This document shows, in pieces, positions 1 to 64,000 of a DNA stretch of 64,000 nt; position 1 is the first letter of the stretch, and the number at the start of each line of letters is the position of its first letter. The notes beneath the pieces were generated by a model that did no database searches, had not been told where the DNA came from, and saw nothing but the letters and a program-made list of their open reading frames with translations. Origin of the DNA: an uncultured delta proteobacterium (GTDB taxonomy: Bacteria > Desulfobacterota > BSN033 > UBA1163); contig CAVPSJ010000012.1 of assembly GCA_963708295.1 (NCBI GenBank), positions 1 to 64,000 of the forward strand. The letters are read 5' to 3'. The position numbers and the translations under genes are program-made.

Positions 1-84
1 TGCTATACGTAACATAATCTGCTTTTCCTTGTGATATTAGTTAGTTAATGGCTGTTTTCCTTTATCACTTTTTTTCTATCCCTG

Positions 85-1020
85 TCAAGATAATTCGTTT
101 TCAGCGCCTCCGAGTAACTCCATGCTCTCCTGTTCGTCGTCATCCTCTTGTTGCGCCTGCGTTCTTTGCAGAACCACCTGCATGGCCTTGTAGTAGTCTC
201 GTTGGACCTTGAGGTTGGCTACGCGGCAGTAGCGCTGCGTGGTGGTAATCTGGCCATGTCCCAGAAGGTCCTGAATGGTCGCAAGGTCGGCATCGGCATT
301 GAGAAGCTGTGTGGCCATGGTGTGGCGAAGCCGATGACACGAGACGTTGAGTCCACTTTGTCGCCCATAGTATTCGATCCTCTTCTGAATGCCTCGGACC
401 GATATCGGTTTGCCTCTCATCGGTCCCTTCTGCACCAGAAACAATCCTCTGGCTTTCGAGGACCGTTTCGCCAGATACACCGAAAGAGCGGATTGGGCAT
501 CTTCACTCATGTAGACCACCCGATCCTTCGCCCCTTTTCCATGGAAGACAAAGATCTGTCTTCTCCCGTACTCTACCGCATCAACCGTCAGCTCAGCCAC
601 CTCCTGGACCCGAAGGCCGCAGCGGAGCATCAACATGAACATGGCCCGGTCTCTCAGATCCGTGATGCCATCAAAGAGGCCCCTGACCTGGTCATCCTTC
701 AGGTGCCGGGGCAGTGGCTTGGGCAGACGGAGCGAGATCCGGGTGACAGGGTTGATGATCGATCTGCCTTCCTCATTTGTGAGATAGTCGAAGAAGAGAC
801 GAATCGTTTGCAGGTGGCACGTGATCGTCTTGGGCGTTCGTCTCTTTCGGAGCAGATGATCGACATAGGCTCCGATCTCCTTACGAGTCACATCAGAGAG
901 AGGCACGGTAAGCCATCGGATGAACTGATCGAGGATGTTGACATAGCTCTTGACCGTGTGGGCCGAGTAGTTTTTTCTCTTCAAGGCTCTCCGGTACCCA
1001 ATCAGCTCAGTAGGTTCCAT
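85..1020 (-). CDS. Tyrosine recombinase/integrase (XerC/D-like), second of pair
   Basis: Catalytic motifs GLRVQE, GKGAKDR, HRLRH, LGH, TQRY and an N-terminal SAM-like domain. Start reassigned to MEPTEL at 1020 (RBS GGAGG), overlapping the upstream stop. Confidence 0.92.
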   Translation of the reverse strand: MEPTELIGYRRALKRKNYSAHTVKSYVNILDQFIRWLTVPLSDVTRKEIGAYVDHLLRKRRTPKTITCHLQTIRLFFDYLTNEEGRSIINPVTRISLRLPKPLPRHLKDDQVRGLFDGITDLRDRAMFMLMLRCGLRVQEVAELTVDAVEYGRRQIFVFHGKGAKDRVVYMSEDAQSALSVYLAKRSSKARGLFLVQKGPMRGKPISVRGIQKRIEYYGRQSGLNVSCHRLRHTMATQLLNADADLATIQDLLGHGQITTTQRYCRVANLKVQRDYYKAMQVVLQRTQAQQEDDDEQESMELLGGAENELS

Positions 1021-2020
1021 CGATCCCTCCTTTCTCGATAATGGCCATGGCCCGGAAGTACTCTTGTTCACGGGTTCTGTCCGTGAGCCGGGCGTATCGG
1101 CGGGTGACCTCGATGTCCTGATGACCCAGTAGCTGCTGGAGACATTCCAGGCGCATCCCCGCGTTGAGAAGCTCGGAGGCAAACGTGTGACGCAGACAAT
1201 GGACCGTGTAGCCTTTCTGTTCAAACCCTGCTTTCTTGAGGTATTTTACGAAAAGGTATCTGCCGGTACTGTAACAGAGATGCCCATTGCTCTGGCCGTA
1301 AAAGACGAATTCCTTGTTCTTGTCCCTTTGCCTCAGCCAAAGCTTGATGGCAAACAGCGCATCGTCACTCAGATACACCACCCTCCCCATGCTGTTCTTC
1401 TCTCCCTCGTACAGATCAACCTTTCTACCTTTGATGTCCAGATCGTTTAACCTTAGTCCCAAGGCCTCGCCGATCCGGATGCCTGTCCGTAAAAGCAGAA
1501 GGATCAGAGCCCGGTCCCGGATCTCCTCAATCACCGAGAGAAGTTTTCTCACATCGACGGGGTTCATCGCCCGAGGCAGGACCTCCGGCAGCTTCAGCTT
1601 GATGCCTCGCTTGAGAACGGATCCTGGGATGATATCCTGCTCCATCAGAAAATGCACAAATGCAAGGATGCAAGCCACCCTCGTCCGCACCGTGGAGATG
1701 CGTAATCCCCGGTCCTGCTCCTGCTCGATGAAACCTTCCAGGTCCCTCCGTTCGAGTTTCTCGATTTCTCTCTTGCCTAACTTCCCATAAAAGTCCAGGA
1801 AGAGCCTGACGGAGTTAAAGGAACCGGACAGCGTACTCCGTTTGTGGTTCAGACGCCACTTGTGGCGCATGTAGCGCTCCAAGTGTTCCTTGGCGGGAAG
1901 CTCTAACCAAGAGAGCTTCTGGAGGATGCGGTCGATTGGCGTGGGTGAAAGAGGCTGTTCACGTACAACTTCATCTTCACACTTGATTGACTCATTGCTG
2001 ATCAACTGTCCCTGGGTCAT
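1007..2020 (-). CDS. Tyrosine recombinase/integrase (XerC/D-like), first of pair
   Basis: Motifs GIRIGE, HCLRH, LGH, TRRY. Start MTQGQL at 2020 after a GGAGG RBS. Confidence 0.92.
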   Translation of the reverse strand: MTQGQLISNESIKCEDEVVREQPLSPTPIDRILQKLSWLELPAKEHLERYMRHKWRLNHKRSTLSGSFNSVRLFLDFYGKLGKREIEKLERRDLEGFIEQEQDRGLRISTVRTRVACILAFVHFLMEQDIIPGSVLKRGIKLKLPEVLPRAMNPVDVRKLLSVIEEIRDRALILLLLRTGIRIGEALGLRLNDLDIKGRKVDLYEGEKNSMGRVVYLSDDALFAIKLWLRQRDKNKEFVFYGQSNGHLCYSTGRYLFVKYLKKAGFEQKGYTVHCLRHTFASELLNAGMRLECLQQLLGHQDIEVTRRYARLTDRTREQEYFRAMAIIEKGGIDGTY

Positions 2021-2414
2021 TTCTCTTCCTCCTTTTCTTTTGCAAGAAAAAGCAGAATAGATCATGACCCTTAGCACTTCTAACGGTCAATCCATTTTGT
2101 TACGTATAGGTAGGTGAAGTCGCCAAATTTTACTATCAACCTGCTCCAAGAATCTCGAAAAGGGAATTTCATTTAGTACTTCTGTACTCGTGATTTTTGA
2201 AAATTTCATCTCCATACAACATTTCAACCCGTAACAAACGGAACGAATCCGGGGGATGGGGTTATTTTTCATACCGAAGCCTTTTGCGAGGGCAGGATCT
2301 TGGCAACCTATCCACTTTAATGATTCCCAAAGTACCCTGCACCCCGAACGATACAAAGCGGGGAGAGCCCGACCAGTCTGCCTTTCAGTGTTATCCTGCT
2401 GTTGCCCTATTTCT

Positions 2415-4403
2415 TCATTTCAGCCCAGCCTTGCGCAGGGCGTCAGCAATTTTATTGATTTCTGATTGATCCTTCAAGGCAGTTGTCTTTGCATACCGAT
2501 CCACTGAGAACTTCGGATTTATTCTGAGGATTTCTTCAGCCTCAGCACGGGCCTCCTTCTCTCGACCCATCATACTGTATGTAGCCGCCAAGCAAATATG
2601 GGCAACGATAAAATTAGGCGCACGCTGAATGCCTTTCTTAAGTTCCGGAACCGCCTCTTCAAACCGACCCACATTCAGGAGGGCATAGCCAAAATTTGCA
2701 AAGGTATGGGCCGGAGCGTTGGGGTTGAGTCGAATTGCTTTTTGGAACATTGGAATGGCTTCCTTCGACCGGCCTGCAAAGAGCAGGGCCGAGGCATATC
2801 CTCGATAGGCATCCGATCCACTGGGATCGAGGGCCACAGCCCGTTGCCCTTCAGCAATCGCCTTGTCATACTCCCTGTTAAGGGAATAGAGAAAACACAA
2901 TAAGTCGTGGGGCCAGGGTAAGGATTCATCTATGGCAAGGGCTTTTTGGGCCAGCTCTATACCTTTCTCAAGAGTCTCCGGAGACTTCGTGGTCCCAAAC
3001 GAATAATCGTGTAAGTAGACCGAACTGAGTTGGGCATAACCTACTGGATTTTCCGGACACATTGAAATAGCCTCTTCTGTAAGCCGGCGGCCCACGTTGT
3101 TGTCCTCGATGTTGAGACGGATAAGGTATTTAGCCCCTTCCATTAGCTTCAAAGCGCAATCGAAACCTTGCTTCCCCCTGAAGTGTTTCGAGTACACCGA
3201 GGATATTTCCCCCTCCGTTAACTTCACTCGGACAGCCATCAAGATCTTCATGGTGATTTCATCTTGCAGGACAAATAGGTCTTTCAGATCACGATCGTAC
3301 CGCTCTGCCCAGAGGTGATGTCCTGTGAGGGCATCGATCAACTGGGCATTAATCCGGATGCGATCGGCAGACCTCTGAACGCTCCCCTCCAGCACATACC
3401 GAACCCCAAACTCCTCGCTCACCTGCTTAGCCTTTACAAGCTTGCCCTTATAGAAAAAGGTTGACTGTCTGGATATCACTAATAAACGAGGGGCTTTGGA
3501 GAGAGCGGTGATGATGTTCTCGGTGATCCCGTCACTAAGAAACTCCTGCTTTGGGTCATCGCTCATGTTCACAAAGGGCATCACAGCAATAGAGGGCTCA
3601 TCCGGTAGCGGGAATGCCATCTTCTGAATAGAAGCAACATCGCCCGGATCAGGGCTTAAATAGGTTTTCCAGATCGCCAATGTGATCGTTCCCAGACCGA
3701 CCACGATCGCGGCCACCAGGGCCACCCAGCGATACCTGCCTGGCAATGATATCCTCCTTTTTTCTAACGGAGGAGCTGGAACTTCAGGCTCTTCTGAAAC
3801 ACGTTTGTCAGGTTCTGCCTCCTGTTTTTCAACCCCCTTCTCTTTGAGACTTGATATGAACTTTTCCCACGCATCCGCGTTCAAGGAGTCCTCATAGATG
3901 ATGACAATGTCATTTAAAGTTGCTCCTATTTTATCTATGGCGAACTTAAGCCTGACATTCTCATGGCTCCCCTTGTACTCGAAAAGATTCGCCCAGCTAT
4001 CTTTTTCAGCCTCGGTAAAGGGATAAGTCTTGCCAACCCCTTCGTCATATTCTTTTTTTCTTCCAAGGACTTTGAAAAGCGGGGCCTCTTCCAGATTGGG
4101 CAGGGCATGTTGCCATTTCATGTAGATCCTTGACAGCAAGTTCTCTGTCTCTGATGACCCGGCGGAACCTCCAATGGTTTCATTCAGCAAAGCAAGAAGG
4201 TCATGATGTCCTTCCAGGGGGATGGACGTCATTTTCCCCAATCTTTTCATCTCGTTAACGACAAAGGCAATCACGGAGAGGTAAAACATTCGGGAAGGCG
4301 AGTTGAAATGAAGGGTCAGCTCAATTCTATTTTTGAGTTCAATATGGAGCTTGAACTGATTGAGGTCGATTGTGATGGGGTGACGTTTGGTATTTCCCGC
4401 CAT
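2415..4403 (-). CDS. Membrane-anchored TolB-like (PSIAVMPF) + TPR protein with an uncharacterised N-terminal cytoplasmic domain
   Basis: Single TM (WVALVAAIVVGLGTITLAIW), PSIAVMPFVNMSDDPKQEFLSDGITE motif typical of adenylate-cyclase/TolB-like sensors, C-terminal TPRs. No cyclase motifs are visible in the N-terminus. Confidence 0.85.
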   Translation of the reverse strand: MAGNTKRHPITIDLNQFKLHIELKNRIELTLHFNSPSRMFYLSVIAFVVNEMKRLGKMTSIPLEGHHDLLALLNETIGGSAGSSETENLLSRIYMKWQHALPNLEEAPLFKVLGRKKEYDEGVGKTYPFTEAEKDSWANLFEYKGSHENVRLKFAIDKIGATLNDIVIIYEDSLNADAWEKFISSLKEKGVEKQEAEPDKRVSEEPEVPAPPLEKRRISLPGRYRWVALVAAIVVGLGTITLAIWKTYLSPDPGDVASIQKMAFPLPDEPSIAVMPFVNMSDDPKQEFLSDGITENIITALSKAPRLLVISRQSTFFYKGKLVKAKQVSEEFGVRYVLEGSVQRSADRIRINAQLIDALTGHHLWAERYDRDLKDLFVLQDEITMKILMAVRVKLTEGEISSVYSKHFRGKQGFDCALKLMEGAKYLIRLNIEDNNVGRRLTEEAISMCPENPVGYAQLSSVYLHDYSFGTTKSPETLEKGIELAQKALAIDESLPWPHDLLCFLYSLNREYDKAIAEGQRAVALDPSGSDAYRGYASALLFAGRSKEAIPMFQKAIRLNPNAPAHTFANFGYALLNVGRFEEAVPELKKGIQRAPNFIVAHICLAATYSMMGREKEARAEAEEILRINPKFSVDRYAKTTALKDQSEINKIADALRKAGLK

Positions 4404-4471
4404 TTTTTAATCTCCTCATAACTTATTAAAAAGACAGGAGACTCTACAGGCCCAAAAATAAACGAAAAAAA

Positions 4472-4493
4472 TGTAACGGTATCTACCGTTACA
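4472..4493. promoter_or_regulatory. Perfect 10-bp inverted repeat (candidate operator) in a divergent promoter region
   Basis: TGTAACGGTA-TC-TACCGTTACA, with an extra half-site ACCGTTAC at 4551-4558. Confidence 0.55.
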
Positions 4494-4698
4494 AACCATA
4501 TCATATGCCTAAAATAGGGTCAATCTGAAGATGAAAGTCTAAAGAAACAGACCGTTACGTCACCCTGAAAGGAGCTGATGTCTTATGAGCTAGTCGAATC
4601 GAGAAAGAAGGAGAATGATTATTCAGAAAAGCGAAGCAACATGTATTGAAGGGGCCTCAATGAGCAGCTGAAATGACTACAAAAAGGAGGGAGTCACC

Positions 4699-5655
4699 AT
4701 GGAAAAGATAAAGATTAGAAAAATATATGGGTTAATGGCTTTGGGAGCATTTCTTTGCCTTCTACCATCAGCGGGGCTAGGACAGTGTAACGTTTCTATT
4801 GGAGCCACTCCGTACGCATCCATTATGGCTGCAGTGAGCGCAGCTGCTCCTAATGACACTATTAATGTGTCGGGCACCTGTAATGAGCTTGTCTTCATAT
4901 TCCCGCATAAAAATTCCATTACGTTGAATGGTGGCGGAACGGCAACAATAACTTGCCAAAATCCAATCCCGGCGGCCGTGTGTACTGCGCAGAATAATAT
5001 TATGATACTTGGGAAGCTGATAACAATTACAGGGTTCAACATTACAGGGGGAGCAGCTGGGATTGCGGTAGCTGCCAACGGTGCTGCAACGATAGCCGGC
5101 AATACCATCTATAATACTAAAAGGAACGGGATTGGCCTGATTTTGAATGGCATTGCTACTATTGTCAACAACACGATACACGACACCGGGCTAGACCCCG
5201 ACCTCACTCAAAGGGCTGGGATTTATGCCGGTGACAACGCCTCCGCTTTCATAGGATATTCCAATCCGAATGAAACGGCCCCCAGTCCTAACATCATTCA
5301 AAACAATGCCAACGGGATCCTCCTGGTCGGCTCTGCTAGTGCTCGAATCGTAGGAAATACCATCAGTGACAACACGGAAAATGGGGTTATGGTTATACAA
5401 GGCTCCCATGCCCAAATCGCCGGCAACGTCATCGACGGTAATGGTCAAGATGGGATATTTGTGCGCCAAGGATCTGGCGTCTACCTGGGGCTTACGGCAA
5501 ACACTATTCTTGACCAACCTAATTCCGGAACTAACCACCACAAGGGCCTCAGTTGCTCCATCGGAGGGTATGTGGATGGTCTTCTAGGGAACCTTAAAGG
5601 TTTACATGGCGCCTTAGGAATCAGCCAAGGTTGCTTCAATAGCGTGACAAAGTAA
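4699..5655 (+). CDS. Secreted right-handed parallel beta-helix (pectin-lyase-like/NosD-like) protein
   Basis: Signal peptide, repeated IxGNTIxxN...GI motifs, strong AGGAGG RBS. Confidence 0.85.
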   Translation: MEKIKIRKIYGLMALGAFLCLLPSAGLGQCNVSIGATPYASIMAAVSAAAPNDTINVSGTCNELVFIFPHKNSITLNGGGTATITCQNPIPAAVCTAQNNIMILGKLITITGFNITGGAAGIAVAANGAATIAGNTIYNTKRNGIGLILNGIATIVNNTIHDTGLDPDLTQRAGIYAGDNASAFIGYSNPNETAPSPNIIQNNANGILLVGSASARIVGNTISDNTENGVMVIQGSHAQIAGNVIDGNGQDGIFVRQGSGVYLGLTANTILDQPNSGTNHHKGLSCSIGGYVDGLLGNLKGLHGALGISQGCFNSVTK

Positions 5656-5686
5656 TTTAGCTTTTTCCACACTAAAACAAACTCAC

Positions 5687-5720
5687 AAAAGGGCGAGACA
5701 TCAATCTCGCTCTTTTTTTT
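5687..5720 (+). terminator. Rho-independent terminator
   Basis: AAAAGGGCGAGA-catcaa-TCTCGCTCTTTTTTTT hairpin plus U tract. Confidence 0.8.
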
Positions 5721-5891
5721 ACTCTCCGTATTTTCACCGAAATCAATAAGAATGAAAGGGAAAAGTGTTTCTATTCCAGTAGGAGCAATTCAAGATTTTT
5801 GTGAAAATCCCTTCCACTTTTCTTTTGCCTAAAAATTAGGAGTTTTGGAAATGTTAAGATTATTCCTGTACTTACATCAATGGACACTCTT

Positions 5892-5907
5892 TGGTATTGA
5901 TATTGCT
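5892..5907 (+). promoter_or_regulatory. Candidate sigma54 (-24/-12) promoter
   Basis: TGGTATTGATATTGCT with GG-N10-GC spacing. Confidence 0.5.
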
Positions 5908-5944
5908 GGTTATACGAATGGACTCACAAACCATGGAGATATGA

Positions 5945-6079
5945 ATGAGGAGTTTCCTGATTAACAAAAACCTATCCCTTTATTACTGGCTCAGAGGGAG
6001 AATCGGAAAAGAAAGGGCTTTCAGGGTGGCAAACACAGTTGAGAAGATTATCCTTATTTTTGGAAGAGAACGGGTGTAG
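5945..6079 (+). CDS. Possible small protein (44 aa, MRSFLINKNLSLYYWLRGRIGKERAFRVANTVEKIILIFGRERV)
   Basis: Below the ORF-track cutoff. GGAG upstream, and it lies just downstream of the sigma54 motif. Confidence 0.35.
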   Translation: MRSFLINKNLSLYYWLRGRIGKERAFRVANTVEKIILIFGRERV

Positions 6080-6205
6080 CAGACTAGGAATAATATCTTT
6101 ATCTTATTCTGTCCTGACACTTGCATGAGGAGAAGGTTTTTCGAAAAGCGAAGTCATGTTTTGACTCGTAATTCCATCAACACATCTAAAAAGAGAAGGG
6201 AAAGT

Positions 6206-6730
6206 ATGGCAAAGAGGGTCTTTTCGTCAGTCGTTGTTGCAGGGATGTTATTACTGGGTATTGTAGGAGTTTGTCTTGCGGGTGTCGAGCCATCCCCATT
6301 CGACCCCGAAATTAACAAACTTCATTCCATCGAGCTAAACCTAGCCGCCATCAACAAGCGGTTAGCCAAATTGAATGAGGTTGACACATTGCCAGAAGGG
6401 GCAACAGAATACTTGAATGCTATGGCGAACCAAATGCAAGGTCTTAAAGCAAGATTGGAAGAAGTATTGCTCGTGGTACCGCTCCCTTCTTTTGACGCTC
6501 CCTTTATCGGGCAGGATGAGGTGGTCTTTGCGCTCGACAGCATCAGGGGTGATTCCTCAGAAGGTTATGGTATCATAGAAAATATTGTTAGGCGCATGGG
6601 CATTGGGCCGTCGCCATTTTTGCCATTGTTTAACGATGTTTCAAGAAGAATCATCGTCGGGATTAATGACCACCTTCAGTCGGTAGTGATCCCACCACTT
6701 ACGCCCCCCCCACCTATCACGTTCCCCTGA
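6206..6730 (+). CDS. Exported hypothetical helical protein with two G(V/I)xPSPF motifs
   Basis: Signal peptide MAKRVFSSVVVAG..., motifs GVEPSPF and GIGPSPF, Pro-rich tail. Confidence 0.7.
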   Translation: MAKRVFSSVVVAGMLLLGIVGVCLAGVEPSPFDPEINKLHSIELNLAAINKRLAKLNEVDTLPEGATEYLNAMANQMQGLKARLEEVLLVVPLPSFDAPFIGQDEVVFALDSIRGDSSEGYGIIENIVRRMGIGPSPFLPLFNDVSRRIIVGINDHLQSVVIPPLTPPPPITFP

Positions 6731-7018
6731 ATAGATTTGCGCGGGGGCTTCGACGCACTGGGATTTTGCCCCAGCCTTCATGGAGGACTTCGGATTTGCT
6801 ATTGAAGGCTTGGAGGAGTCGGAAGTCTTTCTTAATATATTGTTTTGGGTATCTTCCATCAGAATGCAACATTTCATCCCACTCTAGGTAACACCTCCCT
6901 TTTCTTAAAACCACTTCCCGAAAGAGTGATTCTTGTTCCCCAGGATATGAATTAGAGAATTTGAAAAGTACTCCACGCCTTTACAAATCGGGAAAATTGA
7001 AATACATAGATAAAAGAG

Positions 7019-8176
7019 ATGGCAACGGAAAAAATACTCACCCGTGAGTTTGTCCTCAATTTCCTTACTCAATTTGCTTTCTCATTTGTTTCCTTTATTC
7101 TCGTTCCAACCCTTCCGGTCTATCTTTCAAGATTTGAGGCGAAAGCCGGGGAAATTGGTTTCCTGATCGGGATCTTAAGCGTCTTCTCCTTGATTCCCAG
7201 GCCGTTCATCGGAAGAGCCCTATTCAGAATTCCCGAAAGAAAATTTATGATGGCGGGAGCGATCCTCTATGTTCTCTCTTCGATCGCCTATCTCGCGGCC
7301 CCTCCTTTTTGGCCTTTTTTGATCGTGAGAATCATGCAGGGAACTGGATTGGCTTTTTTTTCGACCGCCTCGGTCGCGTTGATCGCCAATTCTGCCCCTG
7401 AAAATCGCCGCGGCCAAATCATCAGTTACTATTTCTTATCGTATAATTTCGCTTTCGCTCTGGCCCCCTATTTCGGGATGCTCCTCATCAACCAATTTGG
7501 CTTCACCGCCCTCTTTTGGGTCTGCACTGCACTCTCTTTATGTACCTTACTCATCACGCTCAAATTGAGGAAGATCCAGGGCGTTCCAATAGAAAATCAA
7601 TCGATGCGAAATCAGCCCTTTTTGAATCGCGACGTGCTTCCATCAGCGATCATGGCCTTCTTGCTGAATGTCATCTGGGGAAGCCTGGGGGCCTTTTTCC
7701 CTTTGTATGCTTTGCGCCATCACGTTTCGAACCCTGGAATTTTCTTTGCGTTTATCGCCATCACCCTCATCCTCGGCCGCTCTTTGGGTGGAAGAATATT
7801 GGATGTGTACACGAGAGAAAAAGTGATCATCCCTTGTTTCATCGTTATCATTATTTCCATAGTTATTCTTACGTTTTCCACGACTCTTTTGATGTTTATT
7901 CTTGTGGCAATCGCTTTTGGATTGGGATGGGCCTTTCTCTACCCTTCCCTGGTGGTATACGCCGTTGAAAGTTCAGGCCCCGCTCGAGGGCCTGCAATGG
8001 GTACCTTCACGGCACTCGCCGACCTAGGAGCAGGGATCGGCCCGATGATCGTAGGCATGATCCTCGAATGGACCAATTATCCGATCATGTTCCTCTCTCT
8101 GATTCTTATAGGACTCGTCAATTTCCTTTATTTCAGCTATACAATCAGTAGAAAAAGAAAACGGCTGGTAGGATGA
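7019..8176 (+). CDS. MFS transporter
   Basis: About 12 hydrophobic helices, MFS-like loops (GGRILDVYTREK, APENRRGQ). Confidence 0.92.
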   Translation: MATEKILTREFVLNFLTQFAFSFVSFILVPTLPVYLSRFEAKAGEIGFLIGILSVFSLIPRPFIGRALFRIPERKFMMAGAILYVLSSIAYLAAPPFWPFLIVRIMQGTGLAFFSTASVALIANSAPENRRGQIISYYFLSYNFAFALAPYFGMLLINQFGFTALFWVCTALSLCTLLITLKLRKIQGVPIENQSMRNQPFLNRDVLPSAIMAFLLNVIWGSLGAFFPLYALRHHVSNPGIFFAFIAITLILGRSLGGRILDVYTREKVIIPCFIVIIISIVILTFSTTLLMFILVAIAFGLGWAFLYPSLVVYAVESSGPARGPAMGTFTALADLGAGIGPMIVGMILEWTNYPIMFLSLILIGLVNFLYFSYTISRKRKRLVG

Positions 8177-8247
8177 TGGATGAGCGGGTGAAAAAGGAAT
8201 AGCAAGATTCTCTCTTTGGAACAGAAAAGTCGCCCTCTTGGACCCCA

Positions 8248-8895
8248 TCATTTATTGGTCATGACCTCAAAAGAGTCGAGGATTTTCTTCAGATCCTGCC
8301 GGTCGGCCGTCCCCTCCTTCTCCACGATCATGTAGAGAATGAAGATCTGATAAGGTTCTGTAAACCCATAGATCCAACCCTGTTCCCGCTTCACCCCTTT
8401 GACGGTATAGGTGACATATTTTCTTGCCGCGTACTGGACGCCCTTCAAGGAGACCGATTCTGTGGGATGCACGTCCGGTTTGACAACCCCTTTTCCATGC
8501 TCCTTGTCCAATTCATCCTTCAAACTTTCCGTGGCAATAGAAGTGAGACGTTCGATCTTTTCCTGGTTGAACGTTGCATACCGCCCTGCAGGTGTAAAAT
8601 CGAAACTAATATTTGATTTTGTCTCAGGGTTATAAGCATATACTTCCGTCTGCTCTTTATCCGTCGGGGAAGGCCTGTCATAACCCAGCTCTTCCATAAA
8701 GCCGGGGAATTCCGTGGTCAGCTTCCAGGGGGGAGGAGCCGAGACCTTAAAGGGATACCGAATACCGCTAAATTGATTTCCCTCAATCTTGCCGGGGGGA
8801 ACACTGATATCTTCCTGGAGCGCCTTTCGGACAGGGATCCCTGCGCAGCCGAAAAGAAAAACAAAAAGAACGATTGCCATTAATATCTTTTTCAT
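8248..8895 (-). CDS. Hypothetical lipoprotein
   Basis: Lipobox LFGC, AGGAGG RBS. Confidence 0.8.
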   Translation of the reverse strand: MKKILMAIVLFVFLFGCAGIPVRKALQEDISVPPGKIEGNQFSGIRYPFKVSAPPPWKLTTEFPGFMEELGYDRPSPTDKEQTEVYAYNPETKSNISFDFTPAGRYATFNQEKIERLTSIATESLKDELDKEHGKGVVKPDVHPTESVSLKGVQYAARKYVTYTVKGVKREQGWIYGFTEPYQIFILYMIVEKEGTADRQDLKKILDSFEVMTNK

Positions 8896-9155
8896 CCTCC
8901 GTCCTCCTTTATTTCATTTTATACCATTTCCATGATTCCCTTCAACCCTAAAGCTTATTCCTTGTCAACATCAAAACCAACTTGTGAAACTTATCCTTTT
9001 CATACTTTTTCCCGAATTTCACCTTGAGATTGACGGAAACCCGGGATATCATGAATATAGGGTCTTGAGAGATTTTCCAAAGAATCTTGTTAACTCTTCA
9101 AAAGAAAAATAATCTCTGTCAGAAAATGACTGCTACCCGTAAAGGAGGAAATGCC

Positions 9156-9764
9156 ATGAAAAAGATGGTCGTATTAACCTTTTTGGTGCTGTCTATCCCG
9201 GTCATGGTGGTTGGTCAGGATAAGGTCGAAGCCCCTGTATGGAATGTAGGGGACAAGTGGACCATATCCGATGACGTGGTTGCAACGGTAGTGAATGCCG
9301 ATCAAGAGGGTTATGCGGTGGAATACTTAACTTCCCGGGGGGAAGTAACTTTTTTATGCGATAAGAGCTCGCTGAACAGGCTCTACTACATGGGGAAAGA
9401 TAATCGGATAAAATATGAAGGGAGAAACAAAAGACTTTTCAATTTTCCGCTAAACATCGGAAAAACTTGGAAAGACCAGTATGTAACGAAATCTGCCGCA
9501 GCACCACAAGAAGTCACCTATCTTGAGACGTTCACCGTTTTGGGGTGGGAAGAGGTCGCGGTTCGGGCAGGAAAATTCAAAACCCTTAAATTAGAGTATA
9601 AGCAAGAAATGGTCGGGAAGACCGGAGATCGGCCCAAAGAGGGAAAAGCATGGTATTGGTACTCTCCCGATGTAAAATATATCGTGAAGTGCCAATACGA
9701 AAAAACGGATTATTGGGACGCACTCTATGATTGGGAACTCATCTCATTTAAATTGAAACCGTAA
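9156..9764 (+). CDS. Exported hypothetical protein (APxWxVGDxW ... VxAGKFKT ... WYSPDVK type)
   Basis: Signal peptide, AAAGGAGG RBS before MKKMVV. Confidence 0.8.
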   Translation: MKKMVVLTFLVLSIPVMVVGQDKVEAPVWNVGDKWTISDDVVATVVNADQEGYAVEYLTSRGEVTFLCDKSSLNRLYYMGKDNRIKYEGRNKRLFNFPLNIGKTWKDQYVTKSAAAPQEVTYLETFTVLGWEEVAVRAGKFKTLKLEYKQEMVGKTGDRPKEGKAWYWYSPDVKYIVKCQYEKTDYWDALYDWELISFKLKP

Positions 9765-10160
9765 AGTCGTCCTTCCGTCTTCGCACCTCCTCGGACCTCT
9801 TGATTATGCGCCGCCATCGGGGAGGAATACTGGCAAAACACTTGAAAAATCTGAATAAGATCTTGACAAAAGAACAATGTTTTGTTAATGGATGAAAATG
9901 ACTCTGGGTGGGATTTCGTCCTGATTTCGAATCCTTCCTCCACTTACAAAAAAATGAAAAGTTTATAATGCGTAGCCTTCGACAGGAGACGTGGGCAAAT
10001 CCTATAAAAGTAAGGATATCCATTCTTTGTTTAAGGAGCTATTAGTTACAAACGGGACGACCACCCTTCCTTTCATTTATCCCTTCTCCCCCCTCGCAAT
10101 GATAACCGTCTCTCAAGTGACACTATTCACGAGCCACACCTTATTGGAAAGGAGTCTTTA

Positions 10161-10970
10161 ATGGCCGTTACCAAAGAGGTTCAACTTCAGGTCAATGACA
10201 TTTATATGGCTTTCGGAGGCGTCCAAGCCTTGATGGGTGTGAGTTTGGAGGTGAAAAAAGGCGAGATCTTTTCCATCATCGGTCCAAATGGCGCCGGCAA
10301 AACGGTTCTCTTGAACTGCATCAATGGCCTCTATCACCCTCAAAGAGGAAACATCGAATTCGAAGGAAAAGATATCACCCGATCCAGGCCCTATCAGAGG
10401 GCAAAGTTGGGAATCTCAAGAACATTCCAAAAACTTGAGCTCTTTAAAGGCGCAACCGTGCTCGATAACATCCGCCTCGGTCGCCATATTCATCTCAAAT
10501 CAGGGTTGATCAGCGGGGCCATCTACTTCGGGAAGACTGCCCGTGAAGAGATTGAACACCGGGATTTTATTGAAAAGGAGATCATCGATCTCCTGGAAAT
10601 TGAACATATCCGGGATAAGATGGTGGGAATGCTTCCCTATGGACTTCAAAAGCGAGTCGAATTGGCAAGGGCATTGGCGCTCAACCCTAAAATCATTCTG
10701 CTGGATGAACCTCTTGCCGGTCTGAATTTAGAAGAAGTCGAGGACATGGCTCGGTTTATTTTAGATATTAACGAAGAGGAACGGTGGCAGACGACTTGTG
10801 TTTTGGTTGAACACGACATGGGCGTGGTCATGGATATTTCCCATCGGGTGATGGCCCTTAACTTTGGTAAGAAAATCGCAGACGGAACTCCACCCGAAGT
10901 TCAGCGCGATCCCCAGGTGATCAAGGCTTATTTGGGTGAGGCGGAGGATCTCTATGTCACGCGCCGGTAG
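10161..10970 (+). CDS. livG: LIV-family ABC transporter ATP-binding protein (LivG-like)
   Basis: GPNGAGKT, LPYGLQKRVELARAL, LLDEP, EHDM, VIKAYLG. Confidence 0.93.
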   Translation: MAVTKEVQLQVNDIYMAFGGVQALMGVSLEVKKGEIFSIIGPNGAGKTVLLNCINGLYHPQRGNIEFEGKDITRSRPYQRAKLGISRTFQKLELFKGATVLDNIRLGRHIHLKSGLISGAIYFGKTAREEIEHRDFIEKEIIDLLEIEHIRDKMVGMLPYGLQKRVELARALALNPKIILLDEPLAGLNLEEVEDMARFILDINEEERWQTTCVLVEHDMGVVMDISHRVMALNFGKKIADGTPPEVQRDPQVIKAYLGEAEDLYVTRR

Positions 10971-12888
10971 TTCGAAAGAAATTGAGATAACCAAGGATTT
11001 GACCATTCCCAAACTCTTTTTACAGGCCGCTAAAAAATATTGGGACAAAAAGGTGGCCATGCGGGAGAAGGAATTCGGAATCTGGGTCCCCATCACTTGG
11101 AAACAGTATTATGAGAATGTGAAGCACATTGCGCTAGGAATGGTTTCGCTGGGGTTAGAGAGGGAAGACAAAGTCGCCATGATCGGCGACAACCGACCCG
11201 AGGCCCTTTGGGCAGAAATGGCCGCCATGTGTGTGGGGGGTGTAGGAGTCTGGTTGTTTCAGGACTCTCTGATTGATGAGGTGAAATATATTATCGACCA
11301 CTCCGATGCCAAACTGATGGTGGGCGAAGGGCAAGAAGAGGTTGATAAATGCCTCATGATCAAAGACAAATGCCCGAAGTTGAAGAAGATGATCTGGGAT
11401 GACCCCAAGGGAATGAGAGAATATGACGACCCCATCCTCATCAGCGTTAAAAAACTGATGGAAATTGGCGAGGAGATGGACAAGAAAGAGCCCGGCCTCT
11501 TCGAAGATATCATCAAGAAAGGAAAAGGAGATGATGTCTGTCTCCTCTTCTATACCTCGGGAACCACTGCCCTTCCGAAAGGAGCTCTCCTCACCCATTA
11601 TAATATGTTGACCATGGGACAAAATTTAATGCGTGTGGACCCCTATTTTGAATCGGATGACTTCGTCTCCTACCTCCCCTTTGCCTGGATTGGAGAGCAG
11701 ATGATGTCGATCTCCTGCGGAATTCAGGCCGGATTTACGCTCAATTTTCCGGAAGAGCCCGAGACGGCGCAAGAAAATATCCGTGAGATCGGCCCTCATG
11801 TGATGTTCGCACCTCCTCGTGTTTATGAACAGATGGTGCGGAATGTCCAGGTCAAATATCTGGATGCAACGTGGTCCAAGCGGAAAGCCTATGAGTGGGC
11901 CATGAGGATAGGCTACCATGTGGCTGAATTGAAGTTTATGAAAAAGCCCATTCCCTGGTATTGGAAAGCGCTCGACTCTCTTGCTTACCTGGGTGTCCAT
12001 AAAAAATTGAAAGACCATTTAGGCCTTTCCAGGATACGGGATACCTATACCGGAGGAGCGGCCATGGGCCCAGACCATTTCCGATTCTTCCATGCCATTG
12101 GAGTGAATCTGAAACAGATCTACGGCCAGACCGAGATTGCCGGAATTTCTGTTCTTCATCGGGATGACGATATCAAATTTGATACCGTCGGGAGGCCTAT
12201 CCCGGAAACCGAGGTAAAAATTACTCCGGAGGGAGAGATCATTTCAAAAAGCCCCTCCGTTTTTATAGGTTATTATAAGATGCCGGAAGAGACGACCAAA
12301 GCGTTAAAGGATGGGTGGCTCCACTCAGGAGATACCGGTTTCATCGATCCCGATGGCCACCTGGTCGTATTCGACCGAACGAAAGATGTGATGACCCTGA
12401 GCGACGGAACCAAGTTCGCTCCCCAGTTTTTGGAAACACGTCTTAAATTCAGTCCCTATATTAAAGATGTCTGGGCCATCGGTGACAACAGGCCTTATGT
12501 CACCACTGTGGTTTGTATCGATTATAGCGTGGTCGGCAATTGGGCAGAGGCCCGAAATATTGCCTACACCAGTTATTCTGAACTTTCTCAAATGCCGGGC
12601 GTCTACGAACTGATTCAGAAGGAAGTCATCAAGATGAATCACGACCTCCCCCCGATTGCCCGGATTAAGAAATTTATCAACCTCTACAAGGAATTCGATG
12701 CGGATGATGATGAATTGACCCGGACCCGAAAATTGCGAAGGGCCTTTGTCGAAGAACGATATAAAGATATTGTCAACGGTCTTTATTCCGATACCCATAC
12801 GGTCCATATGGACACCAATATCACGTATGAAGATGGAAGGGTGACTCATATTAAAACGGATCTTAAAGTGATGGAGGTACCGCAATAA
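10954..12888 (+). CDS. Long-chain acyl-CoA synthetase (AMP-binding) embedded in the LIV-type operon
   Basis: YTSGTTALPKG, YGQTE, GWLHSGD, ELTRTRKLRR. Confidence 0.92.
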   Translation: MSRAGSSKEIEITKDLTIPKLFLQAAKKYWDKKVAMREKEFGIWVPITWKQYYENVKHIALGMVSLGLEREDKVAMIGDNRPEALWAEMAAMCVGGVGVWLFQDSLIDEVKYIIDHSDAKLMVGEGQEEVDKCLMIKDKCPKLKKMIWDDPKGMREYDDPILISVKKLMEIGEEMDKKEPGLFEDIIKKGKGDDVCLLFYTSGTTALPKGALLTHYNMLTMGQNLMRVDPYFESDDFVSYLPFAWIGEQMMSISCGIQAGFTLNFPEEPETAQENIREIGPHVMFAPPRVYEQMVRNVQVKYLDATWSKRKAYEWAMRIGYHVAELKFMKKPIPWYWKALDSLAYLGVHKKLKDHLGLSRIRDTYTGGAAMGPDHFRFFHAIGVNLKQIYGQTEIAGISVLHRDDDIKFDTVGRPIPETEVKITPEGEIISKSPSVFIGYYKMPEETTKALKDGWLHSGDTGFIDPDGHLVVFDRTKDVMTLSDGTKFAPQFLETRLKFSPYIKDVWAIGDNRPYVTTVVCIDYSVVGNWAEARNIAYTSYSELSQMPGVYELIQKEVIKMNHDLPPIARIKKFINLYKEFDADDDELTRTRKLRRAFVEERYKDIVNGLYSDTHTVHMDTNITYEDGRVTHIKTDLKVMEVPQ

Positions 12889-13385
12889 AAATCAGTGCAA
12901 AATTAACATTGCAAAGTTAACAATTAGCAATGAAATATGGAAAACCTATTACAAAATCAACACTGCAAAATTAGCACTTAGCAATGAGCGCTAAAACTAA
13001 TCAATTGTCAGATCGATTACTCGATTTTGCTGTAGAAGTGATCAAAATTACGGATGCGTTACCGAATACGGTTGCAGGAAGGCACGTCGGCGGTCAGCTG
13101 ATAAGAGCAGGGACATCTTGCGGCTCAAATTATGAAGAAGCTTGTGGTGCCGAATCCAGATCTGACTTTTCCCATAAGATGAGTATTGTGCTCAAAGAAC
13201 TAAAGGAATCACGGTTCTGGCTAAGGTTAATTTCCAGAACTGAAATGCTTACCAATAATCGCACTGAGCGCGTCCTAGATGAATGCCAACAACTGTGTGC
13301 CATTGTTGCGAAAAGTATTCTTACGGCAAAGCGGAGGAGAACTTCAAATTGATAACTTTGCAATGGTAATTTTGCAATTTGCATT
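12889..13385. mobile_element. Four-helix-bundle gene cassette bounded by inverted 7-nt repeat arrays (family A: AnTGCAA/AnTTARC)
   Basis: Left arm AGTGCAA AATTAAC ATTGCAA AGTTAAC (12894-12921) matches the reverse complement of 13351-13378 at 25/28. Mobility is inferred. Confidence 0.6.
12984..13352 (+). CDS. Four helix bundle protein (TIGR02436 / 23S rRNA IVP-like family)
   Basis: QLIRAGTSCGSNYEEA...ESRSDFSHKMSIVLKELKESRFWL signature. Confidence 0.9.
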   Translation: MSAKTNQLSDRLLDFAVEVIKITDALPNTVAGRHVGGQLIRAGTSCGSNYEEACGAESRSDFSHKMSIVLKELKESRFWLRLISRTEMLTNNRTERVLDECQQLCAIVAKSILTAKRRRTSN

Positions 13386-13408
13386 TATATTTTGAAGGGG
13401 AGGCTTTC

Positions 13409-14293
13409 ATGGAACTTTTTTTACAACTTTTTATCACGGGAATTCTCGTCGGGAGCATCTATGCCCTGGTGGCATTAGGGTGGACCCTCATCTATAAATG
13501 CTCTGGCGTCCTCAACCTGGCCATGGGTGAACTGACCTTGATGGGGGCATATGTCTGTCTGACCTTGTACCAATGGCATATCCCATTCATATTAGCCCTC
13601 CTCATCACTCTTGTCATCGGGTTTGCCTTGGGGATCTTAACCGAAATTCTCTTCTTGAGGCCCATGGTAGGAGAACCGGTATTGAGCGTCATCATGGTCA
13701 CCGTGGGGCTCTCTTTTTTCTTCAAAGGGTTGGTGGAGTTGGTCTGGGGGACGGATACCGTTATTTTCGCTCCTCCGGTATTTGCAATCGAACCCATATT
13801 CATAGGAAAAATTGTCGTCGGTCAGGTTTACCTCTGGGCTTTCGTTGCGTCGATCATCCTTCTTCTCGCCTTTGTCACTTTCTTCAAATATACAAAGTGG
13901 GGGTTATCCATGCAGGCAACGGCGGATGACGAGATGGCCGCTCTATCTCTTGGTGTGAACGCTAAGATTGTTTATGCCCTTGCCTGGGCCATTGCCTTTA
14001 TGGCGGCAGGAGTCGGCGGAACTTTATTGGGAAACATCAATGGTCTTAATATTTCTGTGGGCCACCTGGGTTTATTAGTTCTCCCCGCCGTCGTTTTGGG
14101 CGGTCTTAACTCCGTCCCCGGGGCCATCGTGGGGGGTCTGGTGATTGGAGTTCTTCAGAATTTGGCAGACGGCTATTTAAGTCGTTTTACGCCCGGTGGG
14201 GTGAAAGAGGTTTTCCCCTTCGCGGTGATGGTCGTCGTCTTGTTGTTCAAGCCCTACGGACTCTGGGGTTGGATACGAATTGAACGCGTCTAA
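13409..14293 (+). CDS. livH: LIV-family ABC permease (LivH-like)
   Basis: GSIYALVALG, VLNLAMG, VLGGLNS, KPYGLWG. Confidence 0.92.
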   Translation: MELFLQLFITGILVGSIYALVALGWTLIYKCSGVLNLAMGELTLMGAYVCLTLYQWHIPFILALLITLVIGFALGILTEILFLRPMVGEPVLSVIMVTVGLSFFFKGLVELVWGTDTVIFAPPVFAIEPIFIGKIVVGQVYLWAFVASIILLLAFVTFFKYTKWGLSMQATADDEMAALSLGVNAKIVYALAWAIAFMAAGVGGTLLGNINGLNISVGHLGLLVLPAVVLGGLNSVPGAIVGGLVIGVLQNLADGYLSRFTPGGVKEVFPFAVMVVVLLFKPYGLWGWIRIERV

Positions 14294-14386
14294 AAAATCA
14301 TTGCAAATTGAAAAGTTAGCAATGCAAATTTATCAGTGAAGAAAAACGTTATCTAATTTAACAATGCTAATTTTGCATTTTGCATT
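14294..14386. repeat. Empty family-A inverted heptamer cassette
   Basis: AAAATC ATTGCAA ATTGAAA AGTTAGC AATGCAA ... GCTAATT TTGCATT TTGCATT, running from the stop codon to the RBS. Confidence 0.8.
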
Positions 14387-14397
14387 GGGAGGTTAAG

Positions 14398-15492
14398 ATG
14401 GGTTATCGACCTTGTGGGATTTATCATCAGTATTACCGCCAGGACCACGCATGGTGGCAGACCAAATTCGTCTGGGGAAAGATGGCCCTTCTTTTTATTG
14501 TCATTTTTTACCTCATCCCCAAGTTTGCAGGTCTCTACTTAATATCCGTGGCGAATGTCGTCGGATACACAATTCTTTCTGCGATGGGCGTCCAATTATT
14601 GATCGGCTATTGTGGGCAGGTCACTTTAGGCCACGCTGCATTTCTTGCAGTAGGAGCTTATACCAGTACACTCCTCATGCTTCAGTTACATCTTCCTTAT
14701 CCCCTCACGCTCATGTTGGGAGGGATCACCGGCGGTCTATGGTGTGTGTTATTCGGTCTCCCTTCTGCGCGGGTGAAGGGTTTTTACCTCATCATGACGA
14801 CCATGGCTGCTCAATTCATCACCGTTGAGTTCTTTATTACCCAGTATGTCAGTCAAATCGGAGGAAGAGGGGTTGCCTTCTCCATTCCACCCGGCACGGT
14901 TAAGATCGGCCCATGGGGAATTCAATCTGAGATGGAAATTTATTATCTGATGGTGACCTTAGTCATTTTGTGCACCTTGGCGATGTCGAATCTGCTTCGA
15001 TCAAAGGTCGGCAGAGCCTGGATTGCCATCCGCGATAATGACATCGCTGCAGAGGCACTCGGCGTCAACATTGTCTTGTATAAATTACTCGCCTTCTTTG
15101 TCGCAGGTTTCTTTGGAGGGATTGCCGGTGCCTTCTGGGTGACCTCCCTTGCAGCGGTCAGCCCGGAACACTTTCAGTTTGGCTGGTCCCTCTGGTTGGT
15201 TGGGGTTATCCTCATTGGAGGGGTGGGAAGCATCCATGGAACGATCTTTGGCGCGATGTTTATGACTCTGATACCGGAGGGGTTAAAGTTTCTTATATTC
15301 GCTCTTACCCAGAATCCATTCTTTGTGAATCTCATGCCTTTCTTGCCGCATCTCCTTGAGAAATTTTTATTTGTCAAAGAGGCGGCCTTCGGTTTGGCCA
15401 TTGCCCTGTTTCTTATCTATGAACCGAACGGGATTTCTTATCGTTGGTGGCAGGTGAAGAACTATTTCAATTTGTGGCCGTTTTCGTATTAA
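14398..15492 (+). CDS. livM: LIV-family ABC permease (LivM-like)
   Basis: GQVTLGHAAF, GRAWIAIRDN, IGGVGSIHG, EPNGI. Confidence 0.92.
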   Translation: MGYRPCGIYHQYYRQDHAWWQTKFVWGKMALLFIVIFYLIPKFAGLYLISVANVVGYTILSAMGVQLLIGYCGQVTLGHAAFLAVGAYTSTLLMLQLHLPYPLTLMLGGITGGLWCVLFGLPSARVKGFYLIMTTMAAQFITVEFFITQYVSQIGGRGVAFSIPPGTVKIGPWGIQSEMEIYYLMVTLVILCTLAMSNLLRSKVGRAWIAIRDNDIAAEALGVNIVLYKLLAFFVAGFFGGIAGAFWVTSLAAVSPEHFQFGWSLWLVGVILIGGVGSIHGTIFGAMFMTLIPEGLKFLIFALTQNPFFVNLMPFLPHLLEKFLFVKEAAFGLAIALFLIYEPNGISYRWWQVKNYFNLWPFSY

Positions 15493-15557
15493 ACGTGTCA
15501 CGCATACGACATCCGTGCCCGTGGGGCACACACTGACGGATACGAAGCACGGACACG
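15493..15557. repeat. Degenerate inverted short-repeat cassette (CGTGTC/CCGTGC ... GCACGGACACG)
   Basis: Left CGTGTC..TCCGTGCCCGTG and right ACGGATACGAAGCACGGACACG are imperfect reverse complements. Confidence 0.5.
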
Positions 15558-15656
15558 AGTTAAAGAAAGGGGTGATGCGACGTCATTGGATGGTGGGAGA
15601 GGAGATGACCGGGGTGGAGTTTTCATTCTTCATCTTAACCTTACAGGAGGTAAAAA

Positions 15657-16910
15657 ATGAGAATCAGAATATTTGTAATTGTTGTCATATCGCTCATGGT
15701 GGGTCTCGCTGCTTCATGGGCCTTTGCACAGGAAGTAAGACTTGGGGCACTTCAGGACACTACCGGTGCCACTTCCGATGTGGGCAAGGACGAGGCATTG
15801 GGAGTTCGTGAAGCTGTCCAATACTACAATGATACAGGCGGCATTAACGGCAAAAAAATCCGTTTATTCCAATACGACTATGGATATCGGGTACCGGAAG
15901 CAGTCACGACTTACAAGCGATTCAGGGATTACGACAAGGTGGTCATGGTCTTAGGCTGGGGAACAGGGGACACCGAAGCTCTTTCTCCTACGATCAACGC
16001 CGATAAAATGCCTTATCTCTCCAGCTCCTTCTCCGGTCATTTGTGCGATCCCAAGAAGACCCCTTATAACTTTGTTTATGGAACGGATTATTCGACCAAC
16101 GCCCGCGGTGCAATCACTTATTGGTTCGAAGAAGTATGGAAGAAGGATCCAAAATGGAAGGCTTTGAGGGAAAAAGGGGAAAAACCAAAATTCGTTTGCT
16201 TCATGGATACAGCCTCCCCCTATGCAACCGCTCCGATCAAAGCCATCAAAGATCAAGCCGGGCTTCTTGGCTTTCAGGTCGGACCTGATGCGAGTGTGTC
16301 TTTGACAGCTCTGGATACCAAGAGCCAGGTCATCGCGGCCAAAGGATTCGGGGCCAATTTGGTCTGGCATGGGAATACCACGATGTCTGTATCCGCTGCC
16401 ATTAAAGATGCCTATGCCCTGGGACTTGGAGCAGATCATATCATCAATAACTGGGGGTTCGATGAGAACCTGGTTAAGTTAGGTGGGCCGGCTGTCGAGG
16501 GAGCAATGGGCTTAATTGCCTGCGCCCTCTTCATCGATCAATATCCGGCTAAAGAAAAGAAGGTTATCGCATACGCGAAAAAACTGAATCCAGGCATTCC
16601 CCTCGAAAACCGACTGATCCGGACGATTCAGGGCTGGGTAAAAGTTACCCTTGCCGTAGAGGCCATGAAAAAAGCTGATAAAGCAGGAAAGCTGAATGGT
16701 CCTGGAATCAAAGATGCTTTTGAAACCTTTAAAGACTGGCCAGGTTTAAAGGAATTCGGCGGTCAATCGGTGACGATCACCCCGACAGACCATCGTTATA
16801 GTTCCATCGTCAGGGTTGGAAGAGTGGTTAAAGGGAAACCTCAAACCGTTGGCGAAATTGACATGCGTGCTAAGTTCCCGGATAAGTGGGCTTCCTGGCT
16901 CGGTTGGTAA
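15657..16910 (+). CDS. LIV-family ABC substrate-binding protein
   Basis: Signal peptide, GGINGKKI, DYGYRVPEA, GWGTGDT (periplasmic binding protein type 1). Confidence 0.9.
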   Translation: MRIRIFVIVVISLMVGLAASWAFAQEVRLGALQDTTGATSDVGKDEALGVREAVQYYNDTGGINGKKIRLFQYDYGYRVPEAVTTYKRFRDYDKVVMVLGWGTGDTEALSPTINADKMPYLSSSFSGHLCDPKKTPYNFVYGTDYSTNARGAITYWFEEVWKKDPKWKALREKGEKPKFVCFMDTASPYATAPIKAIKDQAGLLGFQVGPDASVSLTALDTKSQVIAAKGFGANLVWHGNTTMSVSAAIKDAYALGLGADHIINNWGFDENLVKLGGPAVEGAMGLIACALFIDQYPAKEKKVIAYAKKLNPGIPLENRLIRTIQGWVKVTLAVEAMKKADKAGKLNGPGIKDAFETFKDWPGLKEFGGQSVTITPTDHRYSSIVRVGRVVKGKPQTVGEIDMRAKFPDKWASWLGW

Positions 16911-16921
16911 GGAGGAAAACC

Positions 16922-17749
16922 TTGACATCTGAAAATCTAAATACCAATGGAACTATCCTGAAGCTGAATAATGTCGAGGTCATGTATCACGAAGTCATCC
17001 TGGTGCTGAAAGGGGTCTCCGTGAACGTTCCCCATGGAGGAATTGTCGCCCTTCTTGGAGCCAATGGTGCCGGAAAATCGACCACCTTAAAATCCATCTC
17101 TGGTTTGTTAAAACATGAAGACGGCGAAGTGACGGATGGAAGCATTGAGTTCATGGGCGAAAAAATACACCATCTCGCTGCTGAGGAGGTCGCCAAAAGG
17201 GGTATCTTCCAGATCATCGAAGGAAGACGAGTCTTTGAACACCTCTCTGTGGAAGAGAACCTAAGGGTTGGAGCTCACCTCAGGGGAACGGGGTCCGTCA
17301 GCAAAGAGAGGTTGGAGATGGTTTATCACTATTTCCCCAGATTGGTGGAACGGCGCAACGTCCTGGCGGGATTCATCAGCGGGGGAGAACAGCAGATGAC
17401 TGTGATCGGTAGGGCATTGATGGCCCAACCCAAACTCATGCTTCTCGATGAGCCGTCCATGGGCCTTGCTCCCCTTCTCATTAAGGAGATTTTCGAGATT
17501 ATCACCCAGTTAAACAAAGAGGAGAAGATCCCTCTGCTTCTTGTTGAGCAGAATGTAAAATTAGCTTTAACCGTAGCCCGTTACGCCTACGTTTTAGAAA
17601 ACGGCAGGCTCGTGATGCATGATACCTCGGAGAAGTTAAAGGAGAACCCGGATATCAGGGATTTCTACTTGGGGCTCTCGGATATCGGTGAGCGAAAAAG
17701 CTTCAGGCAGGTGAAACACTATAAAAGAAGAAAAAGATGGCTCACGTAA
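16922..17749 (+). CDS. livF: LIV-family ABC ATP-binding protein (LivF-like)
   Basis: GANGAGKST, SGGEQQM, LDEPSMGLAP, VEQN. Probable TTG start after AGGAGG. Confidence 0.92.
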   Translation: MTSENLNTNGTILKLNNVEVMYHEVILVLKGVSVNVPHGGIVALLGANGAGKSTTLKSISGLLKHEDGEVTDGSIEFMGEKIHHLAAEEVAKRGIFQIIEGRRVFEHLSVEENLRVGAHLRGTGSVSKERLEMVYHYFPRLVERRNVLAGFISGGEQQMTVIGRALMAQPKLMLLDEPSMGLAPLLIKEIFEIITQLNKEEKIPLLLVEQNVKLALTVARYAYVLENGRLVMHDTSEKLKENPDIRDFYLGLSDIGERKSFRQVKHYKRRKRWLT

Positions 17750-17831
17750 AACAACAATTCAAAATGTAAAATTAACAATAGTCAATTAGCATTGCTAATT
17801 TTGCACTGATCATTTTGCACTTTGCATTGAT
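17750..17831. repeat. Empty family-A inverted heptamer cassette
   Basis: AATGTAA AATTAAC ... AATTAGC / GCTAATT TTGCACT ... TTGCACT TTGCATT. Confidence 0.75.
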
Positions 17832-17853
17832 CATTACACAAAGGAGGTTCTTT

Positions 17854-18423
17854 ATGCGAAGATTATTCTTAATCCTTTCACTCGTTGCATTTGCCGTTTG
17901 GGGAATGACAGGGTGCAAACCCGGTCTTCTTCCAACGGATGAAGCAGGGAAGCCAAAAATCACTTTAGAACGGGTCGAAGTGATGAGTTACTTCCCCTGG
18001 GTCGATCTTCCGGCCAGTACCCCATTGGGTCTCGCTTTTGTATTCAATGTCGACAACCCCAGTGGATTAAATGTCATGCTCGATAATATCAAATTCACTG
18101 TCTCATTCGAGGCGGCACCGGACAAGTATATCGAAATCGCCACTCCCACGGTATATGACCGTATTTACTTTCCGCCCAAAACAACGAGCCAATATCGAAT
18201 CGTGAGTATTTTAAGTTCAGGAACCATCCGGCTGACCCTCCTGGTCGCCCAAGCTCCAAAGGTCCAAGAATGGAAATTGAACCCAGCCGATCTCATCAAA
18301 GATTGGTATGCAAAAGTTGGTGACTTTGGGTTCGGAATTAAAGTCCACGAAGGAATGGCCGTCTTTAACACCGAGAAAGGGGACGTTTTCGTTCCCTTCG
18401 AAGGAAAATTCCCGAAGAAGTAA
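17854..18423 (+). CDS. Hypothetical lipoprotein (LEA-2/WHy-like beta fold possible)
   Basis: Lipobox MTGC, FNVDNP motif, AAGGAGG RBS. Confidence 0.7.
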   Translation: MRRLFLILSLVAFAVWGMTGCKPGLLPTDEAGKPKITLERVEVMSYFPWVDLPASTPLGLAFVFNVDNPSGLNVMLDNIKFTVSFEAAPDKYIEIATPTVYDRIYFPPKTTSQYRIVSILSSGTIRLTLLVAQAPKVQEWKLNPADLIKDWYAKVGDFGFGIKVHEGMAVFNTEKGDVFVPFEGKFPKK

Positions 18424-18531
18424 TCCAGATTGAAGCAACCGAATCGTTACTCCCCGTTTCGTCACCTTCCCCCATCCGGGGAGGGTGACGACGAAGGAAC
18501 CTCATCAAAAAAAAGTTTCAGGAGACTCAAA

Positions 18532-19827
18532 ATGCCAAGGTCAGAAGTCACGGATCGGACTGCCGGTTTCCTTAAAAAGAGCCTTGAGACCATGCCCCAT
18601 GCGAAACGCCTCGACTATCTCGACCGAAAACTAAGGGCTGTTGTTCAACATGCCTATAAACATTCCACCGCCTTCAAGGACAAAATGGAATCCGTTGGCT
18701 TGAAGCCAAGGGATATCCAGACGATGAAAGATTTGGAAAAAATTCCTATGACCAAAAAGGCCGATCTCGTGGAGCTTCAGAAAAGAAATCCTCCCTTCGG
18801 CGGCTTTGAGGCGGTGCCGATCGAAACGCTGAGAAGGATTTATGTCTCTCCGGGCCCCATCCTCGAGCCTGGCGAGGCCGAGTATGAGGACCTGGGCTGG
18901 GCACAGGCCATGTATGCTGCGGGGTTTCGGCCCGGAGATATTGTGATGAACACCTTCAGCTATCATATGGTCCCTTTTGGCATGCAAATGGTCGACAACT
19001 CCCTTCGTCAAGCGGGCTGCATCGTCGTCCCGACGGGGGTCGGGAACACGGAGCAACAAGTGAATATCATGAAAAGCCTGAGGATCAACGGCTACTGCGG
19101 AACCCCGAGCTTTCTTCTCAACCTGGCGGAGAAGGCGGAGGAGATGGGCCTCGACTGCCTAAAGGATTTGAACCTTCAGGTCGCTTTTGTCGCCGCAGAA
19201 ATGCTCCCTGAGTCCTTGCGCTCCAAGCTGGAGGGGATATTCGGCATGATGATTCGACAGAGTTATGGAACCGCGGATATCGGCTGCCTCGGCTACGAAT
19301 GCAGGGAGAAGAATGGGATGCACATCCCGGATGACAGGATTGTGGAAATTGTGGACCCGACGACAGGGAAGCAACTTCCTCCAGGAAAGACAGGAGAGAT
19401 CGTTAGCACAACCTTCAATAAAATCTATCCGCTGATCCGATTCGGCACAGGAGACCTCTCCTATCTGATCGATTCCCCGTGCCCCTGCGGAAGAACCTCT
19501 CCCAGGCTGGCAAAAATCCTCGGCAGGGTCGATCAGGTCACAAAGATCAGAGGCTTGTTTGTGCATCCCGGGCAGGCCGACGAGGTTGCCTCAAAGCATC
19601 CGGAGATTCGGAAGTATCAGGTGGTTGTCACGCGAAAAGAACACAAGGATGAAATGACCTTTCAGGTTGAGCTCAAAGAGGAAGTTTCGCGAACTGAAAA
19701 GCTGAAGGGTGAGATTGAACAGTCTATCCGAGATGTGATGAAAGTCAGGGGGGAGATCCAATTTGTTTCAAAAGGAGCCATTCCGGATGGGGCCAAGAAA
19801 ATAGAAGACCGACGGACATGGGAATGA
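18532..19827 (+). CDS. Phenylacetate-CoA ligase-like (PaaK family) acyl-CoA ligase
   Basis: YGTADIG, PLIRFGTGD, CPCGRTSPRL, GRVD, IEDRR. Lacks the canonical SSGTTG loop (has VSPGP). Confidence 0.85.
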   Translation: MPRSEVTDRTAGFLKKSLETMPHAKRLDYLDRKLRAVVQHAYKHSTAFKDKMESVGLKPRDIQTMKDLEKIPMTKKADLVELQKRNPPFGGFEAVPIETLRRIYVSPGPILEPGEAEYEDLGWAQAMYAAGFRPGDIVMNTFSYHMVPFGMQMVDNSLRQAGCIVVPTGVGNTEQQVNIMKSLRINGYCGTPSFLLNLAEKAEEMGLDCLKDLNLQVAFVAAEMLPESLRSKLEGIFGMMIRQSYGTADIGCLGYECREKNGMHIPDDRIVEIVDPTTGKQLPPGKTGEIVSTTFNKIYPLIRFGTGDLSYLIDSPCPCGRTSPRLAKILGRVDQVTKIRGLFVHPGQADEVASKHPEIRKYQVVVTRKEHKDEMTFQVELKEEVSRTEKLKGEIEQSIRDVMKVRGEIQFVSKGAIPDGAKKIEDRRTWE

Positions 19828-19914
19828 GAGAAGATTGAAAAAAATGGACTTTTGACCAGCCTCTGTGATATATGCTAGTATAAATTTAAATCCAGAACGG
19901 GGGAGGGACGAATC

Positions 19915-20592
19915 ATGAAGATATATTACAAAGGGTTTATGAGGGAAAAAATCCAAAAAAGTCCAGTGACGATCAGCCCGGAGGCCACCTTTTTTGAGGC
20001 CAGAAACCTTATTCACGAGAAGGGGATACGCCATTTACCCGTGGTGGATAAGAACAATGCGCTGGTGGGAATCGTGACGGATCGAGACATCCGGGAGGCG
20101 GCTCCCTCCGATGCCACCCTTCTCAGCGTCCAGGAACTCAATTATCTGCTGGGAAAGCTAAAAGTCTCGAGCTTCATGACGCCAAAGGCGAAGTTGATTA
20201 CCATTACCCCCGACACGCTCATTGAAGAAGCAGTTCAGCTCATGCACGATCACAAGATTGGATGCCTTCCTGTGTTGGAAGGAGGAAAACTCTATGGGAT
20301 CTTTACAGAAACGGATGCCCTGGACCACCTGGTGGATATATTCGGTATCAAGCAAAAAGGAACCCGCCTGACCGTTGCCCTTGAAGATAAACCGGGATCC
20401 CTCCTTGGAATACTTGAAGTATTTAAGAAGCATAATTTAAGCGTGATCAGCATTGTCACCCCCTCTTTCTTGGTGGAAGGGAAAAGGATCTCTGCCATCC
20501 GGATCAAGACAGAAGAGTATAAAGATGTGGTAGCCGATTTAGAGAAAGCAGGTTACGATGTTTTATCGATAGGGAAATGGCCATCCATATAG
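19915..20592 (+). CDS. CBS-pair + ACT domain protein (AcuB-like)
   Basis: IRHLPVVD..LVGIVTDRD, IGCLPV, LEDKPG. Confidence 0.88.
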   Translation: MKIYYKGFMREKIQKSPVTISPEATFFEARNLIHEKGIRHLPVVDKNNALVGIVTDRDIREAAPSDATLLSVQELNYLLGKLKVSSFMTPKAKLITITPDTLIEEAVQLMHDHKIGCLPVLEGGKLYGIFTETDALDHLVDIFGIKQKGTRLTVALEDKPGSLLGILEVFKKHNLSVISIVTPSFLVEGKRISAIRIKTEEYKDVVADLEKAGYDVLSIGKWPSI

Positions 20593-20748
20593 AAAATCGG
20601 AAGGATCAAGTAGTGGGATATTGTGCCTGGCTCTAAGATCTAGGGTGCGCTTCATATTAGACTTTTCGTCCATTATTTCGTGATTTCCTAATTATTTTTT
20701 TTCATAGGCTTATCAGTTTACGTTAAGTGGCACGATCGGGCTTGCCCT

Positions 20749-21213
20749 ATGGAGAATAGTGGAACAAAGTATTATCAAATCGGAGAGTTGGCAAACTTGT
20801 CGGAACTCAGCCCCCGGACGATCCGATACTATGAGGAAATTGGTCTCCTCAACTCCGCGAAAAGGATGGAAGGGGGAAAAAGGATCTATACCGATAAGGA
20901 CTTTCAGCGTTTGAGATTTATTGCAAGGCTAAAGCATCTCGGGCTGACCCTTTCAGAAATGCTTGAACTGGAGGATATGTACAAAATCCATCGGACAAAT
21001 CGAAAAGTGTTGCCCCGGCTGATGGAGCTACTGGACACCCACGCGATCAAGATTGACAAACGGATTAACAGTCTCAATAAATTAAGGGCGGATATCCTGA
21101 GCTACCAAGATAAAATCCGTCAAAAATTAAGCATGGATGAGGAACTTCAGAAAGGAGCAGAAACCCATGACAGAGGTCGTGATCACGAGCGCCGTCCGGA
21201 CAGCCATAGGTAA
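20749..21213 (+). CDS. MerR-family transcriptional regulator (LiuR-like context)
   Basis: YQIGELA..SPRTIRYYEEIGLL..R.Y..LGLTLSEM. Confidence 0.88.
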   Translation: MENSGTKYYQIGELANLSELSPRTIRYYEEIGLLNSAKRMEGGKRIYTDKDFQRLRFIARLKHLGLTLSEMLELEDMYKIHRTNRKVLPRLMELLDTHAIKIDKRINSLNKLRADILSYQDKIRQKLSMDEELQKGAETHDRGRDHERRPDSHR

Positions 21214-22345
21214 TTTTTTCGGTGCATTAAGTCCCTTCAGTGCGACGGAATTAGGAGGCAAAGTGATTGAGGAAGCCGTGCGGCGATCAAAGATCCAAAA
21301 AAAGGATGTGGATGAAGTGATCATGGGCAATGTCCTCCCCTTTGGATTGGGGCAGAATCCGGCCCGGCAGGCAATGATCAAGGCAGGTCTTCCGATGTCC
21401 GGTGGAGCCATCACGGTGAACAAGGTCTGCGGCTCCGGGCTGAAAGCGGTAATGCTGGCCGCTCAAGCGATCCTTGCAGGGGATGCGGAGGTGATCGTTG
21501 CCGGCGGAATGGAGAATATGAGCCGGGTTCCCTATTACCTGGAAAACGCAAGGACGGGATACCGGCTGTGGGACGGCAAGCTGGTGGACGGTATGGTCCA
21601 TGACGGTCTCTGGGACGTGGTCAATGATTATCACATGGGATACACCGCTGAGATCCAATCCGTAAAGTTCGACATCAGCCGCGAAGAACAGGACCAGTTT
21701 GCCTACGAATCGAACCACAGATCGATGAAAGCCATTCGGGAGGGAAAGTTCAAGGAGGAAATCCTCCCTCTTTCGATCCCTGTCAAGAAGGGCGAACCGA
21801 CCGTCTTCGATACGGACGAGGGCCCCCGGGAAACGGATCTTAAATCCATGGCCAAATTGAAATCTGTCTTCAAGGAGGGCGGCGTCGTCACCGCGGCCAA
21901 TTCTTCCAAGATTAGCGATGGAGCCAGCGCCCTCGTGTTGATGTCAAAGGAAAAGGCCCGGTCATTAGGCATCAAGCCCATGGCGACGGTCGGAGCTCAG
22001 GCGGCCGCAGGGGTGGAATTGGAGGACGTGCTGGTCGCCCCTCTTCAGTCCATTCCAAAGTGTCTCAAGAAAGCAGGCCTTTCGCTCAAGGAGATTGACC
22101 TGTTCGAAATCAACGAGGCCTTCTCTGCGACGACGGTAGCCATCTTCAAAACCCTCGGAATCGACAGAGAGAGGGTCAATGTCAACGGCGGCGCGGTGGC
22201 CATCGGCCATCCCATCGGAGCCAGCGGTGCAAGGGTCCTCACCACCCTCCTCTATGCCATGAAGGACCGAGGAGTCAAAAGAGGAATGGCCTCTCTCTGT
22301 CTGGGGGGTGCGGAGGCTGTCAGTTTGATTGTAGAACAAATATAA
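21167..22345 (+). CDS. atoB: Acetyl-CoA C-acetyltransferase (thiolase)
   Basis: NKVCGSG, NEAF, GHPIGASG, SLCLGG. Confidence 0.93.
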   Translation: MTEVVITSAVRTAIGNFFGALSPFSATELGGKVIEEAVRRSKIQKKDVDEVIMGNVLPFGLGQNPARQAMIKAGLPMSGGAITVNKVCGSGLKAVMLAAQAILAGDAEVIVAGGMENMSRVPYYLENARTGYRLWDGKLVDGMVHDGLWDVVNDYHMGYTAEIQSVKFDISREEQDQFAYESNHRSMKAIREGKFKEEILPLSIPVKKGEPTVFDTDEGPRETDLKSMAKLKSVFKEGGVVTAANSSKISDGASALVLMSKEKARSLGIKPMATVGAQAAAGVELEDVLVAPLQSIPKCLKKAGLSLKEIDLFEINEAFSATTVAIFKTLGIDRERVNVNGGAVAIGHPIGASGARVLTTLLYAMKDRGVKRGMASLCLGGAEAVSLIVEQI

Positions 22346-22454
22346 AAAATCAATGCAAATTGCAAAGTTAGCAGTGCAAAGTTAGCATTGAAAAAACCGC
22401 TATCTTTCATTGTTAATTGCTAATTTTACAATGCTAATTTTGCAATGAGTTTTT
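22346..22454. repeat. Empty family-A inverted heptamer cassette
   Basis: AAAATC AATGCAA ATTGCAA AGTTAGC AGTGCAA AGTTAGC ... GCTAATT TTACAAT GCTAATT TTGCAAT GAGTTTT. Confidence 0.85.
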
Positions 22455-22469
22455 CTGAAGGGAGGTTTT

Positions 22470-23318
22470 ATGGAGATCAAGACAATCGGTGTCGTGGGAG
22501 CGGGGCAGATGGGAAACGGAATCGTTCAAGTGGCTGCCCAATCTGGGTTTTCGGTGGTCATGAGTGATATTGCGGACTCTTTCGTCCAAAAGGGACTCGG
22601 TGCCATTTCCAAAAATTTGGGAAAAATGGTGGAGAAGGGAAAGATGGTTCCCCAGAAGAAGGAAGAGATCATGGGAAGGATTAAAGGCACGATTCAGGTG
22701 AAGGATATGGCGGAGGCCGATTTCGTGGTGGAGGCAGCCACGGAGAATGAGTCCCTGAAGCTATCTATCTTCAAGGAATTGGACCAGGTTTGTCGAAAAG
22801 AGATCATTTTATCCAGCAATACGTCTTCCATCTCCATCACCAAGATCGCCTCGGCGACGCAAAGACCTTCAAAGGTGATCGGCATGCACTTCATGAACCC
22901 AGTACCGGTCATGCAGCTTGTTGAGATCATACGGGGATTACAGACGTCTCAGGAAACCTTCGATACGGTGAAATCCTTGTCCGAGAAGATGGGGAAGACC
23001 CCTGTCGAAGCCAATGACTTTCCGGGTTTCATCGCAAATCGAATTCTCATGCCCATGATTAATGAGGCGATTTACACTCTTTTTGAAGGGGTCGGAACAC
23101 CGGAAGCCATTGATACCGTCATGAAGTTAGGGATGAATCATCCGATGGGACCATTGACACTGGCAGACCTGATCGGTCTGGACACTTGCTTAGCCATTAT
23201 GGAGGTCCTGTATAAGGGGTTGGGGGATTCCAAATATCGGCCCTGCCCTCTTCTCAAGAAATACGTCGATGCGGGCTATCTCGGCAGAAAAACAGGGAGA
23301 GGATTCTACAAATACTAA
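22470..23318 (+). CDS. hbd: 3-hydroxybutyryl-CoA dehydrogenase
   Basis: [38 protein letters not shown]. Confidence 0.95.
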
Positions 23319-23417
23319 AATGCAAATTCGAAGCACAAAATCTTAAACGAGAAAGAGAGAAATTGGATTATTAGGATTTAGGATTTGTTTCGAGTTTCGA
23401 TATTCGAATTTCGGATT
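23319..23417. repeat. Inverted heptamer cassette, family B (CGAAGCACGAAATC / TTCGATATTCGGATT)
   Basis: AAATTCGAAGCACAAAATC ... GGATTTAGGATTTGTTTCGAGTTTCGATATTCGAATTTCGGATT. Confidence 0.75.
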
Positions 23418-23430
23418 GTTGGGTTTCCAG

Positions 23431-24576
23431 ATGGATTTCAGGCTGACTTCGGAACAAGAGATGATCCGGGATATGGTGCGAGATTTTACGGAAAGGAGCA
23501 TCAAACCCGTTGCGGCCCGCCATGATGAAGAGAAACAGTTTCCGTATGAAAACCTGAAGAAAATGGCCCATCTCGGCCTCATGGGGATGAATATTCCCGC
23601 TGAATTCGGCGGATCTGAGGTCGGAGTGGTCGCCTACAGCCTGGCCATCACGGAGATTGCAAAGGGTTGTGCCTCCCATGCGGTCACCACCTCGGTGACC
23701 AACATGGTCGCTGAAGTGATTTATGAATTCGGACGAGACGAGATAAGGCGAAAGCACGTCCCGAAGCTTTGCAGCGGCGAATACCCGGCGGGTGCTTTCG
23801 CCATCACAGAGCCCCATGCGGGGTCGGACGCCGGTAATATTCGAACAACGGCCACTCGCCAGAAAAATAGGTATGTCCTGAACGGAAGCAAAACCCTGAT
23901 CACAAGCGGAGAGGCGTCACGAGTCATCGTCACCTGGGCGGTGACGGACCCGGGCGCAAAGAAAGGAAAAGGAATCAGCGCCTTCGCCGTAGAGAAGGAA
24001 ACACCGGGGTTCAAGATTGGAAAAGCTGAAGATAAGATGGGCCACCGGGCCTCGCAGACGAATGAATTAACATTCGACCATTGCAGCATCCCGGCCAACT
24101 TCCTCTTGGGGGAGGAAGGAGAAGGCTTTAAAATCGCGATGATGGAGCTGGATGGCGGAAGGATCGGTATCGCCTCCCTCGGGCTTGGCGTTGGATTTTC
24201 CGCTATTGATTTTGCAATAGGATATGTTAAAGAAAGAGAGGCTTTCGGCAAACCCCTTTCGAGCTTTGAGGCTATTCAATGGATGATCGCCGATTCATAT
24301 ACCGAATTGGAAGCCGCCCAACTTCTGGTGCTACGCGCCGCCTACCTGAAAGAAACCCGTCAACCTTTTACAAAAGAAGCTTCAATGGCCAAGCTCTTTG
24401 CCACAGAGACGGCAAGGAATGTGGCGATCCGATCCGTTCAGATGCTGGGCGGATATGGCTACACGAAAGACTATCCGGTCGAACGTTACCTCAGGGATAT
24501 TATCGGAACCACTCTCTACGAAGGGACTTCTGAAGTTCAGCGGATTGTGATCTCGAGAGAGATACTGAATCGATAA
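23431..24576 (+). CDS. Acyl-CoA dehydrogenase
   Basis: FAITEPHAGSD, LNGSK, GGRIGIA, LGGYGY, YEGTSEVQR. Confidence 0.95.
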   Translation: MDFRLTSEQEMIRDMVRDFTERSIKPVAARHDEEKQFPYENLKKMAHLGLMGMNIPAEFGGSEVGVVAYSLAITEIAKGCASHAVTTSVTNMVAEVIYEFGRDEIRRKHVPKLCSGEYPAGAFAITEPHAGSDAGNIRTTATRQKNRYVLNGSKTLITSGEASRVIVTWAVTDPGAKKGKGISAFAVEKETPGFKIGKAEDKMGHRASQTNELTFDHCSIPANFLLGEEGEGFKIAMMELDGGRIGIASLGLGVGFSAIDFAIGYVKEREAFGKPLSSFEAIQWMIADSYTELEAAQLLVLRAAYLKETRQPFTKEASMAKLFATETARNVAIRSVQMLGGYGYTKDYPVERYLRDIIGTTLYEGTSEVQRIVISREILNR

Positions 24577-24625
24577 TGGAGAGTGATGAAAAAGTCGAGT
24601 TTCGAATGTGGGAAAGCCGTGTAAC

Positions 24626-24762
24626 AAAATTCGAAGCACGAAATCCGAAATTCGAGACAATTCTCAAATGACCAAAACACAACACTCTAGATCGGAGAAA
24701 TAAAGTTTTGGTAATTCGAATTTTGGATGTGCTTCGGGTTTCGATATTCGGATTTAGAATTT
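24626..24762. repeat. Inverted heptamer cassette, family B
   Basis: AAATTCGAAGCACGAAATCCGAAATTCGAGAC ... GCTTCGGGTTTCGATATTCGGATTTAGAATTT. Confidence 0.8.
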
Positions 24763-24783
24763 CTTATCCGGAGGATAAGGGGT

Positions 24784-25932
24784 ATGGAGTCATCGGAACA
24801 AACATGGGCTTCCAGATTTGACCTTTACGGTTGTTTCCAGTGCGGAAAATGCACCGGGGGATGTCCTGTTTCCCTCAAATCAAAATTGAACATTCGCAGG
24901 CTGATGATCGAAGGGATTCTGGGAAAGAACCTTGAACACATTTCGGAGCGGGAAGAGCTCTGGGATTGTACGACGTGCAAAACCTGTACGATCCGGTGCC
25001 CCCGTGGGTTAAAACCAATGGATCTCGTCATTGGGATGAGAGGGACACTGGTCGAAGAAGGCCATATCCCCAAAACCATCATCGATGCTATGGAAAGCGT
25101 CTACAAACACGGAAACCCCTGGGGAAAGCAGAAAAACAAAAGGACGGAATGGATAAAAACTCTTCCCGAGGATTTCAAGGTCAAGGATTTCTCCCAGGGA
25201 GATCACGCGGACTATCTCTATTTTGCAGGTTGCACGGCTTCCTTTGATCCGCGAATCCAAGAAGTCGCCAAGGCGCTCGTCTTCGGCCTCCAGCGTGCAG
25301 GGGTCGATTTCGGAATTCTCGGAAATGAGGAACAATGCTGCGGAAATGAGATCCGGAGGATGGGGGAATCGGGCCTTTTCGAGGAACTGGTGGAGGGGAA
25401 CATTCAACGGTTCGACCGCTATGGGATTGAACATGTCATCACCATGTGCCCTCATGGTTTCAATGCCCTGAAGAATGAATATCCTCAAGGAAAGTTTGAG
25501 GTCCTTCATACGACACAACTCCTAGCGAAATGTTTGGAGGAAGGAAGGCTGCCCCTGACGAAGGAGCTCAAGAAAGTGGTGACCTATCATGACCCTTGTT
25601 TCCTGGGCAAACAGAATAACGTCTTCGACGAACCCCGGGCGCTCCTTCATGCCATCCCCGGCCTGACCTTCAGGGAATTAGATCGTTCCCGGGAGAGGAG
25701 CCTCTGCTGTGAAGGAGGGGGTGGAAGGATGTGGGTGGAATCTTCCTCCGAAGGGGGGCAGCGTCTCGCTGAAGTTCGGATCCAGGACGCCGTGGAGCTG
25801 GGCGCAGAGATCATCACGACGGCCTGTCCATTCTGCGTCCTGACCCTGGAGGATGCGGTCAAAACCTCCGGCCACGAAGAAAAAATCAAGGTCATGGATG
25901 TGATGGAATTGTTGGCGGAGGCGCTGGAATAA
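24784..25932 (+). CDS. Soluble HdrD/GlpC-like Fe-S protein (2x[4Fe-4S] + two CCG domains)
   Basis: CFQCGKCTGGCP, CTTCKTCTIRCP, EQCCG, YHDPC, CCEGGGG, TACPFC. No transmembrane segment. Confidence 0.9.
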   Translation: MESSEQTWASRFDLYGCFQCGKCTGGCPVSLKSKLNIRRLMIEGILGKNLEHISEREELWDCTTCKTCTIRCPRGLKPMDLVIGMRGTLVEEGHIPKTIIDAMESVYKHGNPWGKQKNKRTEWIKTLPEDFKVKDFSQGDHADYLYFAGCTASFDPRIQEVAKALVFGLQRAGVDFGILGNEEQCCGNEIRRMGESGLFEELVEGNIQRFDRYGIEHVITMCPHGFNALKNEYPQGKFEVLHTTQLLAKCLEEGRLPLTKELKKVVTYHDPCFLGKQNNVFDEPRALLHAIPGLTFRELDRSRERSLCCEGGGGRMWVESSSEGGQRLAEVRIQDAVELGAEIITTACPFCVLTLEDAVKTSGHEEKIKVMDVMELLAEALE

Positions 25933-25933
25933 G

Positions 25934-26413
25934 ATGAGATGGGTTGAATCGATCACCAAAGAGGAATGGGAAAAGATTGATCAAGTGATCGCCAGGTACC
26001 GAGGAAGGCACGGGGCCTTGATCCCGGCATTAAAGGAAACTCAGGAGATCTGCGGATACCTTCCCAAAAATGTCCAGCACCGCATTGCGGAAGGGTTGAA
26101 CCTCTCGGCTTCACAGATCTACGGGGTGGTTTCGTTTTACGCTTTTTTTACCACCATCCCAAGAGGCAAGCACATCATTCGGGTCTGTCTGGGAACGGCC
26201 TGCTACGTCAAAGGAAGCAAACAGATCCTCGATCAGCTCGAAAAAGAACTGGATGTCAAGGTCGGAGGGATTACAAAAGATCGAACCTTCTCTCTCGAGG
26301 CGGTCCGGTGCCTGGGTTGTTGTAGCCTGGCCCCGGCCATTGTGATCGATCATGACACGCATGCCCTGGTGGACCCTGCGGAGGCCATCCGGATTGTCAG
26401 GTCATATGGTTAA
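25934..26413 (+). CDS. NuoE/HydC-like [2Fe-2S] subunit
   Basis: VCLGTACYVKG, VRCLGCCSLAP. Confidence 0.92.
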   Translation: MRWVESITKEEWEKIDQVIARYRGRHGALIPALKETQEICGYLPKNVQHRIAEGLNLSASQIYGVVSFYAFFTTIPRGKHIIRVCLGTACYVKGSKQILDQLEKELDVKVGGITKDRTFSLEAVRCLGCCSLAPAIVIDHDTHALVDPAEAIRIVRSYG

Positions 26414-26416
26414 CCG

Positions 26417-28294
26417 ATGCAAGTATTGAAATTGGAGAATTTACAGAGGATCAAAGAAGGAACTCTTTCCGATCTCTCTCTCCAAAAGGGAGGGTATCGA
26501 GCCAAGATCAATTTCCATATGGGAACTTGCGGAATCGCTGGGGGCGCTGAGAAGCTTCTTTCCCTGGTCCTCCGGAAGATGGGAGAGACAGGAATTCAGA
26601 ACATCAAGCTCATCCATTCCGGTTGTGCAGGCCTTTGCAGTCGGGAACCGATGATAACGATCGAATCCTACGGATTGCCTCCGGTAAAATACTGTGACCT
26701 TGATGAAGAAAAGACCCGGGAAATCTTCGACCGCCACATTGTCAACGGAGAAATCGCCGCCCCTTATGCTCTCGCTCTTGATGACGGGGAGACTTCCAAA
26801 CTTTCTGCATCTATCCCGAGGTTGGATGAGATCCCTTTTTTCAAACACCAAACCCTCTGGGCGTTGCGGAATAGAGGTCTCGTCGATACGGAGAATATTG
26901 ACGAATCCATCGCGAGAGATGCTTACTTTGGATTAGCCAAGGTCCTGTCATCCATGACCCCGGAGCAGGTGATTGCCGAAGTAAAAACCTCCGGATTGAG
27001 AGGTCGCGGAGGAGCGGGGTTTCCAACAGGTTCAAAGTGGGAGGAAGGAAGGCGGTATGCTTCTTTCCCCAAATACGTCATTTGCAATGGCGATGAAGGA
27101 GACCCCGGCGCCTTCATGGATCGTTCCGTTTTGGAATCAGACCCCCATGCCGTTTTGGAGGGAATGATCATTTGCGGTTATGCCATCGATGCTCATCAGG
27201 GGTATATCTATGTGAGAGCAGAGTACCCCCTGGCCATTCAACGGCTCAACATTGCCATTGAAAAGGCCAGAAACTACGGGCTTCTGGGAAAGAATATCCT
27301 AGGCTCGGGCTTCGACTTCGATATCGGTATCTATCCGGGTGCCGGGGCTTTCGTGTGCGGAGAATCGACTGCTTTGATGTACTCCCTGGAAGGAAAGAGG
27401 GGGATGCCCCGAATTAAACCGCCTCGGTCTACGGAGGCCGGTCTCTGGGGACAGCCAACCGTTCTGAATAATGTGGAAACCTTTGCCAACGTTCCGGCCA
27501 TCCTTCGAAACGGAGGGAAATGGTTCGCCGAAATTGGAACCAAGGGATCAAAGGGGACAAAGGTCTTTGCCCTGGCCGGCTCGGTAAAAAATGTCGGCTT
27601 GGTCGAAGTCCCCATGGGGACGACTCTCCGGACGATCGTCTTTGACATCGGAGGCGGCGTGTCCGGAGATAGGGAATTTAAGGCGGTCCAGATCGGCGGT
27701 CCCTCCGGAGCCTGTCTCCCCGATTCCCTGCTCGATACGGAGGTCGATTTTGATTCCCTCGATGAGGCCGGGGCGATGATGGGCTCGGGCGGTCTCGTTG
27801 TGATGAACGACTCCACCTGCATGGTCGATACGGCACGATTCTTCACTGACTTTTCTGTCGATGAATCCTGTGGAAAATGCGTCCCTTGTAGGGTCGGAAT
27901 GAAGGTGATGCTCAACATCCTGAACCGCATTGTCACCGGAAAGGGAGAAACGGAAGATATCGGGCGACTGGAGAGACTGGGTCAGCATATTAAAGACACC
28001 TCCCACTGCGGATTGGGGAAGACCGCGCCGAATCCTGTTCTTTCGACGATTCGCTACTTTCGGAATGAATATGAAGCACACATTCAGGACAAACGCTGCC
28101 CTGCCCTGGTCTGTGTGGATCTGATTCAGTTTCGGGTCGATGCAGAAAAATGTAAGAAGTGTGGCCTCTGCAAGAAGGCCTGTCCGGCGGACGCGATCAC
28201 CTGGGAGAAAAAGGCCCCGGCGGCCATTCACTTGGAAAAGTGCATCCGGTGTCGGTCTTGTATCCAGGCGTGCAAATTCAGGGCGATCGAATAG
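26417..28294 (+). CDS. NuoF/HydB-like NADH-binding FMN subunit with N-terminal [2Fe-2S] and C-terminal 2x[4Fe-4S] (bifurcating type)
   Basis: GLRGRGGAGFPTG, NGDEGDPGAFMDR, ESCGKCVPCR, HCGLG, C-terminal ferredoxin motifs. Confidence 0.93.
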   Translation: MQVLKLENLQRIKEGTLSDLSLQKGGYRAKINFHMGTCGIAGGAEKLLSLVLRKMGETGIQNIKLIHSGCAGLCSREPMITIESYGLPPVKYCDLDEEKTREIFDRHIVNGEIAAPYALALDDGETSKLSASIPRLDEIPFFKHQTLWALRNRGLVDTENIDESIARDAYFGLAKVLSSMTPEQVIAEVKTSGLRGRGGAGFPTGSKWEEGRRYASFPKYVICNGDEGDPGAFMDRSVLESDPHAVLEGMIICGYAIDAHQGYIYVRAEYPLAIQRLNIAIEKARNYGLLGKNILGSGFDFDIGIYPGAGAFVCGESTALMYSLEGKRGMPRIKPPRSTEAGLWGQPTVLNNVETFANVPAILRNGGKWFAEIGTKGSKGTKVFALAGSVKNVGLVEVPMGTTLRTIVFDIGGGVSGDREFKAVQIGGPSGACLPDSLLDTEVDFDSLDEAGAMMGSGGLVVMNDSTCMVDTARFFTDFSVDESCGKCVPCRVGMKVMLNILNRIVTGKGETEDIGRLERLGQHIKDTSHCGLGKTAPNPVLSTIRYFRNEYEAHIQDKRCPALVCVDLIQFRVDAEKCKKCGLCKKACPADAITWEKKAPAAIHLEKCIRCRSCIQACKFRAIE

Positions 28295-28302
28295 AAGAAA
28301 TT

Positions 28303-28411
28303 ATGGAGTGTTGGAGTGATGGAGTAATGGAATGATGGAGCAACATAAAGACAAATGAAACGATAAAAAATTAAGCCCAACACTCCAGTACTCCAATACT
28401 CCATGACTCCA
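28303..28411. repeat. Inverted octamer cassette, family C (TGGAGTRW / WYACTCCA)
   Basis: TGGAGTGT TGGAGTGA TGGAGTAA TGGAATGA ... CCAACAC TCCAGTAC TCCAATAC TCCATGAC TCCA. Confidence 0.85.
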
Positions 28412-28428
28412 AGAAATTTGATTGAATC

Positions 28429-30965
28429 ATGGTGAACCAAATCAAACTGAAGATCGATGACATTGCTGTGGAGGTCGAAAAAGGGAGGACGATTCTCGAA
28501 GCTGCCCGGTCGGCCGGGGTTGGAATTCCCACTCTCTGCCATGATCGAAGGCTGATTCCCTTCGGCGCTTGCCGTCTCTGCGTTGTCCAGCAAAAGGGAA
28601 AATCAGAACTCCTGCCGGCCTGTTTCACTCCTGCGAAAGGCGGCATGGAAATCATCACCCATTCCGCTGAAATTTCAGAATCGAGAAAGCTTCAGCTCCA
28701 ATTCATCCTGCTCAACCATCCGATGATCTGTCCGAGGTGCGAGAGGGAAGGCGAATGCGCGCTCCAACGGTTGGTCTATGAATATGGCGTAGAAGAAACA
28801 CTTTACCCGTGGGAACGAACCTCTTTTCCGGGGGATGACCGCTCACCCCTTCTCCAGAGGGATTCGGATAAATGTATTCTCTGCGGCCGTTGCGTTCGAA
28901 TCTGCGACGAAATCCAGGGAGTGGGAGAGCTCGCTTTTTCAAAAAGAGGAATCAAAACGGTGATCGACACAGATTTTCATCGACCGTTGCAATGCGAATT
29001 TTGCGGTCAATGCATGGACACCTGCCCGGTAGGCGCGATCACCAGCAATCGTTTCGACTCGACGGTCAAGCCCTGGGAAATGGAGGAGACGACCACGCCG
29101 TGTCCCTATTGTGCATGCGGATGTTCCCTCACGATAGGCTCGAAGAATGGAGAGATAAGACGGGTCTTCTCCGATCCTGAGAAGGGTCCGAGTGATGGGA
29201 ACCTCTGCGTCAAAGGGCGCTTTGGATGGGACTTCGTGGACCATCCACAACGAATCAAGACGCCCCTTCTGAGAGTCAACGGAGCGTTCAAAGAAGCTTC
29301 CTGGGAAGAAGCTCTTCGATACGTCGCACAGAAACTTGAAACCATGAAAGATCAACATGGTCCCGAGTCGATTGCCACCATCGCCTCCAGCCGACTGACC
29401 AATGAGGAATACTATCTTCTCAACAAATTGTTCAGGAATGCGCTCGGAACAAATCAGATCGTTCAGAGCGGTGAGGAGACCACCCGCGGATTAACCGAAG
29501 GATTAGCAAAAACGCTTGGGATCGCGGCTTCGACCAACTCGATTCAAGAGATTCGAAATGCAGATTGCCTTCTGGTGATCGGCGTCGATCCGGCACAGAC
29601 ACATCCGATCATCAAGAACGAGATCCAGCTGGCCATCCGGCGGAACAGAGCCCAATTGATTGTGATCGGAAGCGAGGATATCAGCCTCACCCGGGCCACA
29701 TCGATCTCCCCACACCTCCCCCCATCCCTCCTGCTGCTCGATCAGCCGGATAAAGAAATACACTTCCTTAACGCCATGATCCAGACGATCTTCAAGGAAG
29801 GTCTCGAGGATAAGAAGTTCATCAACGAAAGAACAGAAGGAATAGAAGCGTTAAAGAAACAGATCTCTGAATGTCAACCTGAATTCTCCGAAAGGATAGG
29901 CGTCCGCAGAAACGAAATCGATAAAGCAGCCAGGGTCTTCGCACAATCCAAGAAGTCAATGATTCTGGTCGGATCGGGTCTCTGGTCACACCTCGACCCA
30001 AAGGCGGTCGCCCTGGCTTCCTCCAACCTCGCTCTGGTCACCGGCCACATCGGAAAGGAATCCAGCGGTATCCTCATCCTTTTAGAGAAATGCAACTCCC
30101 AGGGAGCCGTGGATATGGGGCTCTTTTCGGGGGGGAGGGGGACGGCAGAAAAGATCTCTACCAAAAAGCTCTGGAGGGAAAGCTAAAGGCACTTTATCTC
30201 ATCGGAGAGAATCCCTCTCTTTCTTCTCCTGCCTTTGGGAGAGAAGTCTTAGAAAAGGTCTCCTTGCTCATCGTCCAGGACCTTTTCATGACCGAAACCG
30301 CAGAGAAGGCCCATGTCATCCTCCCTGCATGTGCCTTTGTGGAAAAGGAAGGAACGTTTACAAATCTGGAGCGAAGAGTTCAAAAGGTGAGCCCCCTTCG
30401 CTCGGCCCTTGGCCAGTCAAAATCGGATTTTGATATTCTCCTTGCCCTCCTTCGCCTTGTTGAAAGCCCCGTTCCGGGAGAGACCCCGGAGGCGGTCTTC
30501 CAAGAGATTGGCCGCGTTCTTCCTCATTACCGGGGGATTCAAGACGGGGAGCAATGGCCACGCGGCTCTACTTACCTCTATGCGGATGGCTTCCCGATGG
30601 GAAAGGCAAAACTGGTGCCCGTCCATGGACGAACAACCCATGAAAACCCAGAAGACTACCCTTTCTACCTGATTCAAAGACCCTCTCTTTTCCAATCGGG
30701 TCTTCTCAGCTCGAAAAGCGATGCCTTGAAGACTGTTTCAGAAAAACCTTTCCTGGAAATGAATCTGGAAGATGCTCATCGTCTTAAGATTGAAGAGGGA
30801 GAACGGGCACAGGTATCGACCCCGCAAGGCCGATCTTTGCAAATGGAAGTGAAATATTCTTCAAACCTTGTTTCAGGGGTCGTCACCTCCCCTTATCCCT
30901 GTTCTCTCATCGAAGAGGAGGAAACTGCTTCGGTTAAAGTGACTCGGTTAAATAGGATGGAGTAG
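28429..30965 (+). CDS. NuoG/FdhA-like Fe-S + molybdopterin-oxidoreductase-fold subunit (one frameshift near 30130)
   Basis: IPTLC, GACRLC, HPMICPRC, CILCGRC, CEFCGQC, CPYCACGC, LCVKGRFG. ORFs 28429-30186 and 30090-30965 join across the G-runs at ~30129-30141. Confidence 0.85.
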
Positions 30966-31019
30966 TCCTTCTGTCCTTCTACCCGAGGAAGGGAAGGATT
31001 TTCGGAAAGGAGGAATGGA

Positions 31020-31811
31020 ATGAACACAGTGGTCTGTATCAAAAGGGTCCCGGAAACAGCGGATGCAGATGTTTCCATCGGCAAATCAGGAAAAGATATC
31101 GACAAGAGTGGGCTTGCTTTCGACCTGAATGAGTGGGACAGTTATGCCATTGAAGAAGCCATCTTGCTCAAGGAGAAATTGGGCGGGACGGTGACGGTTC
31201 TAACCATCGGAGGAGATGACTCGAACGAATCCTTGAGAAAATGCCTGGCCATGGGAGCGGATGATGCCATGCGCTTGACGGACCCTGCTTTTGAGGGTTC
31301 CGATGGCTTTGTCACGGCAAAGATTTTGGCAGAGGCGATTCGAAAAATTCCTTATGACCTCATTCTCACAGGCACCCAAGCCGAAGACGATGGCTATGGA
31401 CAAGTGGGAGTCGTCGTGGCCGAATTGCTCGGAATCCCCCATGCCGCCGTCGTCAATCGCCTCGAAATCCAAGGCAAGAAGGCGAACGTTCATCGGGAAC
31501 TGGAGGGAGGATTGGAGGAAGTCTATGAAATCGACCTCCCTGCAGCCTTTACGATCCAGACGGGAATCAATGAACCCCGGTATGTCTCCATCATGGGCAT
31601 TCGAAAGGTCGCCAAGAAAGAGATTAAAACCCTCGGCACGTCCGACCTCAATCTGAAGCCTGAAGAGGTCGGCCTCTCTGCCTCGAATATCCAATTGGAA
31701 AAAGTCTTCCTTCCTCTGGCAGGTGAAGGGGCGCAGATCTTGGACGGAAAGCCCGAAGAGATCGCATCGAAGGTCTTCGATATTCTAAAAGACAAAGGAG
31801 GGCTCACCTGA
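31020..31811 (+). CDS. etfB: Electron transfer flavoprotein beta subunit
   Basis: VCIKRVP, AMGAD, INEPRY. Confidence 0.94.
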   Translation: MNTVVCIKRVPETADADVSIGKSGKDIDKSGLAFDLNEWDSYAIEEAILLKEKLGGTVTVLTIGGDDSNESLRKCLAMGADDAMRLTDPAFEGSDGFVTAKILAEAIRKIPYDLILTGTQAEDDGYGQVGVVVAELLGIPHAAVVNRLEIQGKKANVHRELEGGLEEVYEIDLPAAFTIQTGINEPRYVSIMGIRKVAKKEIKTLGTSDLNLKPEEVGLSASNIQLEKVFLPLAGEGAQILDGKPEEIASKVFDILKDKGGLT

Positions 31812-32792
31812 TGAAAGAGATCATCGTCCTGGCAGAACATCGACGGGGAGAATTAAGAGATGTGACATGGGAGATGCTCTCCAAAGGAAGGCAGTTAGCA
31901 GAGAGCATCGGTGCAGAGATCGGGGTTGCCCTTCTGGGCAAGGAAGGTAGCCCCTTAGCCGAAGCCCTTAAGCCCAAGGCACACAGGGTTTTTCTCGTCG
32001 AGGATCCACGCCTCGAAGCTTATAACTCAGAGACTTACGAGAGAGTTCTCACCCAACTGATCACCGAGAGACAAGCCGGTCCTCACCCTGATCGGCCATA
32101 CAGCCATGGGCATGGACTTTGCTCCCGGTCTGGCTGCTCATTTGAAGATGCCCCTGGCGACGGATTGCATTGGAATCGATGCGGCAGGAGAGGCCTTTTC
32201 CATGACCCGCCAACTCTATGGTGGGAAAGTCAATGCCACCGTCTCTTTTTTGAAGAAGGGACCTTACATGGTGACCGTTCGCTCGGGAGCTTTTCCCGTC
32301 GTAGAAAAAGGGGCGCTTCCGGGTGAAATGGTGAAGCTCCCTTCCCCTTTGACCGATGAAGGTCTGGCCAAACGGTTTCTCCAGTACGTGGAAGCCGCTG
32401 TGGGCGAAGTGGACATCACCCAGGCGGATATTCTGGTTTCTGTAGGAAGAGGAATCAAGGAAGCTACAAACATCCCGATGGTGAAGGAATTTGCGGATGC
32501 CATCGGGGCGACCCTTTCCTGCTCCAGGCCTGTGGTCGATAAAAAGTGGTTACCCAAGGATCGCCAGGTCGGGACTTCCGGCAAAACAGTTAAACCGAAG
32601 GTTTACGTTGCCATTGGGATCAGCGGGGCTTTTCAGCACATTGCAGGGATGAAAGGTGCGGGGACCGTGATCGCTATCAATAAGGATCCGAAAGCCCCTA
32701 TTTTCGGCGTGGCTACCTACGGAATTGTGGCGGATTTATTCAAAATCGTTCCGGTCCTAAAGGAAAAGGTCAAGGAACTCAGAAAGAGTTGA
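31811..32792 (+). CDS. etfA: Electron transfer flavoprotein alpha subunit (+1 frameshift near 32072)
   Basis: N-terminal AEHRRG, C-terminal VGRG, SRPVVD, QVGTSGK, GISGAFQH, INKDP. Removing one base at ~32072 restores ...ERKPVLTLIGHTAMG. Confidence 0.9.
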
Positions 32793-32926
32793 GAATGATG
32801 AATGATAAGTTATGAGTTGTGGATCATCCATGAAGCGTTCGGAGTTGACCGTTCCGAGTCAATACCTAACGGTACCTAATTCTTGACAAGATTTTCTCCG
32901 AACCCCGGACTCATGACTCCGAACTG
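32793..32926. repeat. Degenerate inverted heptamer cassette, family D (TGAGTTR / YAACTC)
   Basis: GAATGAT GAATGAT AAGTTAT GAGTTGT ... CCGAACC CCGGACT CATGACT CCGAACT. Confidence 0.55.
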
Positions 32927-32940
32927 AGGTTGGACAAAAG

Positions 32941-34095
32941 ATGGATTTTGAACTGACACAGGAGCAGAAGGATATTCAGAAGGCGGCCCGGGAGTTCATC
33001 CAGGGAGAATACGATAAGGAAAAGATTCTGGAATGGGAGCAGACGCACACCTATCCCAGGGAGATCTGGAAGAAAGCGGCCAAGCTGGGGTTTATCGGGA
33101 TTCACTACCCGGAGGAATACGGCGGACAGGGCTATGGCGTTTTCGAAAATATCCTCATCGTTGAGGAGTTCTGCCGGAAAGATTCCGGGGTGGGCGTGGC
33201 CTTGAGCCTGGCTGATTTTTCATCCGAAGTTGTTCTTCGTTTCGGGACACACGAGCAGAAAAAGAAATACCTTCTCCCGGTCGCCCGGGGAGAATTCATC
33301 TCAGGAGGCGCCTATACGGAGCCGGATCACGGAAGCGATATTACTCTCCTGGCGACCACAGCCTTAAGGCAAGGAGACTCCTTTGTCATCAACGGGACCA
33401 AGACATTTATTACCAACGGAAGCCTTGCAGACTTCTTTGTCGTCCTGTGTCAAACGGATCCGGGCGCAAAACCTCCTTACCGAGGCCAGTGTACCCTCAT
33501 GGTCGATAAAGGGACAAAAGGCTTAGAGGCCACGGAGATCACCCCTAAGATGGGCATTCGAATGACCTCGACCGCTGAACTCTCCTTCAGCGATGTCCGG
33601 GTCCCTTTGTCCCACCTTCTCGGCGAAGAGAATAAGGGATTCTATCAGGTTCTCGAATTTTTCGATGAAAGCCGGATCGAAATTGCCGCCCAGGCTCTTG
33701 GAATCGCCCAGGGAGCTTTTGATCGGGCCCTGGACTATGCGAAACAGAGGGAACAGTTTGGGAAAAAATTGGTGGACTTCCAAATCACCCAGCACAAATT
33801 GGCCGATATGGCCACAAAGATTGAGATGGCAAGACTGGTCACCTATAAGGCAGCATGGAACTATGACCAGAAGAGAATCGATCCAAAACTGACCTCCATG
33901 GCAAAAATGTTGGCAGCGAAAACGGCGGTGGAGGTGGCGGATGAAGCGATCCAGATTTTGGGAGGCTACGGGTACATCACCGAATACGAAGTCGAGCGGT
34001 TCTATCGGGATGCCAAGATCACTGAAATTTACGAAGGGACAAAAGAGATACAGAAGAATACCATTGCTTCGGCATTGATTGGGAAGCTGAAATAG
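32941..34095 (+). CDS. Acyl-CoA dehydrogenase
   Basis: TEPDHGSD, INGTKTFITNG, LGGYGY, YEGTKEIQ. Confidence 0.95.
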   Translation: MDFELTQEQKDIQKAAREFIQGEYDKEKILEWEQTHTYPREIWKKAAKLGFIGIHYPEEYGGQGYGVFENILIVEEFCRKDSGVGVALSLADFSSEVVLRFGTHEQKKKYLLPVARGEFISGGAYTEPDHGSDITLLATTALRQGDSFVINGTKTFITNGSLADFFVVLCQTDPGAKPPYRGQCTLMVDKGTKGLEATEITPKMGIRMTSTAELSFSDVRVPLSHLLGEENKGFYQVLEFFDESRIEIAAQALGIAQGAFDRALDYAKQREQFGKKLVDFQITQHKLADMATKIEMARLVTYKAAWNYDQKRIDPKLTSMAKMLAAKTAVEVADEAIQILGGYGYITEYEVERFYRDAKITEIYEGTKEIQKNTIASALIGKLK

Positions 34096-34101
34096 TACCA
34101 C

Positions 34102-34171
34102 TTGGAATATTGGAGTACTGGAGTAATGGAGTGTTGGGTTAACCCATCATTCCAATACTCCATTACTCCAT
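34102..34171. repeat. Inverted octamer cassette, family C, near loop-less hairpin
   Basis: TGGAATAT TGGAGTAC TGGAGTAA TGGAGTGT TGGGTT|AACCCA TCATTCCA ATACTCCA TTACTCCA. Confidence 0.88.
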
Positions 34172-34204
34172 TGGATGGATGATAGCACTGAGGAAGAATA
34201 ACGG

Positions 34205-36436
34205 ATGGAAAAATTGGAAGAGGTGGTCCCTGAAGCTTTAGTGATCGGCGCAGGCATTGCCGGGATGCAGACGGCCCTGGACATCGCCGACAAGGGGTTT
34301 AGAGTCCACTTGGTGGAGAAGGAAACTTGCATCGGGGGCCACATGGCCCAACTGGATAAAACCTTCCCGACCCTGGATTGTTCTGCCTGCATCAGCACGC
34401 CGAAGATGGTCGATACGGCGAATCATCCCAACATTGACCTTCTGACCTACTCCGAGATCGTTGGGGTTGAGGGAAAGCCCGGGCATTTCAAGGTAACGGT
34501 CAGGAAGAAACCTCGTTTTGTCGATGTGGCCAAATGCACGGGCTGCGGCGACTGTGCAGCCCAGTGCCCCGTCACCCTCCTCAATGAATTCGATATGGGA
34601 TTAGGGAAAAGGAAAGCCATTTACATCTCTTTCCCCCAGGCTGTTCCGCTCAAATATACGATGGACCGCCGGGGAACCTCCCCTTGCACGACCACCTGTC
34701 CCCTCCACTGCAATGCCCAGGGCTATGTGGCTCTCATCTCCCAGGGCAAGTTTAAGGAAGCCCTTCAACTGGTGCGCGAAAGGCTCCCCTTTCCCGGAAT
34801 TTTGGCCTATGCCTGTGCTCACCCCTGCGAGAGGGAGTGCAAGCGAATCGAGACGGATCATCCCGTCTCGATTTGCCGTCTTAAGAGATTCCTTGTCGAT
34901 CACGTAGAAGAACCCGAGTTTGAATTTACGATTCCCGAAGAGAAAGAGAAAAAGATTGCGATCGTGGGCGGAGGGCCCTCGGGACTCACCGCCGCATACG
35001 ACCTGAGAAGAATGGGCTACCGCGTTACTCTTTTTGAGTCCAAGAACGAGCTGGGCGGTCTCCTCACCCACGGTTTCCCCTCCTATCGTCTTCCGAGGAA
35101 GGTCGTGGAAAGGGATCTCGCGGTCATCGATAAAATGGGAATAGAGGTGAAGTGCAACACCCGGGTGGGAAAAGACGTCTCCCCGGAGACGCTCCGGCAA
35201 TCTTATGACGCGATCTTTATCGCGGGTGGCATCACCGGAGCAGAATCGATCCTGAACACTTTCAAAGGCCTGAAGAGGACAAGAAGAGGAACGATTCAGG
35301 TCCATCCCATTTCCCTGGAAACGGACGTCGAGGGAATCTTCGCGGGCGGGGATATGGTGACCGGTCCCGGGACCATAATCGAATCGATGGCCCATGGAAG
35401 AAAGGCAGCCCTGTCGATCGATCGATACCTTCGCGGGGAAGACCTGCTTCAAGGAAGGGAATCCGAGGGGACACAAATCTCCCCTTTGAGAAGCCTTCTC
35501 CCTTATTCAAAGAGGATGGACCGAGAAGTTCTGCCCGACATGGTGAAACCCCTCGTCGCCAGCCTCACCGCGGAAGAGGCGATGGAGGAGGCAAGGCGTT
35601 GTCTCAATTGTGCAGGGTGCTCGGATTGCGGAGAATGTGCCAAGGCCTGTCAACCCAAGGCCGTCAACTACGGGATGAAAGAAGAGATCGTTGAATTTCA
35701 CGTGGGATCCATCGTCCTCGCCACCGGGTTCGATCCTTTTAATCCGAAGCTGAAACCCGAATTCGGCTACGGAATCTATCCCAATGTCCTCCATGGTCTT
35801 GAAATCGAGCGTCTCTGTTCCGCCTCCGGTCCAACCAAAGGTGAGATTATCATCCAGGGGATGAAACCCAAAGAGGTGGTTTTTATTCATTGCGTCGGGT
35901 CGAGGGATAAATCGGCCGGCAACGAATACTGTTCGAGAGTGTGCTGCATGTATACGGCGAAGCAAGCCCATCTCCTCAGGGATAAGATTCCCGATGCGAA
36001 AATCACCGTCCTCTACATGGATGTGAGGGCCTTTGGAAAAGGATTTGAGGAATTCTACGAGCGGGTCCAAAAAGAGAGGATCGTTTACCGAAGAGGAAAT
36101 CCCTCCGAGGTCTATCGAAGAAACGGAAAACTGGTCGTCCGGGCTGAGGACACTCTCTTGGGGGAGCCTTTTGAATTAGAAGCGGACCTGGTCGTCTTGG
36201 CCTCCGGGCTCGTCCCCCGAAGGGAAGAAGATCTTATGAAGAACATGCTGGGACTGGAGAACTCTGCTGACAAGTTCTATGCAGAGGCGCCTGGCCTCGA
36301 TCCGATCATGACCAAAAAGGAAGGGATCTTTCTCGCGGGATGCTGCCAGGGCCCTAAAGACATCCCGGATACCGTGGCCCAGGCGAGTGGTGCAGCTTCT
36401 TTGGCCTGCGCGATTTTAGCCAGAGGGAAAAAATAA
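34205..36436 (+). CDS. hdrA: HdrA-like (HdrL-type) flavoprotein with a GltD-like insertion; lacks the N-terminal HdrA domain and the C-terminal ferredoxin
   Basis: IGAGIAG, LDKTFPTLDCSAC, CVGSRD..YCSRVCC, GPKDIP. Insertion SPCTTTCP...GGGPSG. Confidence 0.88.
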   Translation: MEKLEEVVPEALVIGAGIAGMQTALDIADKGFRVHLVEKETCIGGHMAQLDKTFPTLDCSACISTPKMVDTANHPNIDLLTYSEIVGVEGKPGHFKVTVRKKPRFVDVAKCTGCGDCAAQCPVTLLNEFDMGLGKRKAIYISFPQAVPLKYTMDRRGTSPCTTTCPLHCNAQGYVALISQGKFKEALQLVRERLPFPGILAYACAHPCERECKRIETDHPVSICRLKRFLVDHVEEPEFEFTIPEEKEKKIAIVGGGPSGLTAAYDLRRMGYRVTLFESKNELGGLLTHGFPSYRLPRKVVERDLAVIDKMGIEVKCNTRVGKDVSPETLRQSYDAIFIAGGITGAESILNTFKGLKRTRRGTIQVHPISLETDVEGIFAGGDMVTGPGTIIESMAHGRKAALSIDRYLRGEDLLQGRESEGTQISPLRSLLPYSKRMDREVLPDMVKPLVASLTAEEAMEEARRCLNCAGCSDCGECAKACQPKAVNYGMKEEIVEFHVGSIVLATGFDPFNPKLKPEFGYGIYPNVLHGLEIERLCSASGPTKGEIIIQGMKPKEVVFIHCVGSRDKSAGNEYCSRVCCMYTAKQAHLLRDKIPDAKITVLYMDVRAFGKGFEEFYERVQKERIVYRRGNPSEVYRRNGKLVVRAEDTLLGEPFELEADLVVLASGLVPRREEDLMKNMLGLENSADKFYAEAPGLDPIMTKKEGIFLAGCCQGPKDIPDTVAQASGAASLACAILARGKK

Positions 36437-36530
36437 ATGGAGGAATGGAGTAACGGAGTACTGGGTGACAAAACCTGTTCATCTTCAATTCCTTTCAAAA
36501 CCCGTCACTCCAATACTCCATCACTCCGGT
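36437..36530. repeat. Inverted octamer cassette, family C
   Basis: ATGGAGGA ATGGAGTA ACGGAGTA CTGGG ... CCCG TCACTCCA ATACTCCA TCACTCC. Confidence 0.82.
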
Positions 36531-36547
36531 AATCCAGTATTGGTGGT

Positions 36548-38485
36548 ATGATGAAGATCGGCGTTTTCATCTGTCATTGCGGAATTAACATTGCGGCCAC
36601 GGTCGATGTCGAGAAGGTGACGGCATTCGCCAAAACCCTTCCCCATGTTGCCATCGCTCGAAATTACCAGTACATGTGTTCCGATCCGGGCCAGGACTTG
36701 ATTAAAAACGATATCAGAAGCAACGGCATCGACCGGGTTGTCGTGGCTGCTTGCTCTCCTCGAATGCACGAACCGACTTACCGTAAGGCCGTTCACTCCG
36801 CAGGGCTCAATCCCTATTTTTTTGAAATGTCCAACATCCGGGAGCAGTGTTCCTGGGTCCATTCGAACAGAGAGGATGCCACGAAGAAAGCGATGGATCT
36901 GATCGCTGCCGCCGTTGCCAAAGTCTCCCTTCATGAAGCCTTGGACGAAAAGGAAGTGGGAGTCACTCCTTCTGTGTTAGTGATCGGGGGCGGCATTGCC
37001 GGCATTCAGGCCAGCCTCGACATCGCCCGTTCAGGTTTTGAAGTCTACCTGGTAGAGAAATCACCTACCCTGGGAGGCCATCTGGGTCAACTGGATCGAA
37101 CCTTCCCAAATCTGGAAGAGACCTCCAATCTTCTGTCTCCGAAACTCGAAGAAGTTGGAAGCCACCCCCTCATTCACATCCTCACCCAAAGCGAGGCCCA
37201 AGAAGTGGAAGGCTTTATCGGTAATTTTAAGGTCAGGGTGAGGCAGAATCCAAGATATATCAACCCAGAGAAATGCACGCGCTGTCGGAAATGTGAAGAG
37301 GTCTGTCCTGTCAGGGTTCCGAGTGAATTCAATATGGGACTGACGAAGCGGCCGGCCATTTATCTTCCCTCCCCTCACGCGGTCCCCTTCTCTTATACCA
37401 TCGACTCGGAAAACTGTCTTTTTCTCCGCAAAGGGGAATGCGGCAGGTGTCGGGAGGCTTGCCCGGAGGGAGCGGTTGAGTTCGAACAGGTAGGCGTAGA
37501 ACGCCAGTTCGATATTGGGACGATCATTGTCGCCACGGGTTATGATCCCTTCGACGCAACGCAGAAGCCCGAGTTTGGCTACGGACGTTACAAGAACGTC
37601 CTGACCGGGCTGGAGTTCGAAAGGCTGCTCTCGGGGAGCGGACCCACCGAAGGGAAAATTCAAATCAACGGCAAGGAGCCCAAGAGCATCGTATTCATCC
37701 AGTGCGTAGGGTCGAGAGATAAAACGGTGGGGAATGAATATTGCTCGAGAGTCTGTTGCATGTTTACAGCCAAACAAGCCTCCCTCGTCAAGGAAAAGAT
37801 CCCCGATGCCCGGATCACCGTATGCTACATCGACATCCGGGCCTTTGGAAAAGGCTGTGAACAATTCTATGAGCAGGTCCAGAAAAAAGGCGTCTTTTAC
37901 CGGAAGGGAATCCCTTCCGAGATCTATCAACGGTCCGGGAAATTGATCGTCAAAGCAGACGACGAACTCCTGGGGGAGCCCTACGAGGAAGAGGCCGACC
38001 TGGTTGTATTGGCGACGGGCCTCACACAGCGAAAAGATTCCAACCTCGTCCGCAGCCTCCTCAAACTCTCCCAAAGCCCGGATCGTTTCTATCTGGAAGC
38101 CCATCCCAAGTTGCGCCCCCTCGACACGGCTACGGATGGGATCTTTCTGGCTGGAACTTGCCAGGGGCCAAAAGATATTTCCGATACCCTGTCCCAGGCC
38201 CACGGAACGGCCTCTCGGGCAACCACCCCCCTCTTCGCGGGAAGGGTCAAGATCGAGCCGATCACCTCAGTGGTAGACATCTCCTTCTGTGCCGGTTGCG
38301 GTCTCTGTGAACACATCTGTGAATTCAGAGCCCTGAAGATCGATCCCTACCGAAAGGTGATGACCGTTAACGAAGCCCTCTGCAAGGGATGTGGGGCCTG
38401 CAACGCTGCGTGCCCCTCGGGTGCCATCAGCCTGAGACACTTCAAGACCGAACAGATTATCGCGCAGGTCAGAGAGGTGTGTTAG
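36548..38485 (+). CDS. hdrA: HdrA-like FAD/Fe-S protein
   Basis: VFICHCG, AACSPRMHE, NIREQCSWVH, IGGGIAG, CVGSRD..YCSRVCC, EAHPKLRP, C-terminal ferredoxin. Confidence 0.92.
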   Translation: MMKIGVFICHCGINIAATVDVEKVTAFAKTLPHVAIARNYQYMCSDPGQDLIKNDIRSNGIDRVVVAACSPRMHEPTYRKAVHSAGLNPYFFEMSNIREQCSWVHSNREDATKKAMDLIAAAVAKVSLHEALDEKEVGVTPSVLVIGGGIAGIQASLDIARSGFEVYLVEKSPTLGGHLGQLDRTFPNLEETSNLLSPKLEEVGSHPLIHILTQSEAQEVEGFIGNFKVRVRQNPRYINPEKCTRCRKCEEVCPVRVPSEFNMGLTKRPAIYLPSPHAVPFSYTIDSENCLFLRKGECGRCREACPEGAVEFEQVGVERQFDIGTIIVATGYDPFDATQKPEFGYGRYKNVLTGLEFERLLSGSGPTEGKIQINGKEPKSIVFIQCVGSRDKTVGNEYCSRVCCMFTAKQASLVKEKIPDARITVCYIDIRAFGKGCEQFYEQVQKKGVFYRKGIPSEIYQRSGKLIVKADDELLGEPYEEEADLVVLATGLTQRKDSNLVRSLLKLSQSPDRFYLEAHPKLRPLDTATDGIFLAGTCQGPKDISDTLSQAHGTASRATTPLFAGRVKIEPITSVVDISFCAGCGLCEHICEFRALKIDPYRKVMTVNEALCKGCGACNAACPSGAISLRHFKTEQIIAQVREVC

Positions 38486-38495
38486 ATCGGGTCTG

Positions 38496-38524
38496 GTAGG
38501 GAACGGTTTGAAACCGCTCCCTAC
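38496..38524. repeat. GTAG-family REP-like palindrome
   Basis: GTAGGGAACGGTTTGAAACCGCTCCCTAC, followed by heptamer remnants GAGTTGG GAGTTCG GAGTT ... CAATCCG CAATCTG AAATCTG AAAT. Confidence 0.7.
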
Positions 38525-38579
38525 AGAGTTGGGAGTTCGGAGTTCCACATTTTTTTCAATCCGCAATCTGAAATCTGAA

Positions 38580-39104
38580 ATGGAAAAGGGTCTGATCCAG
38601 GTCTATACGGGAAACGGAAAGGGAAAGACAACGGCTGCGCTGGGCCTTGCCCTCAGGGCCGTCGGCCATGGATTGCAGGTCCTCGTCATTCAATTTATGA
38701 AAGGAAACATCAATTACGGGGAAGTGGAATCCTCGAAAAAGCTCTCTCCCGACCTGACGATCATACAGTCGGGCCGGGAGACGTTCGTCTCAAAAACGAA
38801 CCCGGATCCGGTGGACATCCGATGGGCTCAGGACGGGTTTGATTTTGCGAAAAAGGCGATGGCCGATGAGGCCTACGACATCGTCATCCTCGACGAAATC
38901 ATTGTCGCCGTAGATTACGGCTTGATCCCTCTCTCCGATCTCCTTCAACTTCTCGATACCAAACCCAAGGGTGTTGAGCTTATTCTCACGGGAAGGAATG
39001 CCAGGCCTGAAATATTGGAAAAGGCGGATTTGGTTACCGAAATGGTGGAACAAAAACACTACTACCGGAACGGCGTCTCAGCTCGCGAAGGCGTAGAAGT
39101 TTGA
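38580..39104 (+). CDS. cobO: Cob(I)alamin adenosyltransferase (CobO/BtuR)
   Basis: VYTGNGKGKTTAALG, QFMKG, ILDE, LTGR, ADLVTEM. Confidence 0.94.
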   Translation: MEKGLIQVYTGNGKGKTTAALGLALRAVGHGLQVLVIQFMKGNINYGEVESSKKLSPDLTIIQSGRETFVSKTNPDPVDIRWAQDGFDFAKKAMADEAYDIVILDEIIVAVDYGLIPLSDLLQLLDTKPKGVELILTGRNARPEILEKADLVTEMVEQKHYYRNGVSAREGVEV

Positions 39105-39216
39105 ATTCGTGTGAGTGATTCGTGAAGGGTGATTCGCAACAAGAAAATAAGAAGAATTCAAGATAAAGAATAAGCACCAAAAAAAGAGGAATGACGATTT
39201 ACGAATTACCGTCACG
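39105..39216. repeat. Degenerate inverted cassette (ATTCGTG / CACGAAT type)
   Basis: ATTCGTGTGAGTG ATTCGTGAAGGGTG ATTCGC ... TTACGAATTACCGTCACGAA. Confidence 0.55.
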
Positions 39217-39228
39217 AAGGGGCACCCC

Positions 39229-40902
39229 ATGCTCAAAGAGGACAAGCTGAAAGACATCGAGCAGGAAAAGAAAAGGTGGCTGCAGGATCTGGCAGAAATC
39301 CTCCGAGAGACCCCTGAACGCCTCCCGCGATTTAGCACGATCTCTGATCTTGAGATCAAAAACCTTTACACTCCGGAAGACCTGAAAGAAATTGACTATA
39401 TCAGTGACATCGGCTTTCCGGGCGTCTATCCTTTCACACGGGGGGTTCAGCCCTCCATGTATCGAGGAAGGCTCTGGACCATGCGAATGTTTTCAGGATT
39501 AGGTGGCCCGGAGGAAACGAATAGCCGCTTCCGCTATCTCCTGTCTCAGGGAGAAACGGGCCTTTCCGTCGCCTTCCACTATCCGACGCTGATGGGATAT
39601 GACAGCGATTCCCCGATGTCAAAGGGGGAGATCGGGAAGTGTGGCGTGGCTGTCGACACATTAAAGGACATGGAGATTCTCTTTGAAGGAATTCCCTTGG
39701 GCAAAGTGACCACTTCCATGACGATCAATCCGCCTGCTTCAATCTTGCTGGCGATGTACATTGTCGTGGCGGAGAAACAGGGTGTGAGCAGAAGGGAAAT
39801 CGGAGGGACCATTCAAAATGACATGCTGAAGGAATTTATCGCCCAGAAAACCTTCATGCTGCCGCCGAAGCCATCCATCCGAATCATTGTCGATACCATT
39901 GAATTTTGCACCCGGGAAGTCCCCCGTTGGAACACGATCAGCATCAGCGGCTATCATATCCGTGAGGCCGGCGCCACCGCCGTTCAGGAACTCGCCTTCA
40001 CTCTGGCCGATGGGATTGCCTATGTCGCGGCCGCCTTGGAGAGAGGTTTGGAGGTGGATGATTTTGCCCCGCGGCTCTCTTTTTTCTTCGATTCTCATAT
40101 TGATTTCTTTGAAGAGATCGCCAAGTTCAGGGCCGCTCGAAGAATGTGGTCGAAGATCATGCGCGAGCGTTTCATGGCGAAGAACCCCCGTTCCTGGATG
40201 CTTCGCTTCCACACCCAAACGGCGGGCTGTTCCTTGACGGCGCAGCAGCCTTTTAACAACGTCGTCCGCACCGCCTCCGAGGCGATGGCAGCCGTCCTGG
40301 GGGGAACCCAGTCTCTTCACACCAATTCACTCGACGAAACCTATGCGATCCCCACCGAGGAAGCGGTCACGATCGCATTGCGGACACAACAGATCCTCGC
40401 AGAAGAAACCGGCGTGGCCAATACGATTGATCCTATGGCGGGGTCCTATTTTGTCGAAACCCTCACTTCCCAGATGGAGCAACAGGCCTGGGAATATATC
40501 CGTCGGATTGATGAAATGGGAGGAATGGTCACAGCGGTTGAGCGAGGTTTTCCCCAGGCAGAAATCGCCGATTCAGCCTATAAGTTTCAGAAACAGATTG
40601 ACTCCGGCGAAAAGGTCATGGTGGGTGTCAATAAACATGCGACAGACCATCCCCCCATCACGATTTGGAGAATGGATCCTGCGGTTGAAGAAAGACAGCT
40701 GGCAAGGCTCCGTCGGGTGAAACGGGATCGGGACAATCAAAAAGTGAAAGGACTCCTCCATCAGATTCTGACTGCTTCCAAGAATGGTGAAAATCTCATG
40801 CCCCATATCATCAACGCTGTCAGGGAATATGCCACGATTCAAGAAATCTGTGACGTGTGGCGGGATGTCTTTGGGAGATACACAGACCCGGGATATTTTT
40901 AA
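39229..40902 (+). CDS. icmA: B12-dependent acyl-CoA mutase large subunit, isobutyryl-CoA-mutase-like (IcmA)
   Basis: WTMRMFSG (Phe at the MCM Tyr89 position), KEFIAQK (Gln at the MCM Arg207 position), [20 protein letters not shown]. Confidence 0.8.
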
Positions 40903-40995
40903 TTCGGAATGCAGAGTGCGGATTGCGGAATAAAACTCTTGAAATCTTAAATTTGAAGTTTTTGGTTTACCTTCCGAATTCCGCACCCCGAATTC
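40903..40995. repeat. Inverted heptamer cassette, family E (GAATGCG/GATTGCG ... TTCCGCA)
   Basis: GGAATGC AGAGTGC GGATTGC GGAAT ... TTCCGAA TTCCGCA CCCCGAA TT. The same left arm recurs at 41432-41460. Confidence 0.75.
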
Positions 40996-41023
40996 AAAAC
41001 TCGAGGACGGCAGGGGAGAAAGA

Positions 41024-41431
41024 ATGAGTCCGGAGCGAAAGGTTCGAATTCTTATTGCGAAACCCGGTCTGGACGGACACGATCGGGGGGCAAAAGTGAT
41101 TGCAAGGGGATTCAGAGACGCCGGCTTTGAAGTGATCTATACCGGGCTTCATCAGACGCCGGAACAGATTGTTGCGGCTGCGGTCCAAGAAGACGTAGAT
41201 GCCATCGGACTCTCCAGCCTCGCCGGGGCCCATGATTATCTCTTCCCGAGAGTGATTGAACTCCTCAAGGAAAAAGGAGCGGACGATATCATCGTCTTTG
41301 GAGGGGGAATTATTCCTGAAGAGGATCTCTCTTCCCTCACTCAAGCGGGAGTGAAAGGGGTTTTTACTCCTGGAACGTCCATTGAAGAAGCCGTCAGGTG
41401 GGTTCGGGAGAATATCAAACCCCGGAAGTAG
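41024..41431 (+). CDS. B12-binding small subunit of acyl-CoA mutase (IcmB-like)
   Basis: [28 protein letters not shown]. Confidence 0.93.
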
Positions 41432-41660
41432 CGAATGCAGAATGCGGATTGCGGAATAAAATCATTCAAATAATAGATTCCCTCCGTCCGTGCCCTCGCC
41501 CATCACGAGGAGTATGGGCTCGGCAACGGGAATCTAAAATCCAAAGGAAGGAGGAAAGGGTAAGGACTTTAAGGCTAAGAGGCGAGAAATAATGGCAATT
41601 TCTTGATGCGATGCGCTAGGCCCTTTGCCTCCCGGCAGGCAGGCGCTATGCCTATCTCGG
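41432..41660. repeat. Composite repeat region (family-E arm, TAGATTCCC..GGGAATCTA hairpin, GCGCTA/GGCAGGCAGG remnants)
   Basis: GAATGCAGAATGCGGATTGCGGAATAAAA; TAGATTCCC (41474) / GGGAATCTA (41528); GCGATGCGCTAGG..CCGGCAGGCAGGCGCTATGC. Confidence 0.55.
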
Positions 41661-41676
41661 AACAGGAGGAATCAGG

Positions 41677-43071
41677 ATGATCACATTTAAAGAGGGGAAT
41701 TTAAGGATTCCTAAATGGAACCGAAAGGTTTTTATCGTGGCCGGAGGAACAACGGCCTATAAGAAATATTTTCCGGAATATAAGCTGGAAGAACTTGCGA
41801 TGCTGGCCTTCAAGAATATGCTGGAAGAGAACGACTTAAAAATGGACCCCCTGGAAGTCAAGGGTCTGATCAACTTTGCCACCTACGGGGAGTTCGCTGA
41901 CCACTTCCAGGATCAGCTCCTCTGTGAGGCTAAGATTCACGACTACCTGGGTCTGGAGCCCCTTCATAATTTAGGGATCAAGACAGGAGGGGCGACCGGG
42001 GGGTCGACCGTCCTTGCTGCCGCCATGGCCGTGGCTTCCGGTTATGCCAATGTGGCCCTTGCCGCAGGCTGGGAGCGAATGGACGAAGTGGACACCCGGA
42101 CAGGCAACTATTATATCGCCACGGCGGCCTGCAAGGATTTTGAAACCCGCCTGGGCCGGGTCTACTCCTCTTACTATGCCCCCATGGCGAACCGCTTTTC
42201 CGAGACCTTTAACGTATCCGAAGTCACCCGGGCAAAAATCGCTGTTAAAAACCACCTCTACGCCTGTTCTTCTCCCTATGCGCAACAGCCTGGAAAATAT
42301 ACGGTTGAGGAAGTCCTGGCCAGCCCCGTGTCCGCCTACCCGCTTCGATTCCTGGAATGCTGCGCCATGAGCGCCGGTGTGGCGTGTGTCCTGGTCTGCG
42401 ATGAAGAGACCGCTTACAGGTTAACGGACCACCCCTGCGAACTATTCATCTGTGGTGGAACGCATACGTTGCGCGTGGCTGACCGCCGGCACATGGAGAT
42501 ACCTTTGCTTCCACACGAAACTCCGGAGATGTACAAAGATCTTTACAAAAGAGAAGGGGCACGTTATCCGGGATTTGAGAGTTTCTTGGCAGCCAGATTT
42601 GCTGCCTGGCTGGTCTATCGTATGGCTGGTATTCAAAATCCCATCGAGGATTTGGACCTCGTGGAGCTTCACGATGCCTTCACCATCAGCGACCTGCAGA
42701 CTTATGGAGATATCGGCCTCAGGCCTTATGGTCAGGAGCAGGATTATATTGAATCCGGAGATGCGTATTACATCAACCCGAACACAGGGAAACCCGGGAA
42801 ATGCCCTTCTAACCTCTCAGGCGGACTCATCGGAACAATGCATGCAGTAGGAGCCACAGGAATCTTCCAGGCCGCCGAGTGTCTGTGGCAATTACAGCAG
42901 AAGTACGACAAATTTCATGGAGATCCCAAGATCTGGAAGAAATGGGGGAAAGAGAAACCCAAGGATTGGCAGAGCCTTCAAATCCCCGAGAACAGCAAAC
43001 AGGCCCTGTGGGTTTCTCACGCAGGAGTGGGTTCCCATGTTACCGTCGGCATTCTCAGAAAGAGCTGGTAA
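41677..43071 (+). CDS. Thiolase-fold protein (SCP-x/Ltp2-like) lacking the N-terminal nucleophilic Cys
   Basis: KTGGATGG in place of CASG, AKIAVKN, ELHDAF, NLSGGL..HAVGATG. Confidence 0.85.
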   Translation: MITFKEGNLRIPKWNRKVFIVAGGTTAYKKYFPEYKLEELAMLAFKNMLEENDLKMDPLEVKGLINFATYGEFADHFQDQLLCEAKIHDYLGLEPLHNLGIKTGGATGGSTVLAAAMAVASGYANVALAAGWERMDEVDTRTGNYYIATAACKDFETRLGRVYSSYYAPMANRFSETFNVSEVTRAKIAVKNHLYACSSPYAQQPGKYTVEEVLASPVSAYPLRFLECCAMSAGVACVLVCDEETAYRLTDHPCELFICGGTHTLRVADRRHMEIPLLPHETPEMYKDLYKREGARYPGFESFLAARFAAWLVYRMAGIQNPIEDLDLVELHDAFTISDLQTYGDIGLRPYGQEQDYIESGDAYYINPNTGKPGKCPSNLSGGLIGTMHAVGATGIFQAAECLWQLQQKYDKFHGDPKIWKKWGKEKPKDWQSLQIPENSKQALWVSHAGVGSHVTVGILRKSW

Positions 43072-43166
43072 CTCCTCTCTTTTCTCGAGAAGGACCAGCT
43101 TGGGGAAGGAGACAGCGCCGCGAGTCGGGTGCGTCCCAACGGAGCGGCACGAATCGTTTAGGGTAA

Positions 43167-43287
43167 ACCCCGTTAGAAAGTCTTCTACTTTCTAACGGGA
43201 CGGCTCACACGGGACATTAAACCGCGTGTTCACTGAAAAAGGAATAGTTTTTATCCCCGCTGCAAGCGGCGGGGCTTTCTAACGGGT
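43167..43287. mobile_element. Small non-autonomous element (MITE-like) with an IS200/IS605-type end hairpin
   Basis: Terminal ACCCCGTTAGAAAG ... CTTTCTAACGGGT, internal CTTTCTAACGGG (43188-99), and hairpin CCCCGCTGCAAGCGGCGGGG (43255-74). Confidence 0.6.
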
Positions 43288-43304
43288 AAAGGAGGCGAGG
43301 TCTC

Positions 43305-43880
43305 ATGGTGAAGAAAAAAATCCAGATAAGGAAAAAGGCAGCAACAAAGAAGAAAGTCCGACCGAAGAAGAAAGTTCAGGCGATGGAAAAAACAGAGACC
43401 AAATTCATTGGGAAGGTCACTAAAATACGTCAAAAAGAGCCGGCCACCGTCATCGAATGGCCCCGATCGATGACTCATGTCCATACCTATGGCATGCTCT
43501 CTCCTTTTTTTGAAGGTCTCAGGAAAGGAGAGTTACGAGCCACCTTCTGTCCAAATAACAACTGCCCGGAAAAACGCCTCTGGATCCCGCCGCGGGCCCA
43601 TTGCCCGGATTGCCATGCCGAGATGACCTGGAAATCTTTGGCCAATCCAGTGATCGGCAAGATCTACACCTTTACCGAAGTTGTTTATGCCGGGACCGGA
43701 ATCGAGCTCTCTACCCCCTACTGGCAAGTCGACGTCGAAATTCCAGGGTTGGCCACCATCCCCAAGAGTTATTTGTTATACGGAAAGCCCTACATTGGGA
43801 TGAAGGTCAAGGCGGAATTTAGGACAAAGACCCCCAGCAATACGGTGCTCGATTATTACTGGGTCCCTTATGAAGGATAG
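43305..43880 (+). CDS. Zn-ribbon/OB-fold (DUF35) partner of the thiolase-like protein
   Basis: FFEGL..G.L..CPNNNC..PPRAHCPDC, GKIYTFT, IGMKVKAEF. Confidence 0.88.
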   Translation: MVKKKIQIRKKAATKKKVRPKKKVQAMEKTETKFIGKVTKIRQKEPATVIEWPRSMTHVHTYGMLSPFFEGLRKGELRATFCPNNNCPEKRLWIPPRAHCPDCHAEMTWKSLANPVIGKIYTFTEVVYAGTGIELSTPYWQVDVEIPGLATIPKSYLLYGKPYIGMKVKAEFRTKTPSNTVLDYYWVPYEG

Positions 43881-44380
43881 AAACGCGACGCGGAGACTCG
43901 GAGACACGGAGAGGCCGAAATGCCTGATATCAGATCGTTCAGAGAACTTAAAGTCTGGAAAAAGGCAATGGATCTTGCTATGGAGATATTTGAAACAACC
44001 AAGGGATTTCCAATGGAAGAAAGATATTCTCTGACTGATCAAATTCGACGTTCTTCGCGGTCCGTTCCGACAAATATTGCGGAAGCATGGCGCAAGCGGC
44101 GATATCCGGCTGCCTTTGTTAGTAAGCTGAATGATGCCGAAGGCGAATCGGCAGAAACTCAGACTCATCTGGAGATGGCAAAACGTTGTGGCTATATTGA
44201 TTCGACATCAGCCTCTCGTCTTGATAATTCGTATGAAGAAATCATGGCCATGCTTGTTTCTATGGTCGCACGGCCTCAACAATGGGCCATCCGGCCATCT
44301 AACAACCCGAAATTTTCAAAATAAGGTGTGAGAAATTCTCCACATCTCCGTGTCTCCGCGTCTCTATGTCTCCGTGTCTG
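43881..44380. mobile_element. Four-helix-bundle gene cassette bounded by inverted 8-nt repeat arrays (family F: GACACGGA / TCCGTGTC)
   Basis: Left GACGCGGA GACTCGGA GACACGGA GA (43887-912); right TCTCCACA TCTCCGTG TCTCCGCG TCTCTATG TCTCCGTG TC (44337-378). Mobility is inferred. Confidence 0.6.
43920..44324 (+). CDS. Four helix bundle protein (23S rRNA IVP/S23-like)
   Basis: FRELKVWKKAM..FPMEERYSLTDQIRRSSRSVPTNIAE..F..L..A.G...ET. Confidence 0.92.
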   Translation: MPDIRSFRELKVWKKAMDLAMEIFETTKGFPMEERYSLTDQIRRSSRSVPTNIAEAWRKRRYPAAFVSKLNDAEGESAETQTHLEMAKRCGYIDSTSASRLDNSYEEIMAMLVSMVARPQQWAIRPSNNPKFSK

Positions 44381-44400
44381 TTACATTTGGGAGGTAACCT

Positions 44401-45570
44401 ATGGCTCTCGATTTTGATTTGAATGACGAGCAGCAAATGCTTCGAAAGATGGTCCGAAGTTTTGCTGAAAAAGAGATCGCTCCCGTTGCTCAGGAACTGG
44501 ATGACAAAGAAGAATTTTCCTACTCGCTGACAAAGCGGATGGGAGACCTTGGCCTCTTTGGCCCTTTTGTCCCTGAGACATATGGTGGAAGCAATGTCGG
44601 TTATGTCTCCTACATTATCGCCGTGGAAGAGGTTGCGAGAATCGATGGGTCACAAGCGGCCACCCTTGCCGCCGGGAACTCGCTCGGAATTTCACCCATC
44701 TATTATTACGGGAATGATGAGCAGAAGAAAGAGTGGCTTCCTGAGCTCTGCGCAGGAAAAGCCCTTTCCTCCTTTGGTCTGACCGAACCCAACGCCGGCT
44801 CGGATGCGGGAGCATCCCAAACAAAGGCGGTTCTGGAAGGAGACCGGTGGGTCATCAATGGCTCGAAAATCTTTATAACCAATTCGACGACCGACATCAG
44901 CAAGGTCTGTGTGGTCCAGGCCGTCACAGGAAAAAGAGAAGACGGAAGAACCGAACTCTCTTGCATTCTGGTTCCGAACGGGACGCCGGGGTTCACAACA
45001 AAGACCATGCATGGGAAGATGGTCTGGAGGTCTTCCAATACGGGAGAACTTTATTTCACCGACTGCAAAGCTCCCAAAAGGAATCTTCTCGGCCGGCGCG
45101 GAGACGGCTTTCATCAGATGCTGGCTACCCTGGACGGCGGAAGATTGAGCATCGCCGCCATGGGACTGGGCGGCGCTCAGGGGGCTTTCGAGCTGGCGCT
45201 TAAATATGCCACCGAGCGGGAGCAATTCGGAAGGCCGATCGGTTCCTTTCAGGTCAATTCCTTCAAGCTGGCGGACATGGCCACAGAAATTGAATTGGCA
45301 AGGCTATTGCTCTATAAGGCCTGCTGGTTGTGTGAGCAGCATCGGCCTTTCTCCATGGAATCGGCGATGGCGAAGATGTTCTGCTCCGAGATGTATCATC
45401 GTGTGGCCAACCAGGCAGTTCAACTTCATGGAGGGTATGGTTTGATGAAAGAATATGCCGTCGAGCGCCATTACCGAAACCAGAAGTTACTGGATATTGG
45501 AGAGGGAACTTCAGAGGTTCAGAGAATTGTCATCGCCCGGCACATCGGAGTCCCGGGAAGAGCCCTCTAA
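44401..45570 (+). CDS. Acyl-CoA dehydrogenase (short/branched-chain type)
   Basis: FGLTEPNAGSD, INGSKIFITN, GGRLSIAA, HGGYG, IGEGTSEVQR. Confidence 0.95.
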   Translation: MALDFDLNDEQQMLRKMVRSFAEKEIAPVAQELDDKEEFSYSLTKRMGDLGLFGPFVPETYGGSNVGYVSYIIAVEEVARIDGSQAATLAAGNSLGISPIYYYGNDEQKKEWLPELCAGKALSSFGLTEPNAGSDAGASQTKAVLEGDRWVINGSKIFITNSTTDISKVCVVQAVTGKREDGRTELSCILVPNGTPGFTTKTMHGKMVWRSSNTGELYFTDCKAPKRNLLGRRGDGFHQMLATLDGGRLSIAAMGLGGAQGAFELALKYATEREQFGRPIGSFQVNSFKLADMATEIELARLLLYKACWLCEQHRPFSMESAMAKMFCSEMYHRVANQAVQLHGGYGLMKEYAVERHYRNQKLLDIGEGTSEVQRIVIARHIGVPGRAL

Positions 45571-45577
45571 CGTTGGG

Positions 45578-45672
45578 GGTGATGAATGATGAGTTATGAA
45601 TCAAAACCCTTGGTTGTTAACCCTGAATTCTTAACTCCCTAACTCTCACCTCTTCATTCTCAACTCTTAATT
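45578..45672. repeat. Inverted heptamer cassette, family D
   Basis: GGTGATG AATGATG AGTTATG AAT ... AATTCTT AACTCCC TAACTCT CACCTCT TCATTCT CAACTCT TAATT. Confidence 0.7.
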
Positions 45673-45716
45673 TATCTGTTGCCTCTTTTTCTGAGTTCTG
45701 ATATTTTGTTGACACG

Positions 45717-46667
45717 ATGACTTTAGCGAAACGCATTTTGGACGGGGATATTCGGGCTGCTTCCAGGCTGATGAGGGATATTGACGACCGCATCCCCAGC
45801 GCCATGGAATCACTCAAAGAACTTTATCCTCATACAGGGAAAGCCTATATCATTGGAATCACTGGCCCTCCGGGATCGGGCAAGTCCACCATCGTGGATA
45901 AGATGGTGGACTTCTTCCGGAAAGAAGGAAAAACGGTTGGGATTGTCGCTGTCGATCCCACCAGCCCCTTTTCCGGGGGAGCGATCTTAGGGGATCGCAT
46001 TCGGATGCAACGCCATGCTACGGATGAAGGGGTTTTCATCCGCTCCCTTGCGACCCGGGGATGCCTGGGGGGTTTGACGCGTTCGACTCAGGATATCATT
46101 AACGTCATGGATGCCATGGGAAAGGATATCATCCTGGTCGAAACGGTCGGCGTGGGCCAGGATGAAGTGGAGATTGTCCATACCGCTCACACCTCCATCG
46201 TCATCCTCGTCCCCGGTCTGGGAGATGACATCCAGGCCATTAAGGCTGGAGTGATAGAAATCGCAGACCTCTTCGTCATCAACAAATGTGACCGGGACGG
46301 GACGGATAAGGTGGAACGAGATCTCAGACTCGCTCTCGAAATGGGCCGCAGGAGGGACGACGGGTGGGAGCCTCCCATTTTGAAGACCGAGGCGATCACG
46401 GGGAAAGGGGTCTTTGAACTGGTTTATGGAATCCTTCGCCACAAGAAAGCCATGGAAAAGAACAACGTCTTGGAAAAGAAACGGAGAGAGAGGGCGAAGA
46501 CGACCTTTTTAGAGATCCTTACAAGCGAGGTCATGGCCCATTTTATCCAGAAAATAGAGGAAGAGGGAAAATGGGAAACGATGATCGATGACCTGATGAA
46601 TCGGCGGACGGATCCTTACTCCATGGCGGAAAGAATCATGACCGAGGAGTTGGATAAAACTCATTAA
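45717..46667 (+). CDS. meaB: MeaB/ArgK G-protein chaperone of B12 mutases
   Basis: GPPGSGKST, VDPTSPFSGGAILGDRIRM, ETVGVGQ, QAIKAG, NKCD. Confidence 0.95.
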   Translation: MTLAKRILDGDIRAASRLMRDIDDRIPSAMESLKELYPHTGKAYIIGITGPPGSGKSTIVDKMVDFFRKEGKTVGIVAVDPTSPFSGGAILGDRIRMQRHATDEGVFIRSLATRGCLGGLTRSTQDIINVMDAMGKDIILVETVGVGQDEVEIVHTAHTSIVILVPGLGDDIQAIKAGVIEIADLFVINKCDRDGTDKVERDLRLALEMGRRRDDGWEPPILKTEAITGKGVFELVYGILRHKKAMEKNNVLEKKRRERAKTTFLEILTSEVMAHFIQKIEEEGKWETMIDDLMNRRTDPYSMAERIMTEELDKTH

Positions 46668-46890
46668 ACTCAAATTTCAAAAATCGGATGCCAAGTGAAT
46701 GTCAAAGTTCAAAATCGGAGACCCTTCAAATCTAGGGCAACCTCTAAAGATGTCATTCCTGGGGATCACGGATCCGGAAGCCTCTAACCACATGTCACTC
46801 CCGCCGGGGCGGGAGTGACATGGGTAATCCTTAGAGAGGTCCTTGAGCTTCGGGTTTGAATTGACATTTGAACGTTGTCAATTGGCATCT
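46668..46890. repeat. Nested repeat: TGTCAAA/TTGACAT heptamer cassette containing a TIR MITE containing a perfect 15-bp hairpin
   Basis: Outer GATGCCAA..ATGTCAAAGTTCAAA / TTTGAATTGACATTTGAA..TTGGCATC; middle AGGGCAACCTCTAA / TTAGAGAGGTCCTT; inner CATGTCACTCCCGCC-GG-GGCGGGAGTGACATG (46791-46822). Confidence 0.75.
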
Positions 46891-46924
46891 CTACTTCAAT
46901 ATTTTGGCGGGAGGAGAATCCTTC

Positions 46925-48499
46925 ATGAAGTCTATTGAAGCCATCCGTAAGGAACTGGAGAAGAGACGAGCCGAAGCTTCATTAGGTGGAGGGCAGGAAA
47001 GAATCGATAAACAGCACCAGGATGGGAAACTGACCGCCCGGGAACGCATCGATCTTCTCTTTGATGCCGGAACGTTTGTCGAGCTGGATCGTTTCGTCAC
47101 CCATCACTGCACCGATTTTGGCATGGAGAAGAAGAAATTCTTTGGAGATGGGGTGGTCACAGGTTATGGAAAGATTGAGGGCCGTCTGGTCTATGTATTT
47201 TCTCAAGATTTTACCGTGTTCGGCGGTGCCCTCGGGATGGCCTTTGCTGAAAAGATCTGTAAAGTGATGGATCTCGCCATGAAGACAGGAGCCCCGGTGA
47301 TCGGGTTGAACGATTCCGGAGGAGCAAGAATTCAGGAGGGTGTTGAGAGTCTCGCTGGCTACGCTTATATTTTTCTGAGAAATGTCCTCGCTTCGGGAGT
47401 CATCCCTCAAATCTCAGCCATCATGGGCCCCTGTGCCGGAGGGGCGGTCTATTCCCCCGCCATGACGGATTTCATCTTGATGACCAAAGAAACGAGCTAT
47501 ATGCATATCACGGGTCCGGATGTCATCCGGGCAGCCCTGGGTAAAACGGCAACCCATGATGGGAAGCCCATCACTTCTGAACTATTAGGCGGTGCCAGAG
47601 TCCACATGGAAAAAAGTGGCGTCGCCCATTTTGCAGGGGAGAATGACGAGGATACCATCCGTCTCATCAAGGAGTTGCTCCAATTCTTTCCGCAAAATAA
47701 TCGAGAGAAACCACCCCTCATCGAATGTGCTGACGATCCCAACCGGATGGACGAGTCACTCAAGACGGCGGTTCCCGAGGATTCCAAAAAAGCCTACGAT
47801 ATGAAGAAAGTGATCCTTCCGACCGTGGATAACGGTCATTTTCTGGAAGTGCAAAAGGATTGGGCCAAGAACATCATCGTCGGCTTTGCCCGTTATAACG
47901 GAATGCCTGTAGGCATTATCGCAAATCAACCCTATTGGCTTGCAGGATCTCTTGACCCGGATTCTTCGGTAAAGGCAGGCCGATTTGTTCGTTTCTGCGA
48001 CTGCTTTAACATCCCTTTAATCACCTTTGTGGATGTCCCGGGTTTCCTCCCCGGAATGGATATGGAAGAAAGAGGAATCATTCGACACGGGGCTAAACTC
48101 CTGTACGCGTTCTGCGAAGCAACGGTCCCCAAAATTACGATCATCACCCGTAAAGGTTATGGGGGGGCCTATGATGTGATGTCGAGCAAGCACATCCGGG
48201 GAGATATCAATTATTGTTACCCCACCGCCGAAATTGCAGTCATGGGGGCGGAGGGAGCGGTCAATGTCATCTTCCGGAACGAAATCAAAGGGGCGAAGGA
48301 TGCCAAGGAGACGCGCCAGGGACTGGTCGCTGAATATCATGACAAATTTGCCAGCCCTTATAAGGCAGCGGAATTAGGGTATGTGGATGAAATCATCGAA
48401 CCCGAGGAAACCCGCCCCAAGATCATCCAGGCTCTTGATATTTTGAAGACCAAAGTCGATACCAACCCCTGGCGCAAACACGGAAATATTCCGCTGTAA
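46925..48499 (+). CDS. pccB: Acyl-CoA carboxyltransferase (propionyl-CoA carboxylase beta / methylmalonyl-CoA decarboxylase alpha)
   Basis: [43 protein letters not shown]. Confidence 0.9.
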
Positions 48500-48502
48500 G
48501 CG

Positions 48503-48565
48503 GAACTCCGAAGCACGAAATACGATTTTCGGATTTCGATATTTGAATTTCGGATTTAAGATTTC
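48503..48565. repeat. Inverted heptamer cassette, family B (short)
   Basis: AACTCCGAAGCACGAAAT ... TTCGGATTTCGATATTTGAATTTCGGATTT. Confidence 0.8.
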
Positions 48566-48578
48566 TTATGAGGTGAAC

Positions 48579-50234
48579 ATGTCCAAGACCATTCGAGATG
48601 AATTTGAACGATGGGAAAAAACGACCCTCAACAAAACCCTTTCCAAGGCGCCTGAACGAGAGCCTTCGTTCAAAACCACTTCCCATATTGAATTAAAACG
48701 CCTCTATACCCCCCTGGACGTCGCGGAGTTGGATTACTGCGATCAGTTGGGATTCCCCGGGGAGATCCCATTCACAAGGGGAGTTCAGCCCACCATGTAC
48801 CGGGGGCGGTTCTGGACCATGCGCCAGTATGCAGGGTTTGCCACTCCCGAAGAGACGAACAAACGATACAAGTACCTCCTGGAGCATGGGCAAACCGGGT
48901 TGAGCGTGGCCTTCGACCTCCCAACGCAGATTGGTTACGATTCCGACCATCCTTTGTCCGACGGGGAAGTGGGCAAGGTCGGGGTGGCGATCGATACCCT
49001 CAAGGACATGGAGATCCTTTTCGAGGGTATCCCTCTGGATAAGGTCTCCACTTCCATGACGATCAACGCCACGGCCGCCATCCTCCTGACGATGTACCTT
49101 GCTGTCGCAGAAAAACAGGGAGTTCAGACTGACGTTCTCCAGGGGACGATACAGAACGATATTTTGAAAGAATACGCCGCCAGAGGGACCTACATCTATC
49201 CGCCTCCCGAATCGATGCGCATCGTGACCGATATTTTCGCATTTTGCAAAGATCACGCCCCCCGATGGAATACCATCAGCATCAGCGGGTATCACATGCG
49301 TGAAGCAGGCTGCACGGCTGTCCAGGAAGTAGCCTTTACCCTGGCCGACGGGATTGCTTACGTCGAGGCGGCGATTCGGGCGGGTCTGGATGTGGACTCT
49401 TTTGCCTCCAGGCTGGCCTTCTTCTTCTGCTGCCATAACACCTTCATCGAAGAAGTGGCCAAATTCAGGGCGGCCCGAAGGCTCTGGTCAAAAATAATGA
49501 GGGAACGATTCAGGGCCAAAAAAGACGAATCCTGCATGCTGAGGTTCCATACCCAGACAGCCGGGTGTTCCCTGACCGCCCAACAACCCGACAACAACGT
49601 GGTGAGGGTAGCTTTCCAGGCCTTAGCTGCCGTGTTGGGCGGAACGCAATCACTCCACACAAATTCCAAGGATGAAGCGTATGCACTGCCTACTGAAGAT
49701 TCTGTGAGGATCGCCCTGAGAACCCAGCAGCTCATTGCCTACGAAAGCGGGGTTGCGGATATGATCGATCCCCTTGGAGGATCTTATGCAGTGGAAGCTC
49801 TCACGGAGGAGATAGAAAGAAAATCCAAGGAATACATCGAAAAGATCGAAGCCATGGGCGGAGCCGTGAAAGCGATCGAATCGGGTTACATCCAGGGGGA
49901 GATTGGGGAAAGCGCCTACCAATATCAAAAAGAGATCGAAGCCAAGAAGCGGATCATTGTCGGATTGAACCAGTTTCAGGTTGAAGAGGAGCCTCTGAGG
50001 AATATCCTTCGTATCAAGCCCGAGATGGAACGATACCAGAAGGAAAAGCTGGCCAGGGTAAAGAAAGAGAGAAACAATGCGAAAGTGAAAGAAAGCTTGG
50101 CTGATTTGAAAAGGACGGCCGAGGGGACAGAGAATCTGGTGCCTCCGATTTTGGAAGCGGTCAAGGCTTATGCAAGCCTGGGAGAAGTCTCCGATACCTT
50201 AAGAGAAGTGTTTGGAGAATATAGAGAACGATGA
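48579..50234 (+). CDS. Methylmalonyl-CoA mutase large subunit
   Basis: WTMRQYAGF (Tyr), [15 protein letters not shown] (Arg), SISGYH. Confidence 0.88.
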
Positions 50235-50316
50235 TTTCAAATTGCAAATTGCAGATCGCAAATTGAAATTCTTTGAATGAACTTTCAATCTGAAATTTGA
50301 AATCCGCAATTTGAAA
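50233..50316. repeat. Inverted heptamer cassette (ATTGCAA/ATTTGAA type)
   Basis: ATTTCAA ATTGCAA ATTGCAG ATCGCAA ATTGAAA ... TTTCAAT CTGAAAT TTGAAAT CCGCAAT TTGAAAT. Confidence 0.82.
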
Positions 50317-50329
50317 TGGGGGTGAAGAA

Positions 50330-50725
50330 ATGTCCCGAAAGATAAGAGTGCTCATTGCGAAACCGGGGTTGGACGGCCACGACAGGGGGGCGAAGGTGAT
50401 TGCACGGGCCCTGAGGGACGCCGGTATGGAAGTGATCTACACTGGAATACGACAGACGCCGGAGCAGATTGCCAGTGCGGCGATCCAGGAAGATGTGGAT
50501 ATCGTAGGCCTTTCCAGTCTCTCCGGTGCCCACAACAGCCTCTTCCCCAAGGTTGTTCAGATTCTAAAAGAAAAAGGAGCAGAAGATATCCTCGTTTTTG
50601 GAGGGGGAATTATCCCGGTCGACGATATTCCGGAACTGAAGAAGGCCGGGATCAGGGGGATCTTCCAACCGGGCACCTCGACAGAGGACATCATTAAGTA
50701 TATCCAAGAGAATGTAAAAATCTAA
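50330..50725 (+). CDS. B12-binding small subunit of methylmalonyl-CoA mutase
   Basis: [28 protein letters not shown]. Confidence 0.93.
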
Positions 50726-50726
50726 T

Positions 50727-50845
50727 CCCACCCCCACCCCACCCTCCCCCTGAAGGGGAGGGAAACCGTTTTATCCCTCTCTCTGAACGGGGGGCAACTT
50801 CTGTCTCCTCCCCCTTCAAGGGGCAGGTCAGGAGGGGGATGGGGT
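50727..50845. repeat. C-rich/G-rich palindromic intergenic repeat (CCCCCACCCCACCCTCCCCC..GGGGAGGG type)
   Basis: Paired hairpins CCCTCCCCCTGAAGGGGAGGG and CTCCCCCTTCAAGGGG..GGAGGGGGATGGGG. Similar hairpins occur at ~18465-18490 and ~63212-63250. Confidence 0.65.
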
Positions 50846-50940
50846 ATCGGTCGGAGTAGTATTTGTATTGGAATGATCCCTTGGATAAGCTTCGCCCGAT
50901 ATTCGGATTTCGGATTTATAATGTCAACCGGGAGGATGCG

Positions 50941-51354
50941 ATGCTCAAGAAAATTAACCACATTGCCGTTGCTGTGAACAACATCGAAGAGGCCGCCAAC
51001 TTCTACCAGAACGTCCTGGGCCTGAATCTTTCAGGAGTCGAGGTGGTCACTGCGCAAAAGACGAGGGTGGGATTTTTTAAGATCGGGGAGTCCAATATTG
51101 AATTGGTCCAGCCCGCCGAGCCGGATTCTCCCATCGCGAAGTTCTTGGAAGGCAAAGGCCAGGGAATCCATCACATCTGTTTCGAGGTCGATGATGTCGA
51201 GGCGGAAGTCAAGGCCTATCTTCAGAAGGGGGCGACGTTGATCGATCAAAAACCCAGACCGGGAGCCCACAATACGAAAGTCGCTTTTATTCACCCCAAA
51301 TCCTCCAGCGGCGTTCTCATCGAGCTCTGCGAGCTCCCCAAAAATCGTCAATGA
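50941..51354 (+). CDS. mce: Methylmalonyl-CoA epimerase
   Basis: INHIAVAV, IELVQP, GIHHICFEV, AFIHPK..GVLIEL. Confidence 0.93.
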   Translation: MLKKINHIAVAVNNIEEAANFYQNVLGLNLSGVEVVTAQKTRVGFFKIGESNIELVQPAEPDSPIAKFLEGKGQGIHHICFEVDDVEAEVKAYLQKGATLIDQKPRPGAHNTKVAFIHPKSSSGVLIELCELPKNRQ

Positions 51355-51363
51355 AATAAAGAA

Positions 51364-51408
51364 AAAAGGAGGGGAGGACCTGGTGAAACTAGATCTTCCC
51401 CTCCTCTC
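51364..51408. terminator. Hairpin between convergent genes (possible terminator)
   Basis: GAGGGGAGGA...TCTTCCCCTC preceded by an A-tract. Confidence 0.5.
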
Positions 51409-51455
51409 GGTCAACCAAAACGCGTCACTCTTACAAGGGCACGTTTCTCTAACGG

Positions 51456-51899
51456 TTATTCCACTTTGAATTTAACGTCTTTCACGACCGTTCCTTCGGA
51501 ATCCCTGATTTCAACTTTCCAGTCTCCTTTTAATTCTCTCAAATTCTTGTCGGCATAGGTCCTCCATCTCGGGCCTTCCTTCAGCGGAACGCTGAATTTC
51601 GACAGCTCTTTCTCTCCATTATACCAAACAAAGGAAACCTCTGTATCTTTAGCAATGTCGGTTGCTTCGAGGAAGCAAGAGACCTTTTCTGTGGAGGCAG
51701 GAAATGTCTCCGCAACCCCTACGGGTTCGAGGTTTTCCACTCCGGTTCCAACGACCAGCCGTTTGACGGCGAATGGGGCCGCCTCCTTCGGTGCACCTTC
51801 CTGCTTGGCCTTTTCCTGTGCATAGACTGGGAGGATCATCCCCCATACAGCAATGGTGATTAGAACTAAAATCAGTATTCCTGCTCCATGCTTTTTCAT
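51456..51899 (-). CDS. Exported DUF2914-like protein
   Basis: Signal peptide; VENLEPVG, WY, RWRTY..K, GDWKVE pattern. Confidence 0.75.
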   Translation of the reverse strand: MKKHGAGILILVLITIAVWGMILPVYAQEKAKQEGAPKEAAPFAVKRLVVGTGVENLEPVGVAETFPASTEKVSCFLEATDIAKDTEVSFVWYNGEKELSKFSVPLKEGPRWRTYADKNLRELKGDWKVEIRDSEGTVVKDVKFKVE

Positions 51900-52014
51900 G
51901 CTTATCTCCTTTCGTTAGAAGTTAACCTGTGAATCGCGGATTTGTCGCTAAGGCTTTATCTTTCTCCGCCCCCCGAAAAGCTCAAATCACGATCCACCAC
52001 CTATTTATGATGCA

Positions 52015-52590
52015 TTAGGGAATCAGCGAATAGACCTGTGCTTTCTTGGCCCATTCGCTGCCCGGATAGTCCCGCTGAAGGGCTTCCAACCCGGATTTCA
52101 ACTCCTTTGGATCATGACTTGCCTTATACTTGGAAACCCCTAAATAGTACTGAGCTTCAGGTGCTGCGTCTGCCCTCGGAAACCGAACCAGAATCTCTTG
52201 AAAACCTTGTATGGCCTGTTCAAAGTGATCCAGATCAAATTCAACCTTGCCCTTCCCCAGGAGGATCTGGGCAATGAAATCCTCAGGGGGCAAGAATCCG
52301 ACAAAACGATGATGCTCCTCCCCGTCCGAATCCAAAATGATGATCGTAGGGGTCCATTTTGCTGCATACCGTTTCACCAGAGATTTGTTTTTGTTGAAAT
52401 CAACTTGAAGAGGAATGAAGCTATTCTCTACCGAGAAACTGACGTTCGGATCGGGATAAGTAACAGCTGCCAGCTGTTGGCACCCAATTCAGAGATTATT
52501 ATAAAAGTCTATCAAGATCAGCTTCCTTTCTTTCTTCGCCTTTGCCTTCGTCGTTGTTAAAGAGGCCTCCCACTGAATCTGTTTTCCCAT
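52015..52590 (-). CDS. Thioredoxin-fold + TPR selenoprotein (UxxC; in-frame UGA at codon 34)
   Basis: ATG at 52590 with GAAAGGAGG RBS reads MGKQIQWEASL...LIDFYNNL-UGA-IGCQQL...YP..WTPT in frame with ORF 52015-52377. A SECIS-like hairpin follows the UGA. Confidence 0.82.
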
Positions 52591-52656
52591 AGCGAACCCT
52601 CCTTTCGTCATCGTGAGTGAACTCGTCACGGAGCCCGTAGAACAGGGCGAATGGTG

Positions 52657-52860
52657 TTACTTCCTCCCACCTCCGCTAGGTTTCAAACAATCCCCTCGAA
52701 AGCAACAGTCGAGCTGATTACAAAACGCTTTGGCTGTCCCGAAACAATCAAAATTCCCCTCAGCCCTCTGGATTCTCCAGATCAATTCTTCCTTCGATAA
52801 TCCGAAGGTGTTTTTCAACTGCAGCGCCTTTGCCTTGGCCCGTATTTCCTGTATTTTCAT
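52657..52860 (-). CDS. Small SAP/Rho-N-like protein with a Cys-rich tail
   Basis: MKIQEIR..AK..K.ELI..IQRAEGNFDCFGTA...C.Q..C.FR.DC. Confidence 0.75.
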   Translation of the reverse strand: MKIQEIRAKAKALQLKNTFGLSKEELIWRIQRAEGNFDCFGTAKAFCNQLDCCFRGDCLKPSGGGRK

Positions 52861-53049
52861 ATCGACCCCCACCACTTCAGGATCCCCGAAAAATCAGAGG
52901 TTATATCTGATATTCTTTTCCGAACTCGGGTATTTGTCAAGTCAAATTAATGTCACTCAAGGACAAAATTTGTAGGTAAAATCTATGGCTTCTTGAACTA
53001 ATTCTGTTATAATAACCCCGTTTTCCCAGATACCTCCGGAAGGGAGAAA

Positions 53050-54435
53050 ATGGACCCATTTGTCATTCCAAGGTCGAAACACCCCATTTCGAGAAAAAGG
53101 ATCGACGAAGAAGCCCTGAAAGTTCTTTACCGTCTGCATCGACACGGATTCCTGTCTTATCTCGTCGGCGGAAGCGTTCGGGACCTTCTCCTCGGAAAGA
53201 CCCCGAAAGATTTTGATGTGGCCACCAATGCTCACCCTCACGAGATTAATGCCCTCTTTAAGAACAGCCGGGTCATCGGTCGCCGATTCAGACTGGTGCA
53301 TGTTTTTTTCAAGGGGGGAAAGGTCGTCGAGGTATCCACTTTTCGGAGTCGATCGGAGTTTGAGGAGGTCCAAACCGAAGAAGGGGAGATCATACGAACA
53401 GACAGTTTTGGGACGCCGGCCGATGATGCCTTGCGCCGGGATATCACGATCAATGGCCTTTTCTACAATATCGCAGATTTCTCCATCTTGGACTACATCG
53501 GCGGGATGGCCGACCTGGAGCGACAGGTCATCCGAACGATTGGTGACCCCGATGAGAGACTTCAACAGGATCCGGTTCGAATGATTCGGGTCATCCGCCA
53601 TGCCGCCCGAACCGGATTTTCGATTGAAGACCCGACCTACGAGGCCATTCTTCGGCATCGGCAGGGGATACAAAAATGTTCTCCCTCTCGCGTTCGAGAC
53701 GAATTCTTACGGGAACTCAAGGAAGGTGCGTCGAGACCTTCTCTGGAACTGATGCTTCGGACCGGTCTGCTTTTTTCCCTCTTTCCAGGTCTCGAAAGGG
53801 CTTTGGGGCACCGCAGCCTCTCTGAAAGAAAGAGTCAAGAATTTTTCCTTTCCTTGTTCGACCGGGTGGATCAACTTCTCAAAACAGGAAGACAGGTGAC
53901 AGAATCCATTCTTCTCGCCCTCTTTCTCACTCCCTTTCTTCGAGAGGTGACACCCCCGCATCCCTTTCTCGGAGAAAGAGAAAAACACGCCTACGGGGCC
54001 CAGTCCATTCATTGGGCCGTCCACGAAATCCTCGCTCCCTACTCCTTCCCGAGGGGCGCAAGGGAAATGGCCTCCCAAATCCTGATTGCCCAGTCGAATC
54101 TAAAGAGATCGATCAAGCATGGGGTGATTCCAAAGAGATTGAGGATGAAAAGGTATTTTAAGGAAGCAGTGTTTCTTTTTGGAATCGAGGCTGAGGCAAA
54201 TGGGGAAAGGGCTCCCCGCCTTCTCCAAAATGCCATGCCCCCTGATTTCTTGCCCTGGTGGCCAAAAACATTGAAGAAAAAAGGCCGAAGGTTAAGGGAG
54301 AGGGATATCCCGCGAACTGAAACCCATGAATCGGACGGCGAAAGAACGCTTTCCGCTTGCCCCAACCGCCTCCTCGCAGGGGAGGAGATCCAATCTTCAG
54401 ATCCAGGCGAGACTGTACTCGTCTCTACTTCATGA
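53050..54435 (+). CDS. pcnB: Poly(A) polymerase I
   Basis: VGGSVRDLL..PKDFD, PAP-specific IGRRFRLVHV, RRDITIN, DPVRMIR. Confidence 0.9.
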   Translation: MDPFVIPRSKHPISRKRIDEEALKVLYRLHRHGFLSYLVGGSVRDLLLGKTPKDFDVATNAHPHEINALFKNSRVIGRRFRLVHVFFKGGKVVEVSTFRSRSEFEEVQTEEGEIIRTDSFGTPADDALRRDITINGLFYNIADFSILDYIGGMADLERQVIRTIGDPDERLQQDPVRMIRVIRHAARTGFSIEDPTYEAILRHRQGIQKCSPSRVRDEFLRELKEGASRPSLELMLRTGLLFSLFPGLERALGHRSLSERKSQEFFLSLFDRVDQLLKTGRQVTESILLALFLTPFLREVTPPHPFLGEREKHAYGAQSIHWAVHEILAPYSFPRGAREMASQILIAQSNLKRSIKHGVIPKRLRMKRYFKEAVFLFGIEAEANGERAPRLLQNAMPPDFLPWWPKTLKKKGRRLRERDIPRTETHESDGERTLSACPNRLLAGEEIQSSDPGETVLVSTS

Positions 54436-55726
54436 GCAAATTGGGAAGCCAGGTTGCGAGCCCTGGGAAAAAGAATAACAACGCCGCGCATACGACAAGG
54501 CCGATTAAAAAGGGATAGACCCCTTTGTAGATCACGCTAAACGGAGTCTTGGTGATATTTTTTACGACAAAGACATTGATCGCCACAGGAGGGATGACCA
54601 CGCCGATCATGACGGTAATAGCGATGATCATACCAAACCATATCGGATCAAAACCCAGCTTGATAATAACAGGATAGAATATCGGTGTCGCAAGGACCAT
54701 AAAGGCCATATCGTCGATAAAAGAGCCTCCCATCTGATAGATCAGGGAAATAATAATCATAATCACATATTTGTTCAGGGGGAGTCCCACCACCCAATCG
54801 GCTGCGATCATGGGAATCTTTGTGACAGCGAGAAAATGGCCTAAGAGGGTAGAACCTGCGATCAGCATCAGAACCATGCAGGCTGTGCGCAAAGACTCTG
54901 AAACCGATTTGAGGAATCCCTTGAAATTCATGTCCTTTCTCAAAACAGACATCAGGAGGACAGCCCCGGTTCCGACGCTCCCTGCCTCCGTCGGTGTGAA
55001 GAATCCCTTCATCAATCCCCAGATCATCAACAAAAAGATAAAAACCACCAAGGCCAACTCCGGGAGGGAGGCGATCCTTTCCCTCCACGTCGATCTTTCG
55101 CCCCGAGGACCTAAATTAGGGTTAATCCTGCACCACACGTAAATGATGCAAATAAAAAAGAAAGCAATGATTAACCCCGGAATCAACCCCGCCAGGAAGA
55201 GCTTGCCGATAGACTGCTCTGTAATGATACCAAATACAATCAGTGTGACACTCGGCGGGATAAGGATTCCAAGAGTCCCCACGGTGGCAACGATTCCTGT
55301 GGATAGTTTCTTGTCGTAACCATATCGATCCATTTCAGGAACCGCCACGCTGGCAAACGTCGCCGCCGTAGCGGGGGACGAACCGCAGATGGCTTTAAAA
55401 GCCGTCGCTCCGGCTACGGTGGCCATCGCCATTCCCCCGGGGACATGGCCGATGAACCGATAGGCGCTATTGAATAGCCTTTTCGCAATCCCGGCATTGA
55501 AGGCAATCTGACCCATCAGGACAAAAAGCGGAATGACGGTAAATCCATAGGAAGCAAAGACATCGAAGATATCCTTGGCTAAAAGGTTCAACCCGGCCTT
55601 GAAGGATACAATGTAGCTGAACCCCAGGAAACCAATCAGAGCCATCGCAAACCCTAATTCAATTCCTGTTAGGAATAAGAGCAGCACCACCGCCAGACCG
55701 ATCAGCCCCACCACCACTTCATTCAT
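54425..55726 (-). CDS. dctM: TRAP transporter large permease
   Basis: IPLFVLMG, GTLGILIPPS, FTPTEAG, DPIWFG. Confidence 0.94.
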   Translation of the reverse strand: MNEVVVGLIGLAVVLLLFLTGIELGFAMALIGFLGFSYIVSFKAGLNLLAKDIFDVFASYGFTVIPLFVLMGQIAFNAGIAKRLFNSAYRFIGHVPGGMAMATVAGATAFKAICGSSPATAATFASVAVPEMDRYGYDKKLSTGIVATVGTLGILIPPSVTLIVFGIITEQSIGKLFLAGLIPGLIIAFFFICIIYVWCRINPNLGPRGERSTWRERIASLPELALVVFIFLLMIWGLMKGFFTPTEAGSVGTGAVLLMSVLRKDMNFKGFLKSVSESLRTACMVLMLIAGSTLLGHFLAVTKIPMIAADWVVGLPLNKYVIMIIISLIYQMGGSFIDDMAFMVLATPIFYPVIIKLGFDPIWFGMIIAITVMIGVVIPPVAINVFVVKNITKTPFSVIYKGVYPFLIGLVVCAALLFFFPGLATWLPNLLMK

Positions 55727-56204
55727 CGAATTTCCCTCCGGAGATCTTTACGATATCGCACACCATAACGAGGCACTGGATGAAACAACAAATCCCGATC
55801 CCGTAAGCAACCGGATAGAAAGGCACTTGTAATGTAAGGGAAACCTCCCCTGATTTCTGTAGATCCATTCCATATTTGATCAGGTTCCAACCGATCAGGA
55901 AAAATAAGATGATCACAACGCCTCTTGAAGCAATATTGAAGATGTTTCTCACCTTTCGGGAAAACTTTAAAATAAAAAAATCCACAAAAATATGTCCCCG
56001 AAGCCACGAGGTCATGGGCATTGAAAATCCAATCGCCACTGCCCCTGCAAAAGCGACCAGTTCATAGGTGCCGACCACGGGCCTCTTAAAACCTCTTAGA
56101 ATCACATCGGCGATGGTCAGTAACATGAGAAACGTAAGGCTGACCCCGGCGATCACATTGAGGAACCGGCTTATTCCATTTGTCGTTTTTAATAATCCCT
56201 CCAT
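55719..56204 (-). CDS. dctQ: TRAP transporter small permease
   Basis: Four TMs, DVILR, GHIFVD. Confidence 0.9.
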   Translation of the reverse strand: MEGLLKTTNGISRFLNVIAGVSLTFLMLLTIADVILRGFKRPVVGTYELVAFAGAVAIGFSMPMTSWLRGHIFVDFFILKFSRKVRNIFNIASRGVVIILFFLIGWNLIKYGMDLQKSGEVSLTLQVPFYPVAYGIGICCFIQCLVMVCDIVKISGGKFDE

Positions 56205-56300
56205 GAATTGCTCCTCTTCTCCTTCGGGTCCTGCGCGTGACAAAAAAGAGGAAGGGTGATCCGTTATTCACTCCCCCTTCCCCTTTCCCTTTCATTGATC

Positions 56301-57317
56301 TTACTTCTGAATTTTATAGAGTGTCTCCAGGCAGAATCTCAATGCCTCCTGCCCGGGCAGCCCTTTCTCTTTCGTAGTCTTGACATAATCATCGAGAATC
56401 GGTTTCACGGCCATGGTCCATTTCCAGTTCTCATCCTGTGAAAGAGAGACGATCTTATTGCCCCGGCCTATCGTATAATCTTTTCCTGCCTTATCAATCT
56501 CGTCCCACAATTTCCCCTGCTTTTCAGCATATTCCTCATTCACCTTTTCGATAATTTGCTGAATATCCGGAGGTAACGCATTCCACTTATCCTTATTCAT
56601 AACCACGAACATGCCTGAGCTGTAGGCTGCACCCCAGTCTTCGGTGGTAAACTTCACGACCTCCCCCCACTTCCAACCCTGCAGGGCTTCATAGGGAGCC
56701 ATGGAACCATCGACTACTCCTCGGCTCAAAGCATCATAGGTCTCACCCATGGGCATGGCGACAGGAGTTGCCCCAAGTTGGCTGGATATTTTTGCGGCCA
56801 GGCCCGTGCACCGAATCTTCAATCCCTTGAGGTCTTGAAGACTCTTGACTTCCTTCTTGGTATGGAGAATTCCAGGCCCGTGGCCGTGGAGATACATCAC
56901 CTTCACTTCGTCAAACTCCTTGGGTTTGAATTTTTTATAGAATTCGTTGATCAGTCTTGTGGATGCCAACGCGCTTTTCGCCCCCAGAGGCAGGTCGGCA
57001 ACCTCTGTCAAGGGAAATTTCCCCCGGGTGTATGCAAGGACTGAAAAACCGATATCCGAGAGCCCTTTCGCCACCCCATCATAACATTTATCAGCGGGGG
57101 TCAGTGTTCCGCCTGGAAAGACGGTGATCTGAACCTTTCCGTTCGTCCTGTTCCCAATCTCCTTTGCCCATTCGGTGGCGAGCACCGCATTCTTATGAGG
57201 AGCAGGGAAGAAAACCGAGTAATTAAGTTTAACCTGTGCAAATACGACAGATGAGGTCAAAAAACAAAATCCCATTAAAAGACATAAAAATAAAGCTCCG
57301 AGTCTCCAGCGTCTCAT
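56301..57317 (-). CDS. dctP: TRAP transporter substrate-binding protein
   Basis: Signal peptide, TNGKV..FPGGTL, DLKGLKIR, YDALSRGVVDG, WNALP. Confidence 0.94.
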   Translation of the reverse strand: MRRWRLGALFLCLLMGFCFLTSSVVFAQVKLNYSVFFPAPHKNAVLATEWAKEIGNRTNGKVQITVFPGGTLTPADKCYDGVAKGLSDIGFSVLAYTRGKFPLTEVADLPLGAKSALASTRLINEFYKKFKPKEFDEVKVMYLHGHGPGILHTKKEVKSLQDLKGLKIRCTGLAAKISSQLGATPVAMPMGETYDALSRGVVDGSMAPYEALQGWKWGEVVKFTTEDWGAAYSSGMFVVMNKDKWNALPPDIQQIIEKVNEEYAEKQGKLWDEIDKAGKDYTIGRGNKIVSLSQDENWKWTMAVKPILDDYVKTTKEKGLPGQEALRFCLETLYKIQK

Positions 57318-57510
57318 TTTCTTAACCTCCTTTTGGAATGAAATGGTTACCATTAAAAGTTTTCCCTCTAAATCCTCCGAACCACCCCCTTCCCGCATTT
57401 CTCGATCTGGAAAGTCCAGGTCAATTCCAAAACCAAAAGTCGGAATTCTTTAAAATAGGATAGGGAGTGATCCAAACTTTCTTCCCTTATATTGAGAAGT
57501 TGTTCACATG

Positions 57511-57538
57511 AGTATAGTCGGAACAAGATTTTTGTCAA
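57511..57538 (-). promoter_or_regulatory. Candidate sigma70 promoter of the TRAP operon
   Basis: Minus strand TTGACA-N16-TATACT. Confidence 0.55.
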
Positions 57539-57578
57539 GCTAAATTTATTCTTGGAGCATTCCAGTGATGTGAGGATG

Positions 57579-57612
57579 TGTGTGAAAAATCCAACTGTGT
57601 GAAAAATCCAAC
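57579..57612. repeat. 17-bp perfect tandem duplication
   Basis: TGTGTGAAAAATCCAAC x2. Confidence 0.85.
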
Positions 57613-57794
57613 TTAAAATTGGAGGAGTTGGAGCATAAGGGGGGGAGTCGAGCATATCCCCATCATAGAGGGCATAAGCCGCGCCTTACGGCAATCCCGC
57701 CAGATTGCCGCGTCGCCGAGACCGAGCTCCCTGCAATGATTCCTTTGATCAGTCGGTATGAATATAAGATAAATACGTCAGCCTTTCGGATCTC

Positions 57795-58757
57795 TCACTT
57801 TCGTTCCCTCAACCTCTTTATGGCAAGCCGAATACTTTCTTGCATTCGAGTGATGGCATTGGCGAGTTCTCCAATCTCGTCCCGTGATTTAATGCCTGTG
57901 ATTTCGGCGTCTAAATCGCCAACACTGATGCGGTCGGTAATTTCCGTCAGGTACTTGATCTTTGCTGTTAACCTGTAAGCATCCACAGCGACAATCAGAC
58001 CAATCAGGATTACTGTGCCTGCCAGGATGGCAATGACAAGATTCCTTGTTCTAAGAGCAAACAGGGCAGCGCCCTCCTGCATGAATTTCACCGGCTGGGT
58101 AAATTCATCAGGGTAAGCAGTGGCTGCAACCACGTAGGGTGTTCCCGTAACGGGGACGCTCACCATGAACTTGTCCCGCAAAGTCCCTTTTGAATCCTGC
58201 AACTTGTAATAGCCCTTGGATTCCCTGACCTCCTTTCCGTTCTTTACGCCAGTGTAAATCTTCCAGAATTCAGGGAAACTTACTCCCAGAGATTCTTTAA
58301 GCGTGGTCATATCGACACCGATCATATTAGGATCAACATGAGCCCATGTGCGCCAGACTCCGTCTGCTCCCGGGGTCTCGTACAGGGTGGTATAACCCGT
58401 CGCACCTATCTTTTGAACCGCTACCCTTTTGAATTTCAAATCATAATTGAAGAAAGCCTTTTTCAACTCCGGGTGGGTGATCAGATAGACTCCGCACTGC
58501 GAGGCTACCTCTTTTGCCCTTCCGGTGACCATCTCTTCCGTCATTTTGCTAATCGTCCCTGCGCTTCCCGCGGTAAGCTCAGAAGAGAGTGTGTTTATTT
58601 GCCAGATATAGAGTAAGCTCGCAGCAATGATCAAACCGATCGGAACAAAAAAGAAAAGGATAAACATCCTACCCCTTAGGCTAAGGAAGCCTAAGCCTTT
58701 CTTCTGAGGGGCAATCGGGGAGACCGCCGACTTTCCAGTTCCACGCATAGCTGTCAT
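57795..58757 (-). CDS. Membrane sensor: TM-Cache-like periplasmic domain-TM-HAMP, with no output domain
   Basis: Two TMs, KIGATGY, C-terminal ISVGDLD...DEIGELA HAMP ending 17 aa later. Confidence 0.85.
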   Translation of the reverse strand: MTAMRGTGKSAVSPIAPQKKGLGFLSLRGRMFILFFFVPIGLIIAASLLYIWQINTLSSELTAGSAGTISKMTEEMVTGRAKEVASQCGVYLITHPELKKAFFNYDLKFKRVAVQKIGATGYTTLYETPGADGVWRTWAHVDPNMIGVDMTTLKESLGVSFPEFWKIYTGVKNGKEVRESKGYYKLQDSKGTLRDKFMVSVPVTGTPYVVAATAYPDEFTQPVKFMQEGAALFALRTRNLVIAILAGTVILIGLIVAVDAYRLTAKIKYLTEITDRISVGDLDAEITGIKSRDEIGELANAITRMQESIRLAIKRLRERK

Positions 58758-58774
58758 GGTCTTATCTCCTTTAG

Positions 58775-59796
58775 TTATTGCATACTATTTAGGGTTTTAA
58801 TCGTAAAATCGACGATTTCCTGACCATTTAATCCTTTTTCGCTTAGAATTTTCACATAATCATCAATGATCGGAGCAACCGCCATCTTCCATCGTGAGGC
58901 CTCGTTTCGATCAAGACCAACAATCTGGCCTCCATTGTCGAGGAAATATCGCATGCCTTGCGCGTCAATGGTATCCCATGCTTCTCCGTGCTGAGGAATC
59001 CACTCGTTATTGACTTCCCGGATGATAACCTTGATGTCTTCTGGTAAGGCCTTCCACCGATCTTTATTCATGACGACAAACTGAACAGCGGTATAGGCGA
59101 TCGGATAAGCAGCCGTGATGAAGTTGACAACCTCACCCATTTTAAACCCGTAGTTGGCCTCCAAAGGATGAAGCGACCCGTCTACCTCGCCTCTTTGGAA
59201 CATTCCATAGGCCTCACCGATGGTACCGGTTCTATACTTCCCTCCTAATTGCCTGACAATCAACTCGGTGTTCGCCTGGGTCCGAAACTTGAAGTTTTTC
59301 ATATCTTCAAGCTTTCTCACCGGTTTTCCTTTCGTATGGATGAATCCCGGGACCATGGGCGAAAAAATACATCACCTCGGTGTCGTTAAATTCTTTTGGC
59401 TTGAAGTGACGGTACAACTTCGTTCGAAACACCTGTCGCAATATTTCCGCTGGTGTATCCCAAAGGAAGGCCAGCAGTGTCGACCACCGGAAATCGGCCT
59501 GGAGTGAAACCGAGGACCGATAAGCCGAGATCAGAGGCCTTACTGACAACCCCATCGTAGCACTGAGGAGGCTTGGTTAAGGATCCACCCGGGAAAAACT
59601 GTATCTTCACTCTTCCCCTCGTACGGTCCTCAACCTCTTTACACCAGGCCTTGGCCAACTTGGCTTGTGTGTGGCCCTCAGGGAAAAAGCAACTATAGGT
59701 CAGTTTGACTGTTTGGGCCTGGGCTTCGCCGGCAACCCACCCAACAAAAAACAATACCATAAGGACGACCATCAACCCTAAGCAAGCTTTCTTCAT
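58775..59796 (-). pseudogene. dctP: TRAP substrate-binding protein (DctP) with two +1 frameshifts (~59415, ~59350); possibly sequencing errors
   Basis: Three overlapping frames reconstruct a full paralog of 56301-57317 (FKPKEF..V.Y..AHGPG, VMNKDRW.ALP). Confidence 0.8.
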
Positions 59797-59912
59797 CACG
59801 GAAACCTCCACTTTTCTTGTAAAAAAGGAGTTCTTCTCCCAACCACCTTTCTTACAGTGTGATGTTGTCAACACTTTAAGCATTAAGAAGCTTCAGTTCA
59901 TAAAAGGGCATC

Positions 59913-59929
59913 AGCAATTCCTATGCCAG
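59913..59929 (-). promoter_or_regulatory. Candidate sigma54 promoter
   Basis: Minus strand CTGGCATAGGAATTGCT (GG-N10-GC), ~120 bp upstream of the dctP start. Confidence 0.65.
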
Positions 59930-59999
59930 AGAAGTATTTCTCAAATTCATATCTATTAACCTGGATTCTTGATTTTCCATCTCTTCTCATACGGGGTCC

Positions 60000-61089
60000 C
60001 TATCGTAAAGACGAAGAGACGACTTCCGTCAACCCTAATCGTTTAAGCGTATCGCTGTGGAGCTCTAAGGAAGATTTTATTTGAACCCCCAGCTTCAGGG
60101 AGAGCATCTTATTCTTTGGAAGTTCTTTCTCAAGGAGAATGATGGTTGTATTCAGACATTCTAAGACACCCCTTAGTAAATTCTTTTTCCCCAACTGCCC
60201 CCGAAAATCGGATCACCCCATCCTGATATTCAAATTCACCGGCGAACGGATCTAAGAAACTGAATGTTTCGGCCTTTTCGATCAAGCACTTCTTAAAGGC
60301 TCCAACGAAGGTCCCGTTTCGAGAAGCAGCATCCACCAATCTCTCTGCGCCGGAAAGGGTTTCCTGGAGGATCGGGATGACTTCTTGCAACCCGTCTCTG
60401 CTCCGTGGCAGGGGGCTTGCTTTCCAAAATCGGGTTTACCTTCCGACGTACGAGGTTTACTTTCCGGAATAGGTTCTTCTTTCCTGGGAACCTGCTGCGA
60501 CTCTTATACACATTTAATATGGCCCCTCCCTGCTTACTTACATTTTCCAGAAATGCAGGGATTGATTTTCGACCAAAAACAGAAGGCCCGGATTCAGGAA
60601 TCGTAAACATCTCTACCGGTTCTCCCCCTTCGACAAACAGAACTCCCAAGGCCTTTTTCTCTTTTGTCAGAACCTCGATGAAACCGTCATGTTTATCCTC
60701 CTTCAACTTCAGGAGGAGGCGGTCCAGTCGAGTATAATCTGTGGATAATTCTTTGAAAAGGACTTCATATTGAAGGTGGCTCGTAACGAGCGCCACATGT
60801 TCGGGTAGCAATCGGTAAACATTGAGGACCCCATTCTTCTGATTCGAGAAAGTCAAGAAAGCTTGGATCGCTTCCTTGTCCGATCGTCCTTTCTGCGTCC
60901 CCCTTCTCTTTTATCTCCGCGTTGAGGATCTCTCCCGAATCGATGAAAATGGTCCCTCTTTTTTCGGGGAATTCAATTTCAAGGATACCGCTAAAGCCCT
61001 CTGATTTTAGGGCCGACAGGAGGGCTGAGACATCTGTATAGGCCGTTAATAAATTTTGGTGTCTTACTTCTCCTTTTGGAAGATATCAT
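60000..61089 (-). pseudogene. DUF4388/PatA-N-like repeat protein with multiple frameshifts
   Basis: Fragments in several frames: HQNLLTAYTDVSALLSALKSEGFSG..., ELSTDYTRLDRLLLKL..HDGFIEV..GVLFVEGG, FLDPFAGEFEY. Confidence 0.6.
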
Positions 61090-61215
61090 GGCTTTCCCCT
61101 TTTTTCTGTTTTTGACGTCCCATACTCCTAAGACTCTCAGGGAGAAGAGAGAAACCCTGTTTACTCTTGTCTTTCTGCAATCGCCCATAGGTCTTTGGGT
61201 GGTAAATCCTCCCTT

Positions 61216-62055
61216 TTACAATTTAAGATCGACCCCGGGAACACGGCGGGGTTCAACTCCTTTTCTCTCGGCGGAGAGAAAATCCGTCATGATTTTGAGA
61301 AATTCCTTTCTCTTTGCTTCATGAGAAATCTCTTCCCCTAGCGTCTCGATGAAAGATACAGGCTTGATCTTGACCGAGAGATTCCTTTGTCTCACCCAAA
61401 TCAGAGAGTTTATCAGTGATGATGAGTGGAGCCAAGGGGCCAATCATCTTTTTCAGTTCGGTTTCGACCGTGGAGAGAAAATTCTCCGAAACCGGCTTTT
61501 TCTTGACCGGTTTCTGGTCTTCTGCCTTCTCCAGTAATCCCAATTGGACAAGCTGGAAGAGGATCTTGGATGTTTTGAATTCATCCCAACTGAGAGACTT
61601 CAGCAATTTCTGACGATTGTTTTCGTCCCATTGCACAGTGCCAATACATTCCATTGGTCAGCATTGATATTTTTATTCTCCGCGCTTTTCTGGAGGGAGA
61701 GACGAAAAATCGCGTTGGTCGAGGGAATGGCCTCTTTAAGCTTGTCCCACTCCTGTTTTCGGTAAGACCAATTCAACAGCAGTTGCTCGGTTGAAATGGA
61801 GATGGTTCTTTCCGACGGAACTTCGTCCGGTTCAAACGAAGCTTTTCCGGCCTTCAACCCCATAAGGAAAAAGAAAGCGTATTCTCCAACAGCGCTGCTT
61901 GTTTTTGCATGGGTAATATTTCCGAGTTCCAAGAACAATTCCCCACCCTCTTTTCCCTTGACTGTAATCTTTCCTGTCTTTTTGCCGCTGAAAAGGGGTT
62001 TGAGAACGTCAAAGAGTTTAACCTGCGCAAGATCGCCGAGATTTATTTCGGGCAT
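61216..62055 (-). pseudogene. DUF4388-domain protein with frameshifts
   Basis: GDLAQVKLFDVL....KKTGKI..GELFLELGNITHA..TISISTEQLLL; continues in ORFs 61319-61654 and 61216-61443. Confidence 0.7.
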
Positions 62056-62089
62056 AAAATTCCTTAACCTTTTTGGTTTAAGATTAAAG

Positions 62090-62106
62090 AGCAAGATTAA
62101 TGCCAA
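62090..62106 (-). promoter_or_regulatory. Candidate sigma54 promoter
   Basis: Minus strand TTGGCATTAATCTTGCT (GG-N10-GC), 35 bp upstream of the DUF4388 gene. Confidence 0.7.
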
Positions 62107-62517
62107 ATTTTGGCAAAGTACTTTGTTTTCAGCAAATTCAATATTAATTCTTTGAAAATACAGGAAGTTTTAATACTTGGAGTAGAGATCGAGTGGGAAA
62201 ACAAGTGATCCTAACTCAAAAATGAGAACAAAAAAAGGCCAAGAATCCTCACTGCTTTGAATCTTTTTATTTACCTCTTGCCAAAATGGCCATTTCTTAC
62301 GCATCAAACGGTTATCATTTTCTAAGAAATTACGGTCAGTTATCTCCTGCAACACAAAGCTCCAACCGGTGGAACGGCCATTTTTGACCAAGGTGATAAA
62401 TTTTTTGAACCAGTCTATTTCCAGGAAGTCGAAGATCTTCGATGCTTCAATCTGAATCCGTCTTATCATGGTAGCAGCTGACAAGGTTCGGTAAGGAAGG
62501 AGGTTATTAACGGCAAA

Positions 62518-63199
62518 TTACTGGATCTTTATCTGAATGGAATCCATCATTTCCATAAAGCTTTTCTCGAAAGTTCTCATAAACCCTCTTCTCATTTCCG
62601 GAAATTACCTCTTTGCCCCAATCGTCCCCTTTCTCTGAAATCTTTATCCCGAAGGAGTTAGTATCCTTCGAATATCGAAAGAAGACGGCATGCTCTCCCT
62701 CGAAAGAGAAATAGAAATTGCCCTTGAAGTGCCCAATGGGAGGGAATGGAGAATCCTTTCTCTAGTGATGGGTTGAAGAGAAGGAGCATCAGGGTTCCAT
62801 GCCATCAATTGAATCAGATAATCCACCTCCAGTTCCCCCTTCTTCATCTTCCCTTTCAAGTAGGATCTTTTTTCTGTATAAGGTTTCAAAGGGGCGGCAT
62901 TCATCGGACCCGCTTGAGGGTTAGTCCTATCCGCTACCTGAAGAATAAGCATCTCCTCGACCTGTTTTTCTTTGGCCTTAACAAGGAAGTAGACGCGGGT
63001 CAACGAATTGCGCTCCGGATTCTCATGAGAAAAGGAATGAACGAGGTTAAATTCAGAGGGTAACGTTAAGGTGAAGGGCGGTTTCCGGGAGACTGAGTTT
63101 CTTTCCCTCAACTTCTAGGTCCTTCTTGGAAGCACAAGCCGACGTCCATACGACCAGCACGAAAACCAATATAGGCAGGAAGAGCTTTCTCGTATTCAT
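62518..63199 (-). pseudogene. Hypothetical lipoprotein with frameshifts
   Basis: Lipobox TSAC in MNTRKLFLP...; continues in ORF 62644-63111 and a third frame ending ...MMDSIQIKIQ*. Confidence 0.55.
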
Positions 63200-63283
63200 C
63201 CTCTTGAATGGACCCCTCGCCTTCCCCCTCTCCCTGTTCGGGAGAGAGGGGAGAAGTGGAAAGGCGACTCGATTGATCAAAAG

Positions 63284-64000
63284 TTACTTCTTTTTTGTGA
63301 GCAACTCTTTCAATTTGGGGCCTGTGGCAGGACATTTTCCCAAGACATCTTTCCAGCCTTCGTCGTATGCCACTTTGAGGAACTTTTCTTTTTCTGCGGG
63401 CGAAAGTTCGATCACTTCGATGCCTCCCCCCTGCAATATCGGGAGCTCCTTCTTCAACAGGTCGTCAAAGCGGGCCACCGCCTTCTTCTCGCCTTCTACG
63501 GCAGCCTCGTTCAGGATATCCTGGAGCTTCTTGGGCAGGCTGTTCCAGGTCTTCAGGTTGATGAGCACGGGATTGGGGACGTTAAAGAAACCGGGATTGA
63601 CCATGTATTTGGTCACTTTGTCCCATCCCCAGTCGCGGGTCCCGACAGAGGGCCAGCAGTAGCCATCGACCACGTGGCGCTCGAGTGCCGCGTAGACTTC
63701 GGTGGGGGGAATGACGATCGGATTGGCACCCAAGGCTTTGATCGCCTGCAGTTGATTGGCCGAGACACGAATGTTCAACCCCTTCAGGTCGGCGCTCTTG
63801 ATGGCCTTGGTCATATAGAGATGAAACTTGAGATCGAGACCTAATCTCGCATGGTAACGGAGCCCGATCTTCTGCTCGTGCAGATTGTTCAAATAGGCCC
63901 ATGCCCCGCTTGCCCTCTCCTCCATCGGTGTAAGGGTTGAAAGCTTCAGCGTATCGACCTCGGGCAGCACGGAGAGATAGTAGGCGTTTGTGGTGAAGAC
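63284..64000 (-). CDS. dctP: TRAP substrate-binding protein (DctP), 5' end outside the window
   Basis: DLKGLNIR, LGANP, EVYAALERHVVDG, WNSLP. Confidence 0.9.
   Translation of the reverse strand, partial: VFTTNAYYLSVLPEVDTLKLSTLTPMEERASGAWAYLNNLHEQKIGLRYHARLGLDLKFHLYMTKAIKSADLKGLNIRVSANQLQAIKALGANPIVIPPTEVYAALERHVVDGYCWPSVGTRDWGWDKVTKYMVNPGFFNVPNPVLINLKTWNSLPKKLQDILNEAAVEGEKKAVARFDDLLKKELPILQGGGIEVIELSPAEKEKFLKVAYDEGWKDVLGKCPATGPKLKELLTKKK

Follow-up and report, generated by a model that had tools for sequence, protein, structure and literature searches.

Proteins of the PF05635 family are known from the intervening sequences (IVS) of rRNA, elements located at the tips of rRNA helices, as well as from cas and restriction operons, and they are kin to Avd, the accessory protein of DGRs. 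The PF05635 family is large, and to our knowledge no function has been assigned to it. For the tandem heptamer repeats of intergenic DNA in bacteria, of which the STRR-type repeats of cyanobacteria are an example, we are likewise aware of no explanation. In the IVS of Coxiella, RNase III cuts the 28-bp stem around the S23p ORF in mid-stem in vitro, and the mobility of IVS has long been suspected, by a mechanism that is not known (available text of PMC4990558). The available text of a survey of the family counts 18 of its genes inside cas loci, one of them between cmr3 and cmr2 (Zhang et al. 2014, PMC3936711), and insertions in CPR rRNA are the subject of a preprint.

Two kinds of dispersed repeat are also relevant here. 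A RAYT gene lies between two inverted REPs, gene and repeat co-evolve, and the presence of the gene correlates with the abundance of the cognate REP (Nunvar et al. 2010, available text of PMC2817692); REPINs are hairpin-forming doublets (available text of PMC3116915). As regards heptamers, Xanthomonas contains 186 GGGAATC arrays, with 70-75 convergent pairs able to form stem-loops (Rehm et al. 2015, PMC4692102), and TAACTGA repeats are described in Beggiatoaceae (MacGregor 2015, PMC4679880). Neither 'four-helix' nor 'intervening' occurs in the available text of these last two papers, and our literature search, limited to the articles themselves, returned no paper linking TIGR02436 or PF05635 to flanking short-period arrays.

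The window that we analysed is a stretch of 64,000 nucleotides (contig C12:1-64000) from a genome of 4.95 Mb in 20 contigs (G000). The original prediction had placed in it a TIGR02436-like gene that interrupts a LIV operon between inverted arrays of short repeats. Profile searches confirm the gene: its product scores 88.3 bits with TIGR02436 (cut-off 24) and 65.3 bits with PF05635 (cut-off 33.8). The surrounding genes are co-directional, in the order livG-like ATPase, acyl-CoA ligase, the ORF itself, livH-like permease, livM-like permease, binding protein and livF-like ATPase, so that the gene does stand inside the operon, between the ligase and livH (Table 1). The ligase finds its best NCBIfam match in a FadD11-type ligase (E 5e-85, under that model's cut-off), and the start codon assigned to livH is consistent with the alignment of its orthologues. 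No Shine-Dalgarno-like run is visible 5' of the ORF, and neither promoter-like nor terminator-like sites were found from the ligase stop to the ORF.

Table 1 Features of the four-helix-bundle cassette, its host operon and related hairpins in the window.
Feature	Positions	Strand	Remarks
Acyl-CoA ligase, AMP-forming, upstream host gene	10936..12888	+	stop 12886-12888
Left array copy 1, family A	12889..12933	+	pairing arm 12896-12925; 14-nt unit = two heptamers
Left array copy 2, diverged	12941..12987	+	79% identical to copy 1; reaches into ORF start codon
Four-helix-bundle gene, TIGR02436/PF05635 ('23S rRNA intervening sequence protein' family)	12984..13352	+	122 aa, pI 9.3
Right array, reverse complement of left array	13347..13386	+	pairing arm 13347-13376
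livH ribosome site and livH-like permease gene, downstream host	13394..14293	+	purine-rich 13394-13403; ATG 13409
Gene-less family-A hairpin, livH/livM junction	14296..14387	+	motif search
Gene-less family-A hairpin, operon end 3' of livF	17755..17829	+	motif search
Gene-less family-A hairpin, 9 kb downstream	22350..22448	+	motif search and TRF
Second four-helix-bundle cassette in window	43887-44379		ORF at about 43932-44336; GGAGAC-type arrays

The two pairing arms are 30 nt long, 93% complementary and 421 nt apart, so that the inverted match of 25 in 28 nt read earlier from the letters is a slight underestimate. The left arm begins 8 nt past the ligase stop, and the right arm covers the stop codon of the ORF (13350-13352) and ends about 8-18 nt ahead of the livH ribosome site, in concordance with a unit running from the upstream stop codon to just 5' of the next ribosome site. 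Arrays are present as described, but their period is not the 7 nt first proposed: TRF gives a period of 14 for the left array (1.9 copies, 12896-12922), and its self-similarity at 7 nt is only 0.48, which indicates a 14-nt unit composed of two unlike heptamers. In addition, the left arm is duplicated (12887-12933 and 12941-12987, 47 nt), and as a consequence the ORF start codon falls at the end of the second copy; this duplication is present in the relatives L002 and L003 and absent in L015, L017 and L028.

The core 13-mer of this repeat family, family A, is found 14 times in the window at up to two mismatches; 1.34 occurrences would be expected, and none of 100 shuffles attains the observed count. 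Three of the roughly ten genomic places with family-A hairpins are in the liv operon and one lies downstream of it; the latter is resolved by TRF into two period-14 arrays (22361-22387 and 22418-22447). The hairpin at the livH/livM junction is kept in L003, L004, L015 and L017, is degenerate in L009, and is represented by its left arm only in L016.

This arrangement resembles the 23S rRNA IVS of Coxiella burnetii (S23p), Leptospira and others, in which a PF05635 ORF lies inside inverted repeats whose predicted pairing gives a stem of about 30 bp, in sense orientation within the host transcript and with no promoter of its own. Unlike those elements, the window cassette lies in a protein-coding operon and not in a 23S helix, its type of arm is a tandem short-period array that comes in many families, and gene-less copies are dispersed. 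Excision by RNase III has been shown for the 23S IVS and is a putative step for the window cassette.

The association of gene and inverted arms was measured by a flank-complement score, for which the 200 nt 5' of a gene were aligned locally with the reverse-complemented 200 nt 3' of it and the best alignment was taken, with 4511 approximate genes of the window genome as controls. The window ORF scores 50, a value reached by only 5 controls, the 99th percentile of which is 26. TIGR02436 gives 15 matches in this genome, corresponding to 13 loci, and at nearly all of these loci the gene is preceded by a short-period array and followed by the reverse complement of that array, with a unit that differs by locus. 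The genome-wide link between four-helix-bundle genes and inverted arrays on which the original prediction depended is thus found: 12 of the 13 loci score at least 27 and 10 score at least 33, against 38 of the 4511 controls at 28 or above.

The reverse survey starts from the arrays. TRF finds 2341 arrays in the window genome, most commonly of period 7 (549). Once merged, they include 113 with an inverted partner no more than 1500 nt away, and in 80 of these the loop is shorter than 200 nt (gene-less hairpins). Loops of at least 250 nt make up 29 rows, of which 14 contain a four-helix-bundle gene (11 loci); ordinary genes or nothing at all are found inside the remaining ones, and inverted arrays of one family also flank ordinary genes such as tpiA-like and rnhB-like ORFs.

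The same organisation is seen in a set of 55 loci taken from G000, G003, G004, G010 and G011 together with the liv orthologues. Arms score at least 24 in 47 of these loci and 8 are without clear arms; a period of 7 fits best in 35 of 51 armed rows, one of 6 in 7 rows, of 8 in 6, of 9 in 2 and of 11 in 1, and the median arm length of the armed rows is 28 nt. For other phyla, 12 loci were chosen for taxonomic spread from 31 plasmid records (tblastn), covering Bacteroidota, Chloroflexota, Spirochaetota, Bacillota and Cyanobacteriota. Arms score at least 29 in 11 of the 12, the best period is 7 in every one, and the genes sit within co-directional pairs such as RND adaptor/permease, hsdS/hsdR and helicase/methylase. 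Of the 54 rows in which both neighbours could be called, 49 have both co-directional with the gene; the upstream neighbour taken by itself is co-directional in 57 of 59. Duplex folding of the 200-nt flanks gives medians of -84.7 kcal/mol for cognate and -72.3 for non-cognate pairs (MWU p 2e-8), but only 13 of 60 cognate pairs fall below the 5th percentile of the non-cognate ones, which makes it a blunt test. With the intergenic heptamer repeats of Xanthomonas, cyanobacteria and Beggiatoaceae these loci share tandem 7-nt arrays in intergenic DNA; they differ from them in that the arrays are tied to one gene family and occur as many families per genome.

We compared all pairs of the 55 proteins and considered as non-orthologous those in which neither outer flank (250-1300 nt off) matched by tblastx, an arm family being shared at a score of at least 20. 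The arm family is common to all 6 non-orthologous pairs with at least 75% protein identity and to 6 of the 12 pairs at 60-75%, to none of the 19 pairs at 50-60% or the 34 at 40-50%, and to 3 of the 958 pairs below 40%. The nearest paralogue of the window gene at another locus, L038 in G010, is 67% identical and has family-A arms. At C7:63605 of the window genome and L060 of G004 the proteins are 92-93% identical and the flanks differ and cannot be aligned; the DNA homology sets in within the left arm and ends within the right arm. The closest of the 24 non-orthologous pairs with at least 60% protein identity are likewise homologous from arm to arm, which argues against a gene landing in unrelated hairpins that were already there. 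Between paralogues at 61-75% protein identity it is the unit sequence that is retained, beyond mere complementarity. Gene and arms are therefore inherited together at unrelated loci, in support of the unit first proposed. No near-identical copies were found inside any one genome, the closest paralogues at different loci having 75-81% protein identity, so that any mobility must be rare or old.

The ligase has orthologues of 76-91% identity in 25 relatives, and the junction between ligase and livH was compared in 26. The original prediction had asked whether the gene might simply be fixed at this place in all relatives, without arrays; what we observe is a junction whose state varies. Seven genomes (L018 to L025), namely L018 from the same family and six from other families of the class, have no array there, and their gap of 14-37 nt contains a ribosome site only. 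Six genomes, the window genome included, present the cassette with family-A arms and proteins 76-87% identical to the window protein. L006 retains family-A arms with the ORF absent, L016 has the left A arm plus other repeats, and in L013 and L011 an ORF that by eye is IS200/RAYT-like (transposase-like) lies between remnants of family-A arms. Gene-less hairpins of three other families occupy the junction in eight genomes in all, GGGTCAAG-like in six, TGGAATA-type in one and GGTTAAG-type in one; a GGTTAAG-type unit also brackets another four-helix-bundle gene of the window genome. This polymorphism at an orthologous liv junction supports the proposal of a discrete and possibly mobile unit.

One further candidate, the start of an insert 3' of livH in L020 that by eye resembled a four-helix-bundle gene, was rejected, as the accessible 345 nt gave no profile match. 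Contigs of the metagenome run X3 show other arrays right after the ligase stop, with loose ends at 12887 and 12891, a weak hint at the same junction polymorphism in nature.

When L006 is aligned with the six cassettes, its hairpin proves homologous to the two arms as far as the position of the start codon; a putative remnant of the first 13 nt of the ORF within it is A-rich and too short to serve as evidence. On a tree of the ligase genes the cassette state is scattered. L003 and L017, both with the cassette, are two unresolved deep branches; L001 is the sister of a clade with family-B hairpins, and L015, a cassette genome, is nested in the family-B-hairpin clade beside L007 with support 100/97. 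L002 (cassette) and L006 (arms only) are sisters on branches of 0.03, and with such short branches loss of the ORF with the arms kept is the simplest reading for L006. Part of this scatter could have arisen by homologous recombination of the DNA on either side. The livH identities are bimodal (66-74% and 88-94%), which suggests a recombination boundary at the ligase-livH junction. Judged as an IS or MITE, the cassette has inverted termini, no transposase inside and no duplication visible at its junctions, target-site duplications having been looked for at the junctions of the relatives and between C7:63605 and L060.

The arm families of the 13 loci in the window genome are all different, and each has between 0 and 45 further arrays elsewhere in it. 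Some are nearly confined to their gene: the GGACTGAG family has 1 other array and the C4:255797 family 0. One gene per family is not a strict rule, since G010, G003 and G004 each have two paralogues sharing an arm family. When 1104 arrays were clustered by single linkage, 381 of them were chained together in one cluster, and direct comparisons took the place of the clustering.

We then compared array counts with gene presence for three repeat families in 16 genomes of the genus and family. These genomes are kin, so the p values overstate the evidence and are descriptive only. In the five genomes that have an A-clade gene (at least 68% identity) the family-A motif is hit 18-41 times, compared with 1-19 times in the eleven without (one-sided MWU p 0.0015); G007 has 41 hits, and its sister on the ligase tree, G011, which has lost the ORF, has 1. 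The GCGGAWT family counts 68-181 in 3 carrier genomes and 14-63 in 10 without the gene (p 0.0035), although p becomes 0.11 once homologues of 55-57% are counted as carriers. For the GARTTWA family, a loose pattern whose controls reach up to 30, the counts are 24-94 with the gene and 12-71 without (p 0.058). The link between gene and abundance is clear for two of the three families and marginal for the third, so that a likeness to REP and RAYT in this respect is tentative. Likenesses to that system are the position of the gene between inverted cognate repeats, the co-divergence of gene and repeats and, as in REPINs, the dispersal of gene-less units as hairpin-forming doublets. On the other hand, a REP is a single palindrome whereas the arms of the window type are tandem arrays of heptamer type, and, contrary to a REP/RAYT reading, arrays of all three families remain in genomes without the cognate gene.

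An AlphaFold2 model of the protein (19 relatives) has four helices and a pLDDT of 92.6. Foldseek places it next to 2RLD (BT_0352; TM 0.81-0.83) and 2GSC (Xcc0516; TM 0.78-0.83), followed by Avd of DGRs (TM 0.70-0.74 across 4DWL, itself at 0.72, and ribonucleoprotein entries of 8UB7 type from 2024); a sequence search of the structure database with the window protein matched 2rld_A alone (E 1e-18). The likeness to Avd consists in the four-helix-bundle fold and the basic charge, at about 15% sequence identity, and differs from the DGR setting in the neighbourhood, which here is ligase and livH, with neither a reverse transcriptase nor a template/variable repeat adjacent. The family motif GxxRxxxSxxxNxxE (available text of PMC3936711) is matched in spacing by R41, S45, N49 and E52, with the leading G off by one residue, and S45 and N49 are invariant across 19 aligned sequences. 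The window protein is basic (pI 9.3); the median isoelectric point of the 55 proteins is 9.1, with values above 8 in 48 of them. A Pfam search of the window protein returned PF05635 only and no HUH/Y1 (IS200/IS605-type) transposase domain, and PADLOC found no defence family. Compared with a RAYT, then, the protein is a helical bundle of about 120 aa without an HUH/tyrosine transposase domain, and nothing in the cassette explains its movement.

What is inherited and lost, and what recurs at unrelated loci, is the gene together with its arms. Close relatives differ in whether the insertion is there, the same arms occur as hairpins with no ORF at the site and elsewhere, and each protein clade keeps its own arm family. 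We explain these observations, with a probability of about 0.75, by a promoter-less cassette of gene plus arms, of the IVS type and with gene-less hairpin derivatives; as to the kind of element, our best reading is an IVS-type element outside rRNA with a population behaviour like that of REP and RAYT. That the cassette is heritable and mobile we regard as probable. Under this explanation, positions 12889-13386 would be a promoter-less cassette of about 500 bp, inserted in sense 3' of the ligase stop and 5' of the livH ribosome site, the arms would act as functional termini in the form of a hairpin, and cutting and joining would be left to a host activity. The gene-less hairpins would be derivatives that may spread or persist best alongside the cognate gene, as REPs do with RAYTs. 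The basic, Avd-like protein may recognise its own repeat family. The match between protein and repeat proposed at the outset finds indirect support in the distinct families, the co-divergence and the cognate abundance, and binding itself is putative; specificity of the protein for its own arrays is put forward tentatively, with more doubt than confidence.

A different view takes the element to act purely at the RNA level, with arms selected for pairing in the liv mRNA and RNase III excising the ORF as a loop. The predicted fold agrees with the earlier proposal that the arms pair in the mRNA and loop out the ORF: positions 12880-13400 have a minimum free energy of -138.9 kcal/mol (z -3.3; none of 100 shuffles folds as well), and arms are paired around a looped-out ORF in both the MFE and the centroid structure. 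The sense orientation in 49 of 54 rows, the absence of a visible promoter, the RNase III gene present in the genome and the cut stem of the Coxiella IVS point in the same direction. However, a stem selected on one RNA strand would not usually show the mismatches seen in the arms, with 58 G-U against 61 A-C over 51 loci and 31 against 43 over 31 family representatives; without an excess of G-U over A-C there is no sign of selection for sense-RNA pairing rather than of upkeep at the DNA level. The unit sequence retained between paralogues also speaks against this view, and no contig covers the ORF among the assembled contigs of two RNA runs. From the mismatch balance and the conserved unit sequence we place the main constraint, as far as sequence comparison can indicate, at the level of DNA or of recognition by the protein. 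A purely RNA-level element is possible, at clearly less than even odds, and it can hold alongside the cassette explanation: a cassette co-transcribed with the operon should also form a stem in the mRNA, which would be about 35-40 bp long and a plausible substrate of RNase III as in the 23S IVS. Excision from the liv mRNA by RNase III is plausible by this analogy, if still somewhat short of an even chance.

Hairpin arrays might also have come before the gene, as intercistronic elements into whose loops a gene that alone is mobile would land, the arms being its target. The 80 gene-less hairpins of the genome would offer such targets, gene-less hairpins of four families are found at the same ligase-livH junction in the relatives, and IVS elements themselves sit at helix tips. 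We nevertheless consider this improbable, as the homology between copies takes in the arms and stops at their outer edges, the arm family tracks protein identity, and families such as GGACTGAG and that of C4:255797 hardly occur away from their gene. Moreover, 13 different families would be rare under random landing (P = 0.0015 for a random draw of 13 from the 80 gene-less hairpins, P = 0.43 if the draw is made from all TRF arrays). These data would also be compatible with insertion guided by each protein into hairpins of the family that matches it. Very improbable, in our view, is an immobile liv accessory gene with a regulatory palindrome, inherited vertically and lost in some relatives. It would fit the cassette in the deep family branches L003 and L017, where it may be ancestral, and the absence of near-identical copies within a genome; it is contradicted by the seven genomes whose short gap bears no trace of a cassette, by the same cassette type with the same arms at unrelated loci, by other repeat families at the same junction and by the occurrence of the gene family in unrelated operons across five phyla.

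A single junction provides a natural series that includes the empty site, the cassette, the arms by themselves and repeats of other families. Together with the inheritance of gene and arms as a matched unit, this makes the binding of arrays and their cutting by RNase III questions that can be tested at the bench, and one window supplies cognate and non-cognate pairs, in the form of the liv cassette and the second cassette. A more general proposal, which we consider unlikely though worth stating, is that PF05635 proteins are sequence-specific partners of the short-period, mostly heptamer, hairpin repeats dispersed through many bacterial genomes, each clade with its own family, that the gene is carried between cognate arrays, and that the hairpins multiply or are maintained only with the protein. 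If this were true, it would amount to a system of the REPIN/RAYT kind whose protein is an Avd-like binder of nucleic acids and not an enzyme, and 23S rRNA intervening sequences and bacterial heptamer repeats would be one phenomenon.

Across the orthologous liv loci, the identity of livH to the window copy is bimodal (66–74% at L002, L006, L011, L013 and L028 versus 88–94% at the remaining loci), while that of the adjacent ligase stays steady at 86–91%. These sequence comparisons suggest that the downstream half of the operon exists in two allele classes, with a recombination boundary at the hairpin junction. At two of these loci, L011 (genome G013) and L013 (G001), the ligase|livH junction holds an ORF, IS200/RAYT-like as judged by eye, together with GC-rich REP-like hairpins, and this insert is flanked by what is left of the family-A arms. 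G013 still carries 19 hits to the family-A motif.

Inverted arrays are not exclusive to four-helix-bundle genes, since arrays of one family also bracket ordinary single genes of the window genome, G000, including tpiA-like, rnhB-like and oxidoreductase-like ORFs. Inverted repeats likewise enclose four small ORFs, three of which appear DUF559-like and one GIY-YIG-like on inspection by eye.

Two array families have their four-helix-bundle gene in relatives. The TGGAGTA/TGGAATA-type, with 64 arrays the second largest cluster, has no four-helix-bundle gene in G000 (91% complete); a four-helix-bundle gene with arms of this type occurs in G003 (locus L056). For the AATGCGG-type, the cognate four-helix-bundle gene was not found in G000 and is present in G003 and G004.

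Repeat-associated features of G000 (C, contig)
Location	Repeats	Enclosed gene
window 43887-44379	inverted 8-nt, GGAGAC-type	TIGR02436
C14:41876-42259	heptamer-type	small ORF
C16:131286-131675	GC-rich palindromes	small ORF
C15:117408-117776	GC-rich palindromes	small ORF
C13:194861-195154	GC-rich palindromes	small ORF
C13:223773-224722	inverted, one family	ordinary
C4:1029982-1030680	inverted, one family	ordinary
C8:145301-146707	inverted, one family	ordinary
C1:111459-112601	inverted, one family	ordinary
window 28303-28412, 34103-34172, 36436-36536	inverted 8-nt, TGGAGTA/TGGAATA-type	none
window 40901-40931 and 41433-41457	AATGCGG-type	B12-binding subunit of methylmalonyl-CoA mutase pair

Further four-helix-bundle cassettes are present in G000, four of them inside 10 kb (C15:197991-207330). 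One of these four, at 199377-199987, is in two parts, separated by an inserted ORF that on inspection by eye resembles a GIY-YIG gene. The window itself contains a second cassette, whose TIGR02436 match spans 43953-44270 (119.9 bits). Its arrays belong to another family than those of the main cassette, and it offers a non-cognate control at hand for protein–array binding tests.

Follow-up and report, generated by a model that had tools for sequence, protein, structure and literature searches.

The region of interest lies within the window, the 64,000-nt stretch of DNA that was analysed, and all features described here are on its forward strand. A cassette at positions 43887-44379 consists of a four-helix-bundle gene situated between two mutually inverted arrays of 8-nt repeats. 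The left edge of its insertion slot is a gene for 191 residues (43305-43880, from the ORF list), whose product found no family in Pfam and NCBIfam searches. The right edge is an acyl-CoA dehydrogenase gene (44401-45570, with the Pfam domains Acyl-CoA_dh_N, _M and _1), which begins with the ATG at 44401. Orthologs of the 191-residue gene adjoin the acyl-CoA dehydrogenase gene in 10 congeners at 77-84% DNA identity, and orthologs of the latter are present in 30 of the 31 genomes of the class. The left arm of the cassette starts 6 nt after the TAG stop codon (43878-43880) of the upstream gene, and a GGGAGG sequence (44389-44394), the putative RBS of the downstream gene, is located 10 nt past the right arm. 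The inter-gene space between this stop codon and this RBS is filled by the arms and the gene, in keeping with the earlier note on this DNA, which saw them between a stop codon and an RBS.

The left arm (43887-43912) contains 3.2 units of GACRCGGA, found by a repeat search and by TRF, which reports period 8. The repeat search resolves it into three copies at 8-nt spacing, GACGCGGAGA, GACTCGGAGA and GACACGGAGA. Written unit by unit the arm is GACGCGGA GACTCGGA GACACGGA GA, and in an alternative register it reads GGAGACNC. The right arm (44337-44379, 43 nt in total) comprises about 5.4 units of TCTCCNYG (TCTCCGYG). It was detected as four overlapping 19-nt copies at 8-nt spacing; TRF likewise sees a period of 8, counting 4.4 copies over 44345-44379. 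Both arrays are inverted copies of a single 8-nt word, GGAGACRC. The arms are complementary over 26 nt at 85%, rising to 95% in a 20-nt core, and the mismatches sit at the variable positions of the unit, resulting in an imperfect stem. When the upstream flank is aligned to the reverse-complemented downstream flank, the local score is 35, compared to a 99th percentile of 25 in a control of 339 mismatched-flank pairs. The gene found between the arms belongs to PF05635. The S23/IVP-type gene of the earlier note, with three GACRCGGA-type units on its left and five inverted ones on its right, is indeed there.

The final unit of the left arm holds GGAGAGG (43908-43914), a Shine-Dalgarno-like sequence separated by 5 nt from the ATG that starts the four-helix-bundle gene. 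This sequence is probably the RBS of the gene, and in the predicted stem it is base-paired. In the minimum-free-energy fold of the cassette RNA the arms pair around the ORF (-174.1 kcal/mol, z = -4.45), and none of 100 shuffled cassette RNAs folds as well. A promoter scan found a sole promoter-like site, which is inside the four-helix-bundle gene and does not exceed shuffled sequences, and none at the arms. Neither arm carries a terminator-like site, and an Rfam scan of 43600-44600 gave no matches. Two RNA-library runs contain only small shares of the sequence. One of them yields a contig of 283 nt that spans 43897-44179 at 97.5% identity, possibly by DNA carry-over, and is no evidence of transcription, RNA ends or processing.

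The four-helix-bundle gene (43920-44324) encodes a protein of 134 residues with a pI of 9.3. Its match to PF05635 scores 125.2 bits (cut-off 33.8) and runs from position 1 to position 105 of the 106 in the profile, while TIGR02436 gives 119.9 bits against a cut-off of 24. These matches assign it by sequence to the 23S rRNA IVS protein family. We know of no catalytic or mobility role for it. Its sequence is similar to those of the solved homologs 2gsc (E = 1.8e-14) and 2rld (E = 4e-8) in the Protein Data Bank, each with five deposited chains, and a Xanthomonas homolog, Xcc0516, is reported to be a homopentamer (PMC4990558). The helix-2 motif of the family, given as GxxRxxxSxxxNxxE in PMC3936711, is present in the protein with Q replacing G. 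The motif is part of a conserved stripe consisting of Q41, R44, S48, N52 and E55, plus E79. Among 112 family members the Q, S, N and E of the stripe are conserved at 93-97%, and E79 is invariant (100%). The family has 221 matches distributed over all 31 genomes of the class. This genome has 13, of which 3 are broken or split, and the protein is therefore dispensable at least sometimes.

A second cassette is located at 12896-13379. Its left heptamer arrays (12896-12983) and right arm (13353-13379) are built of TGCAAAA/TTAGCAA with period 7 and enclose a four-helix-bundle gene (12984-13355) that matches TIGR02436 at 88.3 bits. It is syntenic in two congeners (L151 and L155), where the word is unchanged. 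The two proteins are only 18% identical and the two cassettes differ in word and in period (7 versus 8), yet their layout is the same, in agreement with the earlier comparison of the two.

The earlier note took these two cassettes as instances of a general system that couples the clade of the protein to the family of the repeat, and suggested collecting the family's genes across genomes, searching their flanks for inverted arrays and comparing repeat consensus with protein phylogeny. Such a survey has essentially been run, on 113 full-length PF05635 genes with flanks from the 31 genomes. Arms were accepted if the inverted-flank score exceeded the 99th percentile of the mismatched-flank control. 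By this criterion 77 of the 113 genes have inverted flanks and 36 have no significant arms; period 7 is dominant class-wide. Word sharing was scored over non-syntenic pairs among 112 unique cassettes, synteny being called by BLASTN of the 750-nt flanks only. Of the 5877 pairs whose proteins are less than 45% identical, 0.3-0.5% have a word in common. The figure rises to 9-11% at 45-65% identity, to 76% at 65-75% (46 pairs) and to 93% at 75-85% (27 pairs), and it reaches 100% in the 9 pairs above 85%, the related genomes being non-independent samples. The word thus tracks protein identity, and the 112 cassettes from 31 genomes support the idea of a general system. Much of the co-variation signal is expected of any co-inherited mobile unit.

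The limits of the unit are sharply defined. Two cassettes with 91% identity (L081 and G000 C7) are homologous from -72, the arm edge being at -65, to +37, the arm edge being at +36, and BLASTN returns no HSP for their flanks. In nine further non-syntenic pairs the BLASTN homology is likewise bounded by the outer arm edges. A cassette in an unrelated context (L164), which is 77% identical to the one studied here, begins to show homology exactly at 43887. Within the unit the word is preserved far better than silent positions: in nine independent non-syntenic pairs 126 of 290 four-fold sites are identical (0.43), whereas the consensus words agree at 57 of 67 positions (0.85), against a baseline of 0.53 for best-rotation word identity between unrelated clades. 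This degree of conservation suggests a sequence-specific reader of the word.

The subtype to which the cassette belongs is widespread. The 74 relatives with sufficient flanking sequence come from at least 11 named phyla; GGAGACRC units occur in 49 of them, and the exact word is absent from the other 25. In cassettes of other clades the word is found upstream in 0 of 111 and downstream in 1 of 111. Period 8 is found in 51 of 62 subtype relatives. In the unit logo, positions 1-5 are fixed by the search pattern and only positions 6-8 are informative, with C at 0.67, R at 0.90 and C at 0.60. Within the subtype the co-variation is coarse, requiring 14 state changes on the protein tree, where 300 shuffles average 21.1 and never go below 15. 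The polarity of the arms is 43-to-1 among the subtype loci. Its use as an indicator of the transcribed strand was rejected: an inverted pair reads alike on both strands, and the polarity is therefore an intrinsic or inherited trait, rather than RNA-strand evidence.

The occupancy of the slot is variable. All 10 congeners that have the same gene pair lack the cassette; their slots hold empty hairpins with other words in eight cases and single arms in two. One syntenic copy is present in another MAG (L163), its protein being 92% identical and its flanks 78-81%. In metagenome contigs the flanks are deep and the gene interior is barely covered, and there are contigs that join 43874 to 44401, which point to presence/absence variation between close strains. 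One further contig joins 43912 to 44345 and was considered as an empty-arm allele, but with 26 nt on its shorter side it is too weak. The spacers upstream of the acyl-CoA dehydrogenase gene, read in 17 family members (f1), include 14 repeat hairpins, 2 single arms and one spacer with unread bases (nn, in G013). Two genomes with near-identical flanking genes, G010 and G004, have wholly different hairpins in the slot. Drift of the word in situ was rejected on account of this difference and of the patchy distribution of words on the flanking-gene tree.

Slots are also reused elsewhere. Cassette sites known from relatives have 25 mapped counterparts in this genome. Of these sites, 14 are occupied in at least two relatives, and 6 of these 14 carry cassettes of at least two protein clades. 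One relative's slot is a 17-nt spacer in this genome, and two slots of this genome have retained the relative's word after the gene was lost, which represents decay to empty arms. No target-site duplication is visible at the single clean filled/empty site (G000 C11:140.4 kb versus G003), which, as one site, is weak evidence. Neighboring genes are mostly co-directional with the cassette gene, 62 of 68 upstream and 54 of 66 downstream, and the median spacing is 9 nt from the stop codon to the left arm and 12 nt from the arm to the next start codon.

Short tandem arrays are abundant in this genome. There are 2046 of them, including 522 with period 7 and 311 with period 8, and they form 135 inverted pairs, 82 of which have a gap shorter than 150 nt. 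Arm words of other genomes' cassettes are present in 159 of 770 dispersed arrays, compared to 12 of 770 for reversed controls. The commonest word families have no intact resident gene, and the GGAGACRC word has no further arrays elsewhere in the genome. A dependence of dispersed arrays on a resident gene, as in a REPIN/RAYT-like system, was considered and is unsupported: clades with a resident member have on average 2.4 matching arrays (n = 7) versus 5.2 for those with no resident (n = 29). Not all genes found among such arrays belong to the four-helix-bundle family. A DUF559 gene sits between CCAAATT/ATTTGGA arrays, and PIN/Phd pairs are found within an array-rich island.

The closest known analog of the cassette is the intervening sequence of 23S rRNA. 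In PMC4990558, the Coxiella burnetii IVS is described as having a 28-bp terminal stem that is cut by RNase III, an S23p ORF, and three GACAGAT heptamers upstream of the ORF in a strain-variable copy number; the Leptospira IVS is cited there as another 23S rRNA case. As far as this account goes, the two elements share a PF05635-family ORF within terminal inverted repeats that form a stem, short tandem repeats immediately upstream of the ORF, a Shine-Dalgarno region in or near the stem, and a sporadic distribution suggesting horizontal transfer. Unlike those of the Coxiella element as described, the arms of the cassette consist wholly of tandem 8-nt units, and the clade-specific word, the slot re-use and the decay to empty hairpins have no counterpart in the accessible text. 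Furthermore, the 23S rRNA elements reside in helix 45 or 25, whereas the cassette is in a non-rRNA location, between the 191-residue ORF and the acyl-CoA dehydrogenase gene.

Dispersed heptamer repeats, of which the cyanobacterial STRR repeats are an example, form another point of reference, and Elhai reportedly described small dispersed repeats in Nostoc. According to PMC4692102, GGGAATC heptamers of Xanthomonas form 70-75 convergent pairs that are capable of forming stem-loops and are retained between the same genes in related species, with no gene described. TAACTGA repeats occur in Beggiatoaceae, cyanobacteria and Bacteroidetes (PMC4679880). The terms 'helix bundle', 'S23' and 'intervening' are absent from both papers, which therefore draw no link to a gene family. 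The likeness to the cassette arrays lies in the intergenic tandem arrays of short words, often in convergent pairs in Xanthomonas. The cassette arrays differ from the published ones, within the extent of these accounts, in that they bracket a gene, their word tracks the clade of the protein, and a single genome has many word families side by side.

The co-variation of gene clade and flanking repeat family resembles that of REPIN-RAYT systems. Bertels and Rainey reportedly described these as a single gene with clade-specific inverted repeats and dispersed gene-less hairpin copies. Unlike in REPIN-RAYT, the protein is a four-helix bundle that lacks a transposase fold, the repeats form tandem arrays of short words and not a single palindrome, and the dispersed arrays are independent of a resident gene of the matching clade. 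The element also does not conform to a classical transposon or MITE, its sole ORF being the four-helix-bundle gene, with no transposase gene. Avd of diversity-generating retroelements, which is pentameric and basic, is a distantly related four-helix bundle; the cassette is set apart from it by scores under the cut-offs of both Avd models, by the lack of a reverse transcriptase in the genome and by the lack of template/variable repeats. Published work on PF05635/TIGR02436 places it in only three settings, namely inside rRNA intervening sequences, as a distant relative of Avd, and as an unexplained guest of cas loci. A literature search, with most subscription journals outside its reach, found no description of a gene-in-repeat-arms layout.

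In our judgment the cassette at 43887-44379 is probably a selfish passenger of the IVS type that resides outside rRNA. It would be a discrete unit, its four-helix-bundle gene lacking a promoter and being framed by inverted arrays of an 8-nt word specific to the clade, lodged between a stop codon and an RBS and transcribed by read-through from the operon. In the transcript the arms would pair into a mismatched stem of about 26-36 bp, with the ORF looped out and its own Shine-Dalgarno sequence covered in vivo. By analogy with the ORF-bearing IVS of 23S rRNA, RNase III may cut this stem. Certain intergenic slots are preferred, and there the entire unit comes, goes or is replaced by another; it also crosses phylum boundaries. 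Loss of the gene leaves empty hairpins or solo arrays, which make up part of the 7-8-nt arrays of the genome. The data show the limits of the unit, the co-variation, the conservation of the word, the differences in occupancy, the repeated use of slots and the decay to empty arms; pairing of the RNA in vivo, cutting by RNase III, binding of the repeats by the protein and the manner of movement are inferred. The reader of the word would most likely be the cassette's own basic protein, a solved relative of which is reportedly a pentamer, with one protomer perhaps binding each repeat unit.

A more specific proposal, which is tentative and which we regard as possible but improbable, is that four-helix-bundle proteins are the sequence-reading part of transposase-less mobile cassettes. 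Each pentamer would read its own 6-9-nt word on the folded arms, which have about 4-5 units each, with a protomer for every unit. Through the conserved polar Q-S-N-E/E stripe it would help the cassette to be copied, exchanged or retained in operon slots.

It is unlikely that the repeat hairpins are primary, REP- or MITE-like elements spread or kept by the host, with the gene as captured cargo of unrelated function and the co-variation due to co-inheritance. Empty hairpins outnumber cassettes (82 of the 135 inverted pairs have the short gap), the commonest words have no intact resident gene, other cargo (the DUF559 gene, the PIN/Phd pairs) is found in arms or in the array-rich island, and PMC4692102 describes the 70-75 heptamer pairs of Xanthomonas with no gene. 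Random capture would, however, break the link between clade and word, and the word follows the protein over at least 11 phyla and is conserved above silent sites; two of the empty or solo arrays are visibly decayed cassettes. The matches of dispersed arrays to cassette words (159 versus 12 of 770) fit derivation and capture equally well. Quite unlikely, in our estimate, is an intercistronic device that benefits the host, in which the hairpin sets differential mRNA stability or translation within the operon and the protein regulates hairpins of its own word in trans. It would account for the hairpins (14) and single arms (2) in the 17 spacers, the median distances of 9 nt past the stop codon and 12 nt ahead of the next start, and the constraint on the word. 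Against it, the words in the same slot are unrelated between close species, G010 and G004 differ in their hairpins despite near-identical flanking genes, the cassette is missing in sister species and apparently also in close strains, the family's genes decay, and same-word hairpins are not in excess where the gene is resident.

The remaining two alternatives carry little weight. It is highly improbable that the gene encodes an Avd protein belonging to a diversity-generating retroelement, or another partner of a reverse transcriptase, with the repeats as by-products of retro-mobility. In favor of this there is a weak similarity to Avd models, at 25.1 bits for PF22296 and 22.5 bits for NF033474, but both scores fall short of the cut-offs, 40 and 80 bits. 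RVT_1 has no match in the genome, which is 91.5% complete, compared to 3 positives among 14 control genomes, and the neighboring genes are metabolic. The least credible explanation, already refuted, treats the arrays as chance microsatellites produced by polymerase slippage and unrelated to the gene. Arrays with periods 7 and 8 are indeed common (522 and 311 of 2046), but the mutual inversion of the arms exceeds the control, 77 of 113 genes share the layout, and the same word accompanies the same protein subtype in many phyla.

The selfish passenger remains the preferred reading, and it has consequences for a large family, PF05635/TIGR02436, to which no function has been assigned. The gene is one half of a unit, the other half being a clade-specific repeat stem. 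This unit crosses phyla with its word intact and turns over at fixed operon slots, and genes of PF05635 cassettes should not be annotated as functional partners of their neighbors. Three loose ends are thereby tied together: the intervening sequences of rRNA, the bacterial heptamer and octamer arrays that had lacked an explanation, and the protein family itself. The question of function has become concrete and amenable to the bench, namely whether the protein reads its own word. If the sequence-reading proposal is true, decayed cassettes would be the source of the excess heptamer and octamer arrays in many bacteria, the 23S rRNA intervening sequences would be an rRNA-resident branch of the cassettes, and a protein-to-word recognition code would follow.

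The cassette at 43887-44379 consists of a four-helix-bundle gene enclosed by two inverted short tandem arrays, or arms. Its ORF (43920-44324, plus strand) encodes 134 residues and matches the profiles PF05635 (125.2 bits, cut-off 33.8) and TIGR02436, "four helix bundle protein" (119.9 bits, cut-off 24). Solved proteins similar to it are 2gsc (Xcc0516, E 1.8e-14) and 2rld. The left arm (43887-43912), comprising 3.2 units of GACRCGGA, starts 6 bases past the TAG stop codon of the upstream host gene (43878-43880). The right arm (44337-44379), with about 5.4 units of TCTCCNYG, starts 12 bases past the ORF's own stop and is directly followed by the GGGAGG (44389-44394) and ATG (44401) of the next gene, all on the plus strand. 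In the alternative register the tandem unit, or word, is GGAGACRC. The arms are mutually reverse-complementary, at 85% over 26 nt and at 95% over a 20-nt core. The flanks have an inverted local score of 35, compared to a median of 16 and a 99th percentile of 25 in 339 control pairings of the upstream flank of one cassette with the downstream flank of another. The arrays, their inversion and their stop-to-RBS position at 43881..44380, described in the earlier note, proved right in every detail by sequence, repeat and tandem-array analysis.

In the predicted RNA fold of a 515-nt stretch the arms pair around the whole ORF with an energy of -174.1 kcal/mol, whereas shuffled sequences have a mean of -146.4 (z = -4.45) and none of the 100 shuffles is as stable. 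The sequence GGAGAGG, 5 nt upstream of the ORF's ATG, is within the predicted arm stem. Prediction found no promoter- or terminator-like site at the arms, Rfam gave no match at the locus (43600-44600) and a profile search of the genome found no reverse transcriptase. The protein is basic, with a pI of 9.3 (family median 9.1). The residues that are near-invariant in 112 family proteins are polar: Q41, S48, N52 and E55 form a stripe conserved at helical spacing, and E79 is present in 112/112. The stripe matches the motif GxxRxxxSxxxNxxE published in PMC3936711. Basic residues are not near-invariant in the same 112 proteins. Such a pattern resembles a polar active or binding site more than nucleic-acid binding through generic charge.

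The layout is common in the family. The genome under study, a 4.95-Mb assembly of 20 contigs in which the window is C12:1-64000, contains 13 PF05635 matches, three of them broken or split. By eye, nearly all lie between inverted arrays of short period, and the word differs from one to the next. The family is present in 31/31 genomes of the same class that were searched, with 221 matches. Thirty loci and 100 further regions around listed matches were sampled (four are arm-only; 71 of the 221 matches are outside the sample), yielding 134 ORF hits, 119 of them full-length, 113 with at least 80 nt on both sides and 112 unique. Among the matches listed, 77/113 family genes have inverted flanks above the 99th percentile of the mismatched-flank control, so that the outcome which the earlier note held against its own proposal, a lack of flanking arrays in most homologs, was not found. 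The other 36 fall below this threshold; by eye, arrays are present in some and absent in others. The left-arm period in the 77 is 7 in 40 cassettes, 8 in 18, 6 in nine, 9 in five and other values in five, and the median arm is 29 nt long, or about 3.9 units. Neighboring genes are mostly co-directional with the cassette (upstream 62/68, downstream 54/66, both sides 46/63). The median distance is 9 nt from the upstream stop codon to the left arm, and 12 nt from the end of the right arm to the first start codon of the next ORF.

The two cassettes of the window, the second being at 12896-13379, differ in protein (18% identity), word and period, as had been seen from the sequence. The suggestion drawn from them, that protein clade and repeat family co-vary, holds in the larger sample. 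Non-syntenic pairs of the 112 cassettes were counted as having the same word when their arm-to-arm score was 30 or more. Below 25% protein identity the word is the same in 0.5% of 2666 pairs, at 25-35% in 0.4% of 2526 and at 35-45% in 0.3% of 685. The fraction is 9% at 45-55% identity (120 pairs) and 11% at 55-65% (53 pairs), and reaches 76% at 65-75% (46 pairs), 93% at 75-85% (27 pairs) and 100% above 85% (9 pairs).

The closest relative of the cassette in this sample, L095, is only 58% identical; it shares the period and the core CGGAGA. A scan of one genome per species found 552 relatives, of which the best 80 (56-92% identity) were taken; 74 have enough flank. With at least two GGAGACRC units required and one mismatch allowed, the word is upstream in 43/74 of these best relatives and its reverse complement downstream in 43/74 (both in 37, either in 49), compared to 0 upstream and 1 downstream among 111 cassettes of other clades. 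The opposite polarity occurs once. The 49 belong to Planctomycetota, Acidobacteriota, Verrucomicrobiota, Chloroflexota, Thermodesulfobacteriota, Bacteroidota, Myxococcota, Nitrospirota and other phyla. Most of the 25 relatives that lack the exact word have similar octamers rich in purines, such as GGGGAGAG, GGGGTGAG and GGAGTAAC, and the period is 8 in 51/62 subtype loci with significant arms. This independent test confirms that each subfamily keeps its own word. The congruence with protein phylogeny that the earlier note proposed to check is real but loose: presence or absence of the word requires 14 changes on the protein tree, whereas 300 shuffles require 21.1 on average and at least 15.

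Conservation of the word exceeds what co-inheritance would leave. In nine independent non-syntenic within-clade pairs, consensus words are identical at 57/67 positions (0.85), compared to 126/290 (0.43) at four-fold degenerate sites; best-rotation identity between unrelated clades is 0.53. This result and the persistence of the word in many phyla speak for constraint on the sequence of the word itself and not merely on pairing, in a small test of nine pairs whose model does not include slippage.

The arms and the gene are one unit. BLASTN homology between cassettes with at least 75% protein identity in unrelated contexts is bounded by the outer arm edges, and 900 nt of flank is without match. 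Homology extends from -72 to +37 (arm edges -65 and +36; 91% identity) for L081 and a cassette on contig C7 of the genome, from -25 to +35 (-29 and +35) for L139 and L143, and from -30 to +22 (-31 and +22) for L068 and L020. The match of a 77% identical cassette in a "Deltaproteobacteria" MAG (L164) starts exactly at 43887, and its flanks are unmatched.

The slot into which the cassette is inserted is a busy one. The cassette is absent in 10/10 congeners with the same two flanking genes, whose spacers are 35-139 nt. These contain empty hairpins of GGATTCAAG-type units (G002, G004, G005), TTCGGAG (G011, G009), CATAGGG (G008) or GTGGAA-type units (G006, G010), or a single CTCCGAA arm (G003, G012). 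Two further congeners (G001, G014) have a TTCGGAG hairpin upstream of the same acyl-CoA dehydrogenase gene and are not counted because the search did not find the upstream 191-aa gene. In a genome of another family (G024) the spacer is 11 nt. A tree of the flanking acyl-CoA dehydrogenase gene, with the genome under study as sister to G002, shows a patchy distribution of the words; in G010 and G004 this gene is almost identical, yet the hairpins are completely different. Another MAG (L163) has the cassette at the same site, with 92% identical protein and 78-81% identical flanks. Wetland metagenome contigs cover the flanks at a depth of 80-970 and positions 43913-44292 at 0-18, and three join 43874-43876 straight to 44400-44401, one matching 379 nt of the downstream gene at 99.5% identity. 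These assembled contigs hint at presence/absence variation between strains. A 151-nt contig from an RNA-library run (X17) matches the right arm (44337-44378) but is joined on its upstream side to 105 nt of unrelated sequence; its probable source is a different cassette or array in the community that has the same word. In G018 (L039), a GGATTCAAG-type hairpin upstream of the acyl-CoA dehydrogenase orthologue encloses a second, unrelated G/C-rich palindrome in its loop, which suggests that insertions also target hairpin loops.

Re-use of slots and decay of cassettes are also seen elsewhere. On 25 sites of the genome, 50 cassettes from relatives could be placed; 14 of the 25 have cassettes in at least two relatives, with different protein clades at six of the 14. 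The genome itself has an empty hairpin with yet another word at C7:54.1 kb, C8:311 kb and C14:127.6 kb, a gene-less remnant at C4:69.6 kb and a solo left array at C12:139.0 kb, the last two with the word of the relative's cassette. At C11:140.4 kb (140365-140445), a histidine kinase/response regulator junction, it has a bare 17-nt stop-to-start spacer, where congeners G003 (L129) and G014 (L148) carry two unrelated cassettes. No target-site duplication is visible in this single filled/empty comparison. One of the two cassettes has non-periodic inverted arms.

Arrays are abundant in the genome. TRF found 2046 with periods of 5-16, peaking at 7 (522) and 8 (311); of the 135 inverted pairs, 82 are separated by less than 150 nt. 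Empty hairpins or solo arrays of 7-8-nt units occupy most gene junctions of the window (12896-14390, 22361-22447, 28303-28412, 34103-34172, 36436-36536, 38526-38581, 40901-40990, 41433-41457, 45580-45672, 48523-48565 and 50234-50317). Neighboring junctions often have a common word: TGCAAAA/TTAGCAA at 12.9, 14.3 and 22.4 kb, GGAGTRAT-type at 28.3, 34.1 and 36.4 kb, and GCGGAAT at 40.9 and 41.4 kb, flanking the gene for the small subunit of a methylmalonyl-CoA-mutase-like pair. Of 770 arrays away from family genes, 159 match arm words of other genomes' cassettes, compared to 12 with reversed-sequence controls. Resident proteins might spread gene-less copies in trans, but the array counts per clade in this genome give no support, because words of resident clades are not enriched (a mean of 2.4 dispersed arrays per clade with a resident member vs 5.2 without) and GGAGACRC has no second array. 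The word families with many arrays differ from those of resident genes. One-armed intergenic GGAGACRC arrays, with neither inverted partner nor gene, occur in G004 and G010 (L061-L064).

Arms can carry other small nuclease-family cargo, since at C14:41702-42397 (L162) a DUF559 endonuclease-like gene (119.7 bits), and no four-helix-bundle gene, lies between inverted heptamer arms (CCAAATT / ATTTGGA). An array-dense island at C15:196500-209000 (L161) has five PF05635 matches in 10 kb, a lone PIN gene, a Phd-PIN toxin-antitoxin pair and nested arrays of different words. One of its four-helix-bundle genes (199362-199505 and 199790-199969) is split by an inserted GIY-YIG ORF (199454-199777, Pfam 51.5 bits).

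The literature search found no description of a gene-in-repeat-arms unit or of clade-specific words. Neither of two studies of heptamer arrays (PMC4692102, PMC4679880) mentions the gene family, and PMC3936711 places PF05635 members inside cas loci, with a possible CRISPR-Cas-associated function. According to PMC4990558, the Coxiella 23S rRNA intervening sequence (IVS) ends in inverted repeats that form a 28-bp stem, which RNase III cuts. Its loop contains an S23p ORF, the cut removes an AG-rich Shine-Dalgarno region, and three tandem heptamers, which differ in number among strains, precede the ORF; the Xanthomonas homologue is reported to be homopentameric. The IVS and the cassette have in common the gene family, the terminal stem (predicted in the cassette), tandem repeats and a buried Shine-Dalgarno sequence. 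Unlike the IVS, the cassette is outside rRNA, and it is therefore treated as IVS-like in its working and not as a member of the class. Most likely, the cassette is the equivalent, within operons, of the intervening sequences of 23S rRNA that bear an ORF.
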